Positions 1-64,000 of a stretch of 64,000 nucleotides of DNA are shown here, piece after piece. Source of the DNA: an uncultured Gammaproteobacteria bacterium. GTDB taxonomy: Bacteria > Actinomycetota > Acidimicrobiia > Spongiisociales > SHLN01. The position numbers and the translations under genes are program-made. How positions within the stretch are numbered: position 1 is the stretch's first letter; the number at the start of each line of letters is the position of its first letter. Location of the stretch: contig CAXMQV010000058.1 in assembly GCA_964195905.1 (NCBI GenBank), positions 21,865 through 85,864 on the forward strand, written 5' to 3'. The notes beneath the pieces were generated by a model. The model did not search any database. It saw only the letters and a program-made list of their open reading frames with translations, and was not told where the DNA came from.

Positions 1-110
1 GCCCGCAGGCGGCGGCGGCAAGGGATACAACGGCGAGGAACACGACTGAGGAACGAAGCATCTACGCAAGGATGGTGCACGGGTCGTCGTGACCCAACCC
101 GGACTCCTGC

Positions 111-716
111 CTAGGCCGCCGCGCTCAGAGTGGCGATGCTGAACAACACATGGAAGCGCTTGCAATAGACGACGACGCTTCCATCAAGCGGGATCTTGTA
201 TCCGGCCGGGACCTCGTAGGTCTGATTGCCAAGGTTGCCCTTGAGGCGCCCGAGGGTTTCGGAACCGGCTGCGCCGACCTCGTCGCTGGTCGCGGGCGAC
301 GCGACCGGCGAGATGTACACATGAAGGTCGGGGCCGTTGGTTACATCGAGGTTTTCGAGGCGGAGAACCCGGGAACCGTCGGTCAGTTCGTAGAACGTAG
401 CGGTGCCGCTTCCCTGATGGACGGAATCAACATCCTGAAAGGCACCCGTGGCCAGGATCACGGCGGTTTCCATCTCGTCGGTCATCGGCTCCTCGGCCGT
501 ATCCTCGACGATGGCAGCCTTCTCCATCTCCGCTTCCGCCTCGGCGATCTCCATGCCGGCTGGAAGCTCGGCCGTGACGGCGAACGGAAAATCCTCGTTG
601 ACCTCAGTGTCGAAGAAGAGCGGGGAAAGCAAGTACCAGGCGACGGCTAGAACCGGGACCGCCAGGACCGCGGCAACGGCCCACAGGCCGCGTCGCTTGT
701 AGAACGGCGTTGTCAT
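111..716 (-). CDS. DM13 domain protein, N-terminal membrane anchor
   Basis: N-terminal TM helix (LWAVAAVLAVPVLAVAWYLL), acidic linker, C-terminal block GSGTATFYELTDGSRVLRLENLDVTNGPDLHVYIS typical of DM13 electron-transfer domains. Confidence 0.55.
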   Translation of the reverse strand: MTTPFYKRRGLWAVAAVLAVPVLAVAWYLLSPLFFDTEVNEDFPFAVTAELPAGMEIAEAEAEMEKAAIVEDTAEEPMTDEMETAVILATGAFQDVDSVHQGSGTATFYELTDGSRVLRLENLDVTNGPDLHVYISPVASPATSDEVGAAGSETLGRLKGNLGNQTYEVPAGYKIPLDGSVVVYCKRFHVLFSIATLSAAA

Positions 717-775
717 AAGAGTGTCTCCCTTTCGGGAGAGTAACTCCTGTGGTCGGGATCGAGTTCCCGGCGCGC

Positions 776-1120
776 CTAGAGATCGTCGTCGTAGAAGCCC
801 CAGGCGACCACGGAATGATCATCGCCGAACTGAGCCGCAGCAGGGTGGTTGGTGGGGGCCAATGAACCGAGCTGAGCCTTGAGATTCTCTCGTTCGTCGA
901 CGAGGTGCGACAACTGATCCATGACGGCCGTTATGGCGGCTCGCACTGCGGTCAATTGGCGGCGAATCCGATCTTCGTCGGTGTAGGACGGGTGACGGCT
1001 TTGATGGTTGCGCAAATCCACGGTAAGGCCGGTCGTTTCAACCGTGGCGATGGGCAGTGGACCGGGAAGCGCGTCTGGATAGCTGGTACGGGGTCGGATC
1101 TGTCTCATAGGAACCTCCAC
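776..1120 (-). CDS. hypothetical protein (coiled-coil segment)
   Basis: 114-aa ORF in 60-bp spacing behind the DM13 gene on the same strand; no recognisable domain. Confidence 0.25.
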   Translation of the reverse strand: MEVPMRQIRPRTSYPDALPGPLPIATVETTGLTVDLRNHQSRHPSYTDEDRIRRQLTAVRAAITAVMDQLSHLVDERENLKAQLGSLAPTNHPAAAQFGDDHSVVAWGFYDDDL

Positions 1121-1226
1121 GTCGGCATCGCTGACGTGTTAGCCCGGTTCCCTTCCTGCCAATCAGCATGGCATAGGTGCCCGAATCCGTCCACTCGTCG
1201 GGACTCCCCGGCGGTATTGTGTCGCA

Positions 1227-2195
1227 ATGCGTGCGATACAAGTAGCGGCCACCGGGGGGAGCGACGTCCTCGAGTGGATCGAGCTTCCCGATCCGGTTGC
1301 CGGCAACGCCCAGGCGGTGGTGGCGCTCGAAGCCTGCGGAGTCAACTTCATCGACGTGTACCAACGCACCGGCCTCTATCCCGTTGCGCTTCCGTTTGTG
1401 ATCGGCCAGGAAGGGGCCGGGGTGATCACTGCCATCGACCCTGCTGCAGGGCTGTTCGAGGTTGGCGATCGAGTCGTCTTCACGGGAGTCCTCGGCGGCT
1501 ATGCCGAGCAGATTGTCGTGCCGGTCGAGGGTCTCGTGAAGGTGCCAGACGGCATCGGGACCGACACGGCAGCCGCCGTCATGCTCCAGGGCTTGACCGC
1601 CCATTACCTGGTACACGACACCTATCGCCTCGGTCCCGAGTCGCGCTGTCTCGTTCACGCCGGGGCCGGAGGGGTCGGCCAGTTGCTCATTCAAATGGCC
1701 AAGCAGCGTGGCGCCACTGTTTTCGCAACAGCCGGTACCGAAGACAAGGCGCGATTAGCACAACAGGCTGGAGCCGACCACGTCACCGTCTACACGCAAT
1801 CGGATTTTCGCGAAGAGATCGAAGCGGTGGTGGGGGAGCGGAGCCTCGACGTTGTCTACGACTCGGTCGGGCAGGCCACGTTCGAGGGTGGCCTCGAGCT
1901 GCTTGCTCCGCGGGGGATGATGGTGCTGTTCGGACAATCGAGCGGTCCGGTTGCTCCCTTCGACCTCGGGGCGCTTGGCCGAGGCGGCTCACTCTTTGTA
2001 ACCCGACCGCGACTCGGGGATTACATCAGCGGACGGGCCGAGCTGGTGGCTCGCTCGGGGGCGCTACTGGCGGCGGTGGGCGGCGGCCAGCTGGCGGTGC
2101 GGATCGGTGCCACGTTCCCACTGGCACAAGCCGGCGCTGCCCATGAGGCGCTCGAGGCACGCGCCACCACCGGCAAAGTTCTGCTCATTCCCTAG
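1227..2195 (+). CDS. qor: NADPH:quinone oxidoreductase (MDR/zeta-crystallin family)
   Basis: Full-length MDR fold: GxGxxG-like AGAGGVGQLLIQMAK Rossmann, N-terminal GroES-like domain, length 322 aa. Confidence 0.8.
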   Translation: MRAIQVAATGGSDVLEWIELPDPVAGNAQAVVALEACGVNFIDVYQRTGLYPVALPFVIGQEGAGVITAIDPAAGLFEVGDRVVFTGVLGGYAEQIVVPVEGLVKVPDGIGTDTAAAVMLQGLTAHYLVHDTYRLGPESRCLVHAGAGGVGQLLIQMAKQRGATVFATAGTEDKARLAQQAGADHVTVYTQSDFREEIEAVVGERSLDVVYDSVGQATFEGGLELLAPRGMMVLFGQSSGPVAPFDLGALGRGGSLFVTRPRLGDYISGRAELVARSGALLAAVGGGQLAVRIGATFPLAQAGAAHEALEARATTGKVLLIP

Positions 2196-3444
2196 CCGGG
2201 TGCGGGTCGATCCGGCGCTCGAGGGCGGCCAGCACGGGGAGCGGCTGTCCACTGAGGTACCGAATGAGCGCCCCGCCTGCGGTGCTCACGTAGTCGATGT
2301 CGGCGAGATCGATGAACCGGGCGGCACTGCTCACCGTGTCCCCGCCGCCGATGACCGTGAGACCGCTTGCCCCGGCCACCGCCGACCAGATGCGGGAAGT
2401 GCCATCGGCGCCGGCGGGGAGCTCGTAAACGCCGGGTGGTCCGTTCACGAACACCGTGGCGGCCTGCCCGATGATCTCCTCATAGCGGGCGATGGTCCGG
2501 GTCCCGATGTCGATGATGAGCTCGTCGACCGGAAGATCGGCCACCAGGACTTCGCGCCGTTCACCGTCTTGCTCGACCGCAACATCAGTCGGTACGAGGA
2601 TCGACTCGGGGAACAGTCCGAGGAGACGCCGGGCGGTTGGTATGAAGCTGTCGAGGCCCCGGTCGGCAATGAAGCGGTCGACCGCCGGTCCGAGCTCGTG
2701 GCCGGATGCGATGAGCATGATCTCGCCGGTCACCCCTCCGGTCAGAACCCGGTCGGCCGTCGCCTCGGTGAGGGCCCGTTCCAGCATTCCGAAAGCATCG
2801 CTGATCTTGAGACCTCCGAGCACGAACACACAGGGCGAGGCGGGCGCATCGGAAACCCTCTCGAGCATCTCAACTTCCTGGATGAGCAGGCGGCCGCCGG
2901 CCGACGGAAGAACCTCGGGAAAGGCCACGAGGGACGGTGCGCTCCGGTGAGCAGCGGCAAACGCATCGTTGACGTAGAGGTCGAAGAGAGGTGCCAGATT
3001 CCGGACCAGGTAGGTGTCGGTCATCTCCGGCGCGGTCAATCTGACCGTCGACTCGAACGAAGTCATCTCCTCGCTGTAGATGCGCACGTTCTCCAGCAGC
3101 AGAATCTCCCCGTCGGCTAGTTCCCTGATCCGTGCTCTGGCAGCGGGCCCGGCGCAGTCGTCGATGAACGAAACCGGCCTGGCCAGCTTCTCGGCCAGCT
3201 TGGTGGCGTGTTGATGGAGCGAACCGAAGTTCTCGTAGTCGAGGACGTCACCCTGATGGGCGAGGATGACGACTCTGGCGCCGGCATCCGCCAGATCACG
3301 AATGGTGGGGAGGCTCCTGTCGATGCGATTTTCGTTGACGATTTCCCTCGTCGCCGGGTGGAGTGGCGAGTTGATGTCGACCCGCACGAGCACCCGTTTG
3401 CCCCGAACCTCGAACTCGTCGAACGAGGCGATATCGGGCGGCAT
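2185..3444 (-). CDS. pgk: phosphoglycerate kinase, archaeal-type sequence signature
   Basis: RVDINSP ... ILAHQG N-terminal motifs, C-terminal VFVNGPPGVYE ... GGGDT nucleotide-binding motifs; 6 nt downstream of gap. Confidence 0.85.
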   Translation of the reverse strand: MPPDIASFDEFEVRGKRVLVRVDINSPLHPATREIVNENRIDRSLPTIRDLADAGARVVILAHQGDVLDYENFGSLHQHATKLAEKLARPVSFIDDCAGPAARARIRELADGEILLLENVRIYSEEMTSFESTVRLTAPEMTDTYLVRNLAPLFDLYVNDAFAAAHRSAPSLVAFPEVLPSAGGRLLIQEVEMLERVSDAPASPCVFVLGGLKISDAFGMLERALTEATADRVLTGGVTGEIMLIASGHELGPAVDRFIADRGLDSFIPTARRLLGLFPESILVPTDVAVEQDGERREVLVADLPVDELIIDIGTRTIARYEEIIGQAATVFVNGPPGVYELPAGADGTSRIWSAVAGASGLTVIGGGDTVSSAARFIDLADIDYVSTAGGALIRYLSGQPLPVLAALERRIDPHPARE

Positions 3445-3450
3445 CGCCGC

Positions 3451-4467
3451 TCAGACCAGCCCGAGGTAGGTGTTGGTGAGAGCGGTCGCTTCGGCGACCT
3501 CGGTCTGCATGGGGACCGAGGCACGAATGGCATCCATGGTCTCGGGGATCACGACCGACTCCTGGGGGATGTTGATCGCGAGCATGATGTCGTCGCCTGA
3601 CATGCCGATGGTCTCATCGAAGAGACCGATCTCATAGAGATCGCCGCGCGGTTTCCCGAGCATGCGACCGTACTGGAAGAGTGAGGTGTTCGAGTTGAAC
3701 CCGTCGGCGATCTTCACGACTCGCACCCGGGGGTCGTCTTCGAAGGCTCCGAGTACGGCATCCTTGGTCGCCCTCTCTTTCGGAGTGGCCACGATGGTGA
3801 TGATGTGGCCATGGGTTACCGGGGTATGGACGAGGAGGCCGGTGGCCTTGACCTGGGGCATGATCTCCATGAGGTCGACGGCCTGGTGGTTCGGGATCGG
3901 GTCCATCTCCAGGACGTCGACGAGCCCCCGATACGTGTCACCGGGATCGGCTACCCGGCGGATGATGGTGATGGCGACTCGCTCAACGCCAAACGCCCGG
4001 TCAAGACCGGCCACCGCCCGAATCAGACCCGAGGTATTGCATGAGGTGAGTTTGAGGAAGTCCTGGCCGACCCCTTTGGCGTAGTTGGCATTGTGGAAGA
4101 AGACGTCGGCGATCTTGCCGGATTCCCCGCCCTGGAAGACTGCCTTCAAGCCGTGCTCGACATACTTCTCTTTGTTCTTGGCGCCGATGCCGGCCCCGGT
4201 CGCGTCGAGCATGACGTCAACGCTGGTGAGGAGATCATCGAACTCGCCCGAGACCGGGATACCGGCGGCGGCGAGATCGGCGGCGGCCCCGGGGATGGCG
4301 GCGAAGAGGTTGTACGGCATCCCGCGCTCGGCGAGGGCCCGTATTCCGAGGGTCGGCTTGACGTCGGCGACGCCTACCAGCTCCATGTCGTCCTGGAGGT
4401 CGACGCCGTCGGCCAGACGCTGTCCGATGGTCCCGTATCCGGCGACACCGACTCGAACCTTTTCCAT
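3451..4467 (-). CDS. gap: glyceraldehyde-3-phosphate dehydrogenase, type II (archaeal-type)
   Basis: VAGYGTIGQR N-terminus, GIGAKN..KY.E.G.KA.FQGGE, catalytic TSCNTSGL, IRRVADP, DDPRV; collinear with archaeal class II GAPDH rather than bacterial GapA. Confidence 0.85.
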   Translation of the reverse strand: MEKVRVGVAGYGTIGQRLADGVDLQDDMELVGVADVKPTLGIRALAERGMPYNLFAAIPGAAADLAAAGIPVSGEFDDLLTSVDVMLDATGAGIGAKNKEKYVEHGLKAVFQGGESGKIADVFFHNANYAKGVGQDFLKLTSCNTSGLIRAVAGLDRAFGVERVAITIIRRVADPGDTYRGLVDVLEMDPIPNHQAVDLMEIMPQVKATGLLVHTPVTHGHIITIVATPKERATKDAVLGAFEDDPRVRVVKIADGFNSNTSLFQYGRMLGKPRGDLYEIGLFDETIGMSGDDIMLAINIPQESVVIPETMDAIRASVPMQTEVAEATALTNTYLGLV

Positions 4468-4541
4468 CTCATACCTCCTGGAATTGCGGGCCGCAGGAGG
4501 GCCCGCCGTGGTATCGCCAGGGTAGTGCCGCGCCGCCCCGG

Positions 4542-5552
<1,011 letters not shown>

Positions 5553-5620
5553 TTCTCGTTCCTTCTCTCGGCCAGGGTGGGAAGCCAAGAGAGTAGCGGA
5601 GCGATCGCCGCGACCGTCAG

Positions 5621-6262
5621 TCAGACCCGGTCGTGGGGAACCACGTACCAGAGAATCATGAGGAAGTGGAAGAGGCTTCCAAGCACGACCAGGATATGAA
5701 ACACCTCGTGGTGCGAGAAGATCCGGGGAAACAACTGGGGCCGCTCGTTTGCCAGCAATATCAGCCCGATGGTGTAGGAAAGCCCACCGGCGATCATGAG
5801 GAGGATGGCGCCGCCCGATAGCTGGTCGACGAGTTCCAGGAAGGGGACGATAGCGAACCAACCCATCGTGGTCTGAAGCGTGATCGAAATCCAGTCGGGC
5901 ACCTTGGGAAAGGCGATCTTCTGAATGATCCCGACCGCGGCGGCACCCCAGATGACGGTGAGGGTGATTGAGCGCCAGGCACCGTCGAGCACGTTGACGG
6001 CGATCGGGGTGTACGTTCCTGCCACCAGCACGAAGATCATCGAATGATCGACCCGCTGCATGCGCTTCTTCCACGTCTCGCGCCAGGGGACCGAGTGATA
6101 GAGGGCGCTGGCGGTATAGAGGCCCATCAGGCTGATACCGAAGATGATCATGCTCACGACCCGGGCGGCGTCGGGGGTCGATCGGATGATGAGAAGGGCC
6201 ATTCCGGCCGCCGACACCACTGCGGCGGACCCGTGGAGGAAGCCTCGCACGGGATTGGTCAT
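5621..6262 (-). CDS. hemolysin III / PAQR family channel protein
   Basis: 7-TM profile with conserved HxxxH...SALYH motifs; start taken at [11 protein letters not shown] (ATG 6262). Confidence 0.75.
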
Positions 6263-6384
6263 CTTGCCGAGGCGAATCCTGTCAGTCACAACGGCACCAA
6301 GATACAGGAAATCAGGGTTTGGTCGTCGCGACGGCTTGGAAGACTGCCACCTACACTCAAGCGAACGTTGAGCCTGGGGGGCAT

Positions 6385-7314
6385 ATGCACGTTGTATTCG
6401 GAACCGGCGCATTGGGAGCGGCCGTCGTTGAAGAGCTGGTGGCCCGCGGCGAATCGGTCGCGGCGGTGAATCGCAGCGGCAGCAGTGACCTACCCGACGG
6501 CGTCGAAATCCGCGCTGGGGACGTCACCGACCATGCGTTCGCGAGGGACGCCGCCGCCGGAGCCGCCACCATCTATTTTGCTCTGAATCCTCCGTATCAC
6601 CAGTGGGCCGATCTGTTCCCGGGCCTGCAGGAGTCGGTTATCGAGGCGGCCATCGCCACCGGCGCCAAGCTGGTGGCGCTCGAGAACCTCTACCCGTACG
6701 GGGTGCCGCAAGCCGATTTCCTCACCGAGGGCCACCCGATGGCAGCCCATACCCGCAAGGGCCGTGTGCGCGCCCAGATGCACGAGCGGCTCATGCGAGC
6801 CCATGAAGCGGGCCAGCTGCGCGTGACGGCTGCCCGGCCTTCTGACTACTTCGGCCCTCGCACGGTCGCCTCGGCCGGCGACTTTCGAGTGTTCGGGCCT
6901 GCCATGGCGGGCAAGACTGTCCGGGTGCTCGGAGACCCGAATGCGCCTCACAGCTATACGTACACCGCCGACGTCGGCACGGCTCTGGCCGTGCTCGGGA
7001 CCGACGACCGGGCCGATGGCCAGGTGTGGCACGTTCCCAGTCCGCCCCCACTCACGGCAGCCGAGTTCGTCGGCCGGATCGCGGTGGCGGCCGGGACTTC
7101 GGCCAAGACTGCCAGCGTTCCGAAGGCATTGTTCCGGGTCATTGGAATGTTCAACAAGGCCGCCGGAGAGCTCGGTGAAATGATGTACGAGTTCGAACAG
7201 CCGTTCCGGATGGACAGCAGGAAGTTCGAGGACACCTTCGGGATCACCGCCACCCCGCTGGATACGGCGATTGAGGCGACGGTTGCCTGGTACCGGGCTC
7301 ACCCGCCCACATAG
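6385..7314 (+). CDS. NAD-dependent epimerase/dehydratase family (extended SDR) protein
   Basis: MHVVFGTGALGAAVVEELVARG Rossmann start at ATG 6385; ~310 aa atypical SDR. Confidence 0.7.
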   Translation: MHVVFGTGALGAAVVEELVARGESVAAVNRSGSSDLPDGVEIRAGDVTDHAFARDAAAGAATIYFALNPPYHQWADLFPGLQESVIEAAIATGAKLVALENLYPYGVPQADFLTEGHPMAAHTRKGRVRAQMHERLMRAHEAGQLRVTAARPSDYFGPRTVASAGDFRVFGPAMAGKTVRVLGDPNAPHSYTYTADVGTALAVLGTDDRADGQVWHVPSPPPLTAAEFVGRIAVAAGTSAKTASVPKALFRVIGMFNKAAGELGEMMYEFEQPFRMDSRKFEDTFGITATPLDTAIEATVAWYRAHPPT

Positions 7315-7370
7315 GGTGCGCACCGTTGCCCCGGCGCGCCGAGTGTCGAAAGGTCGAATAGTCTGACCGG

Positions 7371-7580
7371 ATGTGCAGAAGCATCAAGACACTCCGGAAT
7401 TCTGAAATGACCATCACAGACGAAGAGATCGAGGCGGCCGCCCTGCAATTCGTACGAAAGGTCTCTGGATACCGAAAGCCATCTCAGGCCAACGAGAAGA
7501 CTTTCAACCGGGCGGTCCGCGAGATCAGCCGTTCGAGCCGGAAACTGCTCGAGGATCTTGTCGTTCGGACCTCCGCTTAG
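7371..7580 (+). CDS. DUF2277-family small protein
   Basis: MCRSIKTLRN...DEEIEAAALQFVRKVSG...PSQANE N-terminus matches the conserved DUF2277 pattern of actinobacterial small proteins. Confidence 0.5.
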   Translation: MCRSIKTLRNSEMTITDEEIEAAALQFVRKVSGYRKPSQANEKTFNRAVREISRSSRKLLEDLVVRTSA

Positions 7581-8509
7581 CCATCACCTAGAACCTCGAG
7601 CACCTCGGCGGCGTAGTCGAGGCCGAAGCCACCGAGGATCTGCAGGTAGTAGCGGGTGATCCCGGCTTCGGCGACGGGACCAAAGGTGTCCCGGGCCTCT
7701 TCATGGGTGCCCATCGGGACCGCGATGGCCCGGCTCTGCGCCTCAAATCGGTCAACATCCACCCCACGGGCCGCCGCCAGGGATTCCAGTCTCCTTCGAT
7801 AGGTGGCGAAATCGGGGCCGATCACCGGGGGGGAGACGCTCGACAGCATGATTGAGGAAGGATGGCGTCCCGCCAGAACGGCAGCCTCGTTGGCTCGCTC
7901 GATGCGAACCGTCAGATCGGCCGCCGGGCGGGAGTAGATGTTGAATTCGTCCGCAAAGCGGCCGGCCAGCTCCGGCGTTCGACGGGGACCCGATCCGCCA
8001 ACCATGAGACGAAGGTTGGGAGCTTTTGGCTGATGGTCGATCGGTTCGAGCTGGTAGTGAGTCCCGGCGAACCCGTCGGCGCCGTCGTCGAGAGCCGCCC
8101 GGAGGTAGGCGAAAGCCTCTTCCAGCCGATCGAATCGTCCTGCCCAGTCGGGGAGCGGGAAGCCGAAGACCTCGTGCTCCGACTTCATCCAGCCGGTTCC
8201 GACCCCAAGCGTGAAACGTCCGGCGCTCATCTCGTCGATGGCCAACCCGAGTTTGAGGAGGGCGGCCGGGTGGCGGTATGTGATGGGGGACACGAGGGCA
8301 GCTATTTGCAGCTTCGACGTCTCGACGCTCAGGCCGCCCAGGTACGGGTAAATGTCGGCCGAACGCGTGTCGGGCCCGTCGCCGGTGGGGGAGCGGCCGG
8401 CCAGGTAGTGATCGGGGAGCGCGAAACACGCCAGCCCTCTGGCCTCGGCCCAGTGGGCGGCCGTCCGAACGTCGTCGTATGAGCCGCGGGTTTGGAGACC
8501 GAACTCCAC
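7577..8509 (-). CDS. LLM-class (luciferase-like) flavin/F420-dependent oxidoreductase
   Basis: MEFGLQT start, TIM-barrel LLM collinearity (PDHY, GVGTGW, RLMVGGSGPRRT). Confidence 0.75.
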   Translation of the reverse strand: MEFGLQTRGSYDDVRTAAHWAEARGLACFALPDHYLAGRSPTGDGPDTRSADIYPYLGGLSVETSKLQIAALVSPITYRHPAALLKLGLAIDEMSAGRFTLGVGTGWMKSEHEVFGFPLPDWAGRFDRLEEAFAYLRAALDDGADGFAGTHYQLEPIDHQPKAPNLRLMVGGSGPRRTPELAGRFADEFNIYSRPAADLTVRIERANEAAVLAGRHPSSIMLSSVSPPVIGPDFATYRRRLESLAAARGVDVDRFEAQSRAIAVPMGTHEEARDTFGPVAEAGITRYYLQILGGFGLDYAAEVLEVLGDG

Positions 8510-8510
8510 C

Positions 8511-9005
8511 TCAGTCGCGGAAGTTCACGTACTGGAGTGGGAGCCGGAAATCGAGTTCCCTGAGGAGGGCGATGACCTGCTGAAGGTCATCGCGTTTCTT
8601 GCCCTGGATGCGGAGCTGATTGCCCTGGATCTGCACCTGAACCTTCAGCTTGGAATCTCGCACCGTCTTGGACAGTTCCTTGGCAGCATCCTGAGCGATT
8701 CCTTGATTGAGTAGGAACCTCGCTTGATAGCGGCCGCCACCCACTTCCTTGGGGGTCCCGCCGCTGAGCGCTTTGAGAGAAACCTTGCGGCGGACCAGCT
8801 TCTCTTTCAGGACGTCGATGGCCGCCTCGAGCCGGTGATCGGTGGAGGATTCGACCACGATCTCGCTCTCGACGACGCTAATTGTCGAGTCGGTGCCGCG
8901 AAAGTCGTATCGGTTGGCCAGTTCGCGCGAAGCCTGGTCGACGGCGTTGGTTACCTCTTGGGGGTCTACTTCTGAAACGATGTCAAAGGTGGGCATGGAG
9001 GGCAC
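8511..9005 (-). CDS. yajQ: YajQ-family nucleotide-binding protein (UPF0234)
   Basis: MPSMPTFDIVSEVD...RYDFRG...QGNQLRIQGKKRDDLQ full-length YajQ pattern, 164 aa. Confidence 0.8.
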   Translation of the reverse strand: MPSMPTFDIVSEVDPQEVTNAVDQASRELANRYDFRGTDSTISVVESEIVVESSTDHRLEAAIDVLKEKLVRRKVSLKALSGGTPKEVGGGRYQARFLLNQGIAQDAAKELSKTVRDSKLKVQVQIQGNQLRIQGKKRDDLQQVIALLRELDFRLPLQYVNFRD

Positions 9006-9115
9006 ATTACTGCGTGGATCCGGCTGATCGGGATCGGGGGCGCGAATAGGGCACGCGATAGGCTTTGAACGATCGGGGGCGGTGACCCCTGAGATGCCGA
9101 CTTTGAGGACGAGGT

Positions 9116-10711
9116 ATGAGAACGCTCGATGATCTGAACATCAAACCCCGCGGGGAGGTCTACTGGGACTCACCGTCACCGCTCCTGTACGAGCACACGC
9201 TGGCGGCCGGCTTGGGAACTCTGGCCCACAAGGGCGCCCTCGTTGTCGACACCGTCCCGTACACCGGCCGGAGCCCAAAGGACAAATTCGTCGTTCGCTA
9301 CCCGGAGACCGAAGGTGAGATCTGGTGGGGCCCGATCAATCAGCCGATGGAGCCCGAGGTGTTCGATGCGCTTTACGCCAAGACCGCCGAGTACCTGTCG
9401 GGCCGTGACAAGCTCTACGTCCAGGACAACTACGCCGGAGCCGACCCGCAGTACAGCCTCGGAATCCGGGTGGTGACTGAGAGTGCCTGGCATGCCATGT
9501 TCGCTCGCAACATGTTCATCCTGCCCCGGGTCTTCACCCAGGGCGACGAGGTTCAGACGTTCTTCAATGCCGATTTCAGTGTCGTGCACGCGCCGTTCCT
9601 CCATGCCGATCCGGCGGTGGACGGGACCCGCAGCGAGGTCTTCATTTGTGTGAGCCTTGAGCGCAAGATCCTTCTCATCGGCGGATCCCGGTACGCCGGC
9701 GAGATGAAGAAGTCGGTGTTCTCGGTTATGAACTACCTGCTGCCCAAGTCCGGTGCGCTCAGCATGCACGCCTCGGGTTCCGTAGGTAAAGAGCGCGGCG
9801 ATACGGCCGTCATCTTCGGCCTGTCGGGAACGGGCAAGACGACACTCGCCACCGACCCGACCCGTCTCATGATCGGAGACGACGAGCTGGGGTGGGGTGA
9901 GTCCGGGGTCTTCAACATCGAGGGTGGGTCCTATGCCAAGACCATTCGCCTCAGCGTCGAAGACGAGCCCCTCATCCATGAGGCCGCCAATCTGTTCGAG
10001 TCGATCCTCGAGAACGTGGTGGTGCACGAGGACTCGCGCCGCCCCGACTTCGACGACGACACGAAGACGGAGAACACCCGCACCTCGTACCCGCTGGCCC
10101 ACCTTCCCAACATTGCCCCGCATTTCCGGGGAGGGCACGCCTCCAACATCGTGTTCCTGTCGGCCGACGCCTTCGGGGTGCTCCCCCCGATCGCCCGGCT
10201 CACGCGTGAGCAGGCTATGTATTACTTCGTGAGCGGGTACACGTCGAAGCTGGCGGGCACCGAGCGTGGCATCGTGGAGCCGGAGGCCACGTTCAGCCCG
10301 TGCTTCGGGGCCCCCTTCCTTCCGCTGCCGCCGGCCTATTACGCCGACGTCCTCAAGGACAAGATCAACGAGTTCGAGCCTGGTGTCTGGATGATCAACA
10401 CCGGGTGGTCGGGCGGTCCCTACGGGGTCGGATCACGAATCCGCATTCCCCATACCCGCGCCATGCTCAACGCTGCCCTGGCGGGTGATCTTGACGGTGC
10501 GGAGTTCAGGGAGGACCCGGTGTTCGGTCTCGAAGTGCCGACCGAGATCGCCGGGGTGCCGACCGAGATTCTCACTCCGCGTGATACCTGGGCCGACACC
10601 GATGCGTTCGACGCCCAGGTGCGCAAGCTGGCCGGAATGTTCCGGGATAACTTCATTCAGTACGCCGAGAACATGGACCCGGCCGTGATGGAGTCGGGTC
10701 CGCCCGGGTAG
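9116..10711 (+). CDS. pckA: phosphoenolpyruvate carboxykinase (ATP)
   Basis: [10 protein letters not shown] kinase-1a motif, 531 aa, collinear with ATP-PEPCK. Confidence 0.9.
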
Positions 10712-10730
10712 GCGCTAGTGCGCTAGTCCG

Positions 10731-11483
10731 TCAGTCGAATTCGACGGTGACGGAGGGGTCGCGACGGTTGTCGTCACGCTCGTAGCGGTACTCGGGGTGA
10801 ATGAGATCGGTCACAGTGAAGGTGATCGAATCGGCGTCGACGGGTCCCGACTCGAAGATCACCTTCCCCCTCGGGCCCGTGAAGCCCTCGACCCGCTCAA
10901 CGTCTCCGGCGCTGAAGCGGCCGATGACCAGCACTCCAGGCTGGTTCTTGTCGTTGTCGTTCCGGATCTGTACTTCGATCTTCGCATAGGGGCCCGAGTC
11001 GTTCCGTTTCCTGTCGCCCGTTAGATCGTGGATATGAATCGTGTCGCGAGTGGCGAGGGTGGTTGTGGTCGTCGGCGGGACAGTCGTGCTGGTGGTAGTC
11101 GTCGACGGGATCGTGGTGGTTGTCGGGGGGACGGTCGTGGTGGTCGTAGTGGTGGTTGTCGTGGTGGTTGAGGGCCTGGTCGTGGCCGGCGACGGCGCGG
11201 TGGTGGTCGACGCCAGAGTGGTCGAGGATTCCTGGGGAGCAAGCGTGGTCGTGGTGACCCGAGGCGAGGTTCTTGTGGTGGTCTCCTCGACGGCTGCGAC
11301 TACCTCGGTTGGGGCCGATGATGTCGTGACCGTTCCGGCCAATACGCTGGGTGGCGGCCCGTCATCCTGGCTGGCACTGGCGGCCCATGCGACTCCGAAG
11401 AGGAGGGCCACGACGACCACACCCCAGCGGGCGCGCCGATTCACCGCATCGGCATACCGGTAGTCAGTGTCGTAGTCCCTCAC
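10731..11483 (-). CDS. signal-anchored Thr/Pro-rich protein with conserved ~95-aa C-terminal beta-domain (paralog 1)
   Basis: N-terminal stub + TM (RRARWGVVVVALLFGVAWAA), ~100-aa T/P/S linker, C-terminal domain ...GKVIFESGPVDADSITFTVTDLIHPEYRYE. Confidence 0.6.
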   Translation of the reverse strand: MRDYDTDYRYADAVNRRARWGVVVVALLFGVAWAASASQDDGPPPSVLAGTVTTSSAPTEVVAAVEETTTRTSPRVTTTTLAPQESSTTLASTTTAPSPATTRPSTTTTTTTTTTTTVPPTTTTIPSTTTTSTTVPPTTTTTLATRDTIHIHDLTGDRKRNDSGPYAKIEVQIRNDNDKNQPGVLVIGRFSAGDVERVEGFTGPRGKVIFESGPVDADSITFTVTDLIHPEYRYERDDNRRDPSVTVEFD

Positions 11484-11564
11484 CGTGTCCCGCCCAATTC
11501 ACCACTCGTTGTGGTTTGTGCCGCGAAGGGTAATCGACCCCAGGGTCTCTGCACTGGCTGATCG

Positions 11565-12545
11565 CTAGTTGGCATCAGCGCGAGTTACCGTCACCTGGGT
11601 CACTGCATTCAATTCGTCTCGATACGCATAATCCGCGTGTTCGACGGCCAGGACCGTGAAGGTAATCGTGTCTTCGCTGATCGCCGGAGCGGAGAAACTC
11701 ACCTTCCCCGTTGGGTTGGTGATTCCAATCACCGTTTCGGTGAAAGCGCCGGTCCAGCGAGCCGTAACCGCGATGCCGCCGAGACTCCCCGCGTCCGTCA
11801 GAGCCAGCCGGACCTGAACGGAAGGCTCCCACAGGCCGTCTCCAAGATCTCCGCCGGACTGAAGGGCGTTCACGAACACGCCAACACCCGATGGAACAGT
11901 CGCGGTGGTAGTTGTGGTGGGAACTGTCGTGGTGGTGGTCGTGGTCGGTGGTGGCAGGGTCGTGGTCGTGGGAGGAAATGTGGTTGTCGTGGTCGGTGGC
12001 ACCGTCGTGGTAGTTGTCGTGGTTGTCGTCGTGGGCGGGAGTGTGGTCGTGGTGATGGGTGGTCGGGTAGTTGTAGTGGTTGGTTGGGTGGTCAAGGTAG
12101 TGGTGGCCCGGACCGTCGTCGTCGTGGCTGGTGGGAGGGGGGGCAGCGTCGAGGTTGCAGCAGGCGGCAGGCTCGTGGAGGTTGACGTCGTAGCTGCGCC
12201 TCCGGATTCTGTTGTCGAGGGCTGCGAGGTTGTCGAGGTTGACGGAGCGGCGGTCGTGTCGGTCGCCAAACCGGTGTCAGAGGCAATGGTCGTTCCCGTG
12301 GTCGTCGATGTCCCGTTGCCAAGCGCCGCCAGAATGTCGGCCGTAGCGCTGATGTCATCTGTGTTCGGACCAGCCGCGTCACCGGGGACCGTCGTCAATT
12401 GGATGCCGAGCACGGTGGACACAACGGGGCTCGAGGGGCCAGTGAGCGCATCGGCGGCAACGAAAAGCGCTCCTCCCATTGCTGTCGCCACGATGACGCG
12501 ACGCGCCCAACGATTCACAAACCCAGCATCAAATAGATCCAGCAC
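11565..12545 (-). CDS. signal-anchored Thr/Pro-rich protein with conserved C-terminal domain (paralog 2)
   Basis: Same architecture as the downstream gene; C-terminal ...GKVSFSAPAISEDTITFTVLAVEHADYAYRDE aligns with paralog 1. Confidence 0.6.
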   Translation of the reverse strand: MLDLFDAGFVNRWARRVIVATAMGGALFVAADALTGPSSPVVSTVLGIQLTTVPGDAAGPNTDDISATADILAALGNGTSTTTGTTIASDTGLATDTTAAPSTSTTSQPSTTESGGAATTSTSTSLPPAATSTLPPLPPATTTTVRATTTLTTQPTTTTTRPPITTTTLPPTTTTTTTTTTVPPTTTTTFPPTTTTLPPPTTTTTTTVPTTTTTATVPSGVGVFVNALQSGGDLGDGLWEPSVQVRLALTDAGSLGGIAVTARWTGAFTETVIGITNPTGKVSFSAPAISEDTITFTVLAVEHADYAYRDELNAVTQVTVTRADAN

Positions 12546-12617
12546 TGCCGCCTTACCGATTGCCCGCCACCACTATACGCGGTGTTGAATCACTGCCGGC
12601 GCCCGCGGCCGTCCGCC

Positions 12618-13016
12618 ATGCGATGCTTACTTCCGAGACCTCGATCTGGCAGAATCATCACTGTGACGAAACAGGTTCGCCGGTGCCCATGGTGTGCGGC
12701 ACAGCTACCCGAGTCTTCCGGCCCCGGTCGGCCGCGTCTGTTCTGCAAACGCTCTCATCGGCAAAGGCACTACGAGGCTCGTCGTCTCGCGGTTGCGCAG
12801 GGACTGGCTCCCGATGAGGTGTTGATCAGCCGGCAACAGTTCGATGAATGGCGCGATCGGATCTATCTCCTCGAGGCTGCGCTGGAAGACGCCGAGCAGG
12901 ATCTCGGCGATGCACCAACGCTGCGGGAGTACACGGAGGCGTTTCAGACCCTGTACGAAGCGGCTAGCAGGACGAAGGCGTTTCGCCTCGAGGCCCGGGC
13001 ACTCGGAGCTGAGTGA
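12618..13016 (+). CDS. hypothetical zinc-ribbon protein
   Basis: CPWC...x15...FCKRSHRQRHYEARR four-ligand ribbon followed by helical C-terminus; start uncertain (12582, 12618 or GTG 12663). Confidence 0.35.
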   Translation: MRCLLPRPRSGRIITVTKQVRRCPWCAAQLPESSGPGRPRLFCKRSHRQRHYEARRLAVAQGLAPDEVLISRQQFDEWRDRIYLLEAALEDAEQDLGDAPTLREYTEAFQTLYEAASRTKAFRLEARALGAE

Positions 13017-13030
13017 TCGGTCGGCTCTCG

Positions 13031-13237
13031 CTAGCGACTCATGGCGGATCGGACCCTGCCGCGGAGGGACTCGACCCACAGGCGTGGCCGCTCGAACTCG
13101 CTGCCCAGCACGGCCAGGCCGGCAATGATGACCACAGTGCCTGGGCCCGGGATGAAGAGGAGGACGATCCCCACCAGAACGATGGACGCTCCGAGCACGG
13201 CTACGACGAGGCGACGGACCAGGCTCAGTGGCTTCAT
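13031..13237 (-). CDS. PGPGW-motif small transmembrane protein
   Basis: MKPLSLVRRLVVAVLGASIVLVGIVLLFIPGPGTVVIIAGLAVLG: two TM helices around the PGPG motif; start moved to internal ATG 13237. Confidence 0.45.
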   Translation of the reverse strand: MKPLSLVRRLVVAVLGASIVLVGIVLLFIPGPGTVVIIAGLAVLGSEFERPRLWVESLRGRVRSAMSR

Positions 13238-13534
13238 GCAATCCCCCTCTGTCGTAGGTGACAACCTTACCGGCGAACGGTTGCTTGCCGACACGTGACC
13301 GGGCGGTGGGGGAGTGGGGCGTCTACACGTCTGATAGCAGGGCGGGTGTTGGGGCGGAGCGAAGAGGCTCCAATCCATCCGTGCTTGTCGGCCACGGCGG
13401 TGCCGATGCCATGCAGCGGGGATCTACGTCGGTCGATGGACAGATGGTATCGAAGATGGTCTATCCCACTTTTACGTCACAGTGACGTATTGAGCCCCCG
13501 GTGAAGGGAGCGACCGGGGTAGCGCAAATTGGAT

Positions 13535-13831
13535 CTAGCTTGGACGAAGAGCGCCGATTCCGTCAATCTCGAAGGCGAAGTCATCGATCCAGCAGTACCA
13601 CCAGGCTTCGTCGGGCTCGAAACTCCGAAGAAGGACATGATCGGGATGAGCTTCGTAGTGATGGCGAGCGTGATGGTGTTCGGATTGATCGCAGCATCCA
13701 ACGTGACCGCACGAGGCGCACATTCGGAGGTGAACCCAGCTCGAGCCGATCCGGAGGCAATCCTCACAGCCGTCGGTACGGGGAGCTACATCAGGCAGCT
13801 CGTCGGGAACATGGGTGCAGTCGTCGGCCAT
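13535..13831 (-). CDS. zf-UBP (ubiquitin-hydrolase-type zinc finger) domain protein
   Basis: CEDCLRIGSSWVHLRMCASCGHVGCCDQSEHHHARHHYEAHPDHVLLRSFEPDEAWWYCWIDD matches zf-UBP Cys/His spacing. Confidence 0.6.
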   Translation of the reverse strand: MADDCTHVPDELPDVAPRTDGCEDCLRIGSSWVHLRMCASCGHVGCCDQSEHHHARHHYEAHPDHVLLRSFEPDEAWWYCWIDDFAFEIDGIGALRPS

Positions 13832-14010
13832 GCGAGGAGCGTAGTGGGTCGGGGCCCACACATACCGCCCATAATCCCCGTTATGTAAAGCTAGAGGCGG
13901 GCTGAGGGATGTACATCCTCCGGCATGGGTGCAGCCCTATCTTCCGTGCTTGCCGGCAGGCGCCCGCCTACACTCCCAGCCAGTACGGGGAACCTACCGA
14001 AAGGCGCGTA

Positions 14011-14340
14011 ATGGCGAAATATATGCTGTTGTACAAAGGCGAATCCACCGACATGTCGGATATGACCGAGGAGCAGGCCGGAGAGGTCATGGCCAAGTGG
14101 GGCGCTTGGATGGAGAAGGTCGGACCAGCTCTCAGCGACCTCGGCACGCCGTTCGGCCCCGGCACCTCACAGGTGGACGACGGAACCACCGGCACCGCCT
14201 TGTCACTTACCGGATACTCGATCGTGGAGGCCGCCGACCAGGCCGAGGCCCAGTCTCTCACCGTCGGTCATCCGTACCTGAGCGAAGGCAAGGGCGACTA
14301 TGCCATCGAAATCTTCGAGTTGATGCCGGTTCCCCTCTAG
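14011..14340 (+). CDS. YciI-like (YCII-related) domain protein
   Basis: MAKYMLLYKGE...MAKWGAWMEK...GHPYL pattern; GAAAGG RBS before ATG 14011. Confidence 0.6.
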   Translation: MAKYMLLYKGESTDMSDMTEEQAGEVMAKWGAWMEKVGPALSDLGTPFGPGTSQVDDGTTGTALSLTGYSIVEAADQAEAQSLTVGHPYLSEGKGDYAIEIFELMPVPL

Positions 14341-14945
14341 TCCCAGAGGGTCGGAAACAGCACCACCGGCTGGGGCTCGATGTGCTCGTCGGCCTCATCC
14401 GGGCCGACCAACCGTTCCAGCAGGCCTGCCCAGTTGAAGTCCTCGGTGATCTGTGAGGCCGGGATCGTCGTCAAGCGCGCGGCCGGGATGTAGGTCGGGA
14501 CGATGGCGTCGAGGATTGTTTCAACCTCGTTGCGGAATTTGTAGTTCGTGCTGCGCACCCCGTCACCCCGCAAGGGGATGTCCGGTAGCAGTCTGACAAA
14601 CAGGTCGTATGTCGAGCACCAGTTGCGAATGAGGGGCTTCACATCGAATGGGTCCACTCCCCCGGTGACACGAAGGAAGTAAGCGAAGTTGTCGATGACC
14701 GCCCGGTCGGTCACGAGGACCTCGGCCCGGTTGCGGAGCTCGAGCTCTTGCTGGATCTGGGCCATGAGCACCCAGAGTTGGGCTTCCGGCGACGCGCCCT
14801 CGTTGAGGCCGAGCGGATTGAACCGGATGACCTCGCGGCCAACCTCGACGCTGCGCCCACTCCGGCCCACCGCACCGGCAAACGAGTGCACGGCGTTCGT
14901 CTTCCGCACGGAGTGGGATCCAATGAAGGCGATTTTCGACGGCAT
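14337..14945 (-). CDS. P-loop NTPase-like protein with degenerate Walker A (NadR/AAA_28-like)
   Basis: KIAFIGSHSVRKT where the canonical Gly before Lys is Arg; Walker-B-like hhhhD (VLVTD); ~200 aa. Confidence 0.4.
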   Translation of the reverse strand: MPSKIAFIGSHSVRKTNAVHSFAGAVGRSGRSVEVGREVIRFNPLGLNEGASPEAQLWVLMAQIQQELELRNRAEVLVTDRAVIDNFAYFLRVTGGVDPFDVKPLIRNWCSTYDLFVRLLPDIPLRGDGVRSTNYKFRNEVETILDAIVPTYIPAARLTTIPASQITEDFNWAGLLERLVGPDEADEHIEPQPVVLFPTLWD

Positions 14946-15044
14946 GGTGACTCTCGAGAAGGGCTCGGCGTCTACGCTACCGCCGCTCGGTCCCGTCGTG
15001 GCGGCGCCATCTCGTGGCGCACTGAGCGCGGTATCTTGTCGCCC

Positions 15045-15443
15045 ATGAAACTACGAACTTTGACACTGCTGTTCGCCGTGCTGCTGGCGGCGTGTGGGGG
15101 AAGCGCCACCGCCACCGCCGAGATACAGCTTGTCTCCGCGTCCGCCGCGGCGGCCGTTCTCGACGATCGCGCCCCCGACGTTGTGCTCCTCGATGTCCGC
15201 ACTCCCGAAGAGTTCAACCAGGTCCGGGTCCCCGGGTCGGTCAACGTCGACTTCTACGCCGCCGACTTCGCCTCCCAAATCGACGCCTTGCCCAAGGACG
15301 TCCCGTACGTGGTCTATTGCCGCTCGGGTAATCGAAGCTCCCAGACCATGGACATCATGCGGGAGCTCGGCTTTTCAGAGGTGTGGGATGTCGACGGCGG
15401 CATTATCTCGTGGAATGAGGCCGGACTTCCGCTCGAAAACTAG
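15045..15443 (+). CDS. rhodanese-domain lipoprotein
   Basis: MKLRTLTLLFAVLLAACGG lipobox; rhodanese fold with active-site loop CRSGNRS. Confidence 0.7.
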   Translation: MKLRTLTLLFAVLLAACGGSATATAEIQLVSASAAAAVLDDRAPDVVLLDVRTPEEFNQVRVPGSVNVDFYAADFASQIDALPKDVPYVVYCRSGNRSSQTMDIMRELGFSEVWDVDGGIISWNEAGLPLEN

Positions 15444-15631
15444 GGCTGATTGAACAGCTCTTCGGTGATCCGATTGACGTCGTCGTAGTGGTCGTCGACC
15501 TGTCCGGCTGATTTCCCGGAGTTCTCCAACACCACCAGCGGCGTATGGGGGCTTTCGACCGGTCCCTGGACCGGAGTGGCCGCGGCGCATCCGGCGGACA
15601 CGAGGGTTAGGACTGCGACAGTACGTTTCAT
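15440..15631 (-). CDS. small putative lipoprotein
   Basis: MKRTVAVLTLVSAGCAA lipobox-like signal; 63 aa; convergent 4-nt overlap with the rhodanese gene. Confidence 0.3.
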   Translation of the reverse strand: MKRTVAVLTLVSAGCAAATPVQGPVESPHTPLVVLENSGKSAGQVDDHYDDVNRITEELFNQP

Positions 15632-15843
15632 ACCATCTGTATCGGCCGGCGGGGGTTTCCCTCCATCCCCTGTGGGTGCGACAGTTCATCCGCCACTCCC
15701 CCGTTCTGATCTATTGCGGTTGGTAGCCGACGCCGTGCCCGCGGGACTCGTCGCAGAGAGTTCGAACCGACATCCAGACGTGGGAATAAACACGTGTCTA
15801 AGGACGGTTGGCAGCGATCACACGCACATCAGGAGGAACCATC

Positions 15844-16809
15844 ATGAAGGACAAACGCACGGCGCTCGTAACGGGCGCCAACAGCGGTCTCGGGCTCGAA
15901 GCCGCCGCCCAGGTGGCCAGCCAGGGATACGACCGGGTCATCATCACCGCCCGGACCGAGCAGAAGGGCGCCGCCGCCCGGGATGAGCTGGTCGAACGAA
16001 CCGGCAAGGACGTGTTCGAGACCCTGGCGCTCGACAACGCCGAGCTCGATACCGTCGAGGCAGCCGCCAGGCAACTGGCCGAGCGTGGCGGGAAGATCGA
16101 CGTGCTGATTCTCAACGCCGGCATTTCTCCCACCAAGGAGATCTCACGGACCGCCGAAGGCATCGAGCTGACCGTGGCGGCGACCCTCACCGGCCATCAC
16201 GTGCTCACCATGCGGCTCCTCGAACATGGTCTTCTCAGCGACTCGGCCAGGATCGTCATTGCTGGCTCCGAAGCAGCCCGGGGCGACGTGCCGATGTTCA
16301 AGCCAGTTGACATCGAGGCGTTCGCCACCGAGAACTTCACCGGTGACCTGGAGGCTGCCATCGAGAGCCAGATCCGGATGGACCCACCTGCTACCTACCA
16401 CCCGGGAAACCAGTACGCCACCGCCAAGGTGTTCGTGGCCTGGTGGGCGGCCGAGCTGGCGAATCGGTTGCCTGCTGGCATGACCGTGAACGCCGTGTCA
16501 CCGGGAAGCACCCCCGACACGAACGGGGCCCGGAACGCCCCGTTTCTCATGAAGTACCTCTTGATGCCGATCTTCAAGCTGGTGCCGGGCATGTCGCACA
16601 CCATCGACAAGGGAGCAGGTCGCTATCTCGAAGTGGCTGCCGAGGGTGACGGTGTGACGGGCAAGTTTTTCGCCTCGAAAGCGAAGAAGATGACGGGGCC
16701 CCTCCACATCATGGAGATGGATCACTTCAACCACACAGCAGGCCAGCAGGCGTTGTGGGCGGTGACCGCCAAGGTATCCGGAGGAGTCGGTTACCCGGCA
16801 AACGCTTAG
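15844..16809 (+). CDS. SDR-family oxidoreductase
   Basis: TALVTGANSGLGLE Rossmann, NAG motif (LILNAGI), catalytic YxxxK (YATAK). Confidence 0.75.
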   Translation: MKDKRTALVTGANSGLGLEAAAQVASQGYDRVIITARTEQKGAAARDELVERTGKDVFETLALDNAELDTVEAAARQLAERGGKIDVLILNAGISPTKEISRTAEGIELTVAATLTGHHVLTMRLLEHGLLSDSARIVIAGSEAARGDVPMFKPVDIEAFATENFTGDLEAAIESQIRMDPPATYHPGNQYATAKVFVAWWAAELANRLPAGMTVNAVSPGSTPDTNGARNAPFLMKYLLMPIFKLVPGMSHTIDKGAGRYLEVAAEGDGVTGKFFASKAKKMTGPLHIMEMDHFNHTAGQQALWAVTAKVSGGVGYPANA

Positions 16810-16936
16810 TCCGGCCACCCGTTCGAAACGACCCCGGTGGAAGCCGGGGTCGTTTCCTTTGCCCTCCGAACGGTTTGGCCGCAAGACTCCTCGGTACGCT
16901 ACGAGACCGATCGTCGGCTACGGACAGGAGACCTCT

Positions 16937-17452
16937 ATGGCGCCAGCCCATGACACACGCGACTGGCCCGGAACCCGCCGGATGTTCCGTCGAGCATTTC
17001 GCTCCTCGTTCCATTACTCGATCGCGTCCGTCGCGGTAGACGGATCGCCGCATGTCACTCCGATTGCCTCGGTGCTTCTCACCGAACCGGGCCGGGGCAT
17101 CTTCTTTGACATCTTTACGGCCCAGCTCTCCGCCAATCTCGATAGGGACCCCCGGATCTGTGTCATGGCCGTGGACAGCTCACGCCGCTTCTGGTTCGCT
17201 TCGTTGCGACGGGGTCGATTCATTGAGCCCCCGGCGCTCAGGCTGGTCGGGACCGCCGGGCCTCGCAGGCCCGCCACCGCTGTCGAGCAGGAGCGGTGGT
17301 TGCGTCGGGTCCGTCCAATCCGCCGACTTAAGGGTCACGATTTGCTGTGGGGAGAGCTCCCGCTTGTGCGGGACTTGACCTTTGAGAACGCAATGCCCGT
17401 CCGGCTCGGACGTATGACCGGGTACGAGACTCCCGGCCCGGGCGTAGAGTGA
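16937..17452 (+). CDS. pyridoxamine 5'-phosphate oxidase-like / PPOX-class FMN(F420)-binding protein
   Basis: AGGAG RBS before ATG 16937; split-barrel-like pattern (HYSIASVAVDGSPHVTPIA). Confidence 0.45.
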   Translation: MAPAHDTRDWPGTRRMFRRAFRSSFHYSIASVAVDGSPHVTPIASVLLTEPGRGIFFDIFTAQLSANLDRDPRICVMAVDSSRRFWFASLRRGRFIEPPALRLVGTAGPRRPATAVEQERWLRRVRPIRRLKGHDLLWGELPLVRDLTFENAMPVRLGRMTGYETPGPGVE

Positions 17453-17459
17453 TCGCGTC

Positions 17460-18407
17460 ATGAAAGTCACCGAACACCTCGAACGGGCCGCCGACCCGTT
17501 CATCACCTTCGAGATCATCCCACCGACGCGCGGCGGCCAGCTGTCCAGCTTGCTCGGTCTGATCGAGGATCTCATGAAGCACCGGCCGCCCTTCATCGAC
17601 ATCACGAGCCATGCGGCCGAAGTCGTCTACGAGGAGGTGCCAACCGGGTACGAGAAGCGCATCAAGCGCAAGCGGCCCGGAACGCTTGGAGTGTGCGCGC
17701 TTGTGCAGAACAAGTTCAACATCGACGCGGTTCCCCACATCCTCTGTGAAGGATTCACCAGGGAGGAGACCGAGGACTTCCTGATCGAGCTCCGCTACCT
17801 CGACATCGACAACGTCCTCGCCATCAGAGGGGACTCATCTGGATACGAGAAGCGGCTCGATCACGGCCGAAGCCGCAACGTGTACGGCTCGGATCTCATC
17901 GCACAGATCTCCGAGATGAACAAGGGCATCTACCTCGAAGAGCTCCTGGACGCATCGCCGACTGAGTTCTGCATCGGGGCAGCCGGATACCCCGAGAAGC
18001 ATTTCGAGGCGCCCAACCTCTCGGCCGATATTGCCCGTGTCAAGCAGAAGGTCGACGCCGGTGCCGAGTATGTCGTCACCCAGATGTTCTTTGACAACGC
18101 CCACTACTTCAACTTCGTCGAGGAATGCCGGCGCCAGGGCATCACAGTTCCCATCATTCCCGGCCTCAAAGTCCTCGCCAGCCAACAACAAGTCGTGACC
18201 ATCCCGCGTACATTCCATTGCGAGGTGCCTGCCGCCTTAGCTGAGGAGGTAATGAGCGCCGACGAAGGGTTCGCCTCCGACATCGGAGTCGAGTGGGCGA
18301 CCAGGCAGACCCGGGATCTCCTCGAGCAGGGGGTGCCGTCGGTGCACTTCTACGTCATGCAGAGTGCTCGCCTCGTGAACGGGGTCCTCGCAGGCCTCGA
18401 CGTCTAG
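17460..18407 (+). CDS. metF: 5,10-methylenetetrahydrofolate reductase
   Basis: FEIIPPTRGG N-terminal motif and full MTHFR TIM-barrel collinearity, 315 aa. Confidence 0.85.
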   Translation: MKVTEHLERAADPFITFEIIPPTRGGQLSSLLGLIEDLMKHRPPFIDITSHAAEVVYEEVPTGYEKRIKRKRPGTLGVCALVQNKFNIDAVPHILCEGFTREETEDFLIELRYLDIDNVLAIRGDSSGYEKRLDHGRSRNVYGSDLIAQISEMNKGIYLEELLDASPTEFCIGAAGYPEKHFEAPNLSADIARVKQKVDAGAEYVVTQMFFDNAHYFNFVEECRRQGITVPIIPGLKVLASQQQVVTIPRTFHCEVPAALAEEVMSADEGFASDIGVEWATRQTRDLLEQGVPSVHFYVMQSARLVNGVLAGLDV

Positions 18408-18808
18408 GCAGGTTCGAGGATGAATACGGGTATGACCCGCTCGGTGCCGGCCTCATACTCGGCGAAGTTCGGGCGGTCGGCCTTCTGCTTCGCCCAAATC
18501 GGCTCGCGTTCCTCCGGAGTCGCTTCTCGGGCGGTTATCGCCACGGTTTCCGTACCGACCTCTATCGAAGTCGCCGGGTTCGCTTTCAGGTTGTAGAACC
18601 AGTCCGGGTGTGTGTGGGCGCCGCCCTTTGAGGCGAAGATCGCGTATCCGCCGTCAACCGCTTGATAGGCGAGCGGGCTCACACGCGACGTGCCGGACTT
18701 GGCGCCGATGTGGTTGAGCAGCAGGAGTGTCCAGCCATCGAACCCTCCCCCGAGGACGCCGTCGTTTGCCCGAAACTCCTCGATGATGTTTGCATTCCAG
18801 TCCGACAT
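18404..18808 (-). CDS. deazaflavin(F420)-dependent nitroreductase family (DDN-like) protein
   Basis: MSDWNANIIEEFRANDG...LLLNHIGAKSG...REIPV split beta-barrel pattern typical of DDN/FDOR-A. Confidence 0.7.
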   Translation of the reverse strand: MSDWNANIIEEFRANDGVLGGGFDGWTLLLLNHIGAKSGTSRVSPLAYQAVDGGYAIFASKGGAHTHPDWFYNLKANPATSIEVGTETVAITAREATPEEREPIWAKQKADRPNFAEYEAGTERVIPVFILEPA

Positions 18809-18930
18809 AAGCCTCCTTGGTGAGGGGCGATTCTATGGGGAAGCGGAGGCAACCGGAACCCGAAATCGGAACCGACCCGATGACTTGACACGTCCTCTAT
18901 GGTGGGACGGGGATGTCAAAAGGAGGTCGA

Positions 18931-19122
18931 ATGGTGTTCGTGTGGTCCGATGATCTTGCATTACTGCTCCGGGATGAAGGCGCCGCGACCTCCCGACAGC
19001 TCGGTCATTGGATATCGAAACCCATCGGCTACCGGCTGCCCCAAGATACCGACCCGGTCGCTTTCGCTCGCGATCTCCTCCGCCGCGAAGACCACGCGGT
19101 TCAACAGCGCCGGGCTTCCTAG
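18931..19122 (+). CDS. small hypothetical protein (63 aa)
   Basis: Perfect AAAGGAGG Shine-Dalgarno 5 nt before ATG 18931; no known domain. Confidence 0.4.
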   Translation: MVFVWSDDLALLLRDEGAATSRQLGHWISKPIGYRLPQDTDPVAFARDLLRREDHAVQQRRAS

Positions 19123-19811
19123 GCGCCAAGGGCGGCGTCAACCGCCGCCAGTGCGTGCAGCGTGGTGGTCGGAAAGTAGGGACAGGCCACGTCCCCGGCG
19201 GCAACCAGCAGTTCGATCTCGGTACAACCGGCAATGACACCTTCTGCTCCGTCTCCGACCATGCGCTCGATGACCGCCAGGAACCTGTCGCGCGATTCAG
19301 GCTTTACCTCGCCACGGACCAGCTCATCGAATATCACTTCGTGGATCATGGCTCGCTCCAGCCCGGTCGGAATCGACACGTCGAGGCCCCGGTCGGCCAG
19401 ACGCCCGCGGTAGAAGTCATGCTCCATGGTGTAGCGGGTGCCGAGCAGCGCAACCCGGGTCAGGCCGGCCCGCTCGATGGCATCGGCGGTTGCGTCGGCG
19501 ATGTGAAGGAACGGCACGGTAACGGCCGCCTCGATAGCCGGGGCAACCCGATGCATCGTGTTCGTGCAGAGAACGATGAGCTCGGCTCCGGCCGCTTCCA
19601 GTTGCGCGGCGTCGGCGGCCAGGAGGGCGCCTGCCCCGTTCCAATCGTCATTTTCTTGTAGCGCCTCTATGGCGGCGAAGTCGTATGAGCGGATCAGGAG
19701 GTCGGCCGAGTGGGTGCCTCCGAGGCGGCGGCGCACTTCGGTGTTGATGAGTCGTTCGTACTCGATCGAGGACTCCCAGCTCATTCCGCCGAGCAATCCA
19801 ATGGTTTTCAT
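19119..19811 (-). CDS. aspartate/glutamate/hydantoin racemase family protein
   Basis: MKTIGLLGGMSWESS start, two catalytic-Cys regions (VLCTNTMH ... IAGCTEIELL). Confidence 0.75.
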   Translation of the reverse strand: MKTIGLLGGMSWESSIEYERLINTEVRRRLGGTHSADLLIRSYDFAAIEALQENDDWNGAGALLAADAAQLEAAGAELIVLCTNTMHRVAPAIEAAVTVPFLHIADATADAIERAGLTRVALLGTRYTMEHDFYRGRLADRGLDVSIPTGLERAMIHEVIFDELVRGEVKPESRDRFLAVIERMVGDGAEGVIAGCTEIELLVAAGDVACPYFPTTTLHALAAVDAALGA

Positions 19812-19886
19812 GCCTAATCGGTCTCCTGTCCGATCCGACGATACCGGGCGAACCGGCCACCGCCGCCGCATCGGTAGCCTCAGGGC

Positions 19887-21506
19887 ATGGCACTACGCGA
19901 AATGGCCATCCACCAGATGGACGGCGGGTCCTTTGATGTCCTCATCGTTGGGGGTGGGATCAACGGCGCCGTATCGGCCGCCGTCCTGGCCGGGCGGGGA
20001 GCCAGTGTGGCGCTGGTCGATCGAGGGGACTTTGGTGGTTTCACGAGCCAGGAATCCTCCAACCTCGTCTGGGGCGGGTTCAAGTACCTCGAGGGCTACG
20101 AGTTCTTCCTCGTTCGCAAGCTGTGCGTGTCGCGCAACCGGCTGATCAAGGCCTATCCGGACAACATCAAGCCGATCGGGTTCCTGGCGACGCTCGACAA
20201 GACGTCGCCGTTTCCTCCCTGGTTGGCGGCTCTCGGATCGCTGGCCTACTGGGCAATTGGGAGTTTCCGGACCCACCGGCCCCGGTACCTGTCGGCCAAG
20301 AAGATCGAGTCGATCGAGCCGGTCGTCGACACGACCGGCGCTCGGGGCGGGATCGAGTACTACGACGCCTATCTGCCCGACAACGACTCGCGCTTCGTGT
20401 TCAGCTTCATCCGATCGGCAATGGACGTCGGTGCTACCGCCGCCAACTACGTGGAACTGGTTGGGGCGGAACGCAACGACCGCGGGTGGCGAGCCACACT
20501 GCGGGACACCGAGAATGGGAGCGCCGAGATCACCTGCCAGGCGCGAGTCATCGTCAATGCGGCCGGGCCCTTCGTAGATGTTCTGAACGAGGACCTGGGC
20601 CCGCGTACCGGCCATCGGATTGTGTACTCAAAGGGCATCCACCTGGTGGTCCCGCGCCTCACCGAGCACGAGCGGGTGCTGGCCTTCTTCGACGACACCG
20701 GGCGCCTGTTCTACGTCATTCCGATGGGTCGACGGTCGGTTATCGGCACCACCGACACGAGGGTTGATACTCCGTACACCCGGGTGACCGAAGAGGACCG
20801 GGATTTCCTGCTCGCCCAGATCAACACCCGGCTCGACCTCGAGCGGCCCCTCTCCCCCGCCGACGTCATCGCCGATCGCTCAGGAGTCAGGCCGCTCGTG
20901 GTCAAGCGCGAAGGTGGCGATCAGACCGACGTCGACTGGACCAAGCTCTCTCGCAAGCACGAGGTCGAAGTAGACGGCGCCCGCCAGGTCATCACCCTGT
21001 TCGGGGGCAAGCTCACCGATTGCCTGAATATCGGGGAAGAAGTTGCCGAAGCGGTTGAGAAGCTTGGCGTCCCGCTCGAGGACGACACCGGCGGGTGGTA
21101 TGGCGAACCGGCTCCCGCCACCCGGGCCGAGTTCTATCGACAGGCCCGGCTCATGAAGCTCGACGACCTGCGCCACAAGCCCCAGGTTGAGTCATTGACA
21201 GACCGGCTGTGGCGGCGGTACGGCCGTCGAGCCTTCCAGATGCTCGACGCCATCGGGCACGACCCCACCATGGGTGAGGACATCATGAAGAGCGCCGACT
21301 ACTTGCGGGTCGAGCTCCATCTGGCGGCCCGTACCGAGATGGTGACAAAGCTGGAGGACTTCCTGCGGCGTCGGTCGAAGATCACCCAGGTGATCCCCGA
21401 GGAGGAAGTCCGTACCTCCGAAGGGCTGCGAGAGGTTGCCGAGATCCTGTTTGCAGAGCGGGCCGACGAGAAGCTGATCGAGTATTTCGGCGAGCTACCG
21501 GTTTAG
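19887..21506 (+). CDS. glpD: FAD-dependent glycerol-3-phosphate dehydrogenase
   Basis: DVLIVGGGINGAVSA FAD fold, 539 aa GlpD collinearity including C-terminal helical domain. Confidence 0.85.
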   Translation: MALREMAIHQMDGGSFDVLIVGGGINGAVSAAVLAGRGASVALVDRGDFGGFTSQESSNLVWGGFKYLEGYEFFLVRKLCVSRNRLIKAYPDNIKPIGFLATLDKTSPFPPWLAALGSLAYWAIGSFRTHRPRYLSAKKIESIEPVVDTTGARGGIEYYDAYLPDNDSRFVFSFIRSAMDVGATAANYVELVGAERNDRGWRATLRDTENGSAEITCQARVIVNAAGPFVDVLNEDLGPRTGHRIVYSKGIHLVVPRLTEHERVLAFFDDTGRLFYVIPMGRRSVIGTTDTRVDTPYTRVTEEDRDFLLAQINTRLDLERPLSPADVIADRSGVRPLVVKREGGDQTDVDWTKLSRKHEVEVDGARQVITLFGGKLTDCLNIGEEVAEAVEKLGVPLEDDTGGWYGEPAPATRAEFYRQARLMKLDDLRHKPQVESLTDRLWRRYGRRAFQMLDAIGHDPTMGEDIMKSADYLRVELHLAARTEMVTKLEDFLRRRSKITQVIPEEEVRTSEGLREVAEILFAERADEKLIEYFGELPV

Positions 21507-21515
21507 CCTGCGCCC

Positions 21516-22481
21516 GTGTCTGAAACCATGGTGACGTTGGACGATGTGGAAGATGCCGCCGACCGTCTGGCCGGGGTGGCCAACCGTACGCCGGTGCTGA
21601 CCAGTCGAACCCTCAACGACAGGGTTGGCGCCGAGGTGTATCTCAAGGCCGAATGCTTTCAGCGGACCGGCTCCTTCAAGTTCCGGGGGGCCTTCAACGC
21701 CATTGCCAGCCTTCCGGCCCTCGACCGGGCGCGTGGCGTCGCCACCTATTCATCGGGCAATCACGCCCAGGCGGTGGCGTTGGCCGCCGCCCTCCATGAC
21801 GTTCGGGCCGTCATCCTGATGCCGGAAGATGCTCCCGCTCTCAAGATTGCCGCCACCCGCGATTACGGAGCCAAGATCGTTACCTACGACCGGTACTCCG
21901 AGGAGCGGGACACCCTCGGCGATGCCCTGGCCCACGACCGGGGCATGACCCTGATACCGCCCTACAACCACTGGGATGTGATCGCCGGCCAGGGCACCAC
22001 GGCCCTCGAGCTCTTCGCCGAGGTGTCTCCCCTCGACACGCTCATGGTGTGCGTGGGCGGGGGCGGTCTCATCTCCGGCTGCGCCACCGTGGCCAAGGCA
22101 CAGGCTGCGCCGCCCCGCGTTGTCGGCGTCGAACCGGGAGCCGGTGATGACGCCCGACGTTCGCTGCAGGAGGGACGGATTGTCACTATCCCAACACCAC
22201 GAACGATCGCCGACGGACAGCAGACCACCTCTGTCGGTGAGCGGACCTTCGCCGTCATACAGGAGCGAGTCGATGACATAGTGACCGTGACCGACCCCGA
22301 GATTGTGTCGGCGATGCGGTTCGTCTTCGAACGCTTGAACGTGGTCCTCGAGCCGAGTGGCGCCTCAGCGCTGGCGGCCGTGATGGCCGGAAAGGTCGAT
22401 GTCACCGGTCAGCGAGTCGGCGTCACCCTGTCGGGTGGCAACATCGGCGTCGATCGGTTTGTCCGGTTGATGCAGTCCTAG
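21516..22481 (+). CDS. PLP-dependent threonine/serine dehydratase
   Basis: PLP lysine motif ECFQRTGSFKFRGA, glycine-rich loop VCVGGGGLISG; 321 aa (catabolic-type, no ACT domains). Confidence 0.8.
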   Translation: MSETMVTLDDVEDAADRLAGVANRTPVLTSRTLNDRVGAEVYLKAECFQRTGSFKFRGAFNAIASLPALDRARGVATYSSGNHAQAVALAAALHDVRAVILMPEDAPALKIAATRDYGAKIVTYDRYSEERDTLGDALAHDRGMTLIPPYNHWDVIAGQGTTALELFAEVSPLDTLMVCVGGGGLISGCATVAKAQAAPPRVVGVEPGAGDDARRSLQEGRIVTIPTPRTIADGQQTTSVGERTFAVIQERVDDIVTVTDPEIVSAMRFVFERLNVVLEPSGASALAAVMAGKVDVTGQRVGVTLSGGNIGVDRFVRLMQS

Positions 22482-22553
22482 CCGGCCGGCAGAGGCTGCC
22501 GCAACCGGGCGGAGGCGGCGTGGAGGTCCCGGCGGGTTCGATCCTCCACATGG

Positions 22554-22916
22554 TCACGCCTCAAGCGCCATCGACCGCTCGGCGATGGCCGTCGCATCCT
22601 CCAGGGCGGCGCGCCCGACCCGGCGCATGATCACTGCGCCCGTGCCGTCGACTACCACCGCCACCGGAAGCGACCGAATGGGAGGGCCGGGAAGATCGAG
22701 TGACCCGATCTCAGCGAGCCGTGGCTCAACGCCGGCCCGGCGGATCGCATCGGCGACCGGCCCGCACAGCCTGCACCCCGGTCCGGTGAACAGTGTCACC
22801 CCGGCCGGTAGCGGGAGCATGGCCGGTCCGCGGCGCCGCTGCCAGATGGCAACGCCGAGCCAGGCACCACCGCCTACGAGGGCAAGAATCAGCAGTCGGA
22901 CGAGCTGCAGCTCCAT
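22554..22916 (-). CDS. membrane-anchored glutaredoxin/thioredoxin-like protein
   Basis: N-terminal TM then FTGPGCRLCGP CxxC active-site motif. Confidence 0.45.
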   Translation of the reverse strand: MELQLVRLLILALVGGGAWLGVAIWQRRRGPAMLPLPAGVTLFTGPGCRLCGPVADAIRRAGVEPRLAEIGSLDLPGPPIRSLPVAVVVDGTGAVIMRRVGRAALEDATAIAERSMALEA

Positions 22917-23309
22917 TTAGCCGGTAACCCGCTGGAAGATGATGCACCCAACGCAGATTTGTGTCGTCGCTGCCAGCAGCCCAAGGGCGAAGACGCCCAG
23001 AGCGATCAGCCACCCCGCCACCGAGAACCCGGCCAGAAGCAAAACGCTCGACCCGGTGAGAAACAGGAAACCGAGCAACTGGGCGAAGCGGGGCGGATCG
23101 GCCGGTTCGGTTTCAATCGGTCCTGCCAAAAGGGGCCGGATCAAACGCCCATAGGCTCGTGTGAAGGCGCCCCACCTGGGTCCCCCGAATCGAGTCGCCC
23201 CGAGGACCACCGCCGTCGCGGCCACGAGCGGCCACCACTGGAGAACGAAAGCGATTCCCACCAGGAGGGCCACCATCGCCTGGTTGAAGCGCGGAACGTT
23301 GACGTCGAC
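22917..23309 (-). CDS. DUF4395-family membrane protein
   Basis: VPRFNQAMVALLVGIAF...LLAATTQICVGCIIFQ hydrophobic pattern; GTG start chosen 12 nt after metZ stop. The 113-codon Arg-rich extension is rejected. Confidence 0.4.
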   Translation of the reverse strand, partial: VDVNVPRFNQAMVALLVGIAFVLQWWPLVAATAVVLGATRFGGPRWGAFTRAYGRLIRPLLAGPIETEPADPPRFAQLLGFLFLTGSSVLLLAGFSVAGWLIALGVFALGLLAATTQICVGCIIFQRVTG

Positions 23310-23320
23310 TCGGGTGGTGC

Positions 23321-24487
23321 TCACAGGCGCCCCAGTGCGGTCGTCAGATCCTCGATCAAATCCTCGACATCTTCGAGGCCGACCGACACCCGGATGACGC
23401 CGTCGGTGATTCCAACGGCGGCTCGCGCCTCGGGGCCAATGCGCCGGTGGGTGGTTGTGGCCGGATGAGTGATCAGCGACTTGCTGTCGCCCAGGTTGTT
23501 CGAAATGTCGATGATTCGGGTGCCGTTTAGGACTCCGAATGCGGCCTCCTTGCCTCCGGCGACCTCGAAGGTCACCACCGTGCCGCCTCCCGCCATCTGT
23601 TTGGCGGCGAGATCGGCTTGCGGGTGCGAGGGGAGGTCTGGATACCACACCCGATTCACCCCGGCTGCCCCCTCGAGTGCGCCGGCCACCGCCCGCGCCG
23701 ACGCCGTCTGGTGTCGTACCCGCAGCGCCAGCGTCTCGAGACTCTTGACAAGCACCCAGGCGTTGAAGGGACTCAGCGTCGGACCGGTGTGGCGCATGAA
23801 CGGTTTGAGCCGGTCCTCGACGTACTCGGCGCTCCCGAGGATCGCCCCGCCCATCGTCCTGCCCTGGCCATCGATGTGCTTGGTTGTCGAGTACACGACC
23901 ACATCGGCACCGAGCTCGAGAGGCTTTTGAAGGATCGGCGTGGCGAAGACGTTGTCAACCACCACGGTGGCCCCGGCGGCATGCGCCAGTTCGGAAACGG
24001 CTGCCACATCCACCAGGCCCTGCATCGGGTTCGAGGGAGTTTCGAAGAACACCACTTTGGCGGGTGTGGCCAGGGCCTGTTCCCACTCTTCGAGCGAGGC
24101 ACCGTTCACGAAGTCGGTTTGGATCCCCCAGCGTGGGAGTAGCTCGTCGAGGATGACAAAGCACGACCCGAAGAGCTCGCGGGAGGCGACCACCCGATCT
24201 CCTTGCTCGAGCAACGCCGCCATCGACCAGAACACCGCCGCCATGCCCGAGGCCGTCGACCACACGCCCCCGGCCCCCTCGAGGATTCGCAGACGCTCTT
24301 CGAACATCGTCACGGTGGGGTTGCCGTACCGCGAATACAGGTAGTGATCTACGTCGCCGGCGAACGAAGCTTCCGCCTGCTCGGCCGACTCGTACACGTA
24401 GCCCGAGGTGAGAAAGAGCGCTTCGGCGGTCTCATCGAACCCTGAGCGCGTGAGCCCTCCCCGTACCAGCTGGGTGTCCTGTCTCAT
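23321..24487 (-). CDS. metZ: O-succinylhomoserine sulfhydrylase / cystathionine gamma-synthase (PLP)
   Basis: Cys/Met-metabolism PLP family collinearity; PLP lysine region YSTTKHIDGQGR; RBS GAGGAG. Confidence 0.85.
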   Translation of the reverse strand: MRQDTQLVRGGLTRSGFDETAEALFLTSGYVYESAEQAEASFAGDVDHYLYSRYGNPTVTMFEERLRILEGAGGVWSTASGMAAVFWSMAALLEQGDRVVASRELFGSCFVILDELLPRWGIQTDFVNGASLEEWEQALATPAKVVFFETPSNPMQGLVDVAAVSELAHAAGATVVVDNVFATPILQKPLELGADVVVYSTTKHIDGQGRTMGGAILGSAEYVEDRLKPFMRHTGPTLSPFNAWVLVKSLETLALRVRHQTASARAVAGALEGAAGVNRVWYPDLPSHPQADLAAKQMAGGGTVVTFEVAGGKEAAFGVLNGTRIIDISNNLGDSKSLITHPATTTHRRIGPEARAAVGITDGVIRVSVGLEDVEDLIEDLTTALGRL

Positions 24488-24736
24488 TTCGTACTCCTCT
24501 TCATCACGGGATCGGTGATTCGGTCCTGGTGCATTGGCTGTCAGACGAAGGGCTGGTGGCTCTCGAGGTGGTTCGTCTGGTCAGGAGTGCGAGGCATAGG
24601 CGCCGGCACCCGGGTGGCCCACCCGAGAGCATTCACAGCGACACATATGCCAGGTCATGGTGGGGGAAGTTACTCCTCCCGGACAGAGAACGCAATGTCT
24701 CAACCACGGCTGAGGCTACGATGATCGAGACAACGA

Positions 24737-24832
24737 AGCGTTTATCACGAGCGGTGGAGGGACAGGCCCTTTGAAACCGCGGCAACCGGCCCTCAGGCAC
24801 GGTGCCAATGCCTGATCGATGAGCTGCCACCG
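24737..24832 (+). promoter_or_regulatory. SAM-I (S-box) riboswitch aptamer in the metH leader
   Basis: tTATCAcGAGcGGtGGAGGGAcaGGCCCtttGAAaCCgcGGCAACC ... GGTGCcAAtgCCTG matches the S-box core (AUCAAGAGNGGNGGAGGGA-GGCCC-UGAA-CC-GGCAACC ... GGUGCUAA-CC); 60 nt further lies a GAGCGG/CCGCTC hairpin that can alternatively pair with the GGAGGGAC element, then AGGAG RBS and metH ATG. Confidence 0.65.
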
Positions 24833-24893
24833 AGCGGTCCCCTCCGCTCGAGGCGCTCCGTGAGCGTTTCGAGAAACGAGGAGTTATGACCGA

Positions 24894-27800
24894 ATGCGAG
24901 CACACAACGTGAGTTCTTACCTGGACGCCGTTCATTCCGGCTCGGTCGTCATCCTCGACGGCGCCACCGGCACATCGCTCCAGGGATTCGATCTCTCTCT
25001 AGACGATTTCGGTGGGCCCGCCTTCGAGGGGTGCAACGAATTGCTGAGCGTGACCCGGCCGGACGTCATCGAGACCGTTCACCGGTCCTTCTTCGAGGTT
25101 GGCGTCGACGTCACCGAGACCAACACGTTCGGAACCTTCCCGGTGCCCCTCGGCGAGTACGGGATCGCAGATCGAACCTACGAGCTGGCGGCCGCCGCCA
25201 CGGCGATTGCCCGTCGCGTGACCGACGAATTCATTGCCCGGGATGGGCGTCCCCGCTGGGTGGCCGGGTCGATGGGACCGGGCACCAAGTTCGCCTCCCT
25301 CGGCCAGATACCGTACGCCGAGCTCCGCGATGGGTACGAGATCGAGGCCGCCGCCCTTCTCGATGCCGGTTGTGACTTCATCCTCATCGAGACCCAATTC
25401 GACCTGCTGGGGGTGAAGGCCGCCATGAACGGGGCTCGCCGGGCGATGGCTCATTCAGGGCGAGACGTGCCGCTCCAGGTGCAGGTGACGATCGAGCTAA
25501 CCGGCCGGATGCTTCCGGGCACCGAGATTGGTGCCGCCCTCACGACCATCGACGCCATGGGGGCCGACGTGGTGGGGATCAATTGCGCAACCGGCCCGGC
25601 CGAGATGTATGAGCCCCTCCGCTACCTGTCTGAGAACTCGCGGATGCCGATCTCGGTGATCCCCAATGCCGGGCTGCCTCAGGTGGTCGACGGTGAGATG
25701 GCCTATGACCTGACCTCCGAGGCTCTGGCCGGCCACCTCGAGGCGTTTGTCAATGAGTTCGGGGTGCACGTCATCGGCGGGTGCTGCGGGACCACCCCTG
25801 CCCATCTGAAAGCCGTAGTTGACCGGTGTCGGCCCCTGACGCCCGCCCCACGCACCCCCATCCATACTCCCGCCGCCGCATCTACGTATTCGAGCGTTCC
25901 GTTTCGGCAGGACACGTCGTTCCTCATCATCGGTGAGCGCACCAATGCCAACGGCTCGCGGGCATTCCGGGATGCGCTGCTGGAGGAAGACGTCGACGCC
26001 TGCATCAGCATTGCCGAAGCCCAGGTCACCGAATCGGCCCACCTGCTCGACCTGTGCGTTGACTATGTCGGGCGCGACGGCGTGGCCGACATGAACCTGC
26101 TCGGCGGTCGTTTCGCGACCGAGATCACGGTTCCCATCGTCCTCGACTCCACCGAACCGGAGGTGATGGAGGCTGGCCTCGAGTTGATCGGCGGGCGCAG
26201 CGTCCTGAATTCGGCCAACCTGGAGGAGGGCGATGCGCCCGGATCCCGCCTCGACCGGGTGTTCCAACTTGCCAGGGAACACGGTGCCGCCGTCATCTGC
26301 CTCCTCATCGACGAGAAGGGCCAGGCCCGGACGCTCGATTGGAAGCTCGAGATCGCTCATCGCATCCACGATCTCGCCGTCAACCGGTACGGACTGGAGC
26401 CATCCGATCTCATCTTCGACCCGCTGACGTTCCCGCTCAGCACCGGCGGCGACGATCTGCGGCGTGACGCCATCGCCACCATCGAGGCCGTCACTCGAAT
26501 CAAGGCCGAGCTTCCGGGGGTCTCCACCGTTCTGGGAGTCTCCAATGTATCGTTCGGCCTCTCCCCCGTCTCCCGCCGGGTGCTGAACTCAGTGTTCCTC
26601 CATGAGTGCGTGGAAGCCGGCCTCGACTCCGCCATCATCCACGCCGGCAAGCTGCTCCCCCTCAACAAGATTCCCGACGAGCAGCGCCGGGTGTGCCTTG
26701 ATCTCATCTACGACCGGCGCCGCGAGGGATACGACCCGCTCGAGGCGTTGCTGGAGATGTTCGCCGATGTCGTCGTCGAAGCCGCCGAGGTGGAGGACCG
26801 GAGCGGCTGGCCGGTCGAGCGGCGCTTGCGGGAGCGCATCGTGGACGGTTCCCGGCCCGGTATCGAGGACGACCTGGACGAAGCCCTCGCATCCGGGATC
26901 GGCCCACTCGCCATCATCAACGACATCCTGCTGTCGGGGATGAAAACGGTCGGCGAGCTATTCGCGTCTGGAGAAATGCAACTGCCGTTCGTGCTCCGAT
27001 CGGCCGAAACGATGAAGGCCTCAGTCGCCTATCTGGAACCGAAGATGGCGAAGGAAGAGTCGAGCACCCGGGGCTCGATCGTGCTGGCGACGGTGCGGGG
27101 CGACGTCCACGACATCGGCAAGAACCTGGTCGACATCATCCTCACCAACAACGGCTTCGAGGTCCACAATCTCGGCATCAAGGTCGACATCGACGACATG
27201 GTCCGGACGTTCCAGGAGGTGGAGGCCGACGCCATCGGCATGAGCGGATTGCTCGTCAAGAGCACCCTCATCATGAAGGACAACCTCGACGAACTGACCC
27301 GTCGCGATCTCAGCCACATTCCCATCCTGCTGGGCGGGGCCGCTCTCACCCGTTCATACGTCGAGGATCAGCTCCAGGATCGGTACCAGGGCCGGGTCTA
27401 CTACGGGAAGGACGCCTTTGCGGGCCTCGACGCCATGCAATACATCGTCGCCGGGGAAGCGGGCCCGGAACCCGAGCGGCTGCGGGGCCGCCAGCTTCCC
27501 GCTCGCTCGTCCGAGCCCGAAACGCCGCAACCCGTTGCGCGGCCGGCCCGCGCCCCATCGGTTGGCGTCGACAACGAAGTCTTCGTCCCGCCCTTCACCG
27601 GGAGCCGGGTCGTCAAGGGCATCCCGATCGATGACGTGGCGGCCTACCTCAATGAGACCGCCCTCTTCCGCAACCAGTGGCAGTACCGACCTGAGGCCGG
27701 CGAAACGGATGCCGACTTCAAGGCCCGGCTCCGCTCAATGCTCCGGGAGCAGCTGGCGGCGGCGCGGGCCGACGATCTTCTGACGCCCCAGCTTGTCTAC

Positions 27801-28397
27801 GGCTACTTCCCCGCCAACGGCGACGGCGATGACCTCGTCATCTGGGAGGACGCCGATCGAACTCGGGAGCAGGCCCGGTTTTCGTTCCCCCGTCAACCCG
27901 AGGATCCGTTTCTTTGCATCGCCGATTTCTTCCGTCCGATGGACGCCGGAGTCGATTATGCGGCCTTTCACCTCGTTTCGATTGGGTCACGAGTCTCGGA
28001 GCGAACCGCCGAGCTGTTCGCGGCCGACCGCTACAACGACTATTTGCTCCTCCACGGGCTCGGGGTCGAGATGGCCGAGGCGCTGGCCGAGTACTGGCAC
28101 AAGCGGATTCGGACCGAGTGGGGGTTCGTCGATGAGGACGGGCCGTCGCTGGGCGGCCTCTTCAAGCAGCAATATCGGGGCGGCCGCTACTCGTGGGGCT
28201 ATCCGGCCTGTCCCGACCTTGAGGACAATGAGACGGTGGCGACGCTGCTGGGTGCCGACCGGATCGGCATCACCGTCGGCGAAGAAACCGGCTATCAATA
28301 CCAACCCGAGCAGTCGACGTCGGCACTGATCTGCCACCATCCCCAGGCCAAGTACTTCATCGCCAAGACCCGCCGCCAAATGCGGGGTGAGGAGTAG
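24894..28397 (+). CDS. metH: cobalamin-dependent methionine synthase
   Basis: 1167 aa; Hcy-binding, pterin-binding, B12-cap/DxHxxG (GDVHDIGKN) and AdoMet-activation modules all present. Confidence 0.9.
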   Translation: MRAHNVSSYLDAVHSGSVVILDGATGTSLQGFDLSLDDFGGPAFEGCNELLSVTRPDVIETVHRSFFEVGVDVTETNTFGTFPVPLGEYGIADRTYELAAAATAIARRVTDEFIARDGRPRWVAGSMGPGTKFASLGQIPYAELRDGYEIEAAALLDAGCDFILIETQFDLLGVKAAMNGARRAMAHSGRDVPLQVQVTIELTGRMLPGTEIGAALTTIDAMGADVVGINCATGPAEMYEPLRYLSENSRMPISVIPNAGLPQVVDGEMAYDLTSEALAGHLEAFVNEFGVHVIGGCCGTTPAHLKAVVDRCRPLTPAPRTPIHTPAAASTYSSVPFRQDTSFLIIGERTNANGSRAFRDALLEEDVDACISIAEAQVTESAHLLDLCVDYVGRDGVADMNLLGGRFATEITVPIVLDSTEPEVMEAGLELIGGRSVLNSANLEEGDAPGSRLDRVFQLAREHGAAVICLLIDEKGQARTLDWKLEIAHRIHDLAVNRYGLEPSDLIFDPLTFPLSTGGDDLRRDAIATIEAVTRIKAELPGVSTVLGVSNVSFGLSPVSRRVLNSVFLHECVEAGLDSAIIHAGKLLPLNKIPDEQRRVCLDLIYDRRREGYDPLEALLEMFADVVVEAAEVEDRSGWPVERRLRERIVDGSRPGIEDDLDEALASGIGPLAIINDILLSGMKTVGELFASGEMQLPFVLRSAETMKASVAYLEPKMAKEESSTRGSIVLATVRGDVHDIGKNLVDIILTNNGFEVHNLGIKVDIDDMVRTFQEVEADAIGMSGLLVKSTLIMKDNLDELTRRDLSHIPILLGGAALTRSYVEDQLQDRYQGRVYYGKDAFAGLDAMQYIVAGEAGPEPERLRGRQLPARSSEPETPQPVARPARAPSVGVDNEVFVPPFTGSRVVKGIPIDDVAAYLNETALFRNQWQYRPEAGETDADFKARLRSMLREQLAAARADDLLTPQLVYGYFPANGDGDDLVIWEDADRTREQARFSFPRQPEDPFLCIADFFRPMDAGVDYAAFHLVSIGSRVSERTAELFAADRYNDYLLLHGLGVEMAEALAEYWHKRIRTEWGFVDEDGPSLGGLFKQQYRGGRYSWGYPACPDLEDNETVATLLGADRIGITVGEETGYQYQPEQSTSALICHHPQAKYFIAKTRRQMRGEE

Positions 28398-28456
28398 TGG
28401 GGAACCACGCTTGCCAACGCGAGCGTCTCAGCGCCGAGTAGAACACAGAGGACACC

Positions 28457-29254
28457 ATGACATCTCGCGCCACACCGATCCGGGCCATTGCAGTCGCTGC
28501 AGCCCTCGCGCTCGTGGCGGCCGCCTGCGGGGGCGACGACTCCTCCGATGCCACCGAGACGACCGCCTCACCGGCCACCACCACGACTGTGGCCGCGGCC
28601 ACCACCACGACGACGGCAGTAGCCACCTCGACCACCACCCCGACCACGGTGCCCGGTCCAACAACCACCACCCTGCCGGGCGAGCCAATCGACATCGGGC
28701 CGGCCTCAGGAGATGTTCTGAGCGTCGTCGCCGTCGCCTTCGACGATGTCCTCAATCTGCGAGCCGGACCGGGTACCGACTTCGAGGTTCTCAAGAAGAT
28801 GCCGGCCCGCTATGACCGGGTTATCGCCAACGGCCGGGCTCAGGCGCTCCCGAATTCGATCTGGTACGAGGTAACCGCCCTCGGCGTGACCGGATGGGCC
28901 AGCTCCACCTATCTGGCGCCGCTCGGCTCAACCGACGACATCACCTCACAGATCATCGCCAAGCTGGGTGAAACACCGATCGCCGAGACCATGACCGAAC
29001 TCGGTCTCATCGTTGCCGAGTCCTACCCCGCCACCGAACGCCCGCTCAGGGTGCGCATGTCGGGCGAGCCGAGTGTCGGTGATCTCGGTGAGGTGATCTA
29101 CGACGTGGTCGGATTCGCCGATGATTCGGTGCGGGGTCTGCGCCTCCACGTTTTTGGGCAGCCGACCGATAGCGGCGACGGGTTCTCGCTCAAGAGCGTC
29201 GAGGCCACATCGCTGTGTGCCCGCGGTGTTACCGACGACGGGCTCTGCATCTAG
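28457..29254 (+). CDS. lipoprotein with Thr-rich linker and SH3b-like domain
   Basis: LVAAACGG lipobox, TTTT linker, VLNLRAGPGTDFEVL...WYEV...GWASSTYL bacterial SH3 pattern. Confidence 0.55.
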   Translation: MTSRATPIRAIAVAAALALVAAACGGDDSSDATETTASPATTTTVAAATTTTTAVATSTTTPTTVPGPTTTTLPGEPIDIGPASGDVLSVVAVAFDDVLNLRAGPGTDFEVLKKMPARYDRVIANGRAQALPNSIWYEVTALGVTGWASSTYLAPLGSTDDITSQIIAKLGETPIAETMTELGLIVAESYPATERPLRVRMSGEPSVGDLGEVIYDVVGFADDSVRGLRLHVFGQPTDSGDGFSLKSVEATSLCARGVTDDGLCI

Positions 29255-30243
29255 GGCAGCAGGATTTGCCAGTCCCCGGCGATGGCAGGCAGCACCGCGT
29301 CGGCCAGCCGGTAGCCGCCGTTCCAGGTGTAGTGGGCGCCATCGGCGTAACGCATGTGCTTGCCGTCCAGGTAGTTGTTGAACTGGCCGTTCTCGTCTTT
29401 GAATAGGTCGAAGGCCGGAATGAACGTCACGCTGGGACGAAGAGCGGCCTCTGATTCATACGCCGCATTCATCTTGAGGACGTTGGCCGTGAACGTTTCT
29501 GACTCCATGATTGGGAGCCCGACCCAATAGACCCGCTCGGTCCCCGTCACCAGGATGTCCATCATCTCGGCCACCCGAATGGCATAGAGATCGACCCATG
29601 CATCGGTCCCCAGGTCGAATCGTTCACCTCCGATGGCCACGGTCTGGGCGTCGTTGCCGCCGAACTGGACGACGACAGCATCCGGTTTCACCTCCGGGAG
29701 CTGCTCGGCGACGTAGGCCGGCCAGTCGAAGTAGTCAGGACGGCTCAGGCCCGAGATGAAGCGAAAGTCGACGGTGGCGTCGATCACTCCGGTGTCGGCG
29801 CTTCGATTGACGAGGGCGGGCCCGAACAGCTCGACGAATGAGTCACCGATGATCCAGAGATTCAGCGGAGCCGTATTCGTGACCGGCCGCAGAGCCGGGA
29901 GCACTGTGGTTGTAGTAGTGGCCTCAGGGGCGACGGGGAGCGTGGTCGTGGTGGTGGCAATGGCGATGCTCGTGTCGCGACGCGGGCCGCCCCGTCCGAG
30001 GGCGTCGTCAACCGTCTCACGTGGAACGTCGAGCTGAAGGAATGAGCTCACCGACGCCAGCGGCTCGGCGAACGCCAGGCCCACGCTGCGGCTCGTCCCG
30101 AGCTCCTGCGTTTCAGCGGTGCGCAGGATCGCCTGGGCATTGAGCAAGGCGCCACCCAGCAATGCCACCACCATCACGATCAGGACATGGCCGGCCGCCA
30201 GCGGGCGGGGCTGCGGCGTCGGGGTGGGCTGGGTAGCGGTCAT
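29251..30243 (-). CDS. SGNH/GDSL hydrolase-family protein (signal-anchored)
   Basis: Block I IIGDSFV, block III FGGNDA, C-terminal DxxH-like region; TM anchor + Thr-rich linker. Confidence 0.6.
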   Translation of the reverse strand: MTATQPTPTPQPRPLAAGHVLIVMVVALLGGALLNAQAILRTAETQELGTSRSVGLAFAEPLASVSSFLQLDVPRETVDDALGRGGPRRDTSIAIATTTTTLPVAPEATTTTTVLPALRPVTNTAPLNLWIIGDSFVELFGPALVNRSADTGVIDATVDFRFISGLSRPDYFDWPAYVAEQLPEVKPDAVVVQFGGNDAQTVAIGGERFDLGTDAWVDLYAIRVAEMMDILVTGTERVYWVGLPIMESETFTANVLKMNAAYESEAALRPSVTFIPAFDLFKDENGQFNNYLDGKHMRYADGAHYTWNGGYRLADAVLPAIAGDWQILLP

Positions 30244-31655
30244 CAGAATTGGAAGTAGATGAAGGCGGCAACACCTTCGTTGGCGAGCGCGTCAATGGCG
30301 AACAGTGAAAGGGCAAGCAGGCCACCCTGGGCAACCGGTGCCAGCCGGGAGAAACCGACCAGGACCCGTTCGACCCTGGCCCTCGTCACGTACTGAGCGC
30401 CGAGGCCGACCGCGATGGCGAGGAGGATGGGGATCGTGATGGCGTCGACTCCCCCGCCCCATTCGGTGGCCAGGCGCCGGATCATCTCCCAGGCGGTCGA
30501 AAGCGACGGTGCCCGGAAGAAGATCCAGGCGAAGCTGACCAGGTGGAACGTCACGAACCGGCGACGGAACAGGGAGGCGGCCGTGTCGGGGGCCGGGGTT
30601 GATCGCAGGGCACGCTGGCGTTCTAACACCAGCCAGAGGCCGTGCAGGCCGCCCCAGATGACGAACCGCCAGGCGGCACCGTGCCACAGCCCACCCAGCA
30701 GCATGGTCAGCATGAGGTTGCGTTGAGTGAACCATCCCCCGCCCCGGTTGCCTCCGAGGGGAATGTAGAGGTAGTCGCGCAGCCACCGGGAAAGCGTCAT
30801 GTGCCAGCGTCGCCAGAAGTCCTGAATGCTGACCGCCGTGTACGGCGCGTTGAAATTGTCCGGGAACCGGAAGCCCAGCAGCAGTGCCACCCCGATGGCG
30901 ATATCCGAATACGCACTGAAGTCGGCGTAGATCTGAATCGAGTAGGCGTAGACCGCCACCAGGATCTCGAGGCTGCCGTATTGACCCGGACTCGCAAACA
31001 CGGCATCGACGAGGTTGCTGGCGAGGAAGTCGGCGATGACGACCTTCTTGGCCAGCCCGATAGCAATGAGGTAGAAGGCCCGCGAGGCGTCGATCTTTCG
31101 GGGGTCCCGCTTTTCCTGGAACTGGGGCAGCAGTTCGGTGCCGCGCACGATCGGCCCGGCCACCAATTGGGGAAAGAACGCCAGATAAACGGCGAAGTCC
31201 AGTGGCGGAGCCACCGCCAGCTTGCGGCGGTAGATGTCGATCACGTAGCTGAGCGCCTGGAATGTGAAGAACGAGATCCCGACCGGAAGCGTGATCTGTG
31301 CAAGCGGCAACGATCCACCCATCCCGAGCGCATCGAGGGTTGAGTTGACCGACTCGACGAAGAAGCCGTAGTACTTGAAATAGCCGAGCAGTCCCAGGTT
31401 GACGGCCACCGCCCCGGCAATGAACGCTTTGCGGGCTCGCTCTTCGTCAGACTGTTCGATCCTGACGGCGAAGAACTGATTGGCCAGGGTTGAGACGACG
31501 AGCAAGCCTACGAACCGCCAGTTCCAGAAACCGTAGAAGAAGTAGCTGGCCGCCAGCATGAACCAGCGCCACCGGGTCGGGAAAGGCATCAGGAACCAGT
31601 TGGCCAGGAAGACGACGAGGAAGAACGTCGCGAACGTAATCGTTGGAAACAGCAT
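30243..31655 (-). CDS. MBOAT-family membrane O-acyltransferase (AlgI/DltB-like)
   Basis: Multi-TM, FWRRWHMTLSRWLRDYLYIPLGGNR invariant-His motif; start at internal ATG 31655 (MLFPTITFATFF). The 63-codon extension is rejected. Confidence 0.8.
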   Translation of the reverse strand: MLFPTITFATFFLVVFLANWFLMPFPTRWRWFMLAASYFFYGFWNWRFVGLLVVSTLANQFFAVRIEQSDEERARKAFIAGAVAVNLGLLGYFKYYGFFVESVNSTLDALGMGGSLPLAQITLPVGISFFTFQALSYVIDIYRRKLAVAPPLDFAVYLAFFPQLVAGPIVRGTELLPQFQEKRDPRKIDASRAFYLIAIGLAKKVVIADFLASNLVDAVFASPGQYGSLEILVAVYAYSIQIYADFSAYSDIAIGVALLLGFRFPDNFNAPYTAVSIQDFWRRWHMTLSRWLRDYLYIPLGGNRGGGWFTQRNLMLTMLLGGLWHGAAWRFVIWGGLHGLWLVLERQRALRSTPAPDTAASLFRRRFVTFHLVSFAWIFFRAPSLSTAWEMIRRLATEWGGGVDAITIPILLAIAVGLGAQYVTRARVERVLVGFSRLAPVAQGGLLALSLFAIDALANEGVAAFIYFQF

Positions 31656-31717
31656 GAGTGAGGATCGGAACGATACTCCCCGCCCGCCGAATCGGTCGCT
31701 TGTCACACCGGGCCGAT

Positions 31718-32203
31718 ATGGTTGCCGACATGCGAGTTGAAGTGAAACGAAGTGCCCGCCGCCACAAGACCGTCCAGGCCCGCCTGGTCGACGGCACGCT
31801 GCGAGTTGCCATCCCGGCAACCATGACCAAGGCCGAGGAGGCACACTGGGTTGAGGTCATGTCCCAGAGATTTCGGCGCCAATCCGACACCCGCGAGATC
31901 GACCTTGTCGACAAGGCCGCCAGCCTGGCCAACCGGTTCGGATTTCCCGAACCGTCCGCCATCAACTGGTCAAACCGCCAGAACACACGCTGGGGCTCCT
32001 GCAGCGTCGACACCGGCCACATTCGGATCTCGGACCGATTGGCCGGTTTCCCCGGCTGGGTGATCGATTACGTGGTCATTCACGAGCTCGCCCACCTCGT
32101 CGAATCGGGCCACACGAGGCGATTCTGGAATCTCGTCAACCGCTTCCCGCTGGCCGAGCGCGCCCGCGGCTACCTCCTCGCCCAGGCCGACGTCGGTAGC
32201 TGA
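31718..32203 (+). CDS. YgjP-like (DUF45/M48-type) metal-dependent hydrolase
   Basis: HELAHLVESGH HExxH-containing C-terminal motif; ~160 aa; divergent to the MBOAT gene. Confidence 0.6.
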   Translation: MVADMRVEVKRSARRHKTVQARLVDGTLRVAIPATMTKAEEAHWVEVMSQRFRRQSDTREIDLVDKAASLANRFGFPEPSAINWSNRQNTRWGSCSVDTGHIRISDRLAGFPGWVIDYVVIHELAHLVESGHTRRFWNLVNRFPLAERARGYLLAQADVGS

Positions 32204-32249
32204 GGAAACTGGGCCGACGCGGTCACGGAGGCCTTCCAGCCGGGTCGTG

Positions 32250-32561
32250 CTAGTCGACTCTCGCCTTCGCCTTTTCCCACGCCGCGACCGCGAGATCCCT
32301 CGATGGGATGTGGAGCGTCCCCTCCACGTCATAGCCGACGAGTTCCTTGGCATCCACCATGGATCGCAGGTCCTCGAGCCCTATTTCGAGCGTGTCGGCC
32401 GCTTCACGGGCCGTTGCCCACTCCCGGTTCCACCAACCGTCCGACTTCGCCCATTCACCCAACTGCGTGAGGGTGCCCTCGGGCAAGGAGCCCATCGTGG
32501 CCTGTTCGATGCTCTCGGCGGCCGCCCGAAAAGCCAGAAATGCCAGAATGTCGGCGGTCAT
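32250..32561 (-). CDS. hypothetical protein
   Basis: ORF with plausible internal start MTADILAFLAF; no domain recognised. Confidence 0.3.
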   Translation of the reverse strand: MTADILAFLAFRAAAESIEQATMGSLPEGTLTQLGEWAKSDGWWNREWATAREAADTLEIGLEDLRSMVDAKELVGYDVEGTLHIPSRDLAVAAWEKAKARVD

Positions 32562-32652
32562 GTGACGAATCCTAGGATTCACGAGAGTGGTTTAGTCCCC
32601 GCAACGAGCGGCATATTTGGGTGATCGACGTTCACCCACGCCGCCTGCGGCC

Positions 32653-32931
32653 CTATCGACCGTCTGGTTCACCGGATTCGGCCTGATCGCCCCGCCCGTG
32701 TTCCGATGACTGCTCGTTGATCACGTGTTCGATACTCGGATGGAATAGCTGATCGAAAACTCCGGGGCCTGTCCCACCTCCGCGGGGCCTGGGATTGTGC
32801 TTGTTGTAGACCCAGCCTCTCCTCCCAGCCCATCGTGGAATCACGGCCGAAGCGAGAAACAAGAGAGCTGCAAGAACCCCGACGGCGATGTATCCGAACA
32901 CGGGATGAGCGTACCAAGCACCGCTCAACAT
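32653..32931 (-). CDS. hypothetical small membrane protein
   Basis: Single TM (HPVFGYIAVGVLAALLFLASAVI) then basic/Gly-rich tail. Confidence 0.25.
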   Translation of the reverse strand: MLSGAWYAHPVFGYIAVGVLAALLFLASAVIPRWAGRRGWVYNKHNPRPRGGGTGPGVFDQLFHPSIEHVINEQSSEHGRGDQAESGEPDGR

Positions 32932-32981
32932 GAGTCGTCAGGTGCGGGTCTCGTTTGATGCAGTCTCCCGATGGGTCTCTA

Positions 32982-33632
32982 TTAGTGAACGACGCTCCAC
33001 ACCGCGATGTAGTGGGCCGTGAACGCTGCGATCGTCAGTGAATGGAACACCTCGTGGAAGCCGTACCTCCGTTGGGAGGGGTTGGGACGCTTGGTTGCAT
33101 AGACGATCGCACCGAGGGTGTAGAGGATGCCACCCACAGCGATCAGCACCACCACGCCCGCGCCGGCTTCCTCGACCAGATCGGATATGAAGAAGATCAC
33201 TACCCAACCGACGACCACGTAGAGCGCCGTGGACAACCATCGGGGGGTACCGGTCCAGAAGAGTCTGAACACCACACCGACCAGCGCACCCGTCCATACG
33301 ATCGCCAGGAGTAGCTTGCCCTGGTCTTCTGGCAGCGCCAGAACCGCGAACGGGGTGTATGTCCCGGCAATGATCAAGTAGATGTTTGCGTGATCCATAC
33401 GCCGAAGCAGCGCCTCGAGCTTCGGCGACCATGTACCCCGGTGGAGAAGGGCGCTCACGCCGAAGAGCAAAACTGCGGTGGATATGAATACCGCCGAGCT
33501 GATGCGGCTGGCCGTGGTGGGCGCTGTGGCAACGAGCACCACTCCAGCAACGGTGGCAATCGGGAACATCGCGGCGTGCTGCCACCCACGGAGCGTCGGC
33601 TTCACCGGACGGACTGTCACATCGGAATGCAT
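32982..33632 (-). CDS. hemolysin III / PAQR family protein (second paralog)
   Basis: 7-TM with conserved HAN..IAGTYTPF and FHSLT motifs; paralogous to 5621..6262. Confidence 0.75.
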   Translation of the reverse strand: MHSDVTVRPVKPTLRGWQHAAMFPIATVAGVVLVATAPTTASRISSAVFISTAVLLFGVSALLHRGTWSPKLEALLRRMDHANIYLIIAGTYTPFAVLALPEDQGKLLLAIVWTGALVGVVFRLFWTGTPRWLSTALYVVVGWVVIFFISDLVEEAGAGVVVLIAVGGILYTLGAIVYATKRPNPSQRRYGFHEVFHSLTIAAFTAHYIAVWSVVH

Positions 33633-33775
33633 CGGGTCACCCTATCCAGTTCCGTCGCACCGACCTCTTGTCGGGCCGGCTTCTCTCGGGCGCCAGTCGT
33701 ACTTACCGCATGAGCTGCGACGCGGCCCTGGCGGCGCGATTGGTGCTAATCACCTGCTCTGGCAACAATGCTCGC

Positions 33776-34420
33776 ATGTCACATCAAGAGGGTCGTGAGG
33801 GTGTCAGCGAGTTCGTCGAGCATCTCGCCTTCACCGCCGAGCTAAAGGACGGCACTCCCGTTCGTGTCCGCCCTATCGCACCCAAGGACAAACGCCGCCT
33901 CGCAGAGGGCTGGAAGGGGCTTTCGTCGCGCTCCCGATACCTGCGCTTCATGCAAGCCAGAACCACCCTCAGCGAATCGGACCTGGCCTACCTCACCGAG
34001 ATCGACTACAACAACCACTTCGCCTGGGGGGCAGAGACCCTCGATGCCCCCGACCCCCCAGGCGTAGGCATCGCCCGGTACGTCCGAGACCCGAACGAAC
34101 CGACCGTTGCCGAAGCCGCCCTCGCAGTCGTCGACGACCGCCAGCGACAAGGTCTCGGACGCATCCTCCTCCAAGCTCTGATCGACGCCGCCCGTGAAAA
34201 CGGGATCGAACGCTTCCGTGCCTACGTTTCGTCCTCCAACGAACAGGTCATCGAATCCCTCACAGCAATCGGAGCAACCCGCTCTGACGCAGGAGACGGC
34301 ACGGTCAAACTCGAACTCCCGCTGCCAACCCGACCACTCCGCAAGTCCGCGATGTACGAGGCGCTTCGCACCGTCGCCATCGACCAGGCGCTGACAACAG
34401 AGACTCCGGACAGCGCATAG
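33776..34420 (+). CDS. GNAT-family N-acetyltransferase
   Basis: AcCoA-binding motif A RQGLGRILLQALID; start at internal ATG 33776. Confidence 0.7.
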   Translation: MSHQEGREGVSEFVEHLAFTAELKDGTPVRVRPIAPKDKRRLAEGWKGLSSRSRYLRFMQARTTLSESDLAYLTEIDYNNHFAWGAETLDAPDPPGVGIARYVRDPNEPTVAEAALAVVDDRQRQGLGRILLQALIDAARENGIERFRAYVSSSNEQVIESLTAIGATRSDAGDGTVKLELPLPTRPLRKSAMYEALRTVAIDQALTTETPDSA

Positions 34421-34566
34421 ACCGGCTGGGAGGGCTGATGTAGCCCGCACCGGTCGGGAAGGGTTGCGTTGGGCGGCTGAGACCCGGGCTCAGAGGGTGC
34501 CGGCCAGGGTCGCAACCTGGTCGGAGGCGCTACCCGCGACCGGGTCGCCCGATCCTGATGTCGGGA

Positions 34567-35184
34567 TCACCCGGAGATCTTCCACAGGAAGGTGTCGAGG
34601 GCGATCCCGCCCCAGGGGTCACTGACCGTCACCGGCACGCTGTAGACACCGGCTGCTCCGGCCCCGATCGTTCCGGAGATGACCCCGTTGGCGGGGTTGA
34701 TGGTGATGCCCTGCGGTAACCCGCTGGCCGACCAGGCGAGAACGTCAAGGTCGTCATCGAGCGCCCGCACAACGAAATCGACGTCGTCACCCACTGAGTC
34801 TTGTCGCATGACCGGCCAGATGAAGTAGGGGGCCCGGTTGACGTTCACAACCGTGACGGTGAAGAACCCCGAACCAGTCGCCCCGTCAGGGTCGGCAACT
34901 TGTACTGTCACCACCGAGTCTCCGGCGTCATCGAAACTGGGTCGGCCCGCGATGGTGATAGTTCCGTCCTCGTCGTCGTAGATCGAAGCCCACGACGGGA
35001 CGCCACTGGCACTCATCGTCAGGAACTCGAGGTCCGGGTCCGTCGCGGTGACGGTGATACTGAACGGGGCGTCCTCGTTGGTGCTCTGGTCCACCAGTGT
35101 GTCGAGGATCGGAGGATTATTCGCCGGTGGGATAGTCGTAGTCGACACAGTGGTAGGCGGTGAGGTTGTCGACGTCGCTGGCAT
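34567..35184 (-). CDS. lipoprotein with two He_PIG/cadherin-like Ig domains (5' end probably extends to ~35435 through a frameshift)
   Basis: Two repeats ...SASGVPSWASIYDDEDGTITIAGRP... and ...SASGLPQGITINPANGVISGTIGAG...VTVSD; upstream in-frame sequence encodes lipobox LILLAVAAAGSCSS but no start codon, while GTG-RKVAFWAGS is in another frame. Confidence 0.55.
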   Translation of the reverse strand: MPATSTTSPPTTVSTTTIPPANNPPILDTLVDQSTNEDAPFSITVTATDPDLEFLTMSASGVPSWASIYDDEDGTITIAGRPSFDDAGDSVVTVQVADPDGATGSGFFTVTVVNVNRAPYFIWPVMRQDSVGDDVDFVVRALDDDLDVLAWSASGLPQGITINPANGVISGTIGAGAAGVYSVPVTVSDPWGGIALDTFLWKISG

Positions 35185-35558
35185 AGTGGTGGTCGGTGAG
35201 GTTGTTGACGTCGCTGGGATAGTGGTAGTGACCGGGGCTTGGGTGGTTGTTGGCCGGGACGTTACCGATACGGGCGCGATGATGCTGGTGGTTGTGCTCG
35301 ACGGAGGACCACGGGTTGTAGGCGGCGGTAGCGTGGAGGTAACGGCATCACCTTCCGAGCTACAGCTACCTGCCGCTGCAACGGCCAGCAGAATCAGTGC
35401 AATTCGGAACCCGCCCAGAAGGCCACCTTCCTCACACCTTCAATGTACACCCGATGTCGATCATCGGTTCCATATGCGCAGCCAACCCGGAACGGGCCGC
35501 GACCGGCAGCCTGAATCCAAGGACGGGAGCGTGATCTGTTGGTGGCTGAGACCCGCGT

Positions 35559-36362
35559 TCAGAGCGAGACGGCCAATGCCTCAACCTGATCAGAGGCGCC
35601 ACCGACTACCGGATCGCCGTGGCCGAAGACGATTGTCTCGAATTGGAGCGCGGCCAATTTCTTGACCGACTCGTTGGCGAGGGCCATGTCCTCGGTGAAC
35701 CTCGGGTTTGGTCCGATCACGCCTCCGGCTTCTCCACGCAGGGCATCGCCGGTAACCATGAGGCCGGCGACCGGGTCCCGAACGACGATCGAACCGGGGG
35801 TGTGGCCGGGCGTGGCGATGATCTCCAAGCCGAACACGGTGTCTCCGTCGCCGACCGGCGTGAGCGTCCGCGGCGACCGAATTCCCGGGATGTCCGGCTC
35901 GCCTGCGTAACCGATGGCATCGGGGGCTGCTGCCATAACATCGCCGAGACTGCCAACATGATCGCCGTGAAGGTGGGTGAGGATGACGGTCGAAACATCA
36001 TCCCAGCCGATGCCGAGGCCATCGAGGGTGGCGGAGATGTCGCCGGCGTCACCGGGATTGCCGGTGTCCACGACTGCCGCCTCGCCGGCCCGGACGAGGA
36101 TGTAGGCCGACACACCGCCGAGGTTGACTCGTTCCCAACTGACAGCCAAGGGGGTACCGCCCGTCGGTGCGGCCGTCGAGGAGGTCGGTGCGGTCGTCGA
36201 GGTGTCGGCCGGTCCGGAGCCCGTCGTCGTTGAGGAATCGGATCCCGACGTCGGCTCTGTTCCGTTGTCGGAGCTGCAGGCCAGGACGCCGACCCCCAGG
36301 ATGGCGACTGCGAAAGTCCCCTGTCCGAGATCCCGCAGGAACGTTCGTCTCGTCATATGCAT
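35559..36362 (-). CDS. MBL-fold metallo-hydrolase, TAT/lipoprotein signal
   Basis: RRTFLRDLG twin-Arg + LACSS lipobox, Ser/Thr linker, THLHGDHVG zinc motif. Confidence 0.75.
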   Translation of the reverse strand: MHMTRRTFLRDLGQGTFAVAILGVGVLACSSDNGTEPTSGSDSSTTTGSGPADTSTTAPTSSTAAPTGGTPLAVSWERVNLGGVSAYILVRAGEAAVVDTGNPGDAGDISATLDGLGIGWDDVSTVILTHLHGDHVGSLGDVMAAAPDAIGYAGEPDIPGIRSPRTLTPVGDGDTVFGLEIIATPGHTPGSIVVRDPVAGLMVTGDALRGEAGGVIGPNPRFTEDMALANESVKKLAALQFETIVFGHGDPVVGGASDQVEALAVSL

Positions 36363-36420
36363 CCGTTCCCTCCCCTACTGAGGTGCCAGCCTACGCGGGC
36401 CCGGCCGAAACCGGGACCCG

Positions 36421-37575
36421 TCAGCGGAGACGGGCGTACTCCTCCGGGTTGGCCTGCTTCCATCGAACCGTCTCAACGAACAGGGCGACGACCAGGATGA
36501 GCGCGACCACTATGAGCAGCGTCCTGGCAGCCAGGCCACCGCCCAGGAGAGCGGTGAGTGCGATGAGGGCGGCGGCCACCAGGCGCTCGATCGGAAGGCG
36601 TCTCGCCACCCGATAGGCGGCAACCAGGAACGCGAACAGTACGAACCCGATCCCGGCGGCCAACACCCAGCGCCCATATGCCTCGAGAGGCTCGCCGGGA
36701 TAGGCGGCGATCTCCTCGAGGGCCACGCTGAAGAGAACGATTCCGGAGATGAGTGGCAGGTGGACGAACGTGTAGGCGTCGCGGGCAAAGGCACCTTGCG
36801 GAATGCCCACGAGTGACCGGAGGTGCGCCTCTACGCGGACCGACACCCAGTCGAAATATGACCACCACAACGCTGCCACCGCCGTGAAACCCGCCACCAG
36901 GGTGACGCCAAGCGCGAGGCTCACCTCAGCGCCGCTCAACCCCACCCCGATCGCGATGACCGTCTCTCCAAGGGCGACAATCACGAGCAGGCCGTATCGC
37001 TCGGCGAAATGCCCGGCCTGGATGTGCCAATCGGCCCGCTCGGCTGCCCGGGTGGCCACCAAATCGATCACCAGCGAGCCAAGCCAGATCCACGGCCGGA
37101 TCTCCTCTCCGGCGAAGCCGCCCACCAGGGCGACCAGTGCACCGACGGTTGCAACCGGAAAGAACGAGCTCAGCGCCGCTCTCTGGGTCGAATCGGCCGC
37201 CAGGTAATACACGCCCGTACCGATGATCCGGTAGAGGAAGTAAGCGGCCGCGAAGTACCCGCCCCGGCTTCCGAATGCGTCGGGAATGACCACGGCCATC
37301 AGCAGGATGGTGGCCATCGCGACCAGCAGACCGACACGAACGAGGAGTCGCCCGGTGCCGGTGCCGTTGAGCGCCCAGGTGAACAGCGACCAGCCCCAAT
37401 ACACCATGGCAAGGATCAGGGCTCCCCGTCCGAAGCCGGCCAGGGTGTGGTCGGCCCGCAGCAGGCTCGCCACCTGGGTGATGGCAAAGACGAAGACCAG
37501 GTCAAAGAAGAGCTCGAGCGGCGAGACGGTCAGCTCGTCCTCTCCTACAGACTCGGGCGGGGTGCGTTCTGACAT
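36421..37575 (-). CDS. low-temperature-requirement A (LtrA) family membrane protein
   Basis: LELFFDLVFVFAITQ N-terminal signature, ~10 TM; start at internal ATG 37575. Confidence 0.7.
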   Translation of the reverse strand: MSERTPPESVGEDELTVSPLELFFDLVFVFAITQVASLLRADHTLAGFGRGALILAMVYWGWSLFTWALNGTGTGRLLVRVGLLVAMATILLMAVVIPDAFGSRGGYFAAAYFLYRIIGTGVYYLAADSTQRAALSSFFPVATVGALVALVGGFAGEEIRPWIWLGSLVIDLVATRAAERADWHIQAGHFAERYGLLVIVALGETVIAIGVGLSGAEVSLALGVTLVAGFTAVAALWWSYFDWVSVRVEAHLRSLVGIPQGAFARDAYTFVHLPLISGIVLFSVALEEIAAYPGEPLEAYGRWVLAAGIGFVLFAFLVAAYRVARRLPIERLVAAALIALTALLGGGLAARTLLIVVALILVVALFVETVRWKQANPEEYARLR

Positions 37576-37580
37576 TGCGC

Positions 37581-38432
37581 CTAGAACAACGCCGCGATGC
37601 CGCTTACCAGCAGACCGGTGGGGATCAAGATCCAGGGAAGGAGAGCCAGGATGACGGCGATGAGGGCGAAGGTGCGGGACGGGTCCTGGGGCGGCTTTCC
37701 ACAGCGCCCGATGGTCTGCCAGAGGGCTTCGACCGGGCCGTCCAGACTGAGATGAATTCGGCGGCGGGCCACGGCCGCTCCTCGGAGGATGATCCATCCG
37801 ACTCCGAGCATGATGAGGCCGATCACGACGGTGGCGATAACCCGCCCCGCCGTCCCTCGTAATGCCGAAACGATGGCCTGCTGGATCAGGCTGAGGAGCG
37901 TTGAGAAGACCGCCCCGCCGACCACGAACAGCGGGACACCGAGGGCGTTGCGCTTGAAGCCGGGCTTGAGGCGCTCCATCTGCATGCGGGCCCGCATCAG
38001 CCTGTAGCGGCTCGGGTCGTCCTCCCGGGCGTTTGCCTCCCGTCGGCCATACAGGTCGAGCATCTTGTCGGCCACCGAGCCCTGATGGGACCGGATGATG
38101 AACGTCGCCACTTGCTGGACGAGAAAGGCGGCGATCGGACTGAGCGGGCCGGCCCCCCGCACCTTGACGGAACGGCCCCCGTTGCGGTCGAGCACCTCGA
38201 GGGCTCGGACTACCAGTCTGTGCGATTCGGAGAATCGGTCGGGATGGCCGAGGGGCGACGGCGACGACAGCTCGAGGACGATCTCCCGGTCGACATCGTC
38301 CTGGGCACCCAGGTCACCCAGGATGGCGGCGTCGGTGTCACTCTTGCGGAATGCCTGAAAAGCGGCGAACTTCTCATCGAGCTCGTCGAGGAGGAGCTCC
38401 TTGGGTGGCGGGGCTGATTGATCCGTGGACAT
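37581..38432 (-). CDS. hypothetical membrane protein, upstream partner of ltrA
   Basis: Soluble N-terminal ~180 aa + 3-4 C-terminal TM helices; stop 6 nt before ltrA start. Confidence 0.4.
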   Translation of the reverse strand: MSTDQSAPPPKELLLDELDEKFAAFQAFRKSDTDAAILGDLGAQDDVDREIVLELSSPSPLGHPDRFSESHRLVVRALEVLDRNGGRSVKVRGAGPLSPIAAFLVQQVATFIIRSHQGSVADKMLDLYGRREANAREDDPSRYRLMRARMQMERLKPGFKRNALGVPLFVVGGAVFSTLLSLIQQAIVSALRGTAGRVIATVVIGLIMLGVGWIILRGAAVARRRIHLSLDGPVEALWQTIGRCGKPPQDPSRTFALIAVILALLPWILIPTGLLVSGIAALF

Positions 38433-38481
38433 CGTCCGAGGATAGTGGCCGGCTTTGCGGCGCGACCGGCCGGCATTTCCC

Positions 38482-38931
38482 TCATTGGACGCAGAACTCG
38501 TTGCCTTCCGGGTCCGCCATGACGACCCAGTATTCGTGCTGCCGATCGAAGCGCTCGAGGAAGGTCCCTCCTGCGTCGAGCAGCCGGGCCACGGCGGCTT
38601 CAACTGCTTCTGTTTTCTCACGCCGTTCGACGTGATGTCCACCGCCGGTGTTCACATCGAGGTGGACGCGATTCTTGGCGGTCTTGCCCTCCGGCACCAG
38701 CTGAAAGAACAGGCGAGGGCCAATGCCGTCGGGATCAACGAGGGCGCGGGCGTCATTCCACTTCTCTTCGGGGATCTCCATGGCACGGGCCCAGTCATCC
38801 CATGAGTCGAATCCTTCCGGGGGAGCCTGGACAACGTAGCCAAGCGCCAGGGCCCAGAAGTCGGACAGGCGGGCCGGATCATTGGAATCGAACACGACTT
38901 GGATCGGCGCTGCCACTGCGTTTGCCCTCAT
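38482..38931 (-). CDS. VOC (glyoxalase/bleomycin-resistance) family protein
   Basis: Two beta-alpha-beta-beta-beta halves (VVFDSNDPARLSDFW ... HLDVNTGGG ... VVMADPEGNEFCV). Confidence 0.6.
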   Translation of the reverse strand: MRANAVAAPIQVVFDSNDPARLSDFWALALGYVVQAPPEGFDSWDDWARAMEIPEEKWNDARALVDPDGIGPRLFFQLVPEGKTAKNRVHLDVNTGGGHHVERREKTEAVEAAVARLLDAGGTFLERFDRQHEYWVVMADPEGNEFCVQ

Positions 38932-38974
38932 TCAAATGGATGCCAGGCGTCGCCATCGATCCTAGAGTCGAGGA

Positions 38975-39724
38975 ATGCGCCGCGTCCTTGACTGGGTATT
39001 CACAGTCCCGTTCCTCCTCGCCTTCGGGCTGACCCTCGTCTTCTACGACATCGTTGGGCGACTTGTTCGGCCCTTCAGCTTGCGCGGCTTCGAGTACGTC
39101 ATGGCGGCGTTGCAGCGGACCCTGATGAATTGCTTCCGCATCTGCGGAACCCGCATTCGGGTCGAGCGCTCCCCCGCCATTGAGCCCCGCACCGGATACG
39201 CCATCATCTCAAATCATCAGAGCATGTTCGACATCGTCCTCATCGGCGGACTGCTGTTTACCAACTTCCCGAAGTATGTGGCGAAGAAGGAGCTCGGGCG
39301 GGGGCTCCCGAGTATCTCGCTCAACCTCCGGTGGGGCGGCAACGTGCTCATCGACCGGAAGGACCGCGCCCAGGCGGTGGCGGCTATCTCCGAGATGACC
39401 GAGACCGCCCAGCGGCGCGACGTGAGCGTCGCCATCTTTCCGGAGGGAACCCGCAGTCGGGATGGTCGCCTTAAGACGTTTCGTCGGGCCGGAAGCCGGG
39501 CCCTCCTCGAAGGCGCCGACCAACTGCCGGTGGTGCCCGTCGCGGTCGACGGAGCCTGGAAGCTGCTCCGCCACAACCTCAAGCCGGTCCCGTTTGGCAC
39601 CACCGTCATGATCAGATTCGGCGACCCGATCCCTCGCACTCCCGGCGACGCAGACGAGGTAGCGGCCAAGGCGGAAGCCTGGATCGCCGCCACCCTCAAC
39701 GAGTGGCACGGTATTGAGGCCTGA
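38975..39724 (+). CDS. plsC: 1-acyl-sn-glycerol-3-phosphate (lysophospholipid) acyltransferase
   Basis: NHQSMFD (HxxxxD) and FPEGTRS motifs. Confidence 0.8.
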   Translation: MRRVLDWVFTVPFLLAFGLTLVFYDIVGRLVRPFSLRGFEYVMAALQRTLMNCFRICGTRIRVERSPAIEPRTGYAIISNHQSMFDIVLIGGLLFTNFPKYVAKKELGRGLPSISLNLRWGGNVLIDRKDRAQAVAAISEMTETAQRRDVSVAIFPEGTRSRDGRLKTFRRAGSRALLEGADQLPVVPVAVDGAWKLLRHNLKPVPFGTTVMIRFGDPIPRTPGDADEVAAKAEAWIAATLNEWHGIEA

Positions 39725-39727
39725 GCG

Positions 39728-39761
39728 CGACAAGGCGGGGCCCACAGGCCCCGCCTTGTCG
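39728..39761. terminator. 15-bp perfect-stem hairpin (loop CACA) 3 nt after the plsC stop
   Basis: CGACAAGGCGGGGCC-CACA-GGCCCCGCCTTGTCG; likely intrinsic/bidirectional terminator in a convergent spacer (no U-tract, common in high-GC genomes). Confidence 0.6.
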
Positions 39762-40169
39762 GTTGATCGCAGCTAGGCGGCGAGCCGCACGGCTCGTTCG
39801 AGCAGTTGGATGAACTCGTCGACCGCCGGATCCTCCAGGTCCCGGATCGGAAGCTCGAGAGCTTCATCGAGCACCCGGCCGAGATCGGCCTCGACGTAGC
39901 GACTGCCCCGCAGCACCTCGGCAGCTGGGGCGGTGATCTCGGCTTCAGCGAGGACCTCATCGTCGAGATAGCGCCCGAAGCGCCTCTCTTCTTCCTTCCC
40001 CTTGAGGGGAAGGTGGCCTCGGCGCTTCGGCGAGGACGGATGGGGGGAGGCATTGAGTCCTCAGGTTCACGGTCTCCCCCACCCCGCCTCCTCCTTCGTC
40101 GGAGGCCGAACCCGGAGGGTTCGCCCCCTCACCTCATGGAGGGGAAGAAACACCCCGCCCACCTCGGGG

Positions 40170-40211
40170 CCGGTGACCGGTGACAGGTGACCGGTGACCG
40201 GTGACCGGTGA
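40170..40211. repeat. heptanucleotide microsatellite (CCGGTGA)x6
   Basis: ccggtga ccggtga caggtga ccggtga ccggtga ccggtga, 27 nt downstream of the SDR stop codon (40239); unit not divisible by 3. Confidence 0.8.
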
Positions 40212-40238
40212 CGACGGGTAGACACGCCGCAGGCGTTG

Positions 40239-41066
40239 CTACCCGTCCAAGAACCCGTCCAGCTGCAGCTCGGCGTTCTCGACGTAGCTGTAGGGCTCTA
40301 GGTCGGTGATGCCGGCTTCGGCGAGGACCTCGTCGTCGAGGTAGAAGTTGCCGGTCGCCTCACGGCTCGGGCGGGTGAAGATCTCATAGGCAGCGTCGGC
40401 GACGATCTCGGGACGACGGGAGCGTTTCATCGCTTCCTCGCCGCCGAGCAGGTTCTGCACCGCGGCGGTCGCTACCAGCGTCCTGGGCCACAGGCTGTTG
40501 ACGGCGATGCTGGCCGGCGCGAATTCGGCCGCCATGCCGAGGGTGCACATACTCATCCCGTACTTGGCGATCGTGTAGCCAAGGGTGTTCTGGAACCACT
40601 TCGGGTCCAGGTTGAGCGGCGGGCTCAGGTTGAGGATGTGAGGGTTCTCGGCTTCCTTCAGATAGCGAAGGCATGAACGCGACACCAGGTAGGTTCCCCG
40701 CGTGTTGATGTTCTGCATGAGGTCGAACACCTTCATCGACAGGTACTCGGTGTTCGACAGGTTGATGGCCGAGGCGTTGTTGACGCAAATGTCGATCCCA
40801 CCGAACTTCTCGACCGTCTTTTCGACGGCGTCCTCGACGTGATGGTCGAACCGAATATCGCCGACAATCGGGAGTGCCTGGCCGCCCGCTTCCTCGATCT
40901 CGGTGGCGGCCGTGTACACGGTTCCCGGCAGCTGCGGGTGCGGTTCGGCCGTCTTGGCAATCAGCGCCACGTTGGCGCCGTCGGCGGCTGCTCGCTTGGC
41001 GATGGCCAGCCCGATTCCTCGGCTGCCACCAGAAATGAACAGGGTCTTGCCTGCCAGTGCGCTCAC
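40239..41066 (-). CDS. SDR-family NAD(P)-dependent oxidoreductase
   Basis: TLFISGGSRGIGLAIA Rossmann, NNAS, YxxxK (YTIAKYG). Confidence 0.8.
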   Translation of the reverse strand: MSALAGKTLFISGGSRGIGLAIAKRAAADGANVALIAKTAEPHPQLPGTVYTAATEIEEAGGQALPIVGDIRFDHHVEDAVEKTVEKFGGIDICVNNASAINLSNTEYLSMKVFDLMQNINTRGTYLVSRSCLRYLKEAENPHILNLSPPLNLDPKWFQNTLGYTIAKYGMSMCTLGMAAEFAPASIAVNSLWPRTLVATAAVQNLLGGEEAMKRSRRPEIVADAAYEIFTRPSREATGNFYLDDEVLAEAGITDLEPYSYVENAELQLDGFLDG

Positions 41067-41094
41067 GTTGCCCTCCAGGATCTTTCGGCGAATC

Positions 41095-42213
41095 CTACGG
41101 TGAGGAGACCCCGGACCCGGCCGGCGCCGGCCGGGCCATCACCCGGCGGTAGAGGCGCAGAAACGGGTAAGTGGCAAGGGCAGGCCCGATGATCCAGACC
41201 GGACGGGTCAGCCACCACCCGAGAGTCGGCTCCCCCGGCGGCAAGTACTCGAAGGCCAGGTAGAGGGCGGCCACCACCAGCGCCATTCCGGTCGTGTGAA
41301 ATAGGTAGAGGCCCATGGAATTGGCGTTCACCCACGCCGAGAGACGCTTCCAACGCTCATCGGTGGCGAGCCGGTCGAGGACGAAGTCACGCATCAACAG
41401 CACCACCCCGATCTGGAGGATGGTCAGTGCCACGATGGCCAGGGTCGGGGGCCCCATATTGGAGAAGCGCTCGCCCGGCACACCCACCATCGACCGCGGG
41501 TAGAAGCCCATGTTGGTGAGCGCGATGAGGGCGAACAGCCCGCTCCACATCAGCGCCCATCCGGTCCGGCGGGGCGCCACGATGAGACGGTCGTAGAAGA
41601 AGCCGAGCTGGTGGGCCAGGCCCCAGATGACGAGGAAGTTGATCCAGGCCGCCCAGCCCTGGCCGTGGGTGAAGCGGAGGACGTCAAGGACGGCGGCGAG
41701 ACCCAGGAGCCAGACGATCACCAGCTCGCCCCACTTCCAGTGGGCGCGAACTGCCAGGGGGGCGATTGCCACCAGGACCAGATACACGATGATGAACCAG
41801 AGCGGCGACAGCACGAGGATCACCGCCGGCCATACCCATTCGGCGTCGATGGCCCCCCGCAGCACGAACCCGAGCGCCACCCAGGCGCCAATCAACCCGA
41901 CAACCGGCGGGAGGAGCCGCCGCATGCGCCGGGCCAGGAAGCGCCGCGAGGTCCCCGGCCGATAGTTGTCGAAGGCCCGGCGATGGGCAAACCCGCCCAC
42001 AAAAAAGAAAACTGGCATCACCTGGAGTACCCAGGTCATCGCCCACATACCCTTCAGGAAGCCGATCGGGTTGAGCGGGGCCACCTTGCTCTCGGTTATC
42101 ACGAGGATGGTGAACACCCAATGCCAGATCACCACCACCACGAGCGAAAAGGCCCGCAGGAAGTCGACGTACGGGTCCCTTCCGGTTCTGGTATCCGAGG
42201 GGGCAGCTGCCAT
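41095..42213 (-). CDS. acyltransferase-3 (OpgC/OafA-like) family membrane protein
   Basis: YVDFLRAFSLVVVVIWHW start region, ~10 TM; AAGGAG RBS 6 nt before ATG 42213. The 300-codon upstream extension is rejected. Confidence 0.7.
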   Translation of the reverse strand: MAAAPSDTRTGRDPYVDFLRAFSLVVVVIWHWVFTILVITESKVAPLNPIGFLKGMWAMTWVLQVMPVFFFVGGFAHRRAFDNYRPGTSRRFLARRMRRLLPPVVGLIGAWVALGFVLRGAIDAEWVWPAVILVLSPLWFIIVYLVLVAIAPLAVRAHWKWGELVIVWLLGLAAVLDVLRFTHGQGWAAWINFLVIWGLAHQLGFFYDRLIVAPRRTGWALMWSGLFALIALTNMGFYPRSMVGVPGERFSNMGPPTLAIVALTILQIGVVLLMRDFVLDRLATDERWKRLSAWVNANSMGLYLFHTTGMALVVAALYLAFEYLPPGEPTLGWWLTRPVWIIGPALATYPFLRLYRRVMARPAPAGSGVSSP

Positions 42214-42336
42214 GTGGCTCCTTTTCCCACTCCCTGTTTCGGTAGGCGACAATCGGGTCTGAAGTCCGCGTTCGATTATCGACGTTCCAGTCCGAAACGC
42301 CGTGGACCTAGCATCGGAGATCAATGAGGCACTCAG

Positions 42337-44154
42337 ATGTTTGACGATCCAGTTGTCCAGCTTGCCGGCATCGTGTTGCTGGCGGTGGCGGCCCAATGGA
42401 TTGGTGCCCGGTTCAGGATTCCATCGATTCTCCTGCTGCTTGGCGCCGGCTTCCTGATTGGCCCGGTGTTCGACATCCTCGATCCCGACGAGCTGTTCGG
42501 AGACCTGCTCGCCCCCACGGTGGCTCTGGCGGTCGGGCTGATTCTGTTTGAGGGCGGTCTCAGCCTGCGGCTCAAGGAGATGGCCGGCCAGCAGCGGGTC
42601 TTGTGGCTGCTCGTCACCGTTGGAGTCCTGATCACCTGGGTGATCGCCGCCGCCTTGGTGGTGCTGTTCACCGATATCCCGACCGGCGTAGCCATCCTGA
42701 TCGGCTCCATCCTGGTGGTGTCGGGGCCTACAGTGGTCGGACCGCTCCTCAACCAGGCCCGCCCGAGCCGATCGGTTGCATCGATCCTCAAGTGGGAGAG
42801 CATCTTCATAGACCCGGTCGGCGCCCTCCTGGCCGTCCTCACCTTCGAGGTGCTGCTGGTCGATCGAGTCCTCGACCCCGACGTTGGCCAGGTCATCTGG
42901 GAGGTCGTCCAGTTCATACTGGCGGGCGGTCTCGTCGGCGTCGGAGTGGGAGTCCTGGCCATCGTCGCTCTCCGTCGCCACTGGGTACCCGAACACCTGC
43001 TCTCCCTCTTCGGGGTGAGCGCGGCTCTGCTGGCGTTCGTTGTGGCCGGCGAGTTCGCGGCCGAGTCCGGCCTGCTGGCGACCACCATTCTCGGGCTGGT
43101 GCTCGCCAATCATCGACAAGTTCGGACCGAGCAAATCGTTCGCTTCTCAGAGATCATCAGGGTTCTGTTGATCGGCGTCCTCTTCATCGTGCTCAGCGCC
43201 CGCCTCGATCTTGATCAGCTAGACCTGAATCTCGCCGCCACCGTCGCCATCATCCTCGGGTTGGTGCTGGTGGCCCGGCCCCTCGTCGTGGTGGTAGCCA
43301 CCTGGCGCTCAAAGCTCGACTGGCGGGAGCGAATCCTGATCGGGTCGGTGGCGCCGCGCGGGATTGTGGCGGCGTCGATCGCTTCGGTCTTCGCCCTCGA
43401 GCTCCAGGCCGAGGGTGTAGTGGGAGCCGAGGAGATCACGCCGCTTGTGTTCGCGGTCATCGTCGGAACCGTTGTCATCTACGGGCTCGGTATGGCCCCG
43501 CTCGCCCGGCGCCTCGGGCTGGCCCAGCGCCATCAGGAAGGCGCCCTCATTCTGGGAGCGGGGCCGGTCGAGCGCGCCATCGGCCGCGCCCTGGCTGCGG
43601 CAGGGGTCACGGTGGTGGTCGCCACGACTAATCGGCGCGACCACTACGTTGCGCGGATGGAGGAGCTCCGGTCGTTCTACGGAAACCTGCTCGACCGCGA
43701 TGTGGAGCTCGATCTCGATCTCTCGGGGATCGGACGTCTGCTCGCTCTAACGCCCAATGACGACGTCAACACGCTGGCGAGCGCTCACTTTGCCGAGGGA
43801 TTCGGAGGCGCTCACGTGTATCAGCTCCACGCGGAGAAACTGCCCGCCGGCATCGATTCGAATCCGGCGGCCGATCTGGGAGGCCGTTTTCTGTTCCACC
43901 CCGAGCTCGACTATCACGCCTTTTCGTCCGCTCTCGAGAATGACGGCCAGATCCGGCGCACGACGCTCAGCGATGAGTACACGCCCGAGGACTTCGCCGC
44001 CTCGAACGAGGGTGCGATACCGCTGTTCATCGTCCGGACCGGGGGGCGGCTCTCGATCGTCCTGAGCGGTTCGGCCGATCCGCTGGCCGGCGCCGGAAGT
44101 GGAGACACGATTGTCGCGCTCGTTGGCGGCGGCGATACCGGCGAGTCGGAGTAA
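42337..44154 (+). CDS. cation:proton antiporter (CPA1/NhaP-type) with C-terminal regulatory domain
   Basis: 12-13 TM transporter core (LLLLGAGFLIGPV, ILFEGGLSL), ~200-aa soluble C-terminus. Confidence 0.8.
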   Translation: MFDDPVVQLAGIVLLAVAAQWIGARFRIPSILLLLGAGFLIGPVFDILDPDELFGDLLAPTVALAVGLILFEGGLSLRLKEMAGQQRVLWLLVTVGVLITWVIAAALVVLFTDIPTGVAILIGSILVVSGPTVVGPLLNQARPSRSVASILKWESIFIDPVGALLAVLTFEVLLVDRVLDPDVGQVIWEVVQFILAGGLVGVGVGVLAIVALRRHWVPEHLLSLFGVSAALLAFVVAGEFAAESGLLATTILGLVLANHRQVRTEQIVRFSEIIRVLLIGVLFIVLSARLDLDQLDLNLAATVAIILGLVLVARPLVVVVATWRSKLDWRERILIGSVAPRGIVAASIASVFALELQAEGVVGAEEITPLVFAVIVGTVVIYGLGMAPLARRLGLAQRHQEGALILGAGPVERAIGRALAAAGVTVVVATTNRRDHYVARMEELRSFYGNLLDRDVELDLDLSGIGRLLALTPNDDVNTLASAHFAEGFGGAHVYQLHAEKLPAGIDSNPAADLGGRFLFHPELDYHAFSSALENDGQIRRTTLSDEYTPEDFAASNEGAIPLFIVRTGGRLSIVLSGSADPLAGAGSGDTIVALVGGGDTGESE

Positions 44155-44163
44155 CGTCGCCTC

Positions 44164-45036
44164 ATGCCAACGCTCGAGATCATCGATCTGGATGGCCCCG
44201 TTCACTACGCCGACTATGGCGGTGAGGGATCTCCCCTCGTTTTGGTCCACGGCCTCGGTGGGTCCCACCTCAACTGGCTGCACGTCGCCCACCGGATGAC
44301 CGAACGGCATCGGGTGGTAGCCGTCGACCTGGCAGGTTTTGGGCTCACACCCCCGGCCGGGCGAAAAGCCACGGTCCAGGCCAACCAGCGCCTCCTCGAC
44401 GAGTTCATCGCCGCCGTCTCACCAGAGAAGCCTGTGACTCTGATCGGTAACTCGATGGGCGGCCTCGTTTCGATCTTGCAGGCCGCCGCCAACCCGGCCA
44501 GCGTGACGGCACTCGTGCTGGTCAATCCGGCGCTGCCTATCGCCGATGCCGGGGCCGTCAATGTGTTCACGCTTCAGCGACTGGTCGTTCCCCTCATTCC
44601 CGGCGTCGGGGAAGCGGCGATGAGTCGCTACTACGCCAGGGCTACGCCCGAAGAGCAGCTCGACCAGACGCTGGCGGCGGTGACGGCCGATCCCACCAGC
44701 CTCCCAACGGAGGGACGCGAGCTCAATCTCGAGATGATCCGGCTCCGTAAACAGATGGATTGGGCGGTCCCGTCTTTCCTCCAGGCCTCCCGATCCATTG
44801 CCGGCGTGCTGGTGCGACGCAATCAGTTCCGCAGGACAATGGCAGCCGTCGGCTGCCCGGTGCTTCTCATCCATGGAGATGAGGACACCATCGTTTCCCC
44901 GGCCTCGGCGAGATGGGCTAAAGAGCAACGGCCCGAATGGAGGCTCGAGTTGCTGGCCGGCGTTGGCCACGTGCCCCAGCTCGAGGCACCCGAGCTGTTC
45001 GGAGATCTCGTCGAGGGCTTCCTGGGCTCTCTCTAA
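44164..45036 (+). CDS. alpha/beta-fold hydrolase
   Basis: HGLGGS oxyanion region, nucleophile elbow GNSMGG, C-terminal His. Confidence 0.75.
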   Translation: MPTLEIIDLDGPVHYADYGGEGSPLVLVHGLGGSHLNWLHVAHRMTERHRVVAVDLAGFGLTPPAGRKATVQANQRLLDEFIAAVSPEKPVTLIGNSMGGLVSILQAAANPASVTALVLVNPALPIADAGAVNVFTLQRLVVPLIPGVGEAAMSRYYARATPEEQLDQTLAAVTADPTSLPTEGRELNLEMIRLRKQMDWAVPSFLQASRSIAGVLVRRNQFRRTMAAVGCPVLLIHGDEDTIVSPASARWAKEQRPEWRLELLAGVGHVPQLEAPELFGDLVEGFLGSL

Positions 45037-45037
45037 C

Positions 45038-45280
45038 TCAGCCGGGCGGGGGTTGGCGCAGCGCCACAAGAACGCCGAGGAGTGGACCAGCTCCCAATAC
45101 GAGCACGGCGATTGTCCCGACCAGCGCGTTCTCCTCAAACACCTGGGCGGGGGTGGCCTCGTAGCCATCCTCGATGCCCGAGAAGATGACCACGTTGATC
45201 GAGGCGATGGCGCCGAGGACAAGGCCGATGAGAGCCCCGAAGACCACCCGGGTGACAATGCGGCGGCGCGTCAGCGACAT
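45038..45280 (-). CDS. small two-TM membrane protein (hypothetical)
   Basis: 80 aa, two hydrophobic helices; tightly packed after the hydrolase gene. Confidence 0.3.
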   Translation of the reverse strand: MSLTRRRIVTRVVFGALIGLVLGAIASINVVIFSGIEDGYEATPAQVFEENALVGTIAVLVLGAGPLLGVLVALRQPPPG

Positions 45281-45381
45281 GTTGCCAGCATCCTCCCGGC
45301 TGCGGATGGGCGACTAGAGGCGTTGTCCCCCGATGGGCCTCCCGATGGTGTGCGGGGCCGTTTGCTCGCCCTCCAGCGGGT

Positions 45382-46227
45382 TCAGTTGACGGAGCGCCGG
45401 TAGAGGCGGATCGAGAGCGGTACGAAGACCGCCAGGATGAGCCCCGAGTAGAAGAGGGACAGAAACACCTGGCCGAGGACCGTGCTGCCCGGCAGCAAGG
45501 CTCCCTCCCCGAGGATCAAGCCACGCAGCGCATCAACGGTTACGGTGACCGGCTGGTTGTCGGCGAAGCTGCGCAGCCAGCTCGGCATCGTCTGGGTGGG
45601 AACAAACACCGAACTGGCGAACACGAGCGGGAAGACCGGAAGGAACGTGGCAGCCTGCACGGCCTCGGGATTCTTCACGAGCAGGCCGATGGTGGCCATG
45701 ATCCACGAGAACGCGAACGAGAAGACCATGGCAAGTGCCAGGCCGCCCAGCAACCCGGCGAAGCTCGTCTGGTATCGGAACCCGATCACGAACCCCGCGA
45801 CGAGCATGAGACCGATCACGAAGCCGTTGCGGATGAGGTCCGAGAAGGTGCGACCGGCCAGTACGGCAGATCGGGCCATCGGGAGGGAGCGAAACCGATC
45901 GATGACACCTTTGGCCAGATCCTCAGTGAGCCCAAAGGCAGTTTGGCCGGCGCCAAAAGCGGCGGTTTGCACCAGCAGGCCGGGGATAAGCCAATTGACG
46001 TATTCGCCGGCGGCCGCATCGGGAAGGCTTCCGCCGATGGCCCCGCCGAACACGTAGGTGAACAAGAGCAGGAACATGATCGGCTGAATCGTCGAAAACA
46101 CGATCAACTGAGGCAGCCGCACGTTACGCAGCAGATTGCGCTTGGTGATCACGATGATGTCGCGAATGGTTCGTGGAAGCGACGCCGCCACCCGTCCCGG
46201 CTTGGTCGGTGCGATGACTGCGGTCAT
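45382..46227 (-). CDS. ABC-2 type transporter permease
   Basis: 6-TM ABC-2 profile; ATGA overlap with upstream ATPase. Confidence 0.75.
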   Translation of the reverse strand: MTAVIAPTKPGRVAASLPRTIRDIIVITKRNLLRNVRLPQLIVFSTIQPIMFLLLFTYVFGGAIGGSLPDAAAGEYVNWLIPGLLVQTAAFGAGQTAFGLTEDLAKGVIDRFRSLPMARSAVLAGRTFSDLIRNGFVIGLMLVAGFVIGFRYQTSFAGLLGGLALAMVFSFAFSWIMATIGLLVKNPEAVQAATFLPVFPLVFASSVFVPTQTMPSWLRSFADNQPVTVTVDALRGLILGEGALLPGSTVLGQVFLSLFYSGLILAVFVPLSIRLYRRSVN

Positions 46228-47231
46228 GATTTCCTCCTGCGACGACCTCTGCGGCCGGTCGGTGGTGGTCCTTCGTCCAGTGTCTCGCTCTCGGCGGCGT
46301 GACCGGTGAGGGTCAGGAACACGTCATCGAGGCTCGGCTTGTGAAGGGCTATGTCGTTGGGAATGATCGAAGCCGAATCGAGGGTCCGCACCACCTCGGT
46401 GAGTGTCCTGGCTCCGTCGATGGCGGGAATCGTTATCTCACGGGTCATGGTGTGGACCAACGGCTCGGATCCGGAGATGGTCCGGAGCGCGTCGATGGTC
46501 TCGGTCTGTCGATCTTCGGGAACGCTCAACTCGATGACTGAACCGCCCAGCGTGTCCTTGAGATCGTCTGAGGTACCTTCGGAGATGAGCCGGCCCTCGT
46601 CGATGACCGCGATACGGTCGGCCAGTTGATCAGCCTCATCGAGATACTGGGTCGTGAGCAGCACGGTGGTGCCGCCCTTCACCAGGTCACCGATGAGGTC
46701 CCACACGTCGATGCGGCTGCGGGGGTCGATACCGGTGGTCGGCTCATCGAGGAAAAGCACTTCTGGTCGGCCGGTGAGCGAGGCGGCCAGGTCGAGGCGC
46801 CGCTGCATGCCACCCGAGTAGGTTTTCACCTGCCGGTCGGCGGCATCGGCCAGGCCAATGCGGTCGAGCACTTCAGCGGCGCGGTGCTTGGAGTCGGCGA
46901 TTGACAATCCGTACAGCCTCCCGACCATCTCGACGTTCTCACGGCCCGTCAGGTATTCGTCGACCGCGGCGAATTGCCCGGCCAGGCCGATCTTGGTGCG
47001 AGCCATCTTGGGATCCGCCAGCACATCGACGCCGGCTACCTCGGCCCGCCCCGAATCGGGACGGAGCAGGGTGGTGAGCACGCGAATCAGCGTGGTCTTG
47101 CCGGCGCCGTTCGGGCCGAGCAAGCCGTAGATGATGCCCGGTTCGAATTCGAGCGTGACGTTGTCGAGCGCCTTCACGGTGTCACCGAATGTCTTCGAGA
47201 TGCCTTCGACGCGCACAATTGGTGTCGTCAT
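46224..47231 (-). CDS. ABC transporter ATP-binding protein (DrrA-like)
   Basis: Walker A GPNGAGKTT, signature YSGGMQRR, Walker B LFLDEPT; start at internal ATG 47231. The 169-codon extension is rejected. Confidence 0.85.
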   Translation of the reverse strand: MTTPIVRVEGISKTFGDTVKALDNVTLEFEPGIIYGLLGPNGAGKTTLIRVLTTLLRPDSGRAEVAGVDVLADPKMARTKIGLAGQFAAVDEYLTGRENVEMVGRLYGLSIADSKHRAAEVLDRIGLADAADRQVKTYSGGMQRRLDLAASLTGRPEVLFLDEPTTGIDPRSRIDVWDLIGDLVKGGTTVLLTTQYLDEADQLADRIAVIDEGRLISEGTSDDLKDTLGGSVIELSVPEDRQTETIDALRTISGSEPLVHTMTREITIPAIDGARTLTEVVRTLDSASIIPNDIALHKPSLDDVFLTLTGHAAESETLDEGPPPTGRRGRRRRKS

Positions 47232-47317
47232 GGAATTGTGCCTTCTTGTTGCAGAGGGATCGGAGATTAGGCCGTCGTCGACCGGTATCCCGCCATCAGC
47301 CGGTTCGGAGCTTCGAC

Positions 47318-47785
47318 CTAACCGCCCTCGGTGAGACCGAGGGGGTCGCGCCAGTTGGGAAAGTCGGGAGCTTCCTCTTCCAGCCCCCGCAGATAGGTGG
47401 TGACGGCCTGGATTTGCTCGAGTGTCAACGAACCGCCGAAATCGAGCGAGTAGGCACTCATCTGGGAGCCGGGAACTCCGACTGAGATCAACGCCGAGAT
47501 CTGCTCGTCGTTGGCCGCCTCCAGGAACTGCTTCGAATTGAGGGCGGGAGCAGTCCCGCCCATTCCGTCGATGCCGTGACAGGCCGTGCAGTTGCCGGAG
47601 AACAGGTCGGCCCCCTGCTCGGCCAGGAAGCCCAGCTGAGCTTCCCGATCGGCGTCTCGATTCGACGGCTCGAAAAAGCGGTACACCGGAAAGATGAGCG
47701 CCATCGCCAGCATGATGCCGACTCCCCACGCCATCCACTTGTTGGTTGATTGCTCGAGGGCTTCGTCGATGGGGCGTTCAGGCAT
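47318..47785 (-). CDS. monoheme c-type cytochrome, N-terminal TM anchor (last gene of the Rieske/cyt b operon)
   Basis: Single CTACHG heme motif, downstream Met ligand region; GGAGAG RBS; 8-nt overlap with Rieske gene. Confidence 0.7.
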   Translation of the reverse strand: MPERPIDEALEQSTNKWMAWGVGIMLAMALIFPVYRFFEPSNRDADREAQLGFLAEQGADLFSGNCTACHGIDGMGGTAPALNSKQFLEAANDEQISALISVGVPGSQMSAYSLDFGGSLTLEQIQAVTTYLRGLEEEAPDFPNWRDPLGLTEGG

Positions 47786-48281
47786 GGTTCTCTCCACACG
47801 CCGGGCCACGGGGCGGCTCATTGATGGTCTCGGTCCCGGGCGATACTCCCGTGATTGTCTCGCCGGTGTCGATTTCAATGACTCCGTCGACGATTTCCAC
47901 CTTGTACATGTCCATGCCCCGCGGGGCAGGCCCGGTCTTATGGTCGCCTGCCCGGTTGAACACGGTCCCGTGACAGGGGCACTCGAACTGACCGGACGAG
48001 TCGCAGAATGGGACCCGGCACCCGAGATGAGTGCACTTCTCAGATAGCGCGACCACCTCGCCGTTGATCTTCGTGAGGTAGGCGCGGGCCTCGGGGATCT
48101 CCAGGACGGTATTGGCCGGCACCTGGTCTGGGGACACGGTCTTCACCTTGGCCGCAAAGCCCGCTCCCAACCGGGGTTTCAGCAGGTCCCAGGTAGTCCA
48201 GGCTCCGGCCGCCGCCAGCAGGGTGGCCCCCACTTTCCATCCCTGGGCCAGGAAGGCCCGTCTGTCGAGGGCGTCACTCAT
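47778..48281 (-). CDS. Rieske [2Fe-2S] protein, TAT signal
   Basis: RRAFLAQG twin-Arg; CTHLGC ... CPCHGT cluster boxes; ATGA overlap with cytochrome b stop. Confidence 0.85.
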   Translation of the reverse strand: MSDALDRRAFLAQGWKVGATLLAAAGAWTTWDLLKPRLGAGFAAKVKTVSPDQVPANTVLEIPEARAYLTKINGEVVALSEKCTHLGCRVPFCDSSGQFECPCHGTVFNRAGDHKTGPAPRGMDMYKVEIVDGVIEIDTGETITGVSPGTETINEPPRGPACGENHA

Positions 48282-49570
48282 AATTCACCATGCCATTCCT
48301 GCCACGGCCACACCCAGGACCAGCTCGGCCCTCGGAAGGCGAATCCAACCAACGTCAAAATGATCCAGATAACCAGGAAGATGGTGAACGTGATCCGGGC
48401 AATGCGGCGGAACTCGGGGGTGAGCCGCGGGTTGCGGTCCAGGTAGGGAAGCGCCATCAGTCCCATCACAATGGCCCCCGGCACCAGGACCCCGGCTACT
48501 AGGGGATGGAAGTGGGCCAGCAGCTCCTGGAGGGCGGCGAAGTACCACGGCGCCTTCTCAGGGTTGGGGGTGTTGGTCGGGTTGGCGATCTCTCGCAACG
48601 GGGCATCGAAGGTGAGCGCGATGAGCAGCACAACAAACAGCACCGCCAGCGCCGCTACCGCGTGCCGGACCAGCAGGTGCGGCCACACCATGACAGGGTC
48701 GTCGTCCGATAGCACCTTGCGATCTCCGGCCGCCGGCTTCCCGGGAACAACGCCTAGCACTCGCTTGCCCTCGACGACCACAGGCTCACCGTTGGCGGGT
48801 GCGGTCATGGCCAGTCCCGGTTGCAACTTGGCGACGGGCGCGTCCGGATCGCCGATGGCGTCAGTGGTGAGCATCGAATCTTTGCGCCAGCGCCACAGAT
48901 GCGCCGTCACCAGGGCAACCAGAGCCACGGGCAAGACGGCCACGTGCAGCACATAGAACCGGAGCAGGGTGGCCGAGCCGACGGTGGGACCACCCAGCAT
49001 GAGCTCCTGGACCTGGTCGCCGATGAGGGGCACATAGGCGGCCATGGCGGTACCGACCGTCACCGCCCAGTAAGCCAGCTGGTCCCACGGGAGTAGATAC
49101 CCGGTGAACGAGAGCAGCAGCGTGACCACCAGCAGCAGCACGCCGATGACCCAGTTGAATTCCTTCGGTGACTTGTAGGCGCCGCGGTAGAAGACCCTGG
49201 CCATATGAGCGGCGACGGCCAGCACCATGAGGTGCGCCGACCAGCGGTGGACGTTGCGGATGTACTGGCCGAACGCCACCTCGGTCTGAATCGACTGGAT
49301 GTCGCCGTAGGCGTTGGCCGGCGACGGCACGTAGAAGAACATCAGGTAGATGCCCGATACCAGCAGCGAGCCGAACAGAACCAACGAGGCAACGCCCAGA
49401 AATGCCGAGTACTTGAAAGTGAGTTCGACCCGGCGCACCTTGACGGGATAGAGGTGCATGAGAAAACTGGCCCAATGACCGGCGGCCCGGTCTCGCTCGG
49501 TTACCCGGTCCGGAATCCGGAAGATCGACCGGCCGACGGTCGTGTCTCTGACGCGTTCTTTTAGGTTCAC
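48278..49570 (-). CDS. cytochrome b (fused b6/subunit-IV-like, Qcr/Pet type)
   Basis: ~430 aa, 8+ TM, heme-ligand His pairs (RNVHRWSAH..., ...HVAVLP); GTG start overlapping the TGA of the upstream gene (GTGA). Confidence 0.85.
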   Translation of the reverse strand: MNLKERVRDTTVGRSIFRIPDRVTERDRAAGHWASFLMHLYPVKVRRVELTFKYSAFLGVASLVLFGSLLVSGIYLMFFYVPSPANAYGDIQSIQTEVAFGQYIRNVHRWSAHLMVLAVAAHMARVFYRGAYKSPKEFNWVIGVLLLVVTLLLSFTGYLLPWDQLAYWAVTVGTAMAAYVPLIGDQVQELMLGGPTVGSATLLRFYVLHVAVLPVALVALVTAHLWRWRKDSMLTTDAIGDPDAPVAKLQPGLAMTAPANGEPVVVEGKRVLGVVPGKPAAGDRKVLSDDDPVMVWPHLLVRHAVAALAVLFVVLLIALTFDAPLREIANPTNTPNPEKAPWYFAALQELLAHFHPLVAGVLVPGAIVMGLMALPYLDRNPRLTPEFRRIARITFTIFLVIWIILTLVGFAFRGPSWSWVWPWQEWHGEL

Positions 49571-51357
49571 ACCAGCTCTCCGATCTTGGGTACTCCGACG
49601 CCGGTCCACACAGACATGGAGAGGGCGTCGGGCGGGCAGCGTTCAATGCAGAGGCCGCAGCGGATGCAGGCTCGCTCGTCAAGCAGCAGCGTGGTGCTCC
49701 CGACCGGCCCGCCCACCTCTTCGGCCGGGACGAGCGAAATCAGGTCGAGCGGGCACACATCGGCGCACAGGGCGCACAGGACGCACTTGTTGACATCGAG
49801 GCTGATATTGGCGAAGCACCGCAGGCACCGGGCCGCCTCGCAGCGGGCCTGCTGTTCGGTGAATCCGATCTCGACCTCGGCCAGACCGACCCGGCGCTCG
49901 GTCGGCAGAGTCGGCACCTCAAGCCGATCCTCGCGGTCATAGGTGTCGGTCAGGCGATGGAACTGTTGAAGCTCGACCAGCTCACCCTTGATATCGCCAG
50001 GCGATTCGCCGGTGAACCGCTCATGGATTTCGGATGCAGCCTTGCGCCCGTCGGCAATCGCCTGGATGAGGGTGCGGGGCCCGAAGGCGGCGTCGCCTCC
50101 CGCCCACACCATGTCGAGCGAGGTCGCCAGCTCGTCGCCGACCATGATCGTCTTGCGAGGAGAGATGGCTGGCCCGTCGGGTCCGATAGCGTCCACGTCG
50201 ACCGCCTGGCCGATCGCCAGGATGATGGTGTCGGCTTCGTACACCTGGAGGTCGTCGGCGTCGAAGGTCGGAGCGAAGCGTCCTTCTTCATTGAATACCG
50301 AGGTCACGCCGATGGTTTCGAGACCGACCACTTTGCCGTTCTCGGCGAGAATCCGGGCCGGCCCTCGCCGATTGATGAACTTGATGTCCTCTTCGGAAGC
50401 CTCGATCAATTCGAAGGGAGAAGCAGGCATCTCCTCGGCGGATTCAAGCGAGATCACCGTGACCTGAGCTGCGCCCGCTCGAGTGGCGGTACGGGCGGCA
50501 TCGAGCGCCTCGGTCATGACGTTGCGCTCATCTGCTTCGATCTCAGCATCCGTCATGCCCACGGCCCCGTACTCGACCCGGCGCAGCGCAGTGCGGGCCG
50601 CGTCCATCGCCACGTCACCCCCACCGATGACGATGACCCGGTCCCCCACCTCCACCTCGAAGCCCTGGTTGGCGTTGATGAGGAACTCGATGGCTTTCAG
50701 CACCCCGTCGGACTCATGGCCTTCGATGTCGAGGCCGCGTCCCAGCGTCGCCCCGATCGCCATGAACAGCGCATCGTGACGTTCCTGCAGCTCGGAGAGG
50801 GTGACGTCGTCACCGAGCTTGGTGTTGAGGTGCACTTCGACGCCGAGATCGACGATCGCCTGCAATTCGGCTTCGAGAAGGGTCCGGTCGAGCCGGTATT
50901 CGGGGATCCCGAGCTTCATCATTCCGCCCAGCTGGGCGGTCGCTTCGTAAACGGTGACCTGGTATCCGTGGCGGCGCAGATCGTGAGCACAGGCCATGCC
51001 GGCCGGGCCTCCACCAATGATGCCGATGCTTTCGGATCGATCCGGCCCGGTGGGTGCAGCGACCTGACGCCAGGCCTCGCCTGCTCCAGCCTCTACCCCG
51101 TACTTCTCGGTCACGAACCGTTTGAGCGCCCGGATGGCGATGGGCTCGTCGATCTCACCGCGGCGGCAGGCATCCTCGCAGGGAGCGGCGCACACCCGGC
51201 CGCAGGCCGAGGCGAACGGGTTAGGGAGGCGAGCGGTCAGATAGGCGGTGAGGTCGTCACCGTCGGCGATGGCGGCCACGTAGGCACCGGCATTGGTATG
51301 AACCGGACAGGCGGCCAGGCAAGGGATGTTCTCGTCGTAGAACTGCAGGCCGGACAA
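49567..51357 (-). CDS. GltD-like NAD(P)H-dependent FAD/Fe-S oxidoreductase fused to a 2x[4Fe-4S] ferredoxin domain
   Basis: N-terminal Cys cluster CLAACPV..CGRVCAAPCEDAC, two dinucleotide folds IGIIGGGPAGMACA and VIVIGGGDVAMDAA, C-terminal CVLCALCADVCP + CIRCGLCIERCP; TTG start 1 nt after TAG of upstream cyt c with AGGTGAT SD. Confidence 0.75.
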   Translation of the reverse strand: MSGLQFYDENIPCLAACPVHTNAGAYVAAIADGDDLTAYLTARLPNPFASACGRVCAAPCEDACRRGEIDEPIAIRALKRFVTEKYGVEAGAGEAWRQVAAPTGPDRSESIGIIGGGPAGMACAHDLRRHGYQVTVYEATAQLGGMMKLGIPEYRLDRTLLEAELQAIVDLGVEVHLNTKLGDDVTLSELQERHDALFMAIGATLGRGLDIEGHESDGVLKAIEFLINANQGFEVEVGDRVIVIGGGDVAMDAARTALRRVEYGAVGMTDAEIEADERNVMTEALDAARTATRAGAAQVTVISLESAEEMPASPFELIEASEEDIKFINRRGPARILAENGKVVGLETIGVTSVFNEEGRFAPTFDADDLQVYEADTIILAIGQAVDVDAIGPDGPAISPRKTIMVGDELATSLDMVWAGGDAAFGPRTLIQAIADGRKAASEIHERFTGESPGDIKGELVELQQFHRLTDTYDREDRLEVPTLPTERRVGLAEVEIGFTEQQARCEAARCLRCFANISLDVNKCVLCALCADVCPLDLISLVPAEEVGGPVGSTTLLLDERACIRCGLCIERCPPDALSMSVWTGVGVPKIGELV

Positions 51358-51358
51358 G

Positions 51359-52168
51359 CTAGATCACCTTGTTCCGTTGCACACGGCGAAGGCCCCACAT
51401 ACCGAAGGCCAGCGCTACCACCCAGACTCCGGCCCCGATGAGGCTCCGGATGATCTCCCACAGGTCGCTGGAGATGAGATCCCCCCACACCGACGGCGGC
51501 GAGGCCAGCGCACCCGATTCCACGACCCTGGAGGGGATGAACACGGTCGCGATGATGAAGTACAGGACGATGACGCCGGCCTTGAGCCAGGTTTGAACCG
51601 GGGTGAAGGTGCCGCCGTCGGCTTTGGCAAGCACAATCGGGGTCACGACAACGCCCGTCCCGATAAGGGCGATGAGGAACCCGATGCCGTAGCTGAGAAC
51701 TGCCCCGGAGGGAAGGCTGGTGCCGGCGGTTCCTCCGCTTTCGGCGCTGGGCGGTGCAGGAGGAAGCGGCTCTCCGAGGCCTTCCTGAAGAAATGCAATC
51801 AGCGAGGTGACCTCGTCCTCGTCGAGCAGGTTGAAGGCCGGCATCCTGCTGTTGTAGGTCTCACCGAGAGCTTCGACCTCTCCACTCAGGCCGTTGCGGA
51901 CCACGTCACGTACATAGTCCGAGTTGTCGATGTTGGGGTTATCGAGCAGTGGCGGGAAGGAACCCGAGCGGCCGGTTCCGTCGGATTGGTGACAGGCCGA
52001 GCAATTGGCCTCGTAGACGAGCCGGCCCTCGGCAATGAGCCGGTCCGCCCCGTCCTCGGCAGGTGGGTCCTCCTGACCAAAAGCAACTGCCGAGGCTCCA
52101 ACCAGCATGAGAAGCACGACTACGAAGAGAGAAGCCGCCCGGCCGATGAGGCCCGCTCTTCGCGTCAT
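51359..52168 (-). CDS. membrane-anchored monoheme c-type cytochrome (first gene of operon)
   Basis: Signal/TM, CSACHQ heme motif, C-terminal 3 TM helices; start ATG 52168 (AAGGA SD). The ~100-codon extension is rejected. Confidence 0.65.
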   Translation of the reverse strand: MTRRAGLIGRAASLFVVVLLMLVGASAVAFGQEDPPAEDGADRLIAEGRLVYEANCSACHQSDGTGRSGSFPPLLDNPNIDNSDYVRDVVRNGLSGEVEALGETYNSRMPAFNLLDEDEVTSLIAFLQEGLGEPLPPAPPSAESGGTAGTSLPSGAVLSYGIGFLIALIGTGVVVTPIVLAKADGGTFTPVQTWLKAGVIVLYFIIATVFIPSRVVESGALASPPSVWGDLISSDLWEIIRSLIGAGVWVVALAFGMWGLRRVQRNKVI

Positions 52169-52323
52169 CCCACCCATCCTTTCGTGTTCCTTCCCTGCCA
52201 CGCTAGTCCCCGAATCCGGGGGGTCAGTCGACCGTCTGCCAAGCGTATGGATGATTGGGCGCCAGATACTCCCGACCGGCCGCTCGTGCTCTTCGATGAC
52301 ACCGTGTCGATCGCCCGGGGTGA

Positions 52324-52677
52324 AGCGTTGATCCTCAACTACCCGATGTTTCGCTCGTCGACCCGGCCGAGGCGGGCCGCTCGATCTTCTCCGAAACCGC
52401 CCTCGGTACGAAGGCGGGATGCCGGATCTGCCACAGCCTCGACGCGGGTCGCGACCTCGTCGGCCCATCCCTGGCCGGGGTTGGTACCCGGGCCGGCAGC
52501 ACGGTGGACGGACTGGACGCCGAGGAATACCTCCGCCAGTCGATAGTCGATCCCGACGCCTACGTGGTGCCCGGCTTTCCGGCCGGCCAGATGCTGGCGG
52601 GCCTGGGCGATGTCCTGTCGCCTGAGGACCTCGATAGCCTCATTGCGTTCCTCCTGACGCTCGAGGAGACCCCGTGA
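52324..52677 (+). pseudogene. c-type cytochrome paralog lacking start codon and signal peptide (probable pseudogene or frameshifted gene)
   Basis: Frame encodes ...GRSIFSETALGTKAGCRICHSLD...YLRQSIVDPDAYVVPGF...IAFLLTLEETP*, collinear with the downstream lipoprotein cytochrome, but no ATG/GTG/TTG in frame after the preceding stop. Confidence 0.4.
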
Positions 52678-53057
52678 AACGCATTGCCCTTGTCTGCTTG
52701 CTGGTTCTGGCCGGCTGCGGGGGAAGCTCCGGCTCGGACCCCGACCCATCATCGACCGTCCGTCACGGCCGGGACATCTTTGAGGAGCGCATTCTCGGGT
52801 CCAACCCGGGCTGCATCACGTGTCACTCGTTCGATCCCGAGACCACGCTGGTCGGCCCATCGATTGCGGGCGTGGCCGTCCGGGCCGAGACCCGGGTGAG
52901 CGGACAGACCGCCCGCCAGTATCTGCGCGAGTCGATTGTCTCGCCTTCGGCCTACCTGGTTGACGGCTTCGACGGAAAGATGCCGGGCGACTGGGCCGAC
53001 GTGCTCACCGAGGCCGAGATCGAGGCCGTTGTTGGCTACTTGTTGACTCTCCGGTAG
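52674..53057 (+). CDS. c-type cytochrome lipoprotein (monoheme)
   Basis: GTG start, LVLAGCGGSSG lipobox, CITCH heme motif, conserved ...YLRESIVSPSAYLVDGF...VVGYLLTLR. Confidence 0.7.
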   Translation: MKRIALVCLLVLAGCGGSSGSDPDPSSTVRHGRDIFEERILGSNPGCITCHSFDPETTLVGPSIAGVAVRAETRVSGQTARQYLRESIVSPSAYLVDGFDGKMPGDWADVLTEAEIEAVVGYLLTLR

Positions 53058-53086
53058 CCATCCCGACGGCGGAGTGTCCGGGCCTC

Positions 53087-53692
53087 CTAATTCGGCGGTT
53101 TCCCGATCACGTACAAGGCCAGGTTGCCGCCCGCCACGATCTTGTCGCGCTCGATCGCGAGACCGGCCGCTCCCAGCAACGGCGGAATCCCGGCAGCCGC
53201 CTGGTAGCTCCGATACTCCCGGTAGTGACCGGCGAAACGCTCGATGATCGGCAGCAGTCGCCGCAACGCCTGGCCCCGCCACCCGCGCAACGTTCCGAAT
53301 CGGAAATCGATCACCAGCAGCCGCCCGCCCGGTTTCACGACCCGGACCATCTCCTGCACCAGGGCGAGGCGCCCGGCATCGGGGACCTCGTGGATCACCA
53401 TCGAGGTCATCACCAGATCGAATCGGTCATCATTGAACGGCAGAGGTCCCGGGTCGACGTGGTTCAGCTCGGCGTCGGCGCCGAGACGGGCCGACGCCCT
53501 CTCCAACATTGCCGCCGAAACGTCAACGCCGACCACCCGGCAACCGGCGTCGGCATAGAGGGCCAGGCCGGTCCCGGTGCCACACCCGACATCGAGCACC
53601 TCCCATTCGGGGCGGGGCGGGACCAGGTCAAGGGCAACTCTGCGCACTCCTGCCTGCATCGGCTCGATGAGACGGTCGTACACGGCCGACAT
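53087..53692 (-). CDS. class I SAM-dependent methyltransferase
   Basis: Motif I VLDVGCGTG, motif post-I VVGVDVS, motif II; start set at MSAVYDRLIEP (ATG 53692), leaving 100 bp to the divergent permease gene. Confidence 0.7.
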   Translation of the reverse strand: MSAVYDRLIEPMQAGVRRVALDLVPPRPEWEVLDVGCGTGTGLALYADAGCRVVGVDVSAAMLERASARLGADAELNHVDPGPLPFNDDRFDLVMTSMVIHEVPDAGRLALVQEMVRVVKPGGRLLVIDFRFGTLRGWRGQALRRLLPIIERFAGHYREYRSYQAAAGIPPLLGAAGLAIERDKIVAGGNLALYVIGKPPN

Positions 53693-53792
53693 GCGTCGGT
53701 ATGGATCCTTGCTTGCCACGGGGGCAGCGTACGCCGAACGAGGCGGACCCGCCGGCGGCTGCACGCCGGCGCCTCCGTAGTCTTCCGTCGGC

Positions 53793-54902
53793 ATGTTCAT
53801 CGCACTCCGAGATCTCTGGCGCTCCAAACTGCGCTTCAGCCTCCTGGCCGGGGCCGTCGGTCTGCTGATCTTTCTGTTGCTGTTCCTCAACACACTCTCC
53901 TCGACCCTGCTCGGGTTCTTCATCGGCGCAATCGAGAACAACTCGGCCGACGTCCTGGTCTACGAGGACACCGCCCGCCGCAACCTGCAGGCCAGCCGGA
54001 TCGATCAGTCGGCGGTGGGCGAAATCCTCACGGTGCCGGGGGTGGCGGCCGCCGCCCCCATCGGTGAGCTCACCCTCACCGCCACCATCGACACCGAGCT
54101 CACCGACCTGTCTTTGTGGGGTGTGGATTTGACGGGTCCCGGCCGGCCGGAGCCCGTCGTCGCCGGACGGCTTCCAGGACCGGGCGAGGTAGTGGTTGAC
54201 GAATCCGCCACCGCCGAAGGATTTGAGATCGGCCAGACCATCACGCTCATTCCAAGCGGGACCGAGTTGGCGATCGTCGGGTATGTACGGGACCGTCGCT
54301 ACGCCGTCGTAGCCACCGCCTATCTCGACTTCGCCCAGTGGGTCGACATCTTCGAGGGCGAGTTCCCCGGCTCGCCGGTGGTGCCGCTGTCGCTCATCGG
54401 AGTGGAGATCGCACCCGGCCAGGACTCCGCCGTCGTCGGGGATCGCATCACCGAAATGGTTGCCGGTGTCGAAGGTCTCGACCGCGCCACGGCGGCGGCG
54501 GGAACTCCCGGAGTCGATTCGATCAGCCAGAGCTTCACGCTCATCGTTGGGATCACGTTCGGGATCGTTGTGCTTGTGATCGGCTTCTTCTTTCTCATCC
54601 TCACCGTCCAGAAGTTGCGCAGCTTCGTCACGCTGCGAGCGATCGGGGCTTCGACCGGCTACCTGGCTCGTTCGCTCATCATCCAGATAGTCATCCTCGT
54701 GCTGGCGGGATCAGCCATCGGGACGCTCATTTTGCTGGGAGCCACGCTCGGATCGAACCCGGCCTTCCCGCTGTCGGTGGACGGGGGCCTCGTCATGACC
54801 GTCACCTTCACGGTCCTGCTGTTCTCCGTATTGGCGGGGTGGCTGTCGATCAGACGGATCGCCCGGGCCGACCCGGCACAGGCCGCCCAGGGGACACTCT
54901 GA
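53793..54902 (+). CDS. ABC transporter permease (FtsX/MacB-like), subunit 1
   Basis: N-terminal TM, large periplasmic domain, 3 C-terminal TM with FtsX pattern (LRAIGAS...). Confidence 0.7.
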   Translation: MFIALRDLWRSKLRFSLLAGAVGLLIFLLLFLNTLSSTLLGFFIGAIENNSADVLVYEDTARRNLQASRIDQSAVGEILTVPGVAAAAPIGELTLTATIDTELTDLSLWGVDLTGPGRPEPVVAGRLPGPGEVVVDESATAEGFEIGQTITLIPSGTELAIVGYVRDRRYAVVATAYLDFAQWVDIFEGEFPGSPVVPLSLIGVEIAPGQDSAVVGDRITEMVAGVEGLDRATAAAGTPGVDSISQSFTLIVGITFGIVVLVIGFFFLILTVQKLRSFVTLRAIGASTGYLARSLIIQIVILVLAGSAIGTLILLGATLGSNPAFPLSVDGGLVMTVTFTVLLFSVLAGWLSIRRIARADPAQAAQGTL

Positions 54903-56026
54903 TGCAGCTGGCCCTCGCCGAGATCCGCCGCCGCCGGGGCCGCTGGGCATCGATCATCGGCGCCATCGCCTTCATTGTGTTCCTGGTACTGATCCTGGCC
55001 GCACTCGCCGATGGCCTCTTCATCGGTTCAACCGGTGCTCTCCGGAGCAGCGAGGCGGATGGTCTCGTGTATTCGGCGGACGGACGACGCTCTCTGGTGC
55101 GCAGCGAGCTGCCCATCGACGACCTTTCTTCAGTGGCCGCCATCGATGGCGTGGCCGATGCCGGCGCCCTCGGGGTTCTGTTGGCGACCGCAGCCACCGA
55201 TGGTGATCTCTTCGATATCGCCGTGATCGGCCACCTGCCAGGAGCGGTTGGAGAGCCGACCACGCTGGCCGACGGGCGTCCTCCCTCCCCGGGCGAGCGT
55301 CACGTGGGGATGGCCGACCTGTCGCTCCGGGACAAGGGGATCGAGCTCGGATCCTTCGTCCTGCTGACCGGCTCGGCGCAGCCCGTTGAGGTCATCGGGT
55401 TCGTCTCCGATGCCCGCTATCTGCTGGCCGACACCCTGTGGGTGACGCTGGAAACGTGGGAGTCGCTCCGCTTTGAGATTCGCCCCGAAACGCGGGGACG
55501 AGGGTCGGTCGCCCAGGCCTTCCCGATTCGCATTGCCGAGGGCGCCGATCTCGAGACCGTGGCAGCCGCGGTCGACGCCGCCCTCGGAACGACAGAGACG
55601 GTCAGCACCGACCAAGCCATCCTGTCGCTGCCTGGCGTCGAACAACAGGCATCCACCTTCACGGCCATCATCGTGGTGAGCTTCATCGTCGTCGGGATCG
55701 TCATAGCGCTCTTTTTCGCTCTCATCACGCTCGAGAAGCGGGGCCAGCTTGCCATTCTCAAAGCGATCGGCTCATCCAACTCCCTGTTGCTGAGGGGGGT
55801 CCTTGTCCAAGCGCTTATTGCCACGGTCGCCGGCTACGTGCTCGGATTCGGGCTGTCACGGCTCCTGGCGCTCGTTCTTCCGCCGGCGGTGCCGGTTGAG
55901 TTCCTGGCGGGCACTGCCCGCACCCTGTTCCTCGCAACCATCGTGATGGGCGCCGTGGGAGCCGTGCTCTCATTCCGACGCATCATCCACATCGACCCTG
56001 CATCTGCTCTCGGAGGTGAAGCATGA
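54902..56026 (+). CDS. ABC transporter permease (FtsX/MacB-like), subunit 2
   Basis: Same architecture (ILKAIGSS...); ATG shares one base with the upstream TGA. Confidence 0.7.
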   Translation: MQLALAEIRRRRGRWASIIGAIAFIVFLVLILAALADGLFIGSTGALRSSEADGLVYSADGRRSLVRSELPIDDLSSVAAIDGVADAGALGVLLATAATDGDLFDIAVIGHLPGAVGEPTTLADGRPPSPGERHVGMADLSLRDKGIELGSFVLLTGSAQPVEVIGFVSDARYLLADTLWVTLETWESLRFEIRPETRGRGSVAQAFPIRIAEGADLETVAAAVDAALGTTETVSTDQAILSLPGVEQQASTFTAIIVVSFIVVGIVIALFFALITLEKRGQLAILKAIGSSNSLLLRGVLVQALIATVAGYVLGFGLSRLLALVLPPAVPVEFLAGTARTLFLATIVMGAVGAVLSFRRIIHIDPASALGGEA

Positions 56027-56703
56027 CCGCTCTGATCGTCGACGACGTGACCAAGGTGTACGGATCGGGCCACACCGAGGTCCGGGCGCTCTGTCACGCC
56101 ACTCTCGAGCTGCGTGACAACGAGTTCCTGGCCCTCCTGGGCCCATCCGGGTCGGGCAAGACGACGCTCTTGTCGGTCATCGGCGGTCTGCTATCCCCGA
56201 CCGAGGGAACGGTGACGATCGGCGAGACGGCTCTCACCGAGCTCTCGAAGAAGGAGCAGACGCGATTTCGGGCTAATCGGGTCGGGTTCGTTTTCCAGGG
56301 TTTCAACCTTGTTCCCTTCCTGACCGCCCGGGAGAACCTGACGGTGATGGCGTCTATCTCCGACGCCCCGCGAGCGGAGATCGAAGACCGGGCCGACCAA
56401 CTTCTCGACGAGCTCGGGCTGACCGACCGCCGTGACAATCTGCCCGAGGAGTTGTCGGGTGGCGAGCGTCAGCGGGTCGCCATCGGCCGGGCGCTGGTCA
56501 GTGATCCCGAATTGATCCTGGTCGACGAGCCCACTGCGTCGCTCGACACCGAACTGGGAACCCAGGTCGTTCAGCTCCTGGCGTCGGAGATCAAGAGCCG
56601 CGGCAAGGCGGGGATCATGGTCACCCACGACCTCCGAATGGTGGAGTACACCGACCGGACAGTGCGGATTCTCGACGGTGAGCTGCTGGACGCCTCCGAC
56701 TGA
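56023..56703 (+). CDS. ABC transporter ATP-binding protein (LolD/MacB-type)
   Basis: Walker A GPSGSGKTT, LSGGERQRVAIGRAL signature, ILVDEPT Walker B; ATGA overlap. Confidence 0.85.
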   Translation: MTALIVDDVTKVYGSGHTEVRALCHATLELRDNEFLALLGPSGSGKTTLLSVIGGLLSPTEGTVTIGETALTELSKKEQTRFRANRVGFVFQGFNLVPFLTARENLTVMASISDAPRAEIEDRADQLLDELGLTDRRDNLPEELSGGERQRVAIGRALVSDPELILVDEPTASLDTELGTQVVQLLASEIKSRGKAGIMVTHDLRMVEYTDRTVRILDGELLDASD

Positions 56704-56901
56704 CCGGAGAGCCTCCGGTGGTCATCTCCTCCGTTGCGGCCCGCTTCACGCTATGATCAATACAAGGTACGAACGTTCGTGCCTCGCCTTGCTCTGCTTC
56801 TGTCGTCCCGTCGGGTGTTGCAGCAGGGCAGCTCGACTCAGGTCGAGGTGTCCGGCTTGCCAGGTGTTTCATTCGACGGTTCAGCTCAAAGGAGCAAACA
56901 C

Positions 56902-57156
56902 ATGTCCACAAACATCTACGTAGGGAACCTCGCGTTCTCTACCAGTTCGTCTGATCTCGAGCGTCTCTTCGCCGAGCACGGCGCCGTAACGCGTGCCCAG
57001 GTCGTTGAGGATCGCGAGACCGGCCGCAGCCGCGGGTTCGGATTCGTCGAAATGGCCTCAGCTGATGAGGCTCAGAAGGCGATCTCGACCCTTGACGGAT
57101 CCCAGGTCGATGGCCGCAGCCTCAAGGTGAACGTCGCCAAAGAGCGCTCACGCTGA
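56902..57156 (+). CDS. RRM-type RNA-binding protein (RNP-1/RNP-2)
   Basis: RNP-2 IYVGNL, RNP-1 RGFGFVEM; AAAGGAG RBS 7 nt upstream of ATG 56902. The 56-codon N-terminal extension is rejected. Confidence 0.8.
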   Translation: MSTNIYVGNLAFSTSSSDLERLFAEHGAVTRAQVVEDRETGRSRGFGFVEMASADEAQKAISTLDGSQVDGRSLKVNVAKERSR

Positions 57157-57282
57157 GCCCGATCGCAATTCAGGTGCTGTGTGGCGCCAGGCCGGTGAGG
57201 ACTTCGTCTTCACCGGTCCTGGTGCCCACCGGCACCTCTTCTCATGGTGGGTTCCGCAGTGGCTAAGCGCGGGGGTGAAGCC

Positions 57283-57513
57283 ATGGCAAAGCGGGCCCGC
57301 GAGCGTGCCCGGCAGGAGAAGCAGGCCGCCAAAGCGGCCAAGCGGGCGGCGGGACCCGATGACACCGAGGGTCTGTCCACCAAGGGAGAGGGCGACCTCC
57401 TCGAGGAGTTCGCCGCCTTGAGTGCCCGCTACGAAGCCAAGACCATCAGTCACGAGAACTTCGAGGAGGAGCGCGAGCGCATCCTCGGAGAGCTTGGAAT
57501 CGAATCCGGCTGA
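57283..57513 (+). CDS. small Lys/Arg-rich protein with SHOCT-like C-terminus
   Basis: ...ISHENFEEERERILGELG resembles SHOCT short C-terminal domain. Confidence 0.3.
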   Translation: MAKRARERARQEKQAAKAAKRAAGPDDTEGLSTKGEGDLLEEFAALSARYEAKTISHENFEEERERILGELGIESG

Positions 57514-57532
57514 GCCGGTTGGCCGTCACGGC

Positions 57533-57961
57533 CTAGCCGGCCGGCTCCCCCTCCTCGGTCCCGACCCCATCGAATCCGTCGATCGTGCGCGTCCCCTCCA
57601 CCATCCCGTCTGAGTCGAGGAGGTACGTGGCCGTCCCTGTTGCCTCCCCCGAAATCGTGGAGGTCGACTGCCAGGTGGCTTCCAGGCGCTGGCCGATCAC
57701 CCGGCCTTCCCCGAGCGCGATGTCACCGGTGACCAGCCACTGGAGGTCGTAGCCATTCGCCGAGCGACGAATGGTGAGTGATCCCGAGTACTCGGTATCC
57801 TGCGCACTCGTGCCATTGATGAGCCAGCGGCCGGTCCACGGATCACCGTCATTGTCCGGGGTCGACGCATTGGGCGCTGTGAAGAACGCCAGCGCCAGGA
57901 TGGACGCCACGATGGCGGCGCCCGTGATGAGGGCGCTGCGGGAGATGAGAGGCCGAGTCAC
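57533..57961 (-). CDS. hypothetical secreted/signal-anchored beta-rich protein
   Basis: N-terminal anchor (ALITGAAIVASILALAFF), Gly/Thr-rich beta-strand-like body. Confidence 0.4.
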   Translation of the reverse strand: MTRPLISRSALITGAAIVASILALAFFTAPNASTPDNDGDPWTGRWLINGTSAQDTEYSGSLTIRRSANGYDLQWLVTGDIALGEGRVIGQRLEATWQSTSTISGEATGTATYLLDSDGMVEGTRTIDGFDGVGTEEGEPAG

Positions 57962-57964
57962 ACG

Positions 57965-58690
57965 GTGACGATCACAGACACAAGAGTCGAGTCTATAGGT
58001 GCCCCCGTCCCGCGCCCCCTGACGCGGAGGCCCTGGTTCCTGGTCGCCGCCGCCTTCGGCGTCCTCCTTGTGCTCGGGGCACTCTGGTTCAAGATCTTCG
58101 AGCCCATTCAGGTACTCCCCCGCATCCGGCTCGCACCCGGGTTCTCCCTGACCGACCAGAGCGGCGCTCAGGTCACGAGTGAGGACCTACGCGGCTCTGT
58201 GGTTCTTTACACGTTCACGTACGCCGGCTGCGAGGAGCCGTGCCAGGCGCCCGAACCGACCATGGCTGCCATCCGCAACAGAATCGGCGAGGTCGATCTC
58301 GGTGAAACTGCGGTGCGCTTCGTGACGATTTCCTTCGATCCCGAAAACGACACCCCCGAGGTACTGAATGCCCGCGCCGGGGCCATGGGCGCCGATGGTG
58401 ACCAGTGGATCTACGCAACCGGTGCCGAGAGTCTCATGAAGCCCATCATCGGATCCGGCTTCAAGACCTACTTCGAACGGCGCGACGACGGGAGCTTTGC
58501 CTTCGACCCGGCGCTCATCCTCGTCGACGGCTGGGGGGTCGTGCGCGGCGAGTACCGATACCAGACACGGTCCCCCGACACCGAGCGAGTCCTCAATCAC
58601 ATCGGCATCCTCGGTGACGAAATCCGCAACAGCCACGGCGTGACCGGTCTCGCCTACGAGGCCGCTCATTTCTTCCTGTGTTACCCGTGA
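57965..58690 (+). CDS. SCO1/SenC-family copper chaperone (thioredoxin-like)
   Basis: TM anchor, CEEPC (CxxxC) copper motif, downstream His; start uncertain (4 nt from divergent neighbour). Confidence 0.7.
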   Translation: MTITDTRVESIGAPVPRPLTRRPWFLVAAAFGVLLVLGALWFKIFEPIQVLPRIRLAPGFSLTDQSGAQVTSEDLRGSVVLYTFTYAGCEEPCQAPEPTMAAIRNRIGEVDLGETAVRFVTISFDPENDTPEVLNARAGAMGADGDQWIYATGAESLMKPIIGSGFKTYFERRDDGSFAFDPALILVDGWGVVRGEYRYQTRSPDTERVLNHIGILGDEIRNSHGVTGLAYEAAHFFLCYP

Positions 58691-59292
58691 ACCAGCGTCT
58701 TCGCACCCTCGCCCTTGCCCTCGTCGCCGGAATCGCATTGGCCGTTCTCCTCGTGGTGGTGGTGCTCCCCCGCTTCCGCCCGCATGTGTTTTCCGGAACC
58801 GTCATCCAGTCCCAGACTCCCGCCCCGACGGTTGACCTCATCACGAGCACCGGCGAACGTGCCAGCCTGGGCGACTTCGAGGATCAGGTCGTCGTTCTCT
58901 ACTTCGGTTACACGTTCTGCCCGGATGTGTGCCCGACGACGCTGTCGACACTCAAGAAGGCGATGGACAAGCTCGGCAGTTCGTCGGACGATGTCCAGGT
59001 CATCATGGTGAGCGTTGATCCCGAACGAGACTCGCCCGAGATCCTGGACGATTACCTGGGTTTCTTCGACCCCCGGTTCCTCGGCATGACCGGAACGGAA
59101 GCCGAGATCGCCGAGGTCGCCACCGTGTACGGCGTGTTCTTTCAGGCCGAGGAAGGCTCCGTCGACACCGGATACCTCGTGAGCCACACCGCCAACCTCA
59201 TGGTTGTCGACCGGGAGGGTCACCTGAAGCTCATCATCCCGCCGGACGCCACTGCCGACCAGATCGCCGACGATCTCGACTACTTGTTGTGA
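58687..59292 (+). CDS. SCO1/SenC-family copper chaperone (second copy)
   Basis: CPDVCP motif, YFGYTFCPD context, conserved His (VSHTANLMVVD); GTGA overlap with upstream sco. Confidence 0.75.
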   Translation: MNQRLRTLALALVAGIALAVLLVVVVLPRFRPHVFSGTVIQSQTPAPTVDLITSTGERASLGDFEDQVVVLYFGYTFCPDVCPTTLSTLKKAMDKLGSSSDDVQVIMVSVDPERDSPEILDDYLGFFDPRFLGMTGTEAEIAEVATVYGVFFQAEEGSVDTGYLVSHTANLMVVDREGHLKLIIPPDATADQIADDLDYLL

Positions 59293-59305
59293 AAGGGAGT
59301 TCCCT

Positions 59306-59743
59306 GTGAAGCGGGTCGCTGTGCTGACGATTGTCGTCCTCGCTGCCGCTTGCTCCGGAGGTGATTCGGGGCTCAAACTCGAGGACCCGTGGGCCCGCCC
59401 GGCCCCCACCGGGGCAACCACAGCTGCCTTCTTCCTTACGATCGAAAACCCGAGCGATGTCGACGAGACACTCGTGAGCGCAGCCACCGATGCCTGCCGG
59501 GTCACCGAGCTTCACCTCTCTTCGTTGCTCGACGGTGTCATGAGCATGCAACGCCAGGAGAACGGCATCCCGATCCCGGCCTCTGCGACAGTCACCCTCG
59601 CCCCGGGGGGCTTGCACATCATGTGCATCGATCGGATCGCCGACTTCGCCACCGGTGAAGAGCTCGATCTCGCCCTCGAGTTCCGCGACGCAAATGGCGA
59701 CACTCACATCGAGCAACTGATCGCAGTGGTGGAGGACCGCTAG
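59306..59743 (+). CDS. PCu(A)C-type periplasmic copper chaperone lipoprotein
   Basis: LAAACSGG lipobox; H(M)x10M...HxM pattern: ELHLSSLLDGVMSMQ ... GGLHIMCI. Confidence 0.7.
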   Translation: MKRVAVLTIVVLAAACSGGDSGLKLEDPWARPAPTGATTAAFFLTIENPSDVDETLVSAATDACRVTELHLSSLLDGVMSMQRQENGIPIPASATVTLAPGGLHIMCIDRIADFATGEELDLALEFRDANGDTHIEQLIAVVEDR

Positions 59744-59793
59744 GTCAGTCCCGAAACTGCCGTCTTGCACCCGAGGGCGCATACCATGGGGGC

Positions 59794-60870
59794 GTGCCGC
59801 GAATCGAGCTACAGAAAGCGTCGGGTGTCTACCGCGACGGTGTCGTCGGTCTTGAGCCGACCGACCTCCGGATCGAGCCGGGCGAGCTGATTGCCCTGCT
59901 CGGCCCCTCCGGTTCCGGGAAGACCACTCTGCTGCGACTCATCGCCGGCCTCGACCGCCCGGCCTACGGCACGGTCCGCTACGACGGTGAGGTTGTGAAC
60001 GACCTGGCCGCCAATCGGCGCGGCGTCGGCCTCGTCGTGACCCAGGGGGCTCTCTACGATCACGTGACAGCGGAGGACAACATCCGGTTTCCTCTGAAGG
60101 TCACCGGCATTGGGGAGCCCGAGCAGACAGAGCGGACCGATCACGAGGCCACCAGGTTCGGCATCCGTCGGCTCCTGTCCCGGCGGCCTCGCAACCTGTC
60201 GGCCGGTGAACGCCAACTCGTGGCGACCGGTCGGGCCACCGTCCGCGATCCCGATGTGCTCCTCTTCGACGAAGCACTCGTCGGAGTCGACCCCCACCTC
60301 CGCAGGCAGGTCCGGGCCGAGTTCCGCAAACTCCATGACGGCACCCGCACCATCGTCTACGCCACAAACGAGCAGGAGGAAGCCATGGTCCTGGCGGACC
60401 GGCTCGTCGTGCTGCGGGCCGGGGTCGTCCAGCAGGTCGGCCCGCCGCTTGAGGTCTATCGAAACCCGGTCAATGTGTTTGTTGCCGAGTTCCTCGGCTC
60501 GCCGGGCATGAACATCGTCGCGGCCACGGCTGCCGGTGGCCGGCTTCGGATTGGCGCAGACGAGATCGTCGGGGCTCCTTCCCCGCCCGATTCGGACGGC
60601 TTCCTCGTCGGCATACGCCCCGAGCACGTCCACCTGGCCGAACCGGGCGAGCCATTCGATCGGTGTCTCCACACGCGAATCATCGGTGTCGATCAACTCG
60701 GCTCGGAGCGGGTTGCCCACGTCGCGTTTGGGTCCCCCGAATCTGGGGCCCTCGACTTCGCCGTCCGGGTCAGGGCCGCCCGGCCGCTCGCCATCGGTGA
60801 CTCGGTGGAGATAGCCATGGATGTCGACCAGATCTTGTACTTCGACAGGGAGAGCGGCCTCCGCCTCTGA
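59794..60870 (+). CDS. ABC ATP-binding protein, MalK/UgpC-like with C-terminal TOBE-like domain
   Basis: Walker A GPSGSGKTT, LSAGERQLVATGRA signature, LLFDEAL Walker B, ~120-aa C-terminal regulatory domain; no cognate permease adjacent. Confidence 0.75.
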   Translation: MPRIELQKASGVYRDGVVGLEPTDLRIEPGELIALLGPSGSGKTTLLRLIAGLDRPAYGTVRYDGEVVNDLAANRRGVGLVVTQGALYDHVTAEDNIRFPLKVTGIGEPEQTERTDHEATRFGIRRLLSRRPRNLSAGERQLVATGRATVRDPDVLLFDEALVGVDPHLRRQVRAEFRKLHDGTRTIVYATNEQEEAMVLADRLVVLRAGVVQQVGPPLEVYRNPVNVFVAEFLGSPGMNIVAATAAGGRLRIGADEIVGAPSPPDSDGFLVGIRPEHVHLAEPGEPFDRCLHTRIIGVDQLGSERVAHVAFGSPESGALDFAVRVRAARPLAIGDSVEIAMDVDQILYFDRESGLRL

Positions 60871-60938
60871 GTGCCCTCTCTGGCGGGTCAGGCCAATGCT
60901 TGTCTACAGAATGTCGGCCCGGTTGACGATTCATACCC

Positions 60939-61478
60939 ATGAAGCGACGAACCCTCTGGGCGGTCCTCGGATTGGCGCTCGCCGCCTGTAGCCAGGTGAC
61001 GGTCGAGACGACGACGCTGTCGGGAGGCACCCTGGCGCCTGCCAATGAGAGCCCGGCCACTGCCGCCGCCGACGCTGCCGCCCCCGGGATCTGCAATGAC
61101 CACAGCTGGGTCGGCATCAGCGAGCCGGCCTCGTTCGCAGACCGGGCAGCAGACCTTGGATTGGACGAGGCGGCCCTCACTAGAGCGGTTCGCCGCCTCT
61201 GCCCCGAGATCTTCTTTGAGCCCCTCAGCAAGGCCGAGGTCGACTGGTGCGGCGATGGAGTGAGCTTCGGACAGAACTTCTTCCGGGTGGTGGCGGCCGG
61301 CGTTGACCTCGGCATCGAGAGCTTCGCGGTCGTGCAGCCGGGCACCATTTCGAAAGCCGCCGGCCGCGTCGAGCTGACAGACTATGAGGTCGAGCTGCTC
61401 ACCGCCGGGCTCCAGACGATGTCTGAGTCGTCGCGATTCGAACGGGACTGGGCCGAGGCCTGCCGCTCGACGTTCTAG
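60939..61478 (+). CDS. hypothetical lipoprotein
   Basis: LALAACSQ lipobox; four Cys in mature part. Confidence 0.45.
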   Translation: MKRRTLWAVLGLALAACSQVTVETTTLSGGTLAPANESPATAAADAAAPGICNDHSWVGISEPASFADRAADLGLDEAALTRAVRRLCPEIFFEPLSKAEVDWCGDGVSFGQNFFRVVAAGVDLGIESFAVVQPGTISKAAGRVELTDYEVELLTAGLQTMSESSRFERDWAEACRSTF

Positions 61479-61509
61479 CCGACGGTGTGTGGGCGCATAC
61501 ACTTCAGGA

Positions 61510-62568
61510 ATGAGCACCGAAGCCGGAGCAGAAGCACCCGTCCTGGAGCGGCTCTCAACCCTCGATCGATTCCTCCCCCTTTGGATCGGTGTCGCCATGG
61601 TGGCCGGATTGGCACTCGGCCGGCTCATCCCGGACCTGAACGACTGGCTCGACGCCGTCAAGATCGGTTCGGTGTCGCTTCCGATCGCGATCGGCTTGCT
61701 GGTCATGATGTACCCGGTGCTCGCCAAGGTCCGCTACTCGCGCATCGGAGCCGTCGCCGCCGACCGAACCCTCATGGCTACTTCACTGGTGCTCAACTGG
61801 GTGATTGGCCCGGCTCTCATGTTCGCCCTGGCGTGGTTGCTGCTCCCCGATCTGCCCTCCTACCGCACCGGCCTCATCATCATCGGCCTGGCCCGCTGCA
61901 TCGCCATGGTGCTCATCTGGAACGACCTCGCTTGCGGTGACCGGGAGGCCGCCGCCGTTCTGGTGGCGCTCAACTCGGTCTTTCAGATCGGCGCCTACGC
62001 CTTGCTCGGCTACTTCTACCTCGAGCTGCTGCCGGGCTGGCTCGGTCTCGACACTGCCAGCCTGGATGTGTCGATGTGGGACATCGCCAAGATCGTCCTC
62101 ATCTTCCTCGGGGTTCCCCTTGCGGCCGGTTACCTGACCCGATGGTGGGGGGAACGAGCCCGCGGAGTCGACTGGTACGAGAACCGCTTCCTTCCGCGAC
62201 TGGGCCCGTGGGCGTTGTACGGGCTCTTGTTCACGGTCGTGATTCTGTTCGCCTTGCAGGGAGAGACCATCACGGCCCGCCCGTTCGACGTCGCTCGCAT
62301 CGCCCTTCCGTTGCTGATCTATTTCGGGCTCATGTGGGGCGTCTCCTTCGCAGTCGGGCTGCGCCTGCATCTGTCGTACGAGAAGAACACCACCGTCGCT
62401 TTCACGGCCGCCAGCAACAATTTCGAGCTCGCCATAGCCGTTGCCATCGGCGTCTTCGGCGTTACGTCCGGCGAGGCTCTCGCCGGCGTCGTCGGCCCCC
62501 TCATCGAGGTTCCCGTCCTCGTCGGCCTCGTGTACGTCGCCCTGTGGGCGCGGCGCCGCTTCTACTGA
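61510..62568 (+). CDS. ACR3-family arsenite efflux transporter
   Basis: 10-TM ACR3 collinearity incl. conserved Cys region GLARCIAMVLIWNDLACGD; start at internal ATG 61510. Confidence 0.8.
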   Translation: MSTEAGAEAPVLERLSTLDRFLPLWIGVAMVAGLALGRLIPDLNDWLDAVKIGSVSLPIAIGLLVMMYPVLAKVRYSRIGAVAADRTLMATSLVLNWVIGPALMFALAWLLLPDLPSYRTGLIIIGLARCIAMVLIWNDLACGDREAAAVLVALNSVFQIGAYALLGYFYLELLPGWLGLDTASLDVSMWDIAKIVLIFLGVPLAAGYLTRWWGERARGVDWYENRFLPRLGPWALYGLLFTVVILFALQGETITARPFDVARIALPLLIYFGLMWGVSFAVGLRLHLSYEKNTTVAFTAASNNFELAIAVAIGVFGVTSGEALAGVVGPLIEVPVLVGLVYVALWARRRFY

Positions 62569-62640
62569 GCCTCCGGCCAAGCGGATACATGCACGCCGGC
62601 TGCCCGAGTAGGTCCCATGATCTACCTGGGGAGGATCACC

Positions 62641-62997
62641 ATGCGTTACGTCGCACTCATACTTGTCATCGCCTTCGTCGCCGCTGCCTGCGGGGACTCA
62701 GGCGGCCCTGACGCGGACCGCTTCTGCGAAATCCTTGACGAGCTCGATGCCCAGGACACCAGAGGCCTCCCCCCGGATGAGGCCCTCCCGATCATCAAGG
62801 AGGGAAGGGCCAGCTTCGTTGAGGGCATCGAGATAGTGCCGGATGAAATCAGGGCCGACGCCACCACAGTCGCCGACGGTGCATTGCAGATCACCGATCT
62901 CCTCATCGCCGCCGGAGGCGACGAGACGGGGTCGAAATCCAGACGTTGGCCGAGTCCATATTCACCCCTGAGTACGATGCCGCCGCCCAGCGGGTGA
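62641..62997 (+). CDS. hypothetical lipoprotein
   Basis: MRYVALILVIAFVAAACGDSG lipobox. Confidence 0.35.
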   Translation: MRYVALILVIAFVAAACGDSGGPDADRFCEILDELDAQDTRGLPPDEALPIIKEGRASFVEGIEIVPDEIRADATTVADGALQITDLLIAAGGDETGSKSRRWPSPYSPLSTMPPPSG

Positions 62998-63042
62998 CGA
63001 CATGGCGAGGGGCCAACTGCTCGTAGCGGACTCGCTCGCCGC

Positions 63043-64000
63043 TCAGCCGACCGGTGGTTGATCCTCGATCCCCGCCAGGTGCTTGGCGAAACCCTTCTTC
63101 TCCTCGAGCCCCATTTGGCGGCCGATCTGGATGCGCTGGGCCTGGGGTGACCCGGCGCCGTGCAGAGATTCGGTCAGGTAGCCGACGGCATTGCGGCCCA
63201 TCGTCATGTTCTCGATCAGCCTGAGCACCCGCACCCGATGCTCGGTCGGCACGCCTTCCCTGCCCTGGAAGTACTTCTCGAGCAAAGGCCCGAGCTCGGG
63301 ATGATCCCATTCGTGGGCCGATGGAAGCGTCACGACCGCTCCCCCGGCCAGGTCCTGGGCGAGGCGGCCGATCTCATAGGGGAACCTGGTCACATTGTGC
63401 TTGCACACGTTGGCCAGCAACGGGTCGTTCTCGTAGTTGCCGGCTGGGGTCGGCGTCGACTCGTAGGAGGAGGCGATGCCACCTCCGTAGATGGTCTCGT
63501 TCAAGTGAGCCATCTCGACCAGCTTGTCCTTGATGTGTGACGCCTCTGCCACACCGTTGTAGTCGGCAATGAGAGCGGCGGCTCCGATCAGGACGTCGCC
63601 CACCCCGGCTTTGCAGACGTAGCTGCGGCGGTGGTAGGTAGTGAACCGATCGACCAGCTCGGCGGCAAACTCCACCTCGCCGTCCATGAACACGTGCTCC
63701 CACGGCACGAAAATGTCATCGAGGATGATGAGCGCCTCTTGGCCTGAATAACGGGCGTTGCCGACATCGATGCCGTCTGGCTCCATCGCCCTCGTGTCAC
63801 ACGACTGCCGGCCGTACACGAAGGTGAGTCCCGGAGTGTCGACCGGTATTGCCGCTACCACCGCGTAGTCGCGATCGGCCCCGGTCAATCGCATCGTCGG
63901 CATGACGAGGATCCAATGCGAGTTGATGCAGCCGGTCTGGTGGGCTTTCGCTCCGCGGATCACGATCCCGTCGGCGCGACGTTCAGACACATGCACGAAC
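63043..64000 (-). CDS. HpaB / 4-hydroxybutyryl-CoA dehydratase family flavoprotein (partial; N-terminus beyond window end)
   Basis: C-terminal 317 aa collinear with 4-hydroxyphenylacetate 3-monooxygenase oxygenase-component family; ORF runs off the window. Confidence 0.6.
   Translation of the reverse strand, partial: FVHVSERRADGIVIRGAKAHQTGCINSHWILVMPTMRLTGADRDYAVVAAIPVDTPGLTFVYGRQSCDTRAMEPDGIDVGNARYSGQEALIILDDIFVPWEHVFMDGEVEFAAELVDRFTTYHRRSYVCKAGVGDVLIGAAALIADYNGVAEASHIKDKLVEMAHLNETIYGGGIASSYESTPTPAGNYENDPLLANVCKHNVTRFPYEIGRLAQDLAGGAVVTLPSAHEWDHPELGPLLEKYFQGREGVPTEHRVRVLRLIENMTMGRNAVGYLTESLHGAGSPQAQRIQIGRQMGLEEKKGFAKHLAGIEDQPPVG

Follow-up and report, generated by a model that had tools for sequence, protein, structure and literature searches.

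An archaeal-type gap-pgk pair in an Acidimicrobiia contig represents a widespread and uncharacterised two-gene bacterial module that may oxidise a four-carbon aldehyde-acid

The window analysed here, the whole 64-kb stretch of DNA, carries a gene for a class II protein of the glyceraldehyde-3-phosphate dehydrogenase (GAPDH) family, followed by a gene for an archaeal-type protein of the phosphoglycerate kinase (PGK) family. The locus comprises the following features, with the evidence for each in brackets.

1227..2195, plus strand: convergent gene of the Zn-ADH/quinone-oxidoreductase family (11-nt overlap with the PGK 3' end)
2185..3444, minus strand: archaeal-type PGK-family acyl-phosphate:ADP phosphotransferase ("module PGK"), 419 aa (ORF, PF00162, PDB, tree)
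3445..3450, minus strand: 6-nt spacer GCGGCG between the GAPDH stop and the PGK start (direct read)
3451..4467, minus strand: class II GAPDH-family phosphorylating aldehyde dehydrogenase ("GAP2", bacterial clade), 338 aa (ORF, HMM, PDB, tree)
4474..4479, minus strand: Shine-Dalgarno sequence AGGAGG, 6 nt 5' of the GAPDH ATG, in the ilvC-gap intergenic region (direct read)
4542..5552, minus strand: ilvC, ketol-acid reductoisomerase, 336 aa from the first ATG (NF004017)

The GAPDH/PGK junction reads TGA-GCGGCG-ATG, a spacing that implies co-transcription and makes coupled translation probable, and gap-pgk can be regarded as a tightly spaced, probably co-translated module. Its sole same-strand neighbour in the window is ilvC (529.9 bits on NF004017, cut-off 336), with gap sitting 77 nt 3' of it; a search of the interval for a terminator-like or sigma-70-like site found none. 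ilvC is possibly co-transcribed with the pair and stands outside the conserved module, the ilvC-gap-pgk arrangement being found solely in the closest relatives (L081-L083, 94% identity) and at no other bacterial locus. The convergent oxidoreductase gene, also kept in L081, marks the end of the gap-pgk unit. The surrounding genes are those of an ordinary aerobic bacterium: PEPCK, MetH with a SAM riboswitch, cytochrome b/c, SCO1 and ABC transporters. The initial annotation had described the two ORFs, their spacing, their position downstream of ilvC and the bacterial character of the neighbouring genes in the same way, and our analysis agrees on each.

The family types proposed in that annotation also stood, and each of the motifs it had named (GYGTIGQR, SCNTSGL, IRRVADP, RVDINSP and ILAHQG) is present in the translations. 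The GAPDH scores above the cut-offs of both NCBIfam type II models, with 361.7 bits against NF003251 'type II GAPDH' (E=3.5e-108, cut-off 185) and 267.7 bits against TIGR01546 (cut-off 232.9), and NCBI has already given it the name "type II GAPDH [Acidimicrobiia bacterium]". Its best PDB matches are the archaeal class II enzymes of Methanothermus fervidus (1CF2), P. horikoshii (2CZC), M. jannaschii (2YYY) and S. solfataricus (1B7G), to which it scores 202-228 bits, as opposed to ~35 bits to class I. It agrees with these four in HMM family and length and keeps their SCNT motif, catalytic His, Arg-Arg anion site and first SHH histidine; it differs from them in lying in a separate bacterial clade and in another genomic context, and in having Asp and Gln where they have Lys33 and His194. 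The PGK matches PF00162 over its full length (E=1.1e-105, 354 bits) and its best PDB match is P. horikoshii 2CUN at 265 bits, against at most 195 bits for bacterial and eukaryotic PGKs; both carry AHQG and, after ENxR, an insertion of the archaeal type. In our trees, which are neighbour-joining only, canonical PGKs split from archaeal-plus-module PGKs with 100/100 bootstrap support, and the module PGKs form a clade at 95/100.

The bacterial type II GAPDHs fall into one monophyletic clade (100/100), with members in Actinomycetota, Chloroflexota, Clostridia, Spirochaetes, Victivallales and Proteobacteria, an internal identity of 57-94% and 32-45% identity to Archaea. Metagenomic homologues of the window GAPDH at ≥70% identity number in the thousands. 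Across the 47 bacterial loci that we compared with 32 archaeal loci, pgk lies immediately downstream of gap in 39, and the same order is seen in the gap-pgk operons of some Archaea (L051, L058, L067, L076 and L080). The window pair is a member of a widespread, uncharacterised bacterial two-gene module.

The company that this module keeps is distinctive. At least one partner gene type occurs at 28/47 bacterial and 0/32 archaeal loci (Fisher p=5e-9, uncorrected for phylogeny): a split transketolase at 17 loci, LarAH6 malate racemase at 20, malic enzyme at seven, tartrate/D-malate dehydrogenase at five and iolG/E/D/B at 11. These genes mostly share the module's strand, with short gaps, and they pass curated family cut-offs, with IolD at 902 bits, IolG at 480, IolE at 423, the Ni-dependent malate racemase (MAR) neighbours at 561-584 (cut-off 500) and the Butyricicoccus tartrate dehydrogenase at 504 (cut-off 470). 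The nearest informative relatives are Acidimicrobiia (L001-L003, L047, L084 and L085; GAPDH identity 70-76%), where an Iso_dh gene lies directly 5' of gap-pgk, its product matching the tartrate dehydrogenase of P. putida (3FLK) at 325 bits and LeuB of M. tuberculosis at 243. A divergent cupin-TKN-TKC unit stands alongside the pair in L047, L084 and L085, extending in the last two into SDR, lactamase_B and MFS genes, and in L002 TKN-TKC lies ~1 kb 3' of pgk. Other Acidimicrobiia loci hold the GAPDH with an SftI-like isomerase and a Gfo/Idh/MocA oxidoreductase and lack PGK, and at L030 IolN and an IolO-like gene, which belong to the Thermotoga-type route for inositol, accompany the module. The spirochaete loci L015 and L026 fit this pattern less well, having a small ORF that resembles a kinase and lacking transketolase within 6 kb. 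A search of the 64-kb window for transketolase, malate racemase, malic enzyme, tartrate dehydrogenase and iol genes found none.

The residues that bear on substrate and cofactor were located by alignment, the site residues of M. fervidus GAPDH, including the role of Lys33 in NADP binding, being taken from a review (PMC12041015).

4363..4365, minus strand: GAPDH Asp35 codon, at the place of NADP-binding Lys33 (M. fervidus)
4033..4044, minus strand: GAPDH catalytic cysteine motif S142-C143-N144-T145, conserved (near-invariant in 83 type II sequences)
3955..3960, minus strand: GAPDH Arg170-Arg171, equivalent to M. fervidus Arg167/Arg168 of the substrate anionic-group site, conserved
3883..3888, minus strand: GAPDH His194-Gln195, where Archaea have His-His (M. 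fervidus His193/His194, Pi site)
3805..3807, minus strand: GAPDH His221, equivalent to the catalytic base His219 of M. fervidus, conserved
3247..3258, minus strand: PGK loop H63-Q64-G65-D66, with His63 (human His62) kept and Asp66 replacing Arg65

The Lys33 position holds K in 94% of archaeal sequences and D in 98% of the bacterial clade, and the use of NAD+ is predicted from Asp35 in its place. Every member of the bacterial clade has Gln for the second Pi-site His, and further changes are fixed in this clade next to the catalytic Cys (R to K, V to T) as well as at H223 (to I) and H301 (to P). In the kinase the change concerns Arg65, a ligand of the 3-phosphate (PMC7729029): R or K occupies this position in 17/18 archaeal, bacterial and eukaryotic PGKs and in 0/39 module PGKs (22 D, 15 S, 2 G). 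The archaeal loop HQ(G/S)(R/K)(P/K)G becomes HQGD-x-LDY in the window and HQGS-D-IEY in Oscillospiraceae, with Arg65 lost in both, while module PGKs retain the 2-hydroxyl ligands Asp23 and Asn25 and the basic-patch residues Arg38, His62, Arg122 and Arg170.

The genomic context, the altered ligand positions and a negative assay from the literature, discussed below, together suggest that the pair is not a glycolytic GAPDH and PGK at all. Gene neighbourhoods and residue changes further suggest that the module gains ATP from the oxidation of a four-carbon aldehyde-acid, the reaction probably being that of D-malic semialdehyde to D-malate. We tentatively favour, at somewhat less than even confidence, an NAD-dependent D-malic-semialdehyde dehydrogenase and a D-malate-forming kinase. 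The GAPDH-like enzyme would oxidise the aldehyde through a thioester, with Cys143 as nucleophile, His221 as base, Arg170/Arg171 as anion site and Asp35 favouring NAD+, and phosphorolysis would yield an acyl phosphate; the PGK-like enzyme would transfer the phosphate of this intermediate to ADP, so that ATP is made and the acid released. D-malic semialdehyde (OHC-CHOH-CH2-COO-), the carboxylate analogue of glyceraldehyde 3-phosphate, would give D-malate and ATP. In the relatives the aldehyde could be left when transketolase cuts a keto-sugar-acid, which in the iol clusters would be 2-deoxy-5-keto-D-gluconate, the IolB product. By our own reasoning this compound has the D-threo ketose configuration required of transketolase donors and the leftover C4 aldehyde is D, so that a D-malate-specific enzyme or a racemase would be needed downstream. 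Malate racemase and malic enzyme may fill this need in anaerobes, and tartrate/D-malate dehydrogenase in Acidimicrobiia. We infer that the window copy does the same job as in its relatives even though the 64 kb lack its partner genes, a lack that counts against the proposal.

The relatives' operons share bona fide iolG, iolE, iolD and an iolB-like gene with classical myo-inositol catabolism (IolG-IolE-IolD-IolB-IolC-IolJ-IolA); they differ from it in holding transketolase, GAPDH-II/PGK, malate racemase and malic enzyme, and iolC, iolJ and iolA are not among the annotated neighbours of the iol-type clusters. The transketolase-dependent sulfoquinovose route (sulfo-TK) uses a split transketolase, and there too a ketose is cut by transketolase and the leftover aldehyde is then handled. 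Aspartate-semialdehyde dehydrogenase and aspartokinase likewise pair a GAPDH-superfamily dehydrogenase with a kinase, acting on a C4 dicarboxylate, acyl phosphate and semialdehyde, and a malate kinase and malate-semialdehyde dehydrogenase have been engineered in a synthetic pathway (PMC5481828), which together make the proposed C4 chemistry feasible. Both systems differ in being reductive and ATP-consuming, in their target, the carboxyl that lies distal to the 2-substituent, and in using a kinase of the amino-acid-kinase fold, not the PGK fold. The Ni-pincer malate racemase LarAH6/MAR2 and the tartrate/D-malate dehydrogenase (P. putida TDH, 3FLK), as recurrent neighbours of the module, define its likely product. 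The LarA papers give malic enzyme as context and their main text mentions none of GAPDH, PGK, transketolase or inositol, which leaves the physiological source of D-malate open there; a literature search found no paper describing such an inositol/transketolase/GAPDH-II/PGK route.

The strongest alternative, in our view somewhat less probable than the favoured reading, is that these are a genuine archaeal-type GAPDH and PGK acting on glyceraldehyde 3-phosphate (GAP) and 1,3-bisphosphoglycerate, either as the sole pair for lower glycolysis and gluconeogenesis or as a second, regulated or cofactor-specific set like GapA/GapB of Bacillus. Both type II equivalog cut-offs and the full-length Pfam match argue for it, as do the retained catalytic Cys and His, the Arg pair of the GAP-phosphate site and the presence of six of the seven 3-PG ligands, and the GAPDH features among these count against our proposal. 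Loss of Arg65 from all 39 module PGKs speaks against genuine PGK, although yeast PGK Arg65 mutants stay active and the loss thus does not exclude PGK activity. The archaeal gap-pgk operons of the same order and the gluconeogenic PEPCK gene 4.6 kb away in the window also fit, and an iPGM-like ORF adjoins the cluster at L040. No class I gapA was found within the window, although a span of 64 kb says little. This alternative leaves the operon links to malate enzymes and split transketolase unexplained, and in those clusters no other enzyme could oxidise the aldehyde that transketolase would leave. The predicted NAD+ preference also speaks against an archaeal-style, NADPH-dependent anabolic role, and Clostridia have canonical glycolysis. 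A bacterial type II GAPDH, CDQ83_07070 of P. thermosuccinogenes, showed no activity on GAP with NAD+ or NADP+ (PMC6543838), in an assay of heat-treated E. coli extract; the enzyme comes from another organism and may or may not belong to the clade. Two class I GAPDHs of this Clostridium-like type II carrier were active in the same study, and its authors noted no functional evidence for the type II class in bacteria (PMC6543838).

We consider it unlikely that the chemistry is as proposed and the aldehyde neither GAP nor D-malic semialdehyde, with a substrate that may differ between lineages. Tartaric semialdehyde (which would give tartrate), malonic semialdehyde (formed by IolJ in the classical route) or some other fragment of a sugar acid would be candidates. 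The partner enzyme in Acidimicrobiia is closest to tartrate dehydrogenase, the keto-acid expected at L030 would leave a dihydroxy C4 aldehyde, and in the Acidimicrobiia clusters cupin, SDR, lactamase_B and MFS genes take the place of iol genes. The loci with the SftI-like isomerase and no PGK, and the iol clusters without iolA, point the same way. Against this, a malate racemase above its equivalog cut-off and malic enzyme point specifically to malate, and the conserved 2-hydroxyl ligands Asp23 and Asn25 of the PGK argue against malonyl phosphate. P. putida tartrate dehydrogenase decarboxylates D-malate too, so the partner enzyme cannot discriminate between tartrate and malate.

The main reading of the initial annotation, that the core enzymes of lower glycolysis had been acquired horizontally from Archaea, did not hold. 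Both proteins are indeed nearer to archaeal than to canonical bacterial enzymes; however, gap and pgk are compositionally native (codon-usage ranks 27 and 9 among 44 genes; GC3 0.83 and 0.80 against 0.79±0.03 for the window), and bacteria within and outside this lineage commonly carry the motifs. The GAPDH is 34-41% identical to the archaeal homologues sampled and 59-73% identical to those of other bacteria; for the PGK the corresponding figures are 35-46% and 44-65%. Together with the monophyletic bacterial clade and the ilvC-gap-pgk layout shared with related metagenomic contigs, this effectively refutes a recent, direct transfer of both genes from an archaeon, which we regard as very improbable; the pair represents neither a recent nor a rare transfer. 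That the module arose anciently from Archaea is plausible for the PGK. For the GAPDH, outgroup rooting of the tree recovered archaeal type II as monophyletic in 23/60 replicates. Least probable of all is a decaying, non-functional remnant, stranded when this lineage lost a catabolic cluster: the window lineage does lack the transketolase and tartrate-dehydrogenase neighbours of its 70-76% relatives, but neither ORF is disrupted, every catalytic residue is in place, the Shine-Dalgarno sequence is strong and codon usage is host-like, and the 93-94% identity of the GAPDH among related contigs, with many cluster members, points to purifying selection.

The GAPDH and PGK encoded side by side in the window are enzymes of archaeal type that were not recently acquired and are not rare, and the pair is probably not a glycolytic core. 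The genes at the locus, in window positions, are as follows.

Features of the gap-pgk locus
1227-2195, + strand: Zn-ADH-family gene, convergent, overlapping the 3' end of the PGK gene by 11 nt
2185-3444, - strand: PGK gene, ORF of 419 aa
TGA-GCGGCG-ATG, - strand: GAPDH/PGK junction with a 6-nt spacer, from direct sequence reading
3451-4467, - strand: class II GAPDH gene, ORF of 338 aa
4542-5552, - strand: ilvC, 336 aa from the first ATG (NF004017, 529.9 bits against a cut-off of 336)

The initial annotation had placed an archaeal-type gap-pgk operon, its genes 6 nt apart, directly downstream of ilvC in plainly bacterial surroundings, and this description stands. Every motif that it quoted is present in the translations, the separation reads GCGGCG between TGA and ATG, and ilvC lies upstream on the same strand with a gap of 77 nt to the GAPDH gene. 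A strong AGGAGG is found in this intergenic region, 6 nt 5' of the GAPDH start, and a promoter and terminator scan of the region returned no terminator-like or sigma-70-like site. Scans for tRNAs and Rfam families gave nothing close to the pair, and the remaining gene content of the window is ordinary for aerobic bacteria. As a bacterial gap-pgk pair of archaeal type it is already on record, the proteins being named by NCBI and type II GAPDHs having been noted in a handful of bacteria.

Profile searches and comparison with solved structures agree with the earlier class assignments. The window GAPDH passes the cut-offs of both NCBIfam type II equivalogs (NF003251, 361.7 bits against 185; TIGR01546, 267.7 bits against 232.9), class I GAPDH models reach only 21-33 bits on it, and its best solved relatives are the archaeal enzymes 1CF2, 2CZC, 2YYY and 1B7G at 202-228 bits, as against about 35 bits for class I enzymes. 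The PGK gives a full-length match to PF00162 (354 bits, residues 9-400) and scores highest with Pyrococcus horikoshii 2CUN (265 bits, versus 195 or less for bacterial and eukaryotic PGKs); it is 35-46% identical to archaeal PGKs and 30-36% to canonical ones.

The initial annotation had also raised the possibility that the lower-glycolysis core was acquired horizontally from Archaea, and as a recent event this is ruled out. Among 44 window genes the GAPDH gene ranks 27th and the PGK gene 9th in codon-usage distance, their GC3 values are 0.83 and 0.80 in a window of 0.79±0.03, and the GC profile of the window is flat, so that neither gene deviates from its neighbors. Identity levels point the same way. 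The exact window GAPDH sequence is present in public collections, the best 120 matches are all at least 70% identical for GAPDH and at least 60% for PGK, and those among them that are named nearly all belong to Acidimicrobiia or Actinobacteria. In a search of GTDB with one genome per species, in which counts are lower bounds, at least 47 bacterial loci and one Asgard contig were listed at 59-75% identity; beyond them identity falls sharply to 36-41% for at least 32 archaeal loci. Bacterial carriers among the matches listed include Acidimicrobiia, Thermoleophilia, Anaerolineae, Spirochaetes, Victivallales, Porticoccaceae, Rariloculaceae and many Oscillospiraceae, with Dorea, Christensenella and Dysosmobacter among the further Clostridial carriers.

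In neighbor-joining trees the PGK groups with archaeal PGKs and the GAPDH falls in a separate bacterial clade. Every one of 100 bootstraps unites the bacterial GAPDHs, and the Asgard sequence nested among them, in this clade; the longest internal branch separates this clade from all sampled archaeal sequences, and the window protein lies outside the characterized archaeal enzymes. When the type II tree was rooted on class I, archaeal monophyly was recovered in 23 of 60 replicates; the bacterial clade may be a sister of the archaeal enzymes or lie nested among them. Identity within the bacterial clade is 57-94% (median 66) versus 43-97% (median 52) among archaeal enzymes, and this tighter clade suggests spread between bacterial phyla. 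All 100 replicates separate canonical bacterial and eukaryotic PGKs from a group made up of the archaeal PGKs and the module PGKs (those encoded beside a type II GAPDH of the bacterial clade). Monophyly of the module PGKs is recovered in 95 of 100, and bootstrap values for their placement among Archaea are low (Asgard, 40/100; Methanomassiliicoccales, 20/100; a split of canonical and haloarchaeal PGKs from the rest, 57/100). Judged from these splits, an old archaeal origin of the module PGK is plausible.

Two archaeal settings are of separate interest. On a 1.3-Mb contig (L044) assigned to Candidatus Borrarchaeum weybense, an Asgard archaeon, a type II GAPDH of the bacterial clade, 59% identical to that of the window, is encoded at 6001-7017 (+), with a PGK on the opposite strand at 8029-9213 (-) that has Asp at the Arg65 position; this pair suggests an intermediate form, or else that the archaeon received the genes from bacteria. 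Three haloarchaeal loci (L070, L074, L079) carry type II gap, pgk and class I gap all within about 5 kb.

To compare residues, 47 bacterial-clade GAPDHs (46 bacterial plus the Asgard sequence) were aligned with 36 archaeal type II sequences. Roles of the residues of M. fervidus GAPDH (Cys140, His219, Arg167/Arg168, His193/His194 and Lys33) are summarised in PMC12041015. Catalytic Cys143, in the S-C-N-T motif, and His221 (M. fervidus Cys140 and His219) are near-invariant across the 83 sequences, and Arg170/Arg171, corresponding to Arg167/Arg168 at the site for the GAP phosphate or substrate anionic group, are conserved. Seventeen alignment positions are at least 90% conserved within each group yet differ between the groups. 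The inorganic-phosphate site, His193/His194 in M. fervidus, is altered at one residue: the first His is kept (His194 in the window), and the second is Gln in 100% of the bacterial clade (Gln195 in the window) versus His in 94% of archaeal sequences. At the position of the NADP-binding Lys33 the window has Asp35, with D in 98% of the bacterial clade versus K in 94% of archaeal sequences, from which use of NAD+ is predicted. Both flanks of the Ser-Cys motif are changed in the bacterial clade (R to K and V to T), and two further archaeal histidines are gone (H223 to I, H301 to P).

The module PGKs differ at one substrate ligand. In PGK, by human numbering, Arg65, Arg122 and Arg170 are ligands of the 3-phosphate and Asp23 and Asn25 of the 2-hydroxyl, and His62 is in contact with the bridging oxygen (PMC7729029). 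Asp23, Asn25, Arg38, His62, Arg122 and Arg170 are kept in the window protein and in 36-39 of 39 module PGKs, as are Lys215 and Glu343 on the catalytic/nucleotide side and the Gly-rich loops. Of the 39 module PGKs, 22 have D, 15 have S and 2 have G at the Arg65 position and none has a basic residue, versus R or K in 17 of the 18 PGKs from archaea, bacteria and eukaryotes (p=1e-13); the window protein has Asp66 within HQGDVLDY, where archaeal PGKs read HQGRPG. The residues for recognition of a 2-hydroxy-acyl phosphate are thus intact, and the distal-phosphate pocket is short of one positive charge. All clade-specific residues are present in the window (GAPDH D35, K139, T141, Q195, I223 and P301; a non-basic residue at PGK position 65).

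Gene neighborhoods of the relatives supply the metabolic context. Among the matches listed, PGK lies directly 3' of GAPDH on the same strand in 39 of 47 bacterial loci, an arrangement with which the window agrees, and additional recurrent partner genes accompany the pair in 28 of 47 bacterial versus 0 of 32 archaeal loci (Fisher p=5e-9, with relatedness ignored). These partners are mostly on the same strand as the pair, with short gaps.

Recurrent partner genes among the 47 bacterial loci listed
Two-subunit (split) transketolase: 17 of 47
LarA homologue, best match the LarAH6 malate racemase: 20 of 47
Malic enzyme: 7 of 47
Tartrate/D-malate dehydrogenase-family gene: 5 of 47
iolG, iolE, iolD and/or iolB-like gene: 11 of 47

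With the model for Ni-dependent malate racemase, which has a cut-off of 500, full-length Clostridial LarA homologues reach 560-584 bits, and IolD (902 bits), IolG (480) and IolE (423) each pass their cut-offs. A typical order, at locus L017, is iolG-iolE-lacI-mar-GAP2-PGK-tktN-tktC-iolB-iolD, where mar is the racemase gene, GAP2 the bacterial-clade GAPDH and tktN and tktC the two transketolase subunits. In a Butyricicoccus locus a tartrate dehydrogenase gene (504 bits, cut-off 470) lies directly 3' of PGK. Other neighbors are transporters and regulators on annotation, and iolC, iolJ and iolA are all missing from the annotated neighbors of module loci.

We put forward, as our preferred but tentative reading, slightly less likely than not, that the type II GAPDH of bacteria and the PGK beside it, the window pair included, form an unrecognised substrate-level-phosphorylation module which would convert D-malic semialdehyde to D-malate with gain of NADH and ATP. 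The module would complete, as its missing lower half, an undescribed catabolic route for myo-inositol and sugar acids that depends on transketolase, and would act as the physiological D-malate source for the widespread Ni-pincer malate racemases. In iol-type clusters IolG, IolE, IolD and the IolB-like enzyme would take myo-inositol to 2-deoxy-5-keto-D-gluconate, by our stereochemical reasoning a ketose whose C1 hydroxyl is free and whose D-threo configuration is the one required of transketolase donors. From it transketolase would transfer a C2 unit to an aldose phosphate, with D-malic semialdehyde left over; this compound corresponds to D-GAP with -CH2-COO- replacing -CH2-OPO3. GAP2 would oxidise this with NAD+ and Pi to an acyl phosphate, the PGK-like enzyme would transfer the phosphate to ADP to yield ATP and D-malate, and D-malate would enter central metabolism through racemase and malic enzyme or through a D-malate/tartrate dehydrogenase, two unrelated D-malate-consuming solutions beside the same module. 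The upstream iol step and the final D-malate step rest on annotation; the transketolase and GAP2/PGK steps are what we infer.

A scheme of this kind would account for the missing iolC, iolJ and iolA, for a D-specific malate enzyme or racemase always being at hand, and for the combination of a phosphorylating dehydrogenase with a kinase, which would give anaerobes one extra ATP. It would also account for the lost distal-phosphate ligand of the module PGK and for the behavior of the one bacterial type II enzyme assayed. Three GAPDHs are annotated in Pseudoclostridium thermosuccinogenes, and Koendjbiharie et al. (2019), on expressing all of them, found both class I enzymes active with NAD+, while the type II CDQ83_07070, which may or may not belong to the present clade, had no activity on GAP with NAD+ or NADP+ (PMC6543838; an expression gel is in the supplement). 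Those authors stated that there was no functional evidence for class II GAPDHs in bacteria. Papers on the LarA superfamily identified malate racemases and gave malic enzyme as context, and their main text makes no mention of GAPDH, PGK, transketolase or inositol. Our literature search, which took in the minority of subscription journals, sought a transketolase-dependent inositol/D-malate route, malic semialdehyde in this role and a function for bacterial type II GAPDH, and returned only the PMC6543838 assay and the LarA papers.

The principal rival is that the pair is a genuine, if divergent, GAPDH and PGK, which we regard as a doubtful but serious reading. The window protein passes the type II GAPDH equivalog cut-offs, the Arg pair for the GAP phosphate is intact, a PEP carboxykinase gene lies 4.6 kb from the pair, and one related locus has a neighbor resembling 2,3-BPG-independent phosphoglycerate mutase (iPGM); set beside these are the failed GAP assay and the non-basic Arg65 position of every module PGK. 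The mutase-like ORF (L040, 3306-4898 (+), just 5' of iolG-GAP2-PGK) matches at 464 bits, in two stretches and to the C-terminal part of the model only, and is the sole neighbor found that fits a genuine 3-phosphoglycerate product. In the window, the ATP-dependent PEP carboxykinase is encoded at 9116-10711 (+), on the opposite strand to the pair and with unrelated genes between; its proximity is a weak hint of a gluconeogenic setting or of oxaloacetate/malate handling.

If the D-malate proposal is true, a new class of substrate is added to two textbook enzyme families, and thousands of bacterial genes have been mislabelled as glycolytic GAPDH or PGK by annotation pipelines, inflating "complete glycolysis" calls for MAGs. 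It would imply ATP-yielding, transketolase-based fermentation of inositol and sugar acids in gut Clostridia, Spirochaetes and environmental Acidimicrobiia, and provide a metabolic rationale for malate racemases. What would be new is the function, a variant of GAPDH/PGK chemistry and a branch of inositol/sugar-acid catabolism; both genes carry database annotations already.

Several relatives have settings of their own. In a Faecousia MAG (L030) the region 3928-5975 (+) encodes IolN (280 bits, cut-off 245) and an IolO-like epimerase (268 bits, cut-off 300), members of the Thermotoga-type inositol route, 5' of GAP2-PGK and genes for malate racemase, transketolase and malic enzyme in that order, with a sugar ABC transporter also present; the module may thus draw on more than one route upstream. 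Two Spirochaete loci (L015, 9811-10467; L026, 5337-5984) share small P-loop kinase-like ORFs that are mutually similar by BLAST, with a weak CMP-kinase match in the former and none at 1e-10 in the latter. Transketolase is absent within 6 kb in both, and the Spirochaete route may differ from that of the other module clusters.

Closer to the window, the Acidimicrobiia clusters lack iol genes, and the feeding sugar or sugar acid would differ there; tartaric semialdehyde is a serious candidate for the substrate in place of D-malic semialdehyde. An Iso_dh gene lies directly 5' of GAP2-PGK in L001-L003, L047 and the metagenomic L084 and L085, whose GAPDHs are 70-76% identical to that of the window. 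A divergent cupin-tktN-tktC unit is found in L047, L084 and L085, extending in the last two into SDR, metallo-beta-lactamase-fold and MFS genes, and in L002 tktN-tktC lies about 1 kb 3' of pgk. The Iso_dh protein scores 325 bits with the Pseudomonas putida tartrate dehydrogenase/decarboxylase 3FLK and 243 with M. tuberculosis LeuB, and although it passes the PRK03437 cut-off, a housekeeping LeuB was judged less likely on these scores. The P. putida tartrate dehydrogenase family also carries out oxidative decarboxylation of D-malate. A C_GCAxxG_C_C-family protein is encoded directly 5' of the tartrate-dehydrogenase-like gene in L084 (8238-8849) and L085 (8304-8828). A PGK-less arrangement in five further Acidimicrobiia loci (L007, L009, L010, L013, L048) combines a 2-hydroxyacid dehydrogenase, an SftI-like isomerase of the sulfoquinovose-isomerase family, type II GAPDH (at about 6001-7014 in L009 and L013) and a Gfo/Idh/MocA oxidoreductase; in L014 an SftI-like isomerase is directly 3' of PGK.

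For the window pair the module function would be assigned purely by orthology, its context in the window lending no support. Its GAPDH is 59-73% and its PGK 44-65% identical to the rest of the clade, with all clade-specific residues in common. Searches by tblastn and Pfam found no transketolase, malate racemase, malic enzyme, tartrate dehydrogenase or iol genes in the 64-kb window, which also has no second canonical gapA or tpiA. The closest relatives, L081-L083 at 94% identity, share its layout (HlyIII-ilvC-GAP2-PGK-ADH), and the window lineage therefore carries the pair without these partners nearby.

The ilvC adjacency was considered as ancestral synteny and is treated as coincidence, since no other bacterial locus among the matches listed has ilvC in that place. 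Three Methanomassiliicoccales loci (L067, L075, L076) have ilvB-like genes just 5' of gapII-pgk, with ilvC also in the first two, and this echo of the window is probably coincidental as well. The window ilvC stands alone, with no ilvB or ilvN beside it, and occupies the place 5' of the pair where the closest informative relatives carry the tartrate/D-malate dehydrogenase gene. Ketol-acid reductoisomerase (KARI) forms (R)-2-hydroxy acids from 2-keto acids by reduction; that this copy is a paralogue acting on D-malate is pure speculation.

Elsewhere in the window, a SAM riboswitch at 24739-24825 (+) (RF00162, 72.5 bits; gathering score 44.4) lies directly 5' of metH, the B12-dependent methionine synthase gene at 24894-28397, and with MTHFR, a Cys/Met PLP enzyme and a PALP enzyme nearby the surroundings look like a methionine-cycle neighborhood. 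Two paralogues of a haemolysin-III-family membrane protein are encoded within the 64 kb, at 5621-6412 (-) and 32982-33632 (-).

Follow-up and report, generated by a model that had tools for sequence, protein, structure and literature searches.

The idea that a Rieske/cytochrome b complex could drive one quinol electron as far as NAD(P)+ has stood as a proposal ever since the anammox genomes and, to our knowledge, has never been put to a biochemical test, partly owing to the difficulty of growing anammox bacteria and to the large number of haems in their complexes. Anammox Rieske/cytochrome b complexes with an NAD(P) oxidoreductase subunit were reportedly described by Kartal in 2013 and de Almeida in 2016. 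In Kuenenia stuttgartiensis such complexes are encoded by Kuste4569-4574 and Kustd1480-1485, and quinol-based electron bifurcation has been proposed for them (PMC12954380). A passage of PMC5600118 on the work of de Almeida (2016) describes the anammox complexes as highly expressed and as containing cytochromes b and large oxidoreductase subunits. Complexes of this kind are also known from two groupings of cytochrome b: the "APWY clade" defined by Kao & Hunte (2014), which includes the Acidimicrobiia genome Ilumatobacter coccineum and has no biochemical data for any of its complexes (PMC4122944), and the "subfamily G" of Dibrova et al. (2013, 2017), which co-occurs with NAD(P)-binding Fe-S proteins (PMC5600118).

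Here we examine a locus in a 64,000-nucleotide stretch of DNA (the window) from an actinobacterial genome. The locus proves to be a genuine operon of five close-packed genes that encode a membrane respiratory complex with an NAD(P)-binding Fe-S flavoprotein, and its product is predicted to be a new, actinobacterial form of the anammox-type NAD(P)-oxidoreductase Rieske/cytochrome b complex. New here are the monohaem cytochromes c, a two-helix subunit that is conserved and joined to the first of these, and, in many relatives, an adjacent haem-copper oxidase or, in some contigs, NarCGH. PMC4122944 and PMC5600118 catalogue cytochrome b only, and their passages on these cytochromes describe neither the five-gene actinobacterial operon nor its two-helix subunit, monohaem cytochromes or oxidase/Nar neighbourhood.

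Organization of the operon

The five open reading frames all lie on the minus strand at 47318-52168 (Table 1), and ORF calls and direct reading of the sequence returned the coordinates given in the preliminary description. That description also held the genes to be coupled at every junction, and all four junctions read exactly so: the cytcA stop codon lies 1 nt before the TTG start of the flavoprotein gene (TAG-c-TTG), the flavoprotein and cytochrome b genes overlap in GTGA, the cytochrome b and Rieske genes overlap in ATGA, and the Rieske stop and cytcB start overlap by 8 nt (ATGCCTGA). A longer N-terminus for the flavoprotein was ruled out by an in-frame TGA 9 nt upstream of the TTG. A check for separate promoters and terminators found no sigma-70-like promoter in the scanned region and two terminator-like matches, both within coding sequence and one on the opposite strand, with no excess over shuffled sequence. 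The gene content and domain make-up first claimed for the operon were recovered by Pfam for all five products, including the TAT Rieske protein and the second monohaem cytochrome c (CTACHG); the twin-arginine signal and both cluster boxes of the Rieske protein were read in its translation.

Table 1. Coordinates of the operon genes and adjoining features within the window
Feature	Position	Strand	Details
cytcA	51359..52168	-	269 aa; one CSACH; Pfam Cytochrom_C E = 7e-11
cytcA C-terminal two-helix hairpin, ~residues 190-269	51359..51601 (approximate)	-	alignment
Fe-S flavoprotein, 596 aa, NfnB/GltD-like, predicted cytoplasmic	49567..51357	-	TTG start; Pfam Fer4_20 + Pyr_redox_2 + Fer4_7
Cytochrome b, 430 aa, b6-like four-helix + subunit-IV-like	48278..49570	-	GTG start; Cytochrome_B 1e-43, Cytochrom_B_C 1.5e-11
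Rieske [2Fe-2S] protein, 167 aa, TAT-exported	47778..48281	-	Pfam Rieske 1.7e-11; RRAFL; CTHLGC...CPCHGTVF
cytcB, monohaem cytochrome c, 155 aa	47318..47785	-	one CTACH; Pfam Cytochrom_C 5e-9; N-terminal helix anchor
Cytochrome c domain relic (CRICH), no start codon	52345..52677	+	tblastn 75% identity to L002 fusion gene
Lipoprotein monohaem cytochrome c, 127 aa, LAGC lipobox, CITCH	52674..53057	+	Pfam Cytochrom_C 5e-6

Properties of the subunits

The flavoprotein has neither a membrane segment nor a signal peptide. It contains two dinucleotide folds, one for FAD (GGGPAG) and one for NAD(P) (GGGDVA), together with a displaced RCLRC motif, and ends in a 2x[4Fe-4S] ferredoxin domain. Pfam thus recovered the two dinucleotide folds, the ferredoxin terminus and the GltD-like N-terminal cysteine cluster of the preliminary description, the last with an amendment: the N-terminal Fe-S domain is without its first CxxC (residues 10-85 match positions 29-107 of the Fer4_20 profile), which is displaced to residues 511-514, within a segment (residues ~494-518) that matches profile positions 5-29 (E = 0.0014). 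Cysteines 13, 17, 56, 60, 64, 511, 514, 525/528/531/535 and 564/567/570/574 are invariant among 20 homologs, and the protein is predicted to carry about four Fe-S clusters, with all predicted cluster cysteines kept. Structure prediction, proposed earlier for this protein, gave an AF2 model (pLDDT 84, pTM 0.85) whose best Foldseek matches were of NfnB type (9bov_A NfnABC, 8oh5_C StnC and NfnB 5jca_L). The protein has the Fer4_20 N-domain, with its motif split, and the Pyr_redox_2 domain with FAD and NAD(P) sites of the NfnB/GltD small subunits. With NfnB/GltD/DPD-type flavoproteins, including those of the bifurcating NfnABC and StnABC, it has in common the fold, two N-domain clusters, FAD and the NAD(P) site; it differs from them in its added C-terminal 2x[4Fe-4S] domain, its displaced first CxxC and its place in a membrane-complex operon, where it stands solely among cytochrome b, Rieske and cytochrome c genes, with no NfnA, GltB or DPD-type catalytic partner. 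The beta2 strand of the NAD site ends in SLES (YRRS in four homologs), and this Glu hints at NAD(H) rather than NADPH, which weakens an "NADPH supply" rationale.

The cytochrome b, earlier called long, has that length by virtue of being a fusion of b6 and subunit IV, two parts that are split in most relatives. Its four haem-ligating histidines align with b6, and its Qo motif, NPEKAPWYF, reads APWY as in all 16 linked homologs aligned; because these ligands and this clade-wide motif are kept, quinol oxidation is probably retained. An N-terminal extension with an invariant His39 (FLMHLYPVKV) is found in all flavoprotein-linked cytochromes b aligned; outside that alignment, the b6 of a Brocadiales relative (L159) has no such extension and reads FCLGG at the haem-cn position. 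A haem ligated by the N-terminal His43/His62 has been predicted for the anammox complexes (PMC12954380), and His39 could possibly hold an extra haem at the dimer interface, its likeness to Kuste4571 His43 being by description and not by alignment. At the CxGG position the window protein reads AFLGV in the alignment and is without the haem-cn cysteine; the anammox models use this cysteine, and its absence speaks against bifurcation. The best NCBIfam matches were ExtP (259.8 bits, cutoff 290) and ExtQ (54 bits, cutoff 150) of the Geobacter Ext selenite/tellurite-reduction cluster, an assignment rejected with both scores below cutoff.

The preliminary description presented the first gene as a membrane-anchored monohaem cytochrome c, and cytcA indeed has a signal peptide, a periplasmic domain with one CSACH and then three transmembrane helices. 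What is conserved among relatives, however, is not the haem domain but a two-helix membrane module of ~75 aa (WLK..I..L.F...W.PS...DLIGSG.W...GL.GLR..Q), which forms a stand-alone ORF of 75-107 aa in seven contigs (L018, L034, L036, L037, L079, L162 and L163) and which the window, L025 and L041 carry joined to a cytochrome c domain. This hairpin, always preceding the flavoprotein gene, is a predicted small conserved membrane subunit. The Rieske protein has the b6f PetC type as its closest NCBIfam model, below cutoff. Both cytcA and cytcB contain one CxxCH, against 6-8 in relatives from other phyla. The topology signals would place the TAT-exported Rieske protein and the signal- or anchor-bearing cytochromes c outside and the flavoprotein, which has no signal peptide, inside.

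Conservation and genomic neighbourhood

Among Acidimicrobiia contigs that extend 2.3 kb or more downstream of a flavoprotein ortholog (68-91% identity), all 38 have the cytochrome b, Rieske and cytcB genes directly 3' of the ortholog, with coordinates that abut or overlap and cytcB always after Rieske, so that the five-gene arrangement is not a chance one. The complex is conserved in an uncultured actinobacterial group (Acidimicrobiia), in ~50 species-level genomes from soil, sediment and water. Nitrospinota, a Brocadiales relative and several metagenome contigs without assignment also have full-length flavoprotein homologs (36-54% identity) beside genes for Rieske and cytochrome b; the linkage thus holds across phyla although gene order and cytochrome c partners vary. 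The closest homologs are always accompanied by cytochrome b, and homologs below ~36% identity had no linkage to cytochrome b/Rieske genes. The synteny survey proposed in the preliminary description finds that flavoprotein homologs above this level do co-occur with Rieske/cytochrome b.

A COX2-COX1 pair lies divergently upstream of the operon in 21 of 35 relatives, and a NarC-NarGH nitrate reductase adjoins it in other contigs. In the window this position holds a relic that matches the 3' end (~106 codons) of a gene which relatives retain whole and which encodes a 756-aa cytochrome b/2x[4Fe-4S]/FlpD/cytochrome c fusion; the relic is 75% identical to residues 647-752 of the L002:1394-3664 product, and only a 57-aa ORF can be called in it. 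Nothing in the window corresponds to L002 1808-6313, which comprises the rest of the fusion gene, COX1 and COX2; the neighbouring haem-copper oxidase has been deleted from this genome, with the cytochrome c gene relic left behind. The loss of an adjacent oxidase from the window genome counts against bifurcation. The earlier view that no electron donor or acceptor can be identified from the window needs revision on one side: a likely acceptor, the adjacent haem-copper oxidase lost here, can be read from the relatives.

Relation to known complexes

The likeness to the complexes of anammox Planctomycetes noted in the preliminary description proved to be true homology, since the flavoprotein is 36-38% identical over its full length to proteins of the order Brocadiales, including one in the operon of a Brocadiales relative (flavoprotein-Rieske-b6-subunit IV-multihaem c); the Kuenenia proteins were compared by description only. 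Common to both are a Rieske protein, a b6-type cytochrome b, subunit IV and a predicted cytoplasmic FAD/NAD(P) Fe-S flavoprotein with approximately four clusters, of which the one nearest FAD has only three cysteines in both the window and anammox proteins. The best structural matches of the window flavoprotein, NfnABC (9bp5/9bov) and FwdF (5t5i, by sequence), are also those reported for Kuste4570 (PMC12954380). The differences are that two monohaem cytochromes c stand in place of hexa-/octahaem and HAO-like cytochromes, that cytochrome b and subunit IV are fused, that there is an extra conserved two-helix subunit and another gene order, and that the complex belongs to an actinobacterium, beside oxidase or nitrate-reductase genes, and not to an anammoxosome metabolism. 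The Kuenenia complexes have haem cn, whereas the window protein has no CxGG cysteine; haem cn is variable within subfamily G (PMC5600118). With subfamily G and the APWY clade the locus shares the APWY motif, mixed split and fused forms, a patchy spread over several phyla and adjoining genes for large NAD(P)/Fe-S oxidoreductases.

The closest non-actinobacterial relative of the flavoprotein (50% identity) is found in a Nitrospinota operon (L161, GCA_003696125.1) with the order EB_dh-flavoprotein-fused cytochrome b-Rieske-trihaem c, in which the succession from flavoprotein to cytochrome c is as in the window. Its cytochrome b also has APWY, no haem-cn cysteine and an N-terminal extension (FFLHIHPVKV), but its first gene encodes EB_dh (NxrC-like haem b) instead of the two-helix/cytochrome c subunit and its last gene has three haem c motifs.

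The locus was correctly said not to be the canonical actinobacterial qcrCAB: none of QcrB_actin (113 bits, cutoff 500), QcrA_actin (25, cutoff 275) and QcrC_actin (27-29, cutoff 200) comes near its NCBIfam cutoff, and a dihaem cytochrome c is absent. Cytochrome b6f (PetABCD) was likewise rejected, with no cytochrome f, no CxGG cysteine and the PetC, b6 and subunit IV models below cutoff. A Rieske/cytochrome b core with a Qo site is common to QcrCAB, cyanobacterial/plastid b6f and this complex, whose cytochrome b is b6-like and whose flavoprotein is extra.

Possible mechanism and significance

We cautiously favour, as the best explanation, a b6f-like APWY complex with an inner-side flavoprotein in which menaquinol electrons would be split between a cytochrome c/terminal reductase and NAD(P)+. 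From synteny we infer that the flavoprotein is attached to the membrane part on the inner side. Menaquinol would be oxidised at the Qo site, one electron passing through Rieske and the two monohaem cytochromes c (and the lipoprotein cytochrome c) to a terminal cytochrome c-dependent reductase, and the other crossing the membrane via haems bL and bH, possibly by way of an extra His39-held haem at the dimer interface. This second electron would then follow the Fe-S chain to FAD and NAD(P)+, whether in place of quinone reduction at Qi or in addition to it, giving NAD(P)H from quinol without spending proton-motive force in a chain that would be reversible in principle. Bifurcation is favoured because the flavoprotein shares its fold with bifurcating NfnB-type modules and has lost none of its Fe-S cysteines, because a high-potential sink is at hand in the adjoining COX2-COX1 or NarC-NarGH genes of relatives, because the N-terminal His extension is present in all linked cytochromes b aligned (L159 excepted), and because the parts are co-inherited in the 38 Acidimicrobiia loci and in other phyla. 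Against it, most Acidimicrobiia are aerobic heterotrophs for which NADH should not be scarce, and it is hard to see why they would need quinol to drive NAD(P)+ reduction. Sequence does not reveal which way the electrons flow, and the direction given here to NAD(P)(H) coupling is our interpretation. For the anammox homologs, energetics and high Rieske potentials fit bifurcation (PMC12954380).

A second, less likely reading takes the flavoprotein as an input module that would oxidise NAD(P)H and pass electrons through the Fe-S chain to haem bH and Qi, reducing menaquinone for re-oxidation at Qo; on this view the gene products would make up a compact NAD(P)H:cytochrome c oxidoreductase, in effect a non-pumping NADH dehydrogenase on a bc complex, feeding the adjacent oxidase or nitrate reductase. 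GltD/NfnB modules normally draw electrons from NAD(P)H, as is general knowledge of the family, and the organisms are aerobic or nitrate-respiring and heterotroph-like, with terminal reductases adjoining and a NAD-site Glu suggestive of NADH. In the view of Dibrova et al., moreover, cytochromes b of this sort anchor dehydrogenases to the membrane (PMC5600118). The anammox authors, however, consider that this route would waste an enormous amount of energy in the presence of proton-pumping NADH dehydrogenases (PMC12954380); the strict tie to Rieske and to a special APWY Qo site, in place of a plain dihaem cytochrome b anchor, would be left unexplained, and bifurcation agrees better with the high Rieske potentials of the anammox homologs. 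Confurcation, a reverse operation suggested for the APWY clade, would have electrons from reduced cytochrome c, at high potential, and from NAD(P)H, at low potential, converging at Qo to reduce menaquinone, and the Pro at motif position 2, which takes away the proton-accepting Glu, is in its favour; we regard it as improbable, since no high-potential donor system such as Nxr or iron or sulfur oxidases was seen in the window, the neighbours in relatives are electron sinks (oxidase, NarG) and not sources, and the proposal itself is based on one gene-neighbourhood case, in Geobacter. Least probable of all is that the flavoprotein, which has no membrane segment, is a soluble NAD(P)H:ferredoxin-type or regulatory enzyme merely co-transcribed with an ordinary menaquinol:cytochrome c reductase, given the start/stop overlaps at both its ends, the 38/38 conservation, a linkage that survives across phyla despite changed gene order and cytochrome c partners, closest homologs never found without cytochrome b, and anammox complexes that hold cytochromes b together with oxidoreductase subunits (de Almeida 2016, as related in a passage of PMC5600118).

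The fuller form of the bifurcation reading, which we offer tentatively, is that aerobic or nitrate-respiring Acidimicrobiia bifurcate quinol, sending one electron to cytochrome c and the terminal oxidase and the other uphill via the b haems, a His39-held interface haem and four Fe-S clusters, so that NAD(P)H would be formed at no cost in proton-motive force. If true, bifurcation proposed only for anammox would be a widespread respiratory strategy, and the monohaem actinobacterial version the most tractable for proof. With two monohaem cytochromes and often an adjacent terminal oxidase, the Acidimicrobiia version offers a stripped-down system for structural and enzymatic work; its occurrence broadens the ecological reach of flavoprotein-bearing complexes, and the presence of a complex III-like enzyme other than QcrCAB in these Actinobacteria matters for reading respiratory chains from metagenomes. 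The 127-aa lipoprotein cytochrome c, which diverges from the operon and has homologs in the same neighbourhood in ~25 relatives, is a candidate soluble or tethered electron acceptor.

Operon structure and gene calls

Five translationally coupled genes occupy positions 47318-52168 on the minus strand, as the preliminary description stated, with junctions that read TAG-c-TTG, GTGA, ATGA and ATGCCTGA; a Pfam search returned the domain make-up proposed there for all five products (see table). The first and last genes, cytcA and cytcB, encode monohaem cytochromes c, and the second encodes an NfnB/GltD-like Fe-S flavoprotein whose N-terminus is fixed by an in-frame TGA 9 nt upstream of its TTG start. 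A GC3 of ~0.8 supports all five reading frames as real genes. A consensus scan of the operon region returned no promoter-like site and two terminator-like matches, fewer than in shuffled sequence, both within coding sequence and one on the opposite strand.

A 504-aa reading frame at 46224-47738 (-) that overlaps cytcB was rejected as a full-length gene, being conserved only in its ABC-ATPase part; its 5' end is an ORF-calling artefact, and the gene is a DrrA-like ABC ATPase that starts from an ATG near 47231. This ATPase and its permease, downstream of the operon, are conserved as a pair only in the closest relatives (loci L002, L004 and L005), and the UbiE-like methyltransferase beside the operon is not conserved there in relatives. 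The neighbours within the window (ABC transporters, methyltransferase, LtrA, acyltransferases and HpaB) gave no clue to an electron donor or acceptor.

Features of the operon, its surroundings and related loci (window positions unless a locus, L-number, is named)
Feature	Position	Strand	Details
cytcA, cytochrome c	52168-51359	-	269 aa; single CxxCH; Pfam Cytochrom_C
Flavoprotein	51357-49567	-	596 aa; TTG start; Pfam Fer4_20, Pyr_redox_2, Fer4_7
Cytochrome b	49570-48278	-	430 aa; GTG start; Pfam Cytochrome_B, Cytochrom_B_C
Rieske protein	48281-47778	-	167 aa; Pfam Rieske
cytcB, cytochrome c	47785-47318	-	155 aa; single CxxCH; Pfam Cytochrom_C
Permease of DrrA-like ABC ATPase	45382-46227	-	after the ATPase gene
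Cytochrome c relic (CRICH)	52345-52677	+	last ~106 codons of 756-aa fusion gene; no start codon
Lipoprotein monohaem cytochrome c	52674-53057	+	127 aa; lipobox LAGC; intact; paralog of relic
Haem-copper oxidase	L002:3680-5865	-	COX1 555 aa; short CuA subunit II, 172-197 aa; back-to-back with Rieske operon
756-792-aa fusion gene	L002:1394-3664; L025:1205-3583; ~15 other loci	- (L002, L025)	directly after haem-copper oxidase
NarC-NarG nitrate reductase cluster	L162:15638-17806; L163/L164:1-4849		Acidimicrobiia-like contigs

Conservation in Acidimicrobiia

When a single genome was scanned for each species, flavoprotein orthologs (68-91% identity) were found in 49 Acidimicrobiia/Actinomycetota MAGs, and assembly GCA_964196415.1 encodes a protein with 100% identity to that of the window. 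Where the contig extends at least 2.3 kb downstream of the flavoprotein gene (38 loci), cytochrome b, Rieske and cytcB genes lie directly after it in every case, in unchanged order. The preliminary description named as counting against it the loss of the 596-aa reading frame in relatives and homologs that never neighbour qcr-like genes; the conservation seen here contradicts both. Conservation among the operon members is highest in the flavoprotein and cytochrome b and lowest in the cytochromes c. No cultured host came to light: the homologs of P0121, a protein from the flavoprotein search, are all from MAGs or metagenomes, and AMFO01 is a Loihi iron-mat metagenome. The 90%-identity cluster of P0121 contains both 607-aa flavoproteins and 244-aa cytochrome b6 proteins, a mixture that may stem from gene calls running across the overlapping stop/start junction or from the clustering itself.

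This actinobacterial form of the operon is widespread in uncultured Acidimicrobiia and always encodes a ~75-residue two-helix hairpin just before the flavoprotein. The hairpin is a stand-alone gene of 75-107 aa in many lineages, whereas the window's cytcA combines it with a signal peptide, a cytochrome c domain and a further helix in one fused protein. Judged from sequence, the conserved unit of cytcA is the membrane hairpin rather than the haem domain.

The cytochrome b and Rieske core

The operon had been described as distinct from actinobacterial qcrCAB, and its cytochrome b agrees, scoring 113 bits with the QcrB_actin model against a cutoff of 500. The top models were ExtP/ExtQ and b6, all below cutoff, and identities as canonical qcrCAB, b6f or the Geobacter Ext cluster were rejected on these family-model scores. 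The protein comprises a b6-like four-helix part fused to a subunit-IV-like part. Because b6 and subunit IV are two genes (~245 and 180 aa) in 7/9 other Acidimicrobiia loci compared, the fusion looks recent, and it can be traced within one clade by comparing the window gene with L009, L016, L023, L027, L036, L041 and L048. Fused genes were observed in the window, L002, L005 and L079, and split genes in most other Acidimicrobiia.

All four haem-ligating histidines of b6 are present in the aligned window protein, and the position of the haem-cn CxGG motif reads AFLGV, without cysteine. An N-terminal extension of ~50 residues, which cyanobacterial b6 lacks, carries a histidine (FLMH39LYPVKV) that is invariant in every flavoprotein-linked cytochrome b aligned, across phyla; the b6 of a Brocadiales relative (L159), outside that alignment, has no such extension. 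The Qo motif is APWY (NPEKAPWYF) in the window and in all aligned flavoprotein-linked cytochromes b, and the Rieske protein has a TAT signal and the canonical boxes CTHLGC and CPCHGTVF. Kao & Hunte (PMC4122944) earlier grouped such cytochromes b in an APWY clade, with uncharacterised members in delta-Proteobacteria, Chloroflexi, Nitrospirales, Planctomycetes and Actinobacteria, and flagged Ilumatobacter coccineum YM16-304 (Acidimicrobiia) for a split cytochrome b that belongs to the APWY or PEWY-cyt c clade.

Related operons in other phyla

An exhaustive profile-free search found many flavoprotein homologs of ~600 aa at 36-50% identity, from sources named Nitrospinota, Desulfomonilaceae, Myxococcota, Planctomycetota and Candidatus Brocadiales. 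In an alignment-based metagenome scan, homologs of at least 36% identity, plus L092 at 34%, adjoined Rieske and cytochrome b genes, and weaker homologs (other GltD-like enzymes) were never beside them. A cytochrome c with 6-8 haem motifs comes next in most of the linked loci. The core order of the window recurs in a Nitrospinota contig of assembly GCA_003696125.1 (EB_dh, flavoprotein, fused cytochrome b, Rieske, trihaem c), and the Brocadiales relative has flavoprotein, Rieske, b6 (with CLGG), subunit IV, multihaem c and an HAO-like cytochrome. This homologous operon, together with the structural templates that the window flavoprotein shares with Kuste4570 of the anammox bacterium Kuenenia stuttgartiensis (2025 study, PMC12954380), upholds the earlier comparison with anammox complexes.

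According to Dibrova et al. (PMC5600118), large Fe-S proteins that bind NAD(P) accompany "subfamily G" cytochromes b in many other cases; the window operon therefore belongs to a known, uncharacterised kind, the anammox-type NAD(P)-linked Rieske/cytochrome b complexes of the APWY clade. The actinobacterial form has two monohaem cytochromes c in place of the multihaem ones. We found no literature on Acidimicrobiia with Rieske protein and cytochrome c oxidase, and titles and abstracts on Rieske protein, cytochrome b and GltD offered nothing relevant.

The flavoprotein

An AF2 model built from a 20-homolog alignment (pLDDT 84, pTM 0.85) was compared using Foldseek. By sequence and fold, the closest matches are the NfnB-like modules of NfnABC (9bov/9bp5) and StnABC (8oh5), followed by NfnB, GltD and DPD, and the C-terminal domain matches the polyferredoxin FwdF (5t5i). 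Conserved across 20 full-length homologs (36-65% identity) are Cys 13, 17, 56, 60 and 64, the C511/C514 pair in "RCLxC" and two CxxCxxCxxxCP motifs. The CxxC that normally opens the N-domain motif appears displaced toward the C-terminal side, since positions 29-107 of the Pfam Fer4_20 profile match the N-terminus and positions 5-29 match residues ~494-518 (E = 0.0014). From this displacement we predict one four-Cys cluster (C13, C64, C511 and C514) and one three-Cys cluster (C17, C56 and C60) next to FAD, and the protein would hold ~4 Fe-S clusters, ferredoxin domain included. Anammox flavoproteins have been modelled with a like arrangement, one four-Cys cluster and one three-Cys cluster near FAD. 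The end of the NAD-site beta2 strand reads SLES in the window, with the same Glu in 14/20 homologs and YRRS in four; as a rule of thumb, this Glu hints at a preference for NAD(H) over NADPH.

Proposed electron transfer

With the parts of the complex, its cofactor ligands and topology signals and the co-inheritance of its genes established, a route for electrons can be proposed. Menaquinol would be oxidized at the Qo site, one branch passing through Rieske protein and cytochrome c to a terminal oxidase or nitrate reductase, while the b-haem branch would cross the membrane and reach NAD(P) by way of the Fe-S chain and FAD. This b-haem branch may include an additional interface haem bound by His39; AF3 models of the anammox complexes predict haem on His43/His62 (PMC12954380).

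We favor flow in the bifurcation direction that has been proposed for anammox bacteria, in which the high-potential branch would drive NAD(P)+ reduction, because association with a Rieske protein and a special Qo site is strict throughout the flavoprotein clade, because the flavoprotein resembles bifurcating Nfn modules and because measured anammox Rieske potentials fit. A possible but less probable reading, serious especially in heterotrophs, makes the flavoprotein an input module through which NAD(P)H feeds electrons in, the whole being a compact NAD(P)H:cytochrome c oxidoreductase. Reverse operation has been suggested for the APWY clade (PMC4122944); here reverse or confurcating operation is less likely than either of these readings, and so is a flavoprotein merely co-transcribed with the membrane genes. 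The actinobacterial complex is of value mainly because its simpler make-up suits tests of quinol-based bifurcation to NAD(P)+, and because recognition of the operon aids correct annotation of actinobacterial respiratory chains.

Terminal oxidase and nitrate reductase genes

A divergent operon with COX2 and haem-copper oxidase COX1 lies beside the complex genes in 21 of the 35 relatives with enough upstream sequence, and COX1 is itself divergent (CtaD, 131 bits against a cutoff of 670). The oxidase operon also encodes a lipoprotein cytochrome c and often a fusion protein of 756-792 aa, laid out as b6-like dihaem cytochrome b, 2x[4Fe-4S] ferredoxin, FlpD/MvhD-like domain, membrane segment and C-terminal cytochrome c. 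This protein looks like a transmembrane wire from a cytoplasmic Fe-S/MvhD module to a periplasmic cytochrome c, and to our knowledge no equivalent fusion has been described. In three other contigs, Thermus-like NarC (dihaem c), NarG (1413 bits) and MFS transporters adjoin the operon, which suggests that the Rieske/cytochrome b complex feeds a cytochrome c-dependent Nar; two of these contigs carry an identical protein, and NarH is also present in two (L163/L164).

The preliminary description found no acceptor named in the window. This stands for the present genome, from which the oxidase genes are missing, and is qualified by the relatives, which point to cytochrome c-dependent terminal reductases. 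About 4.5 kb of the 86%-identical relative L002, comprising most of the fusion gene, COX1 and COX2, is absent from the window, where the gap falls at 52046-52345. The surviving codons of the fusion gene span 52345-52662; only a 57-aa tail reading frame can be called in this relic, and the full 756-aa gene is intact in relatives. The lipoprotein cytochrome c gene follows the relic, its start overlapping the relic's stop (GTGA).
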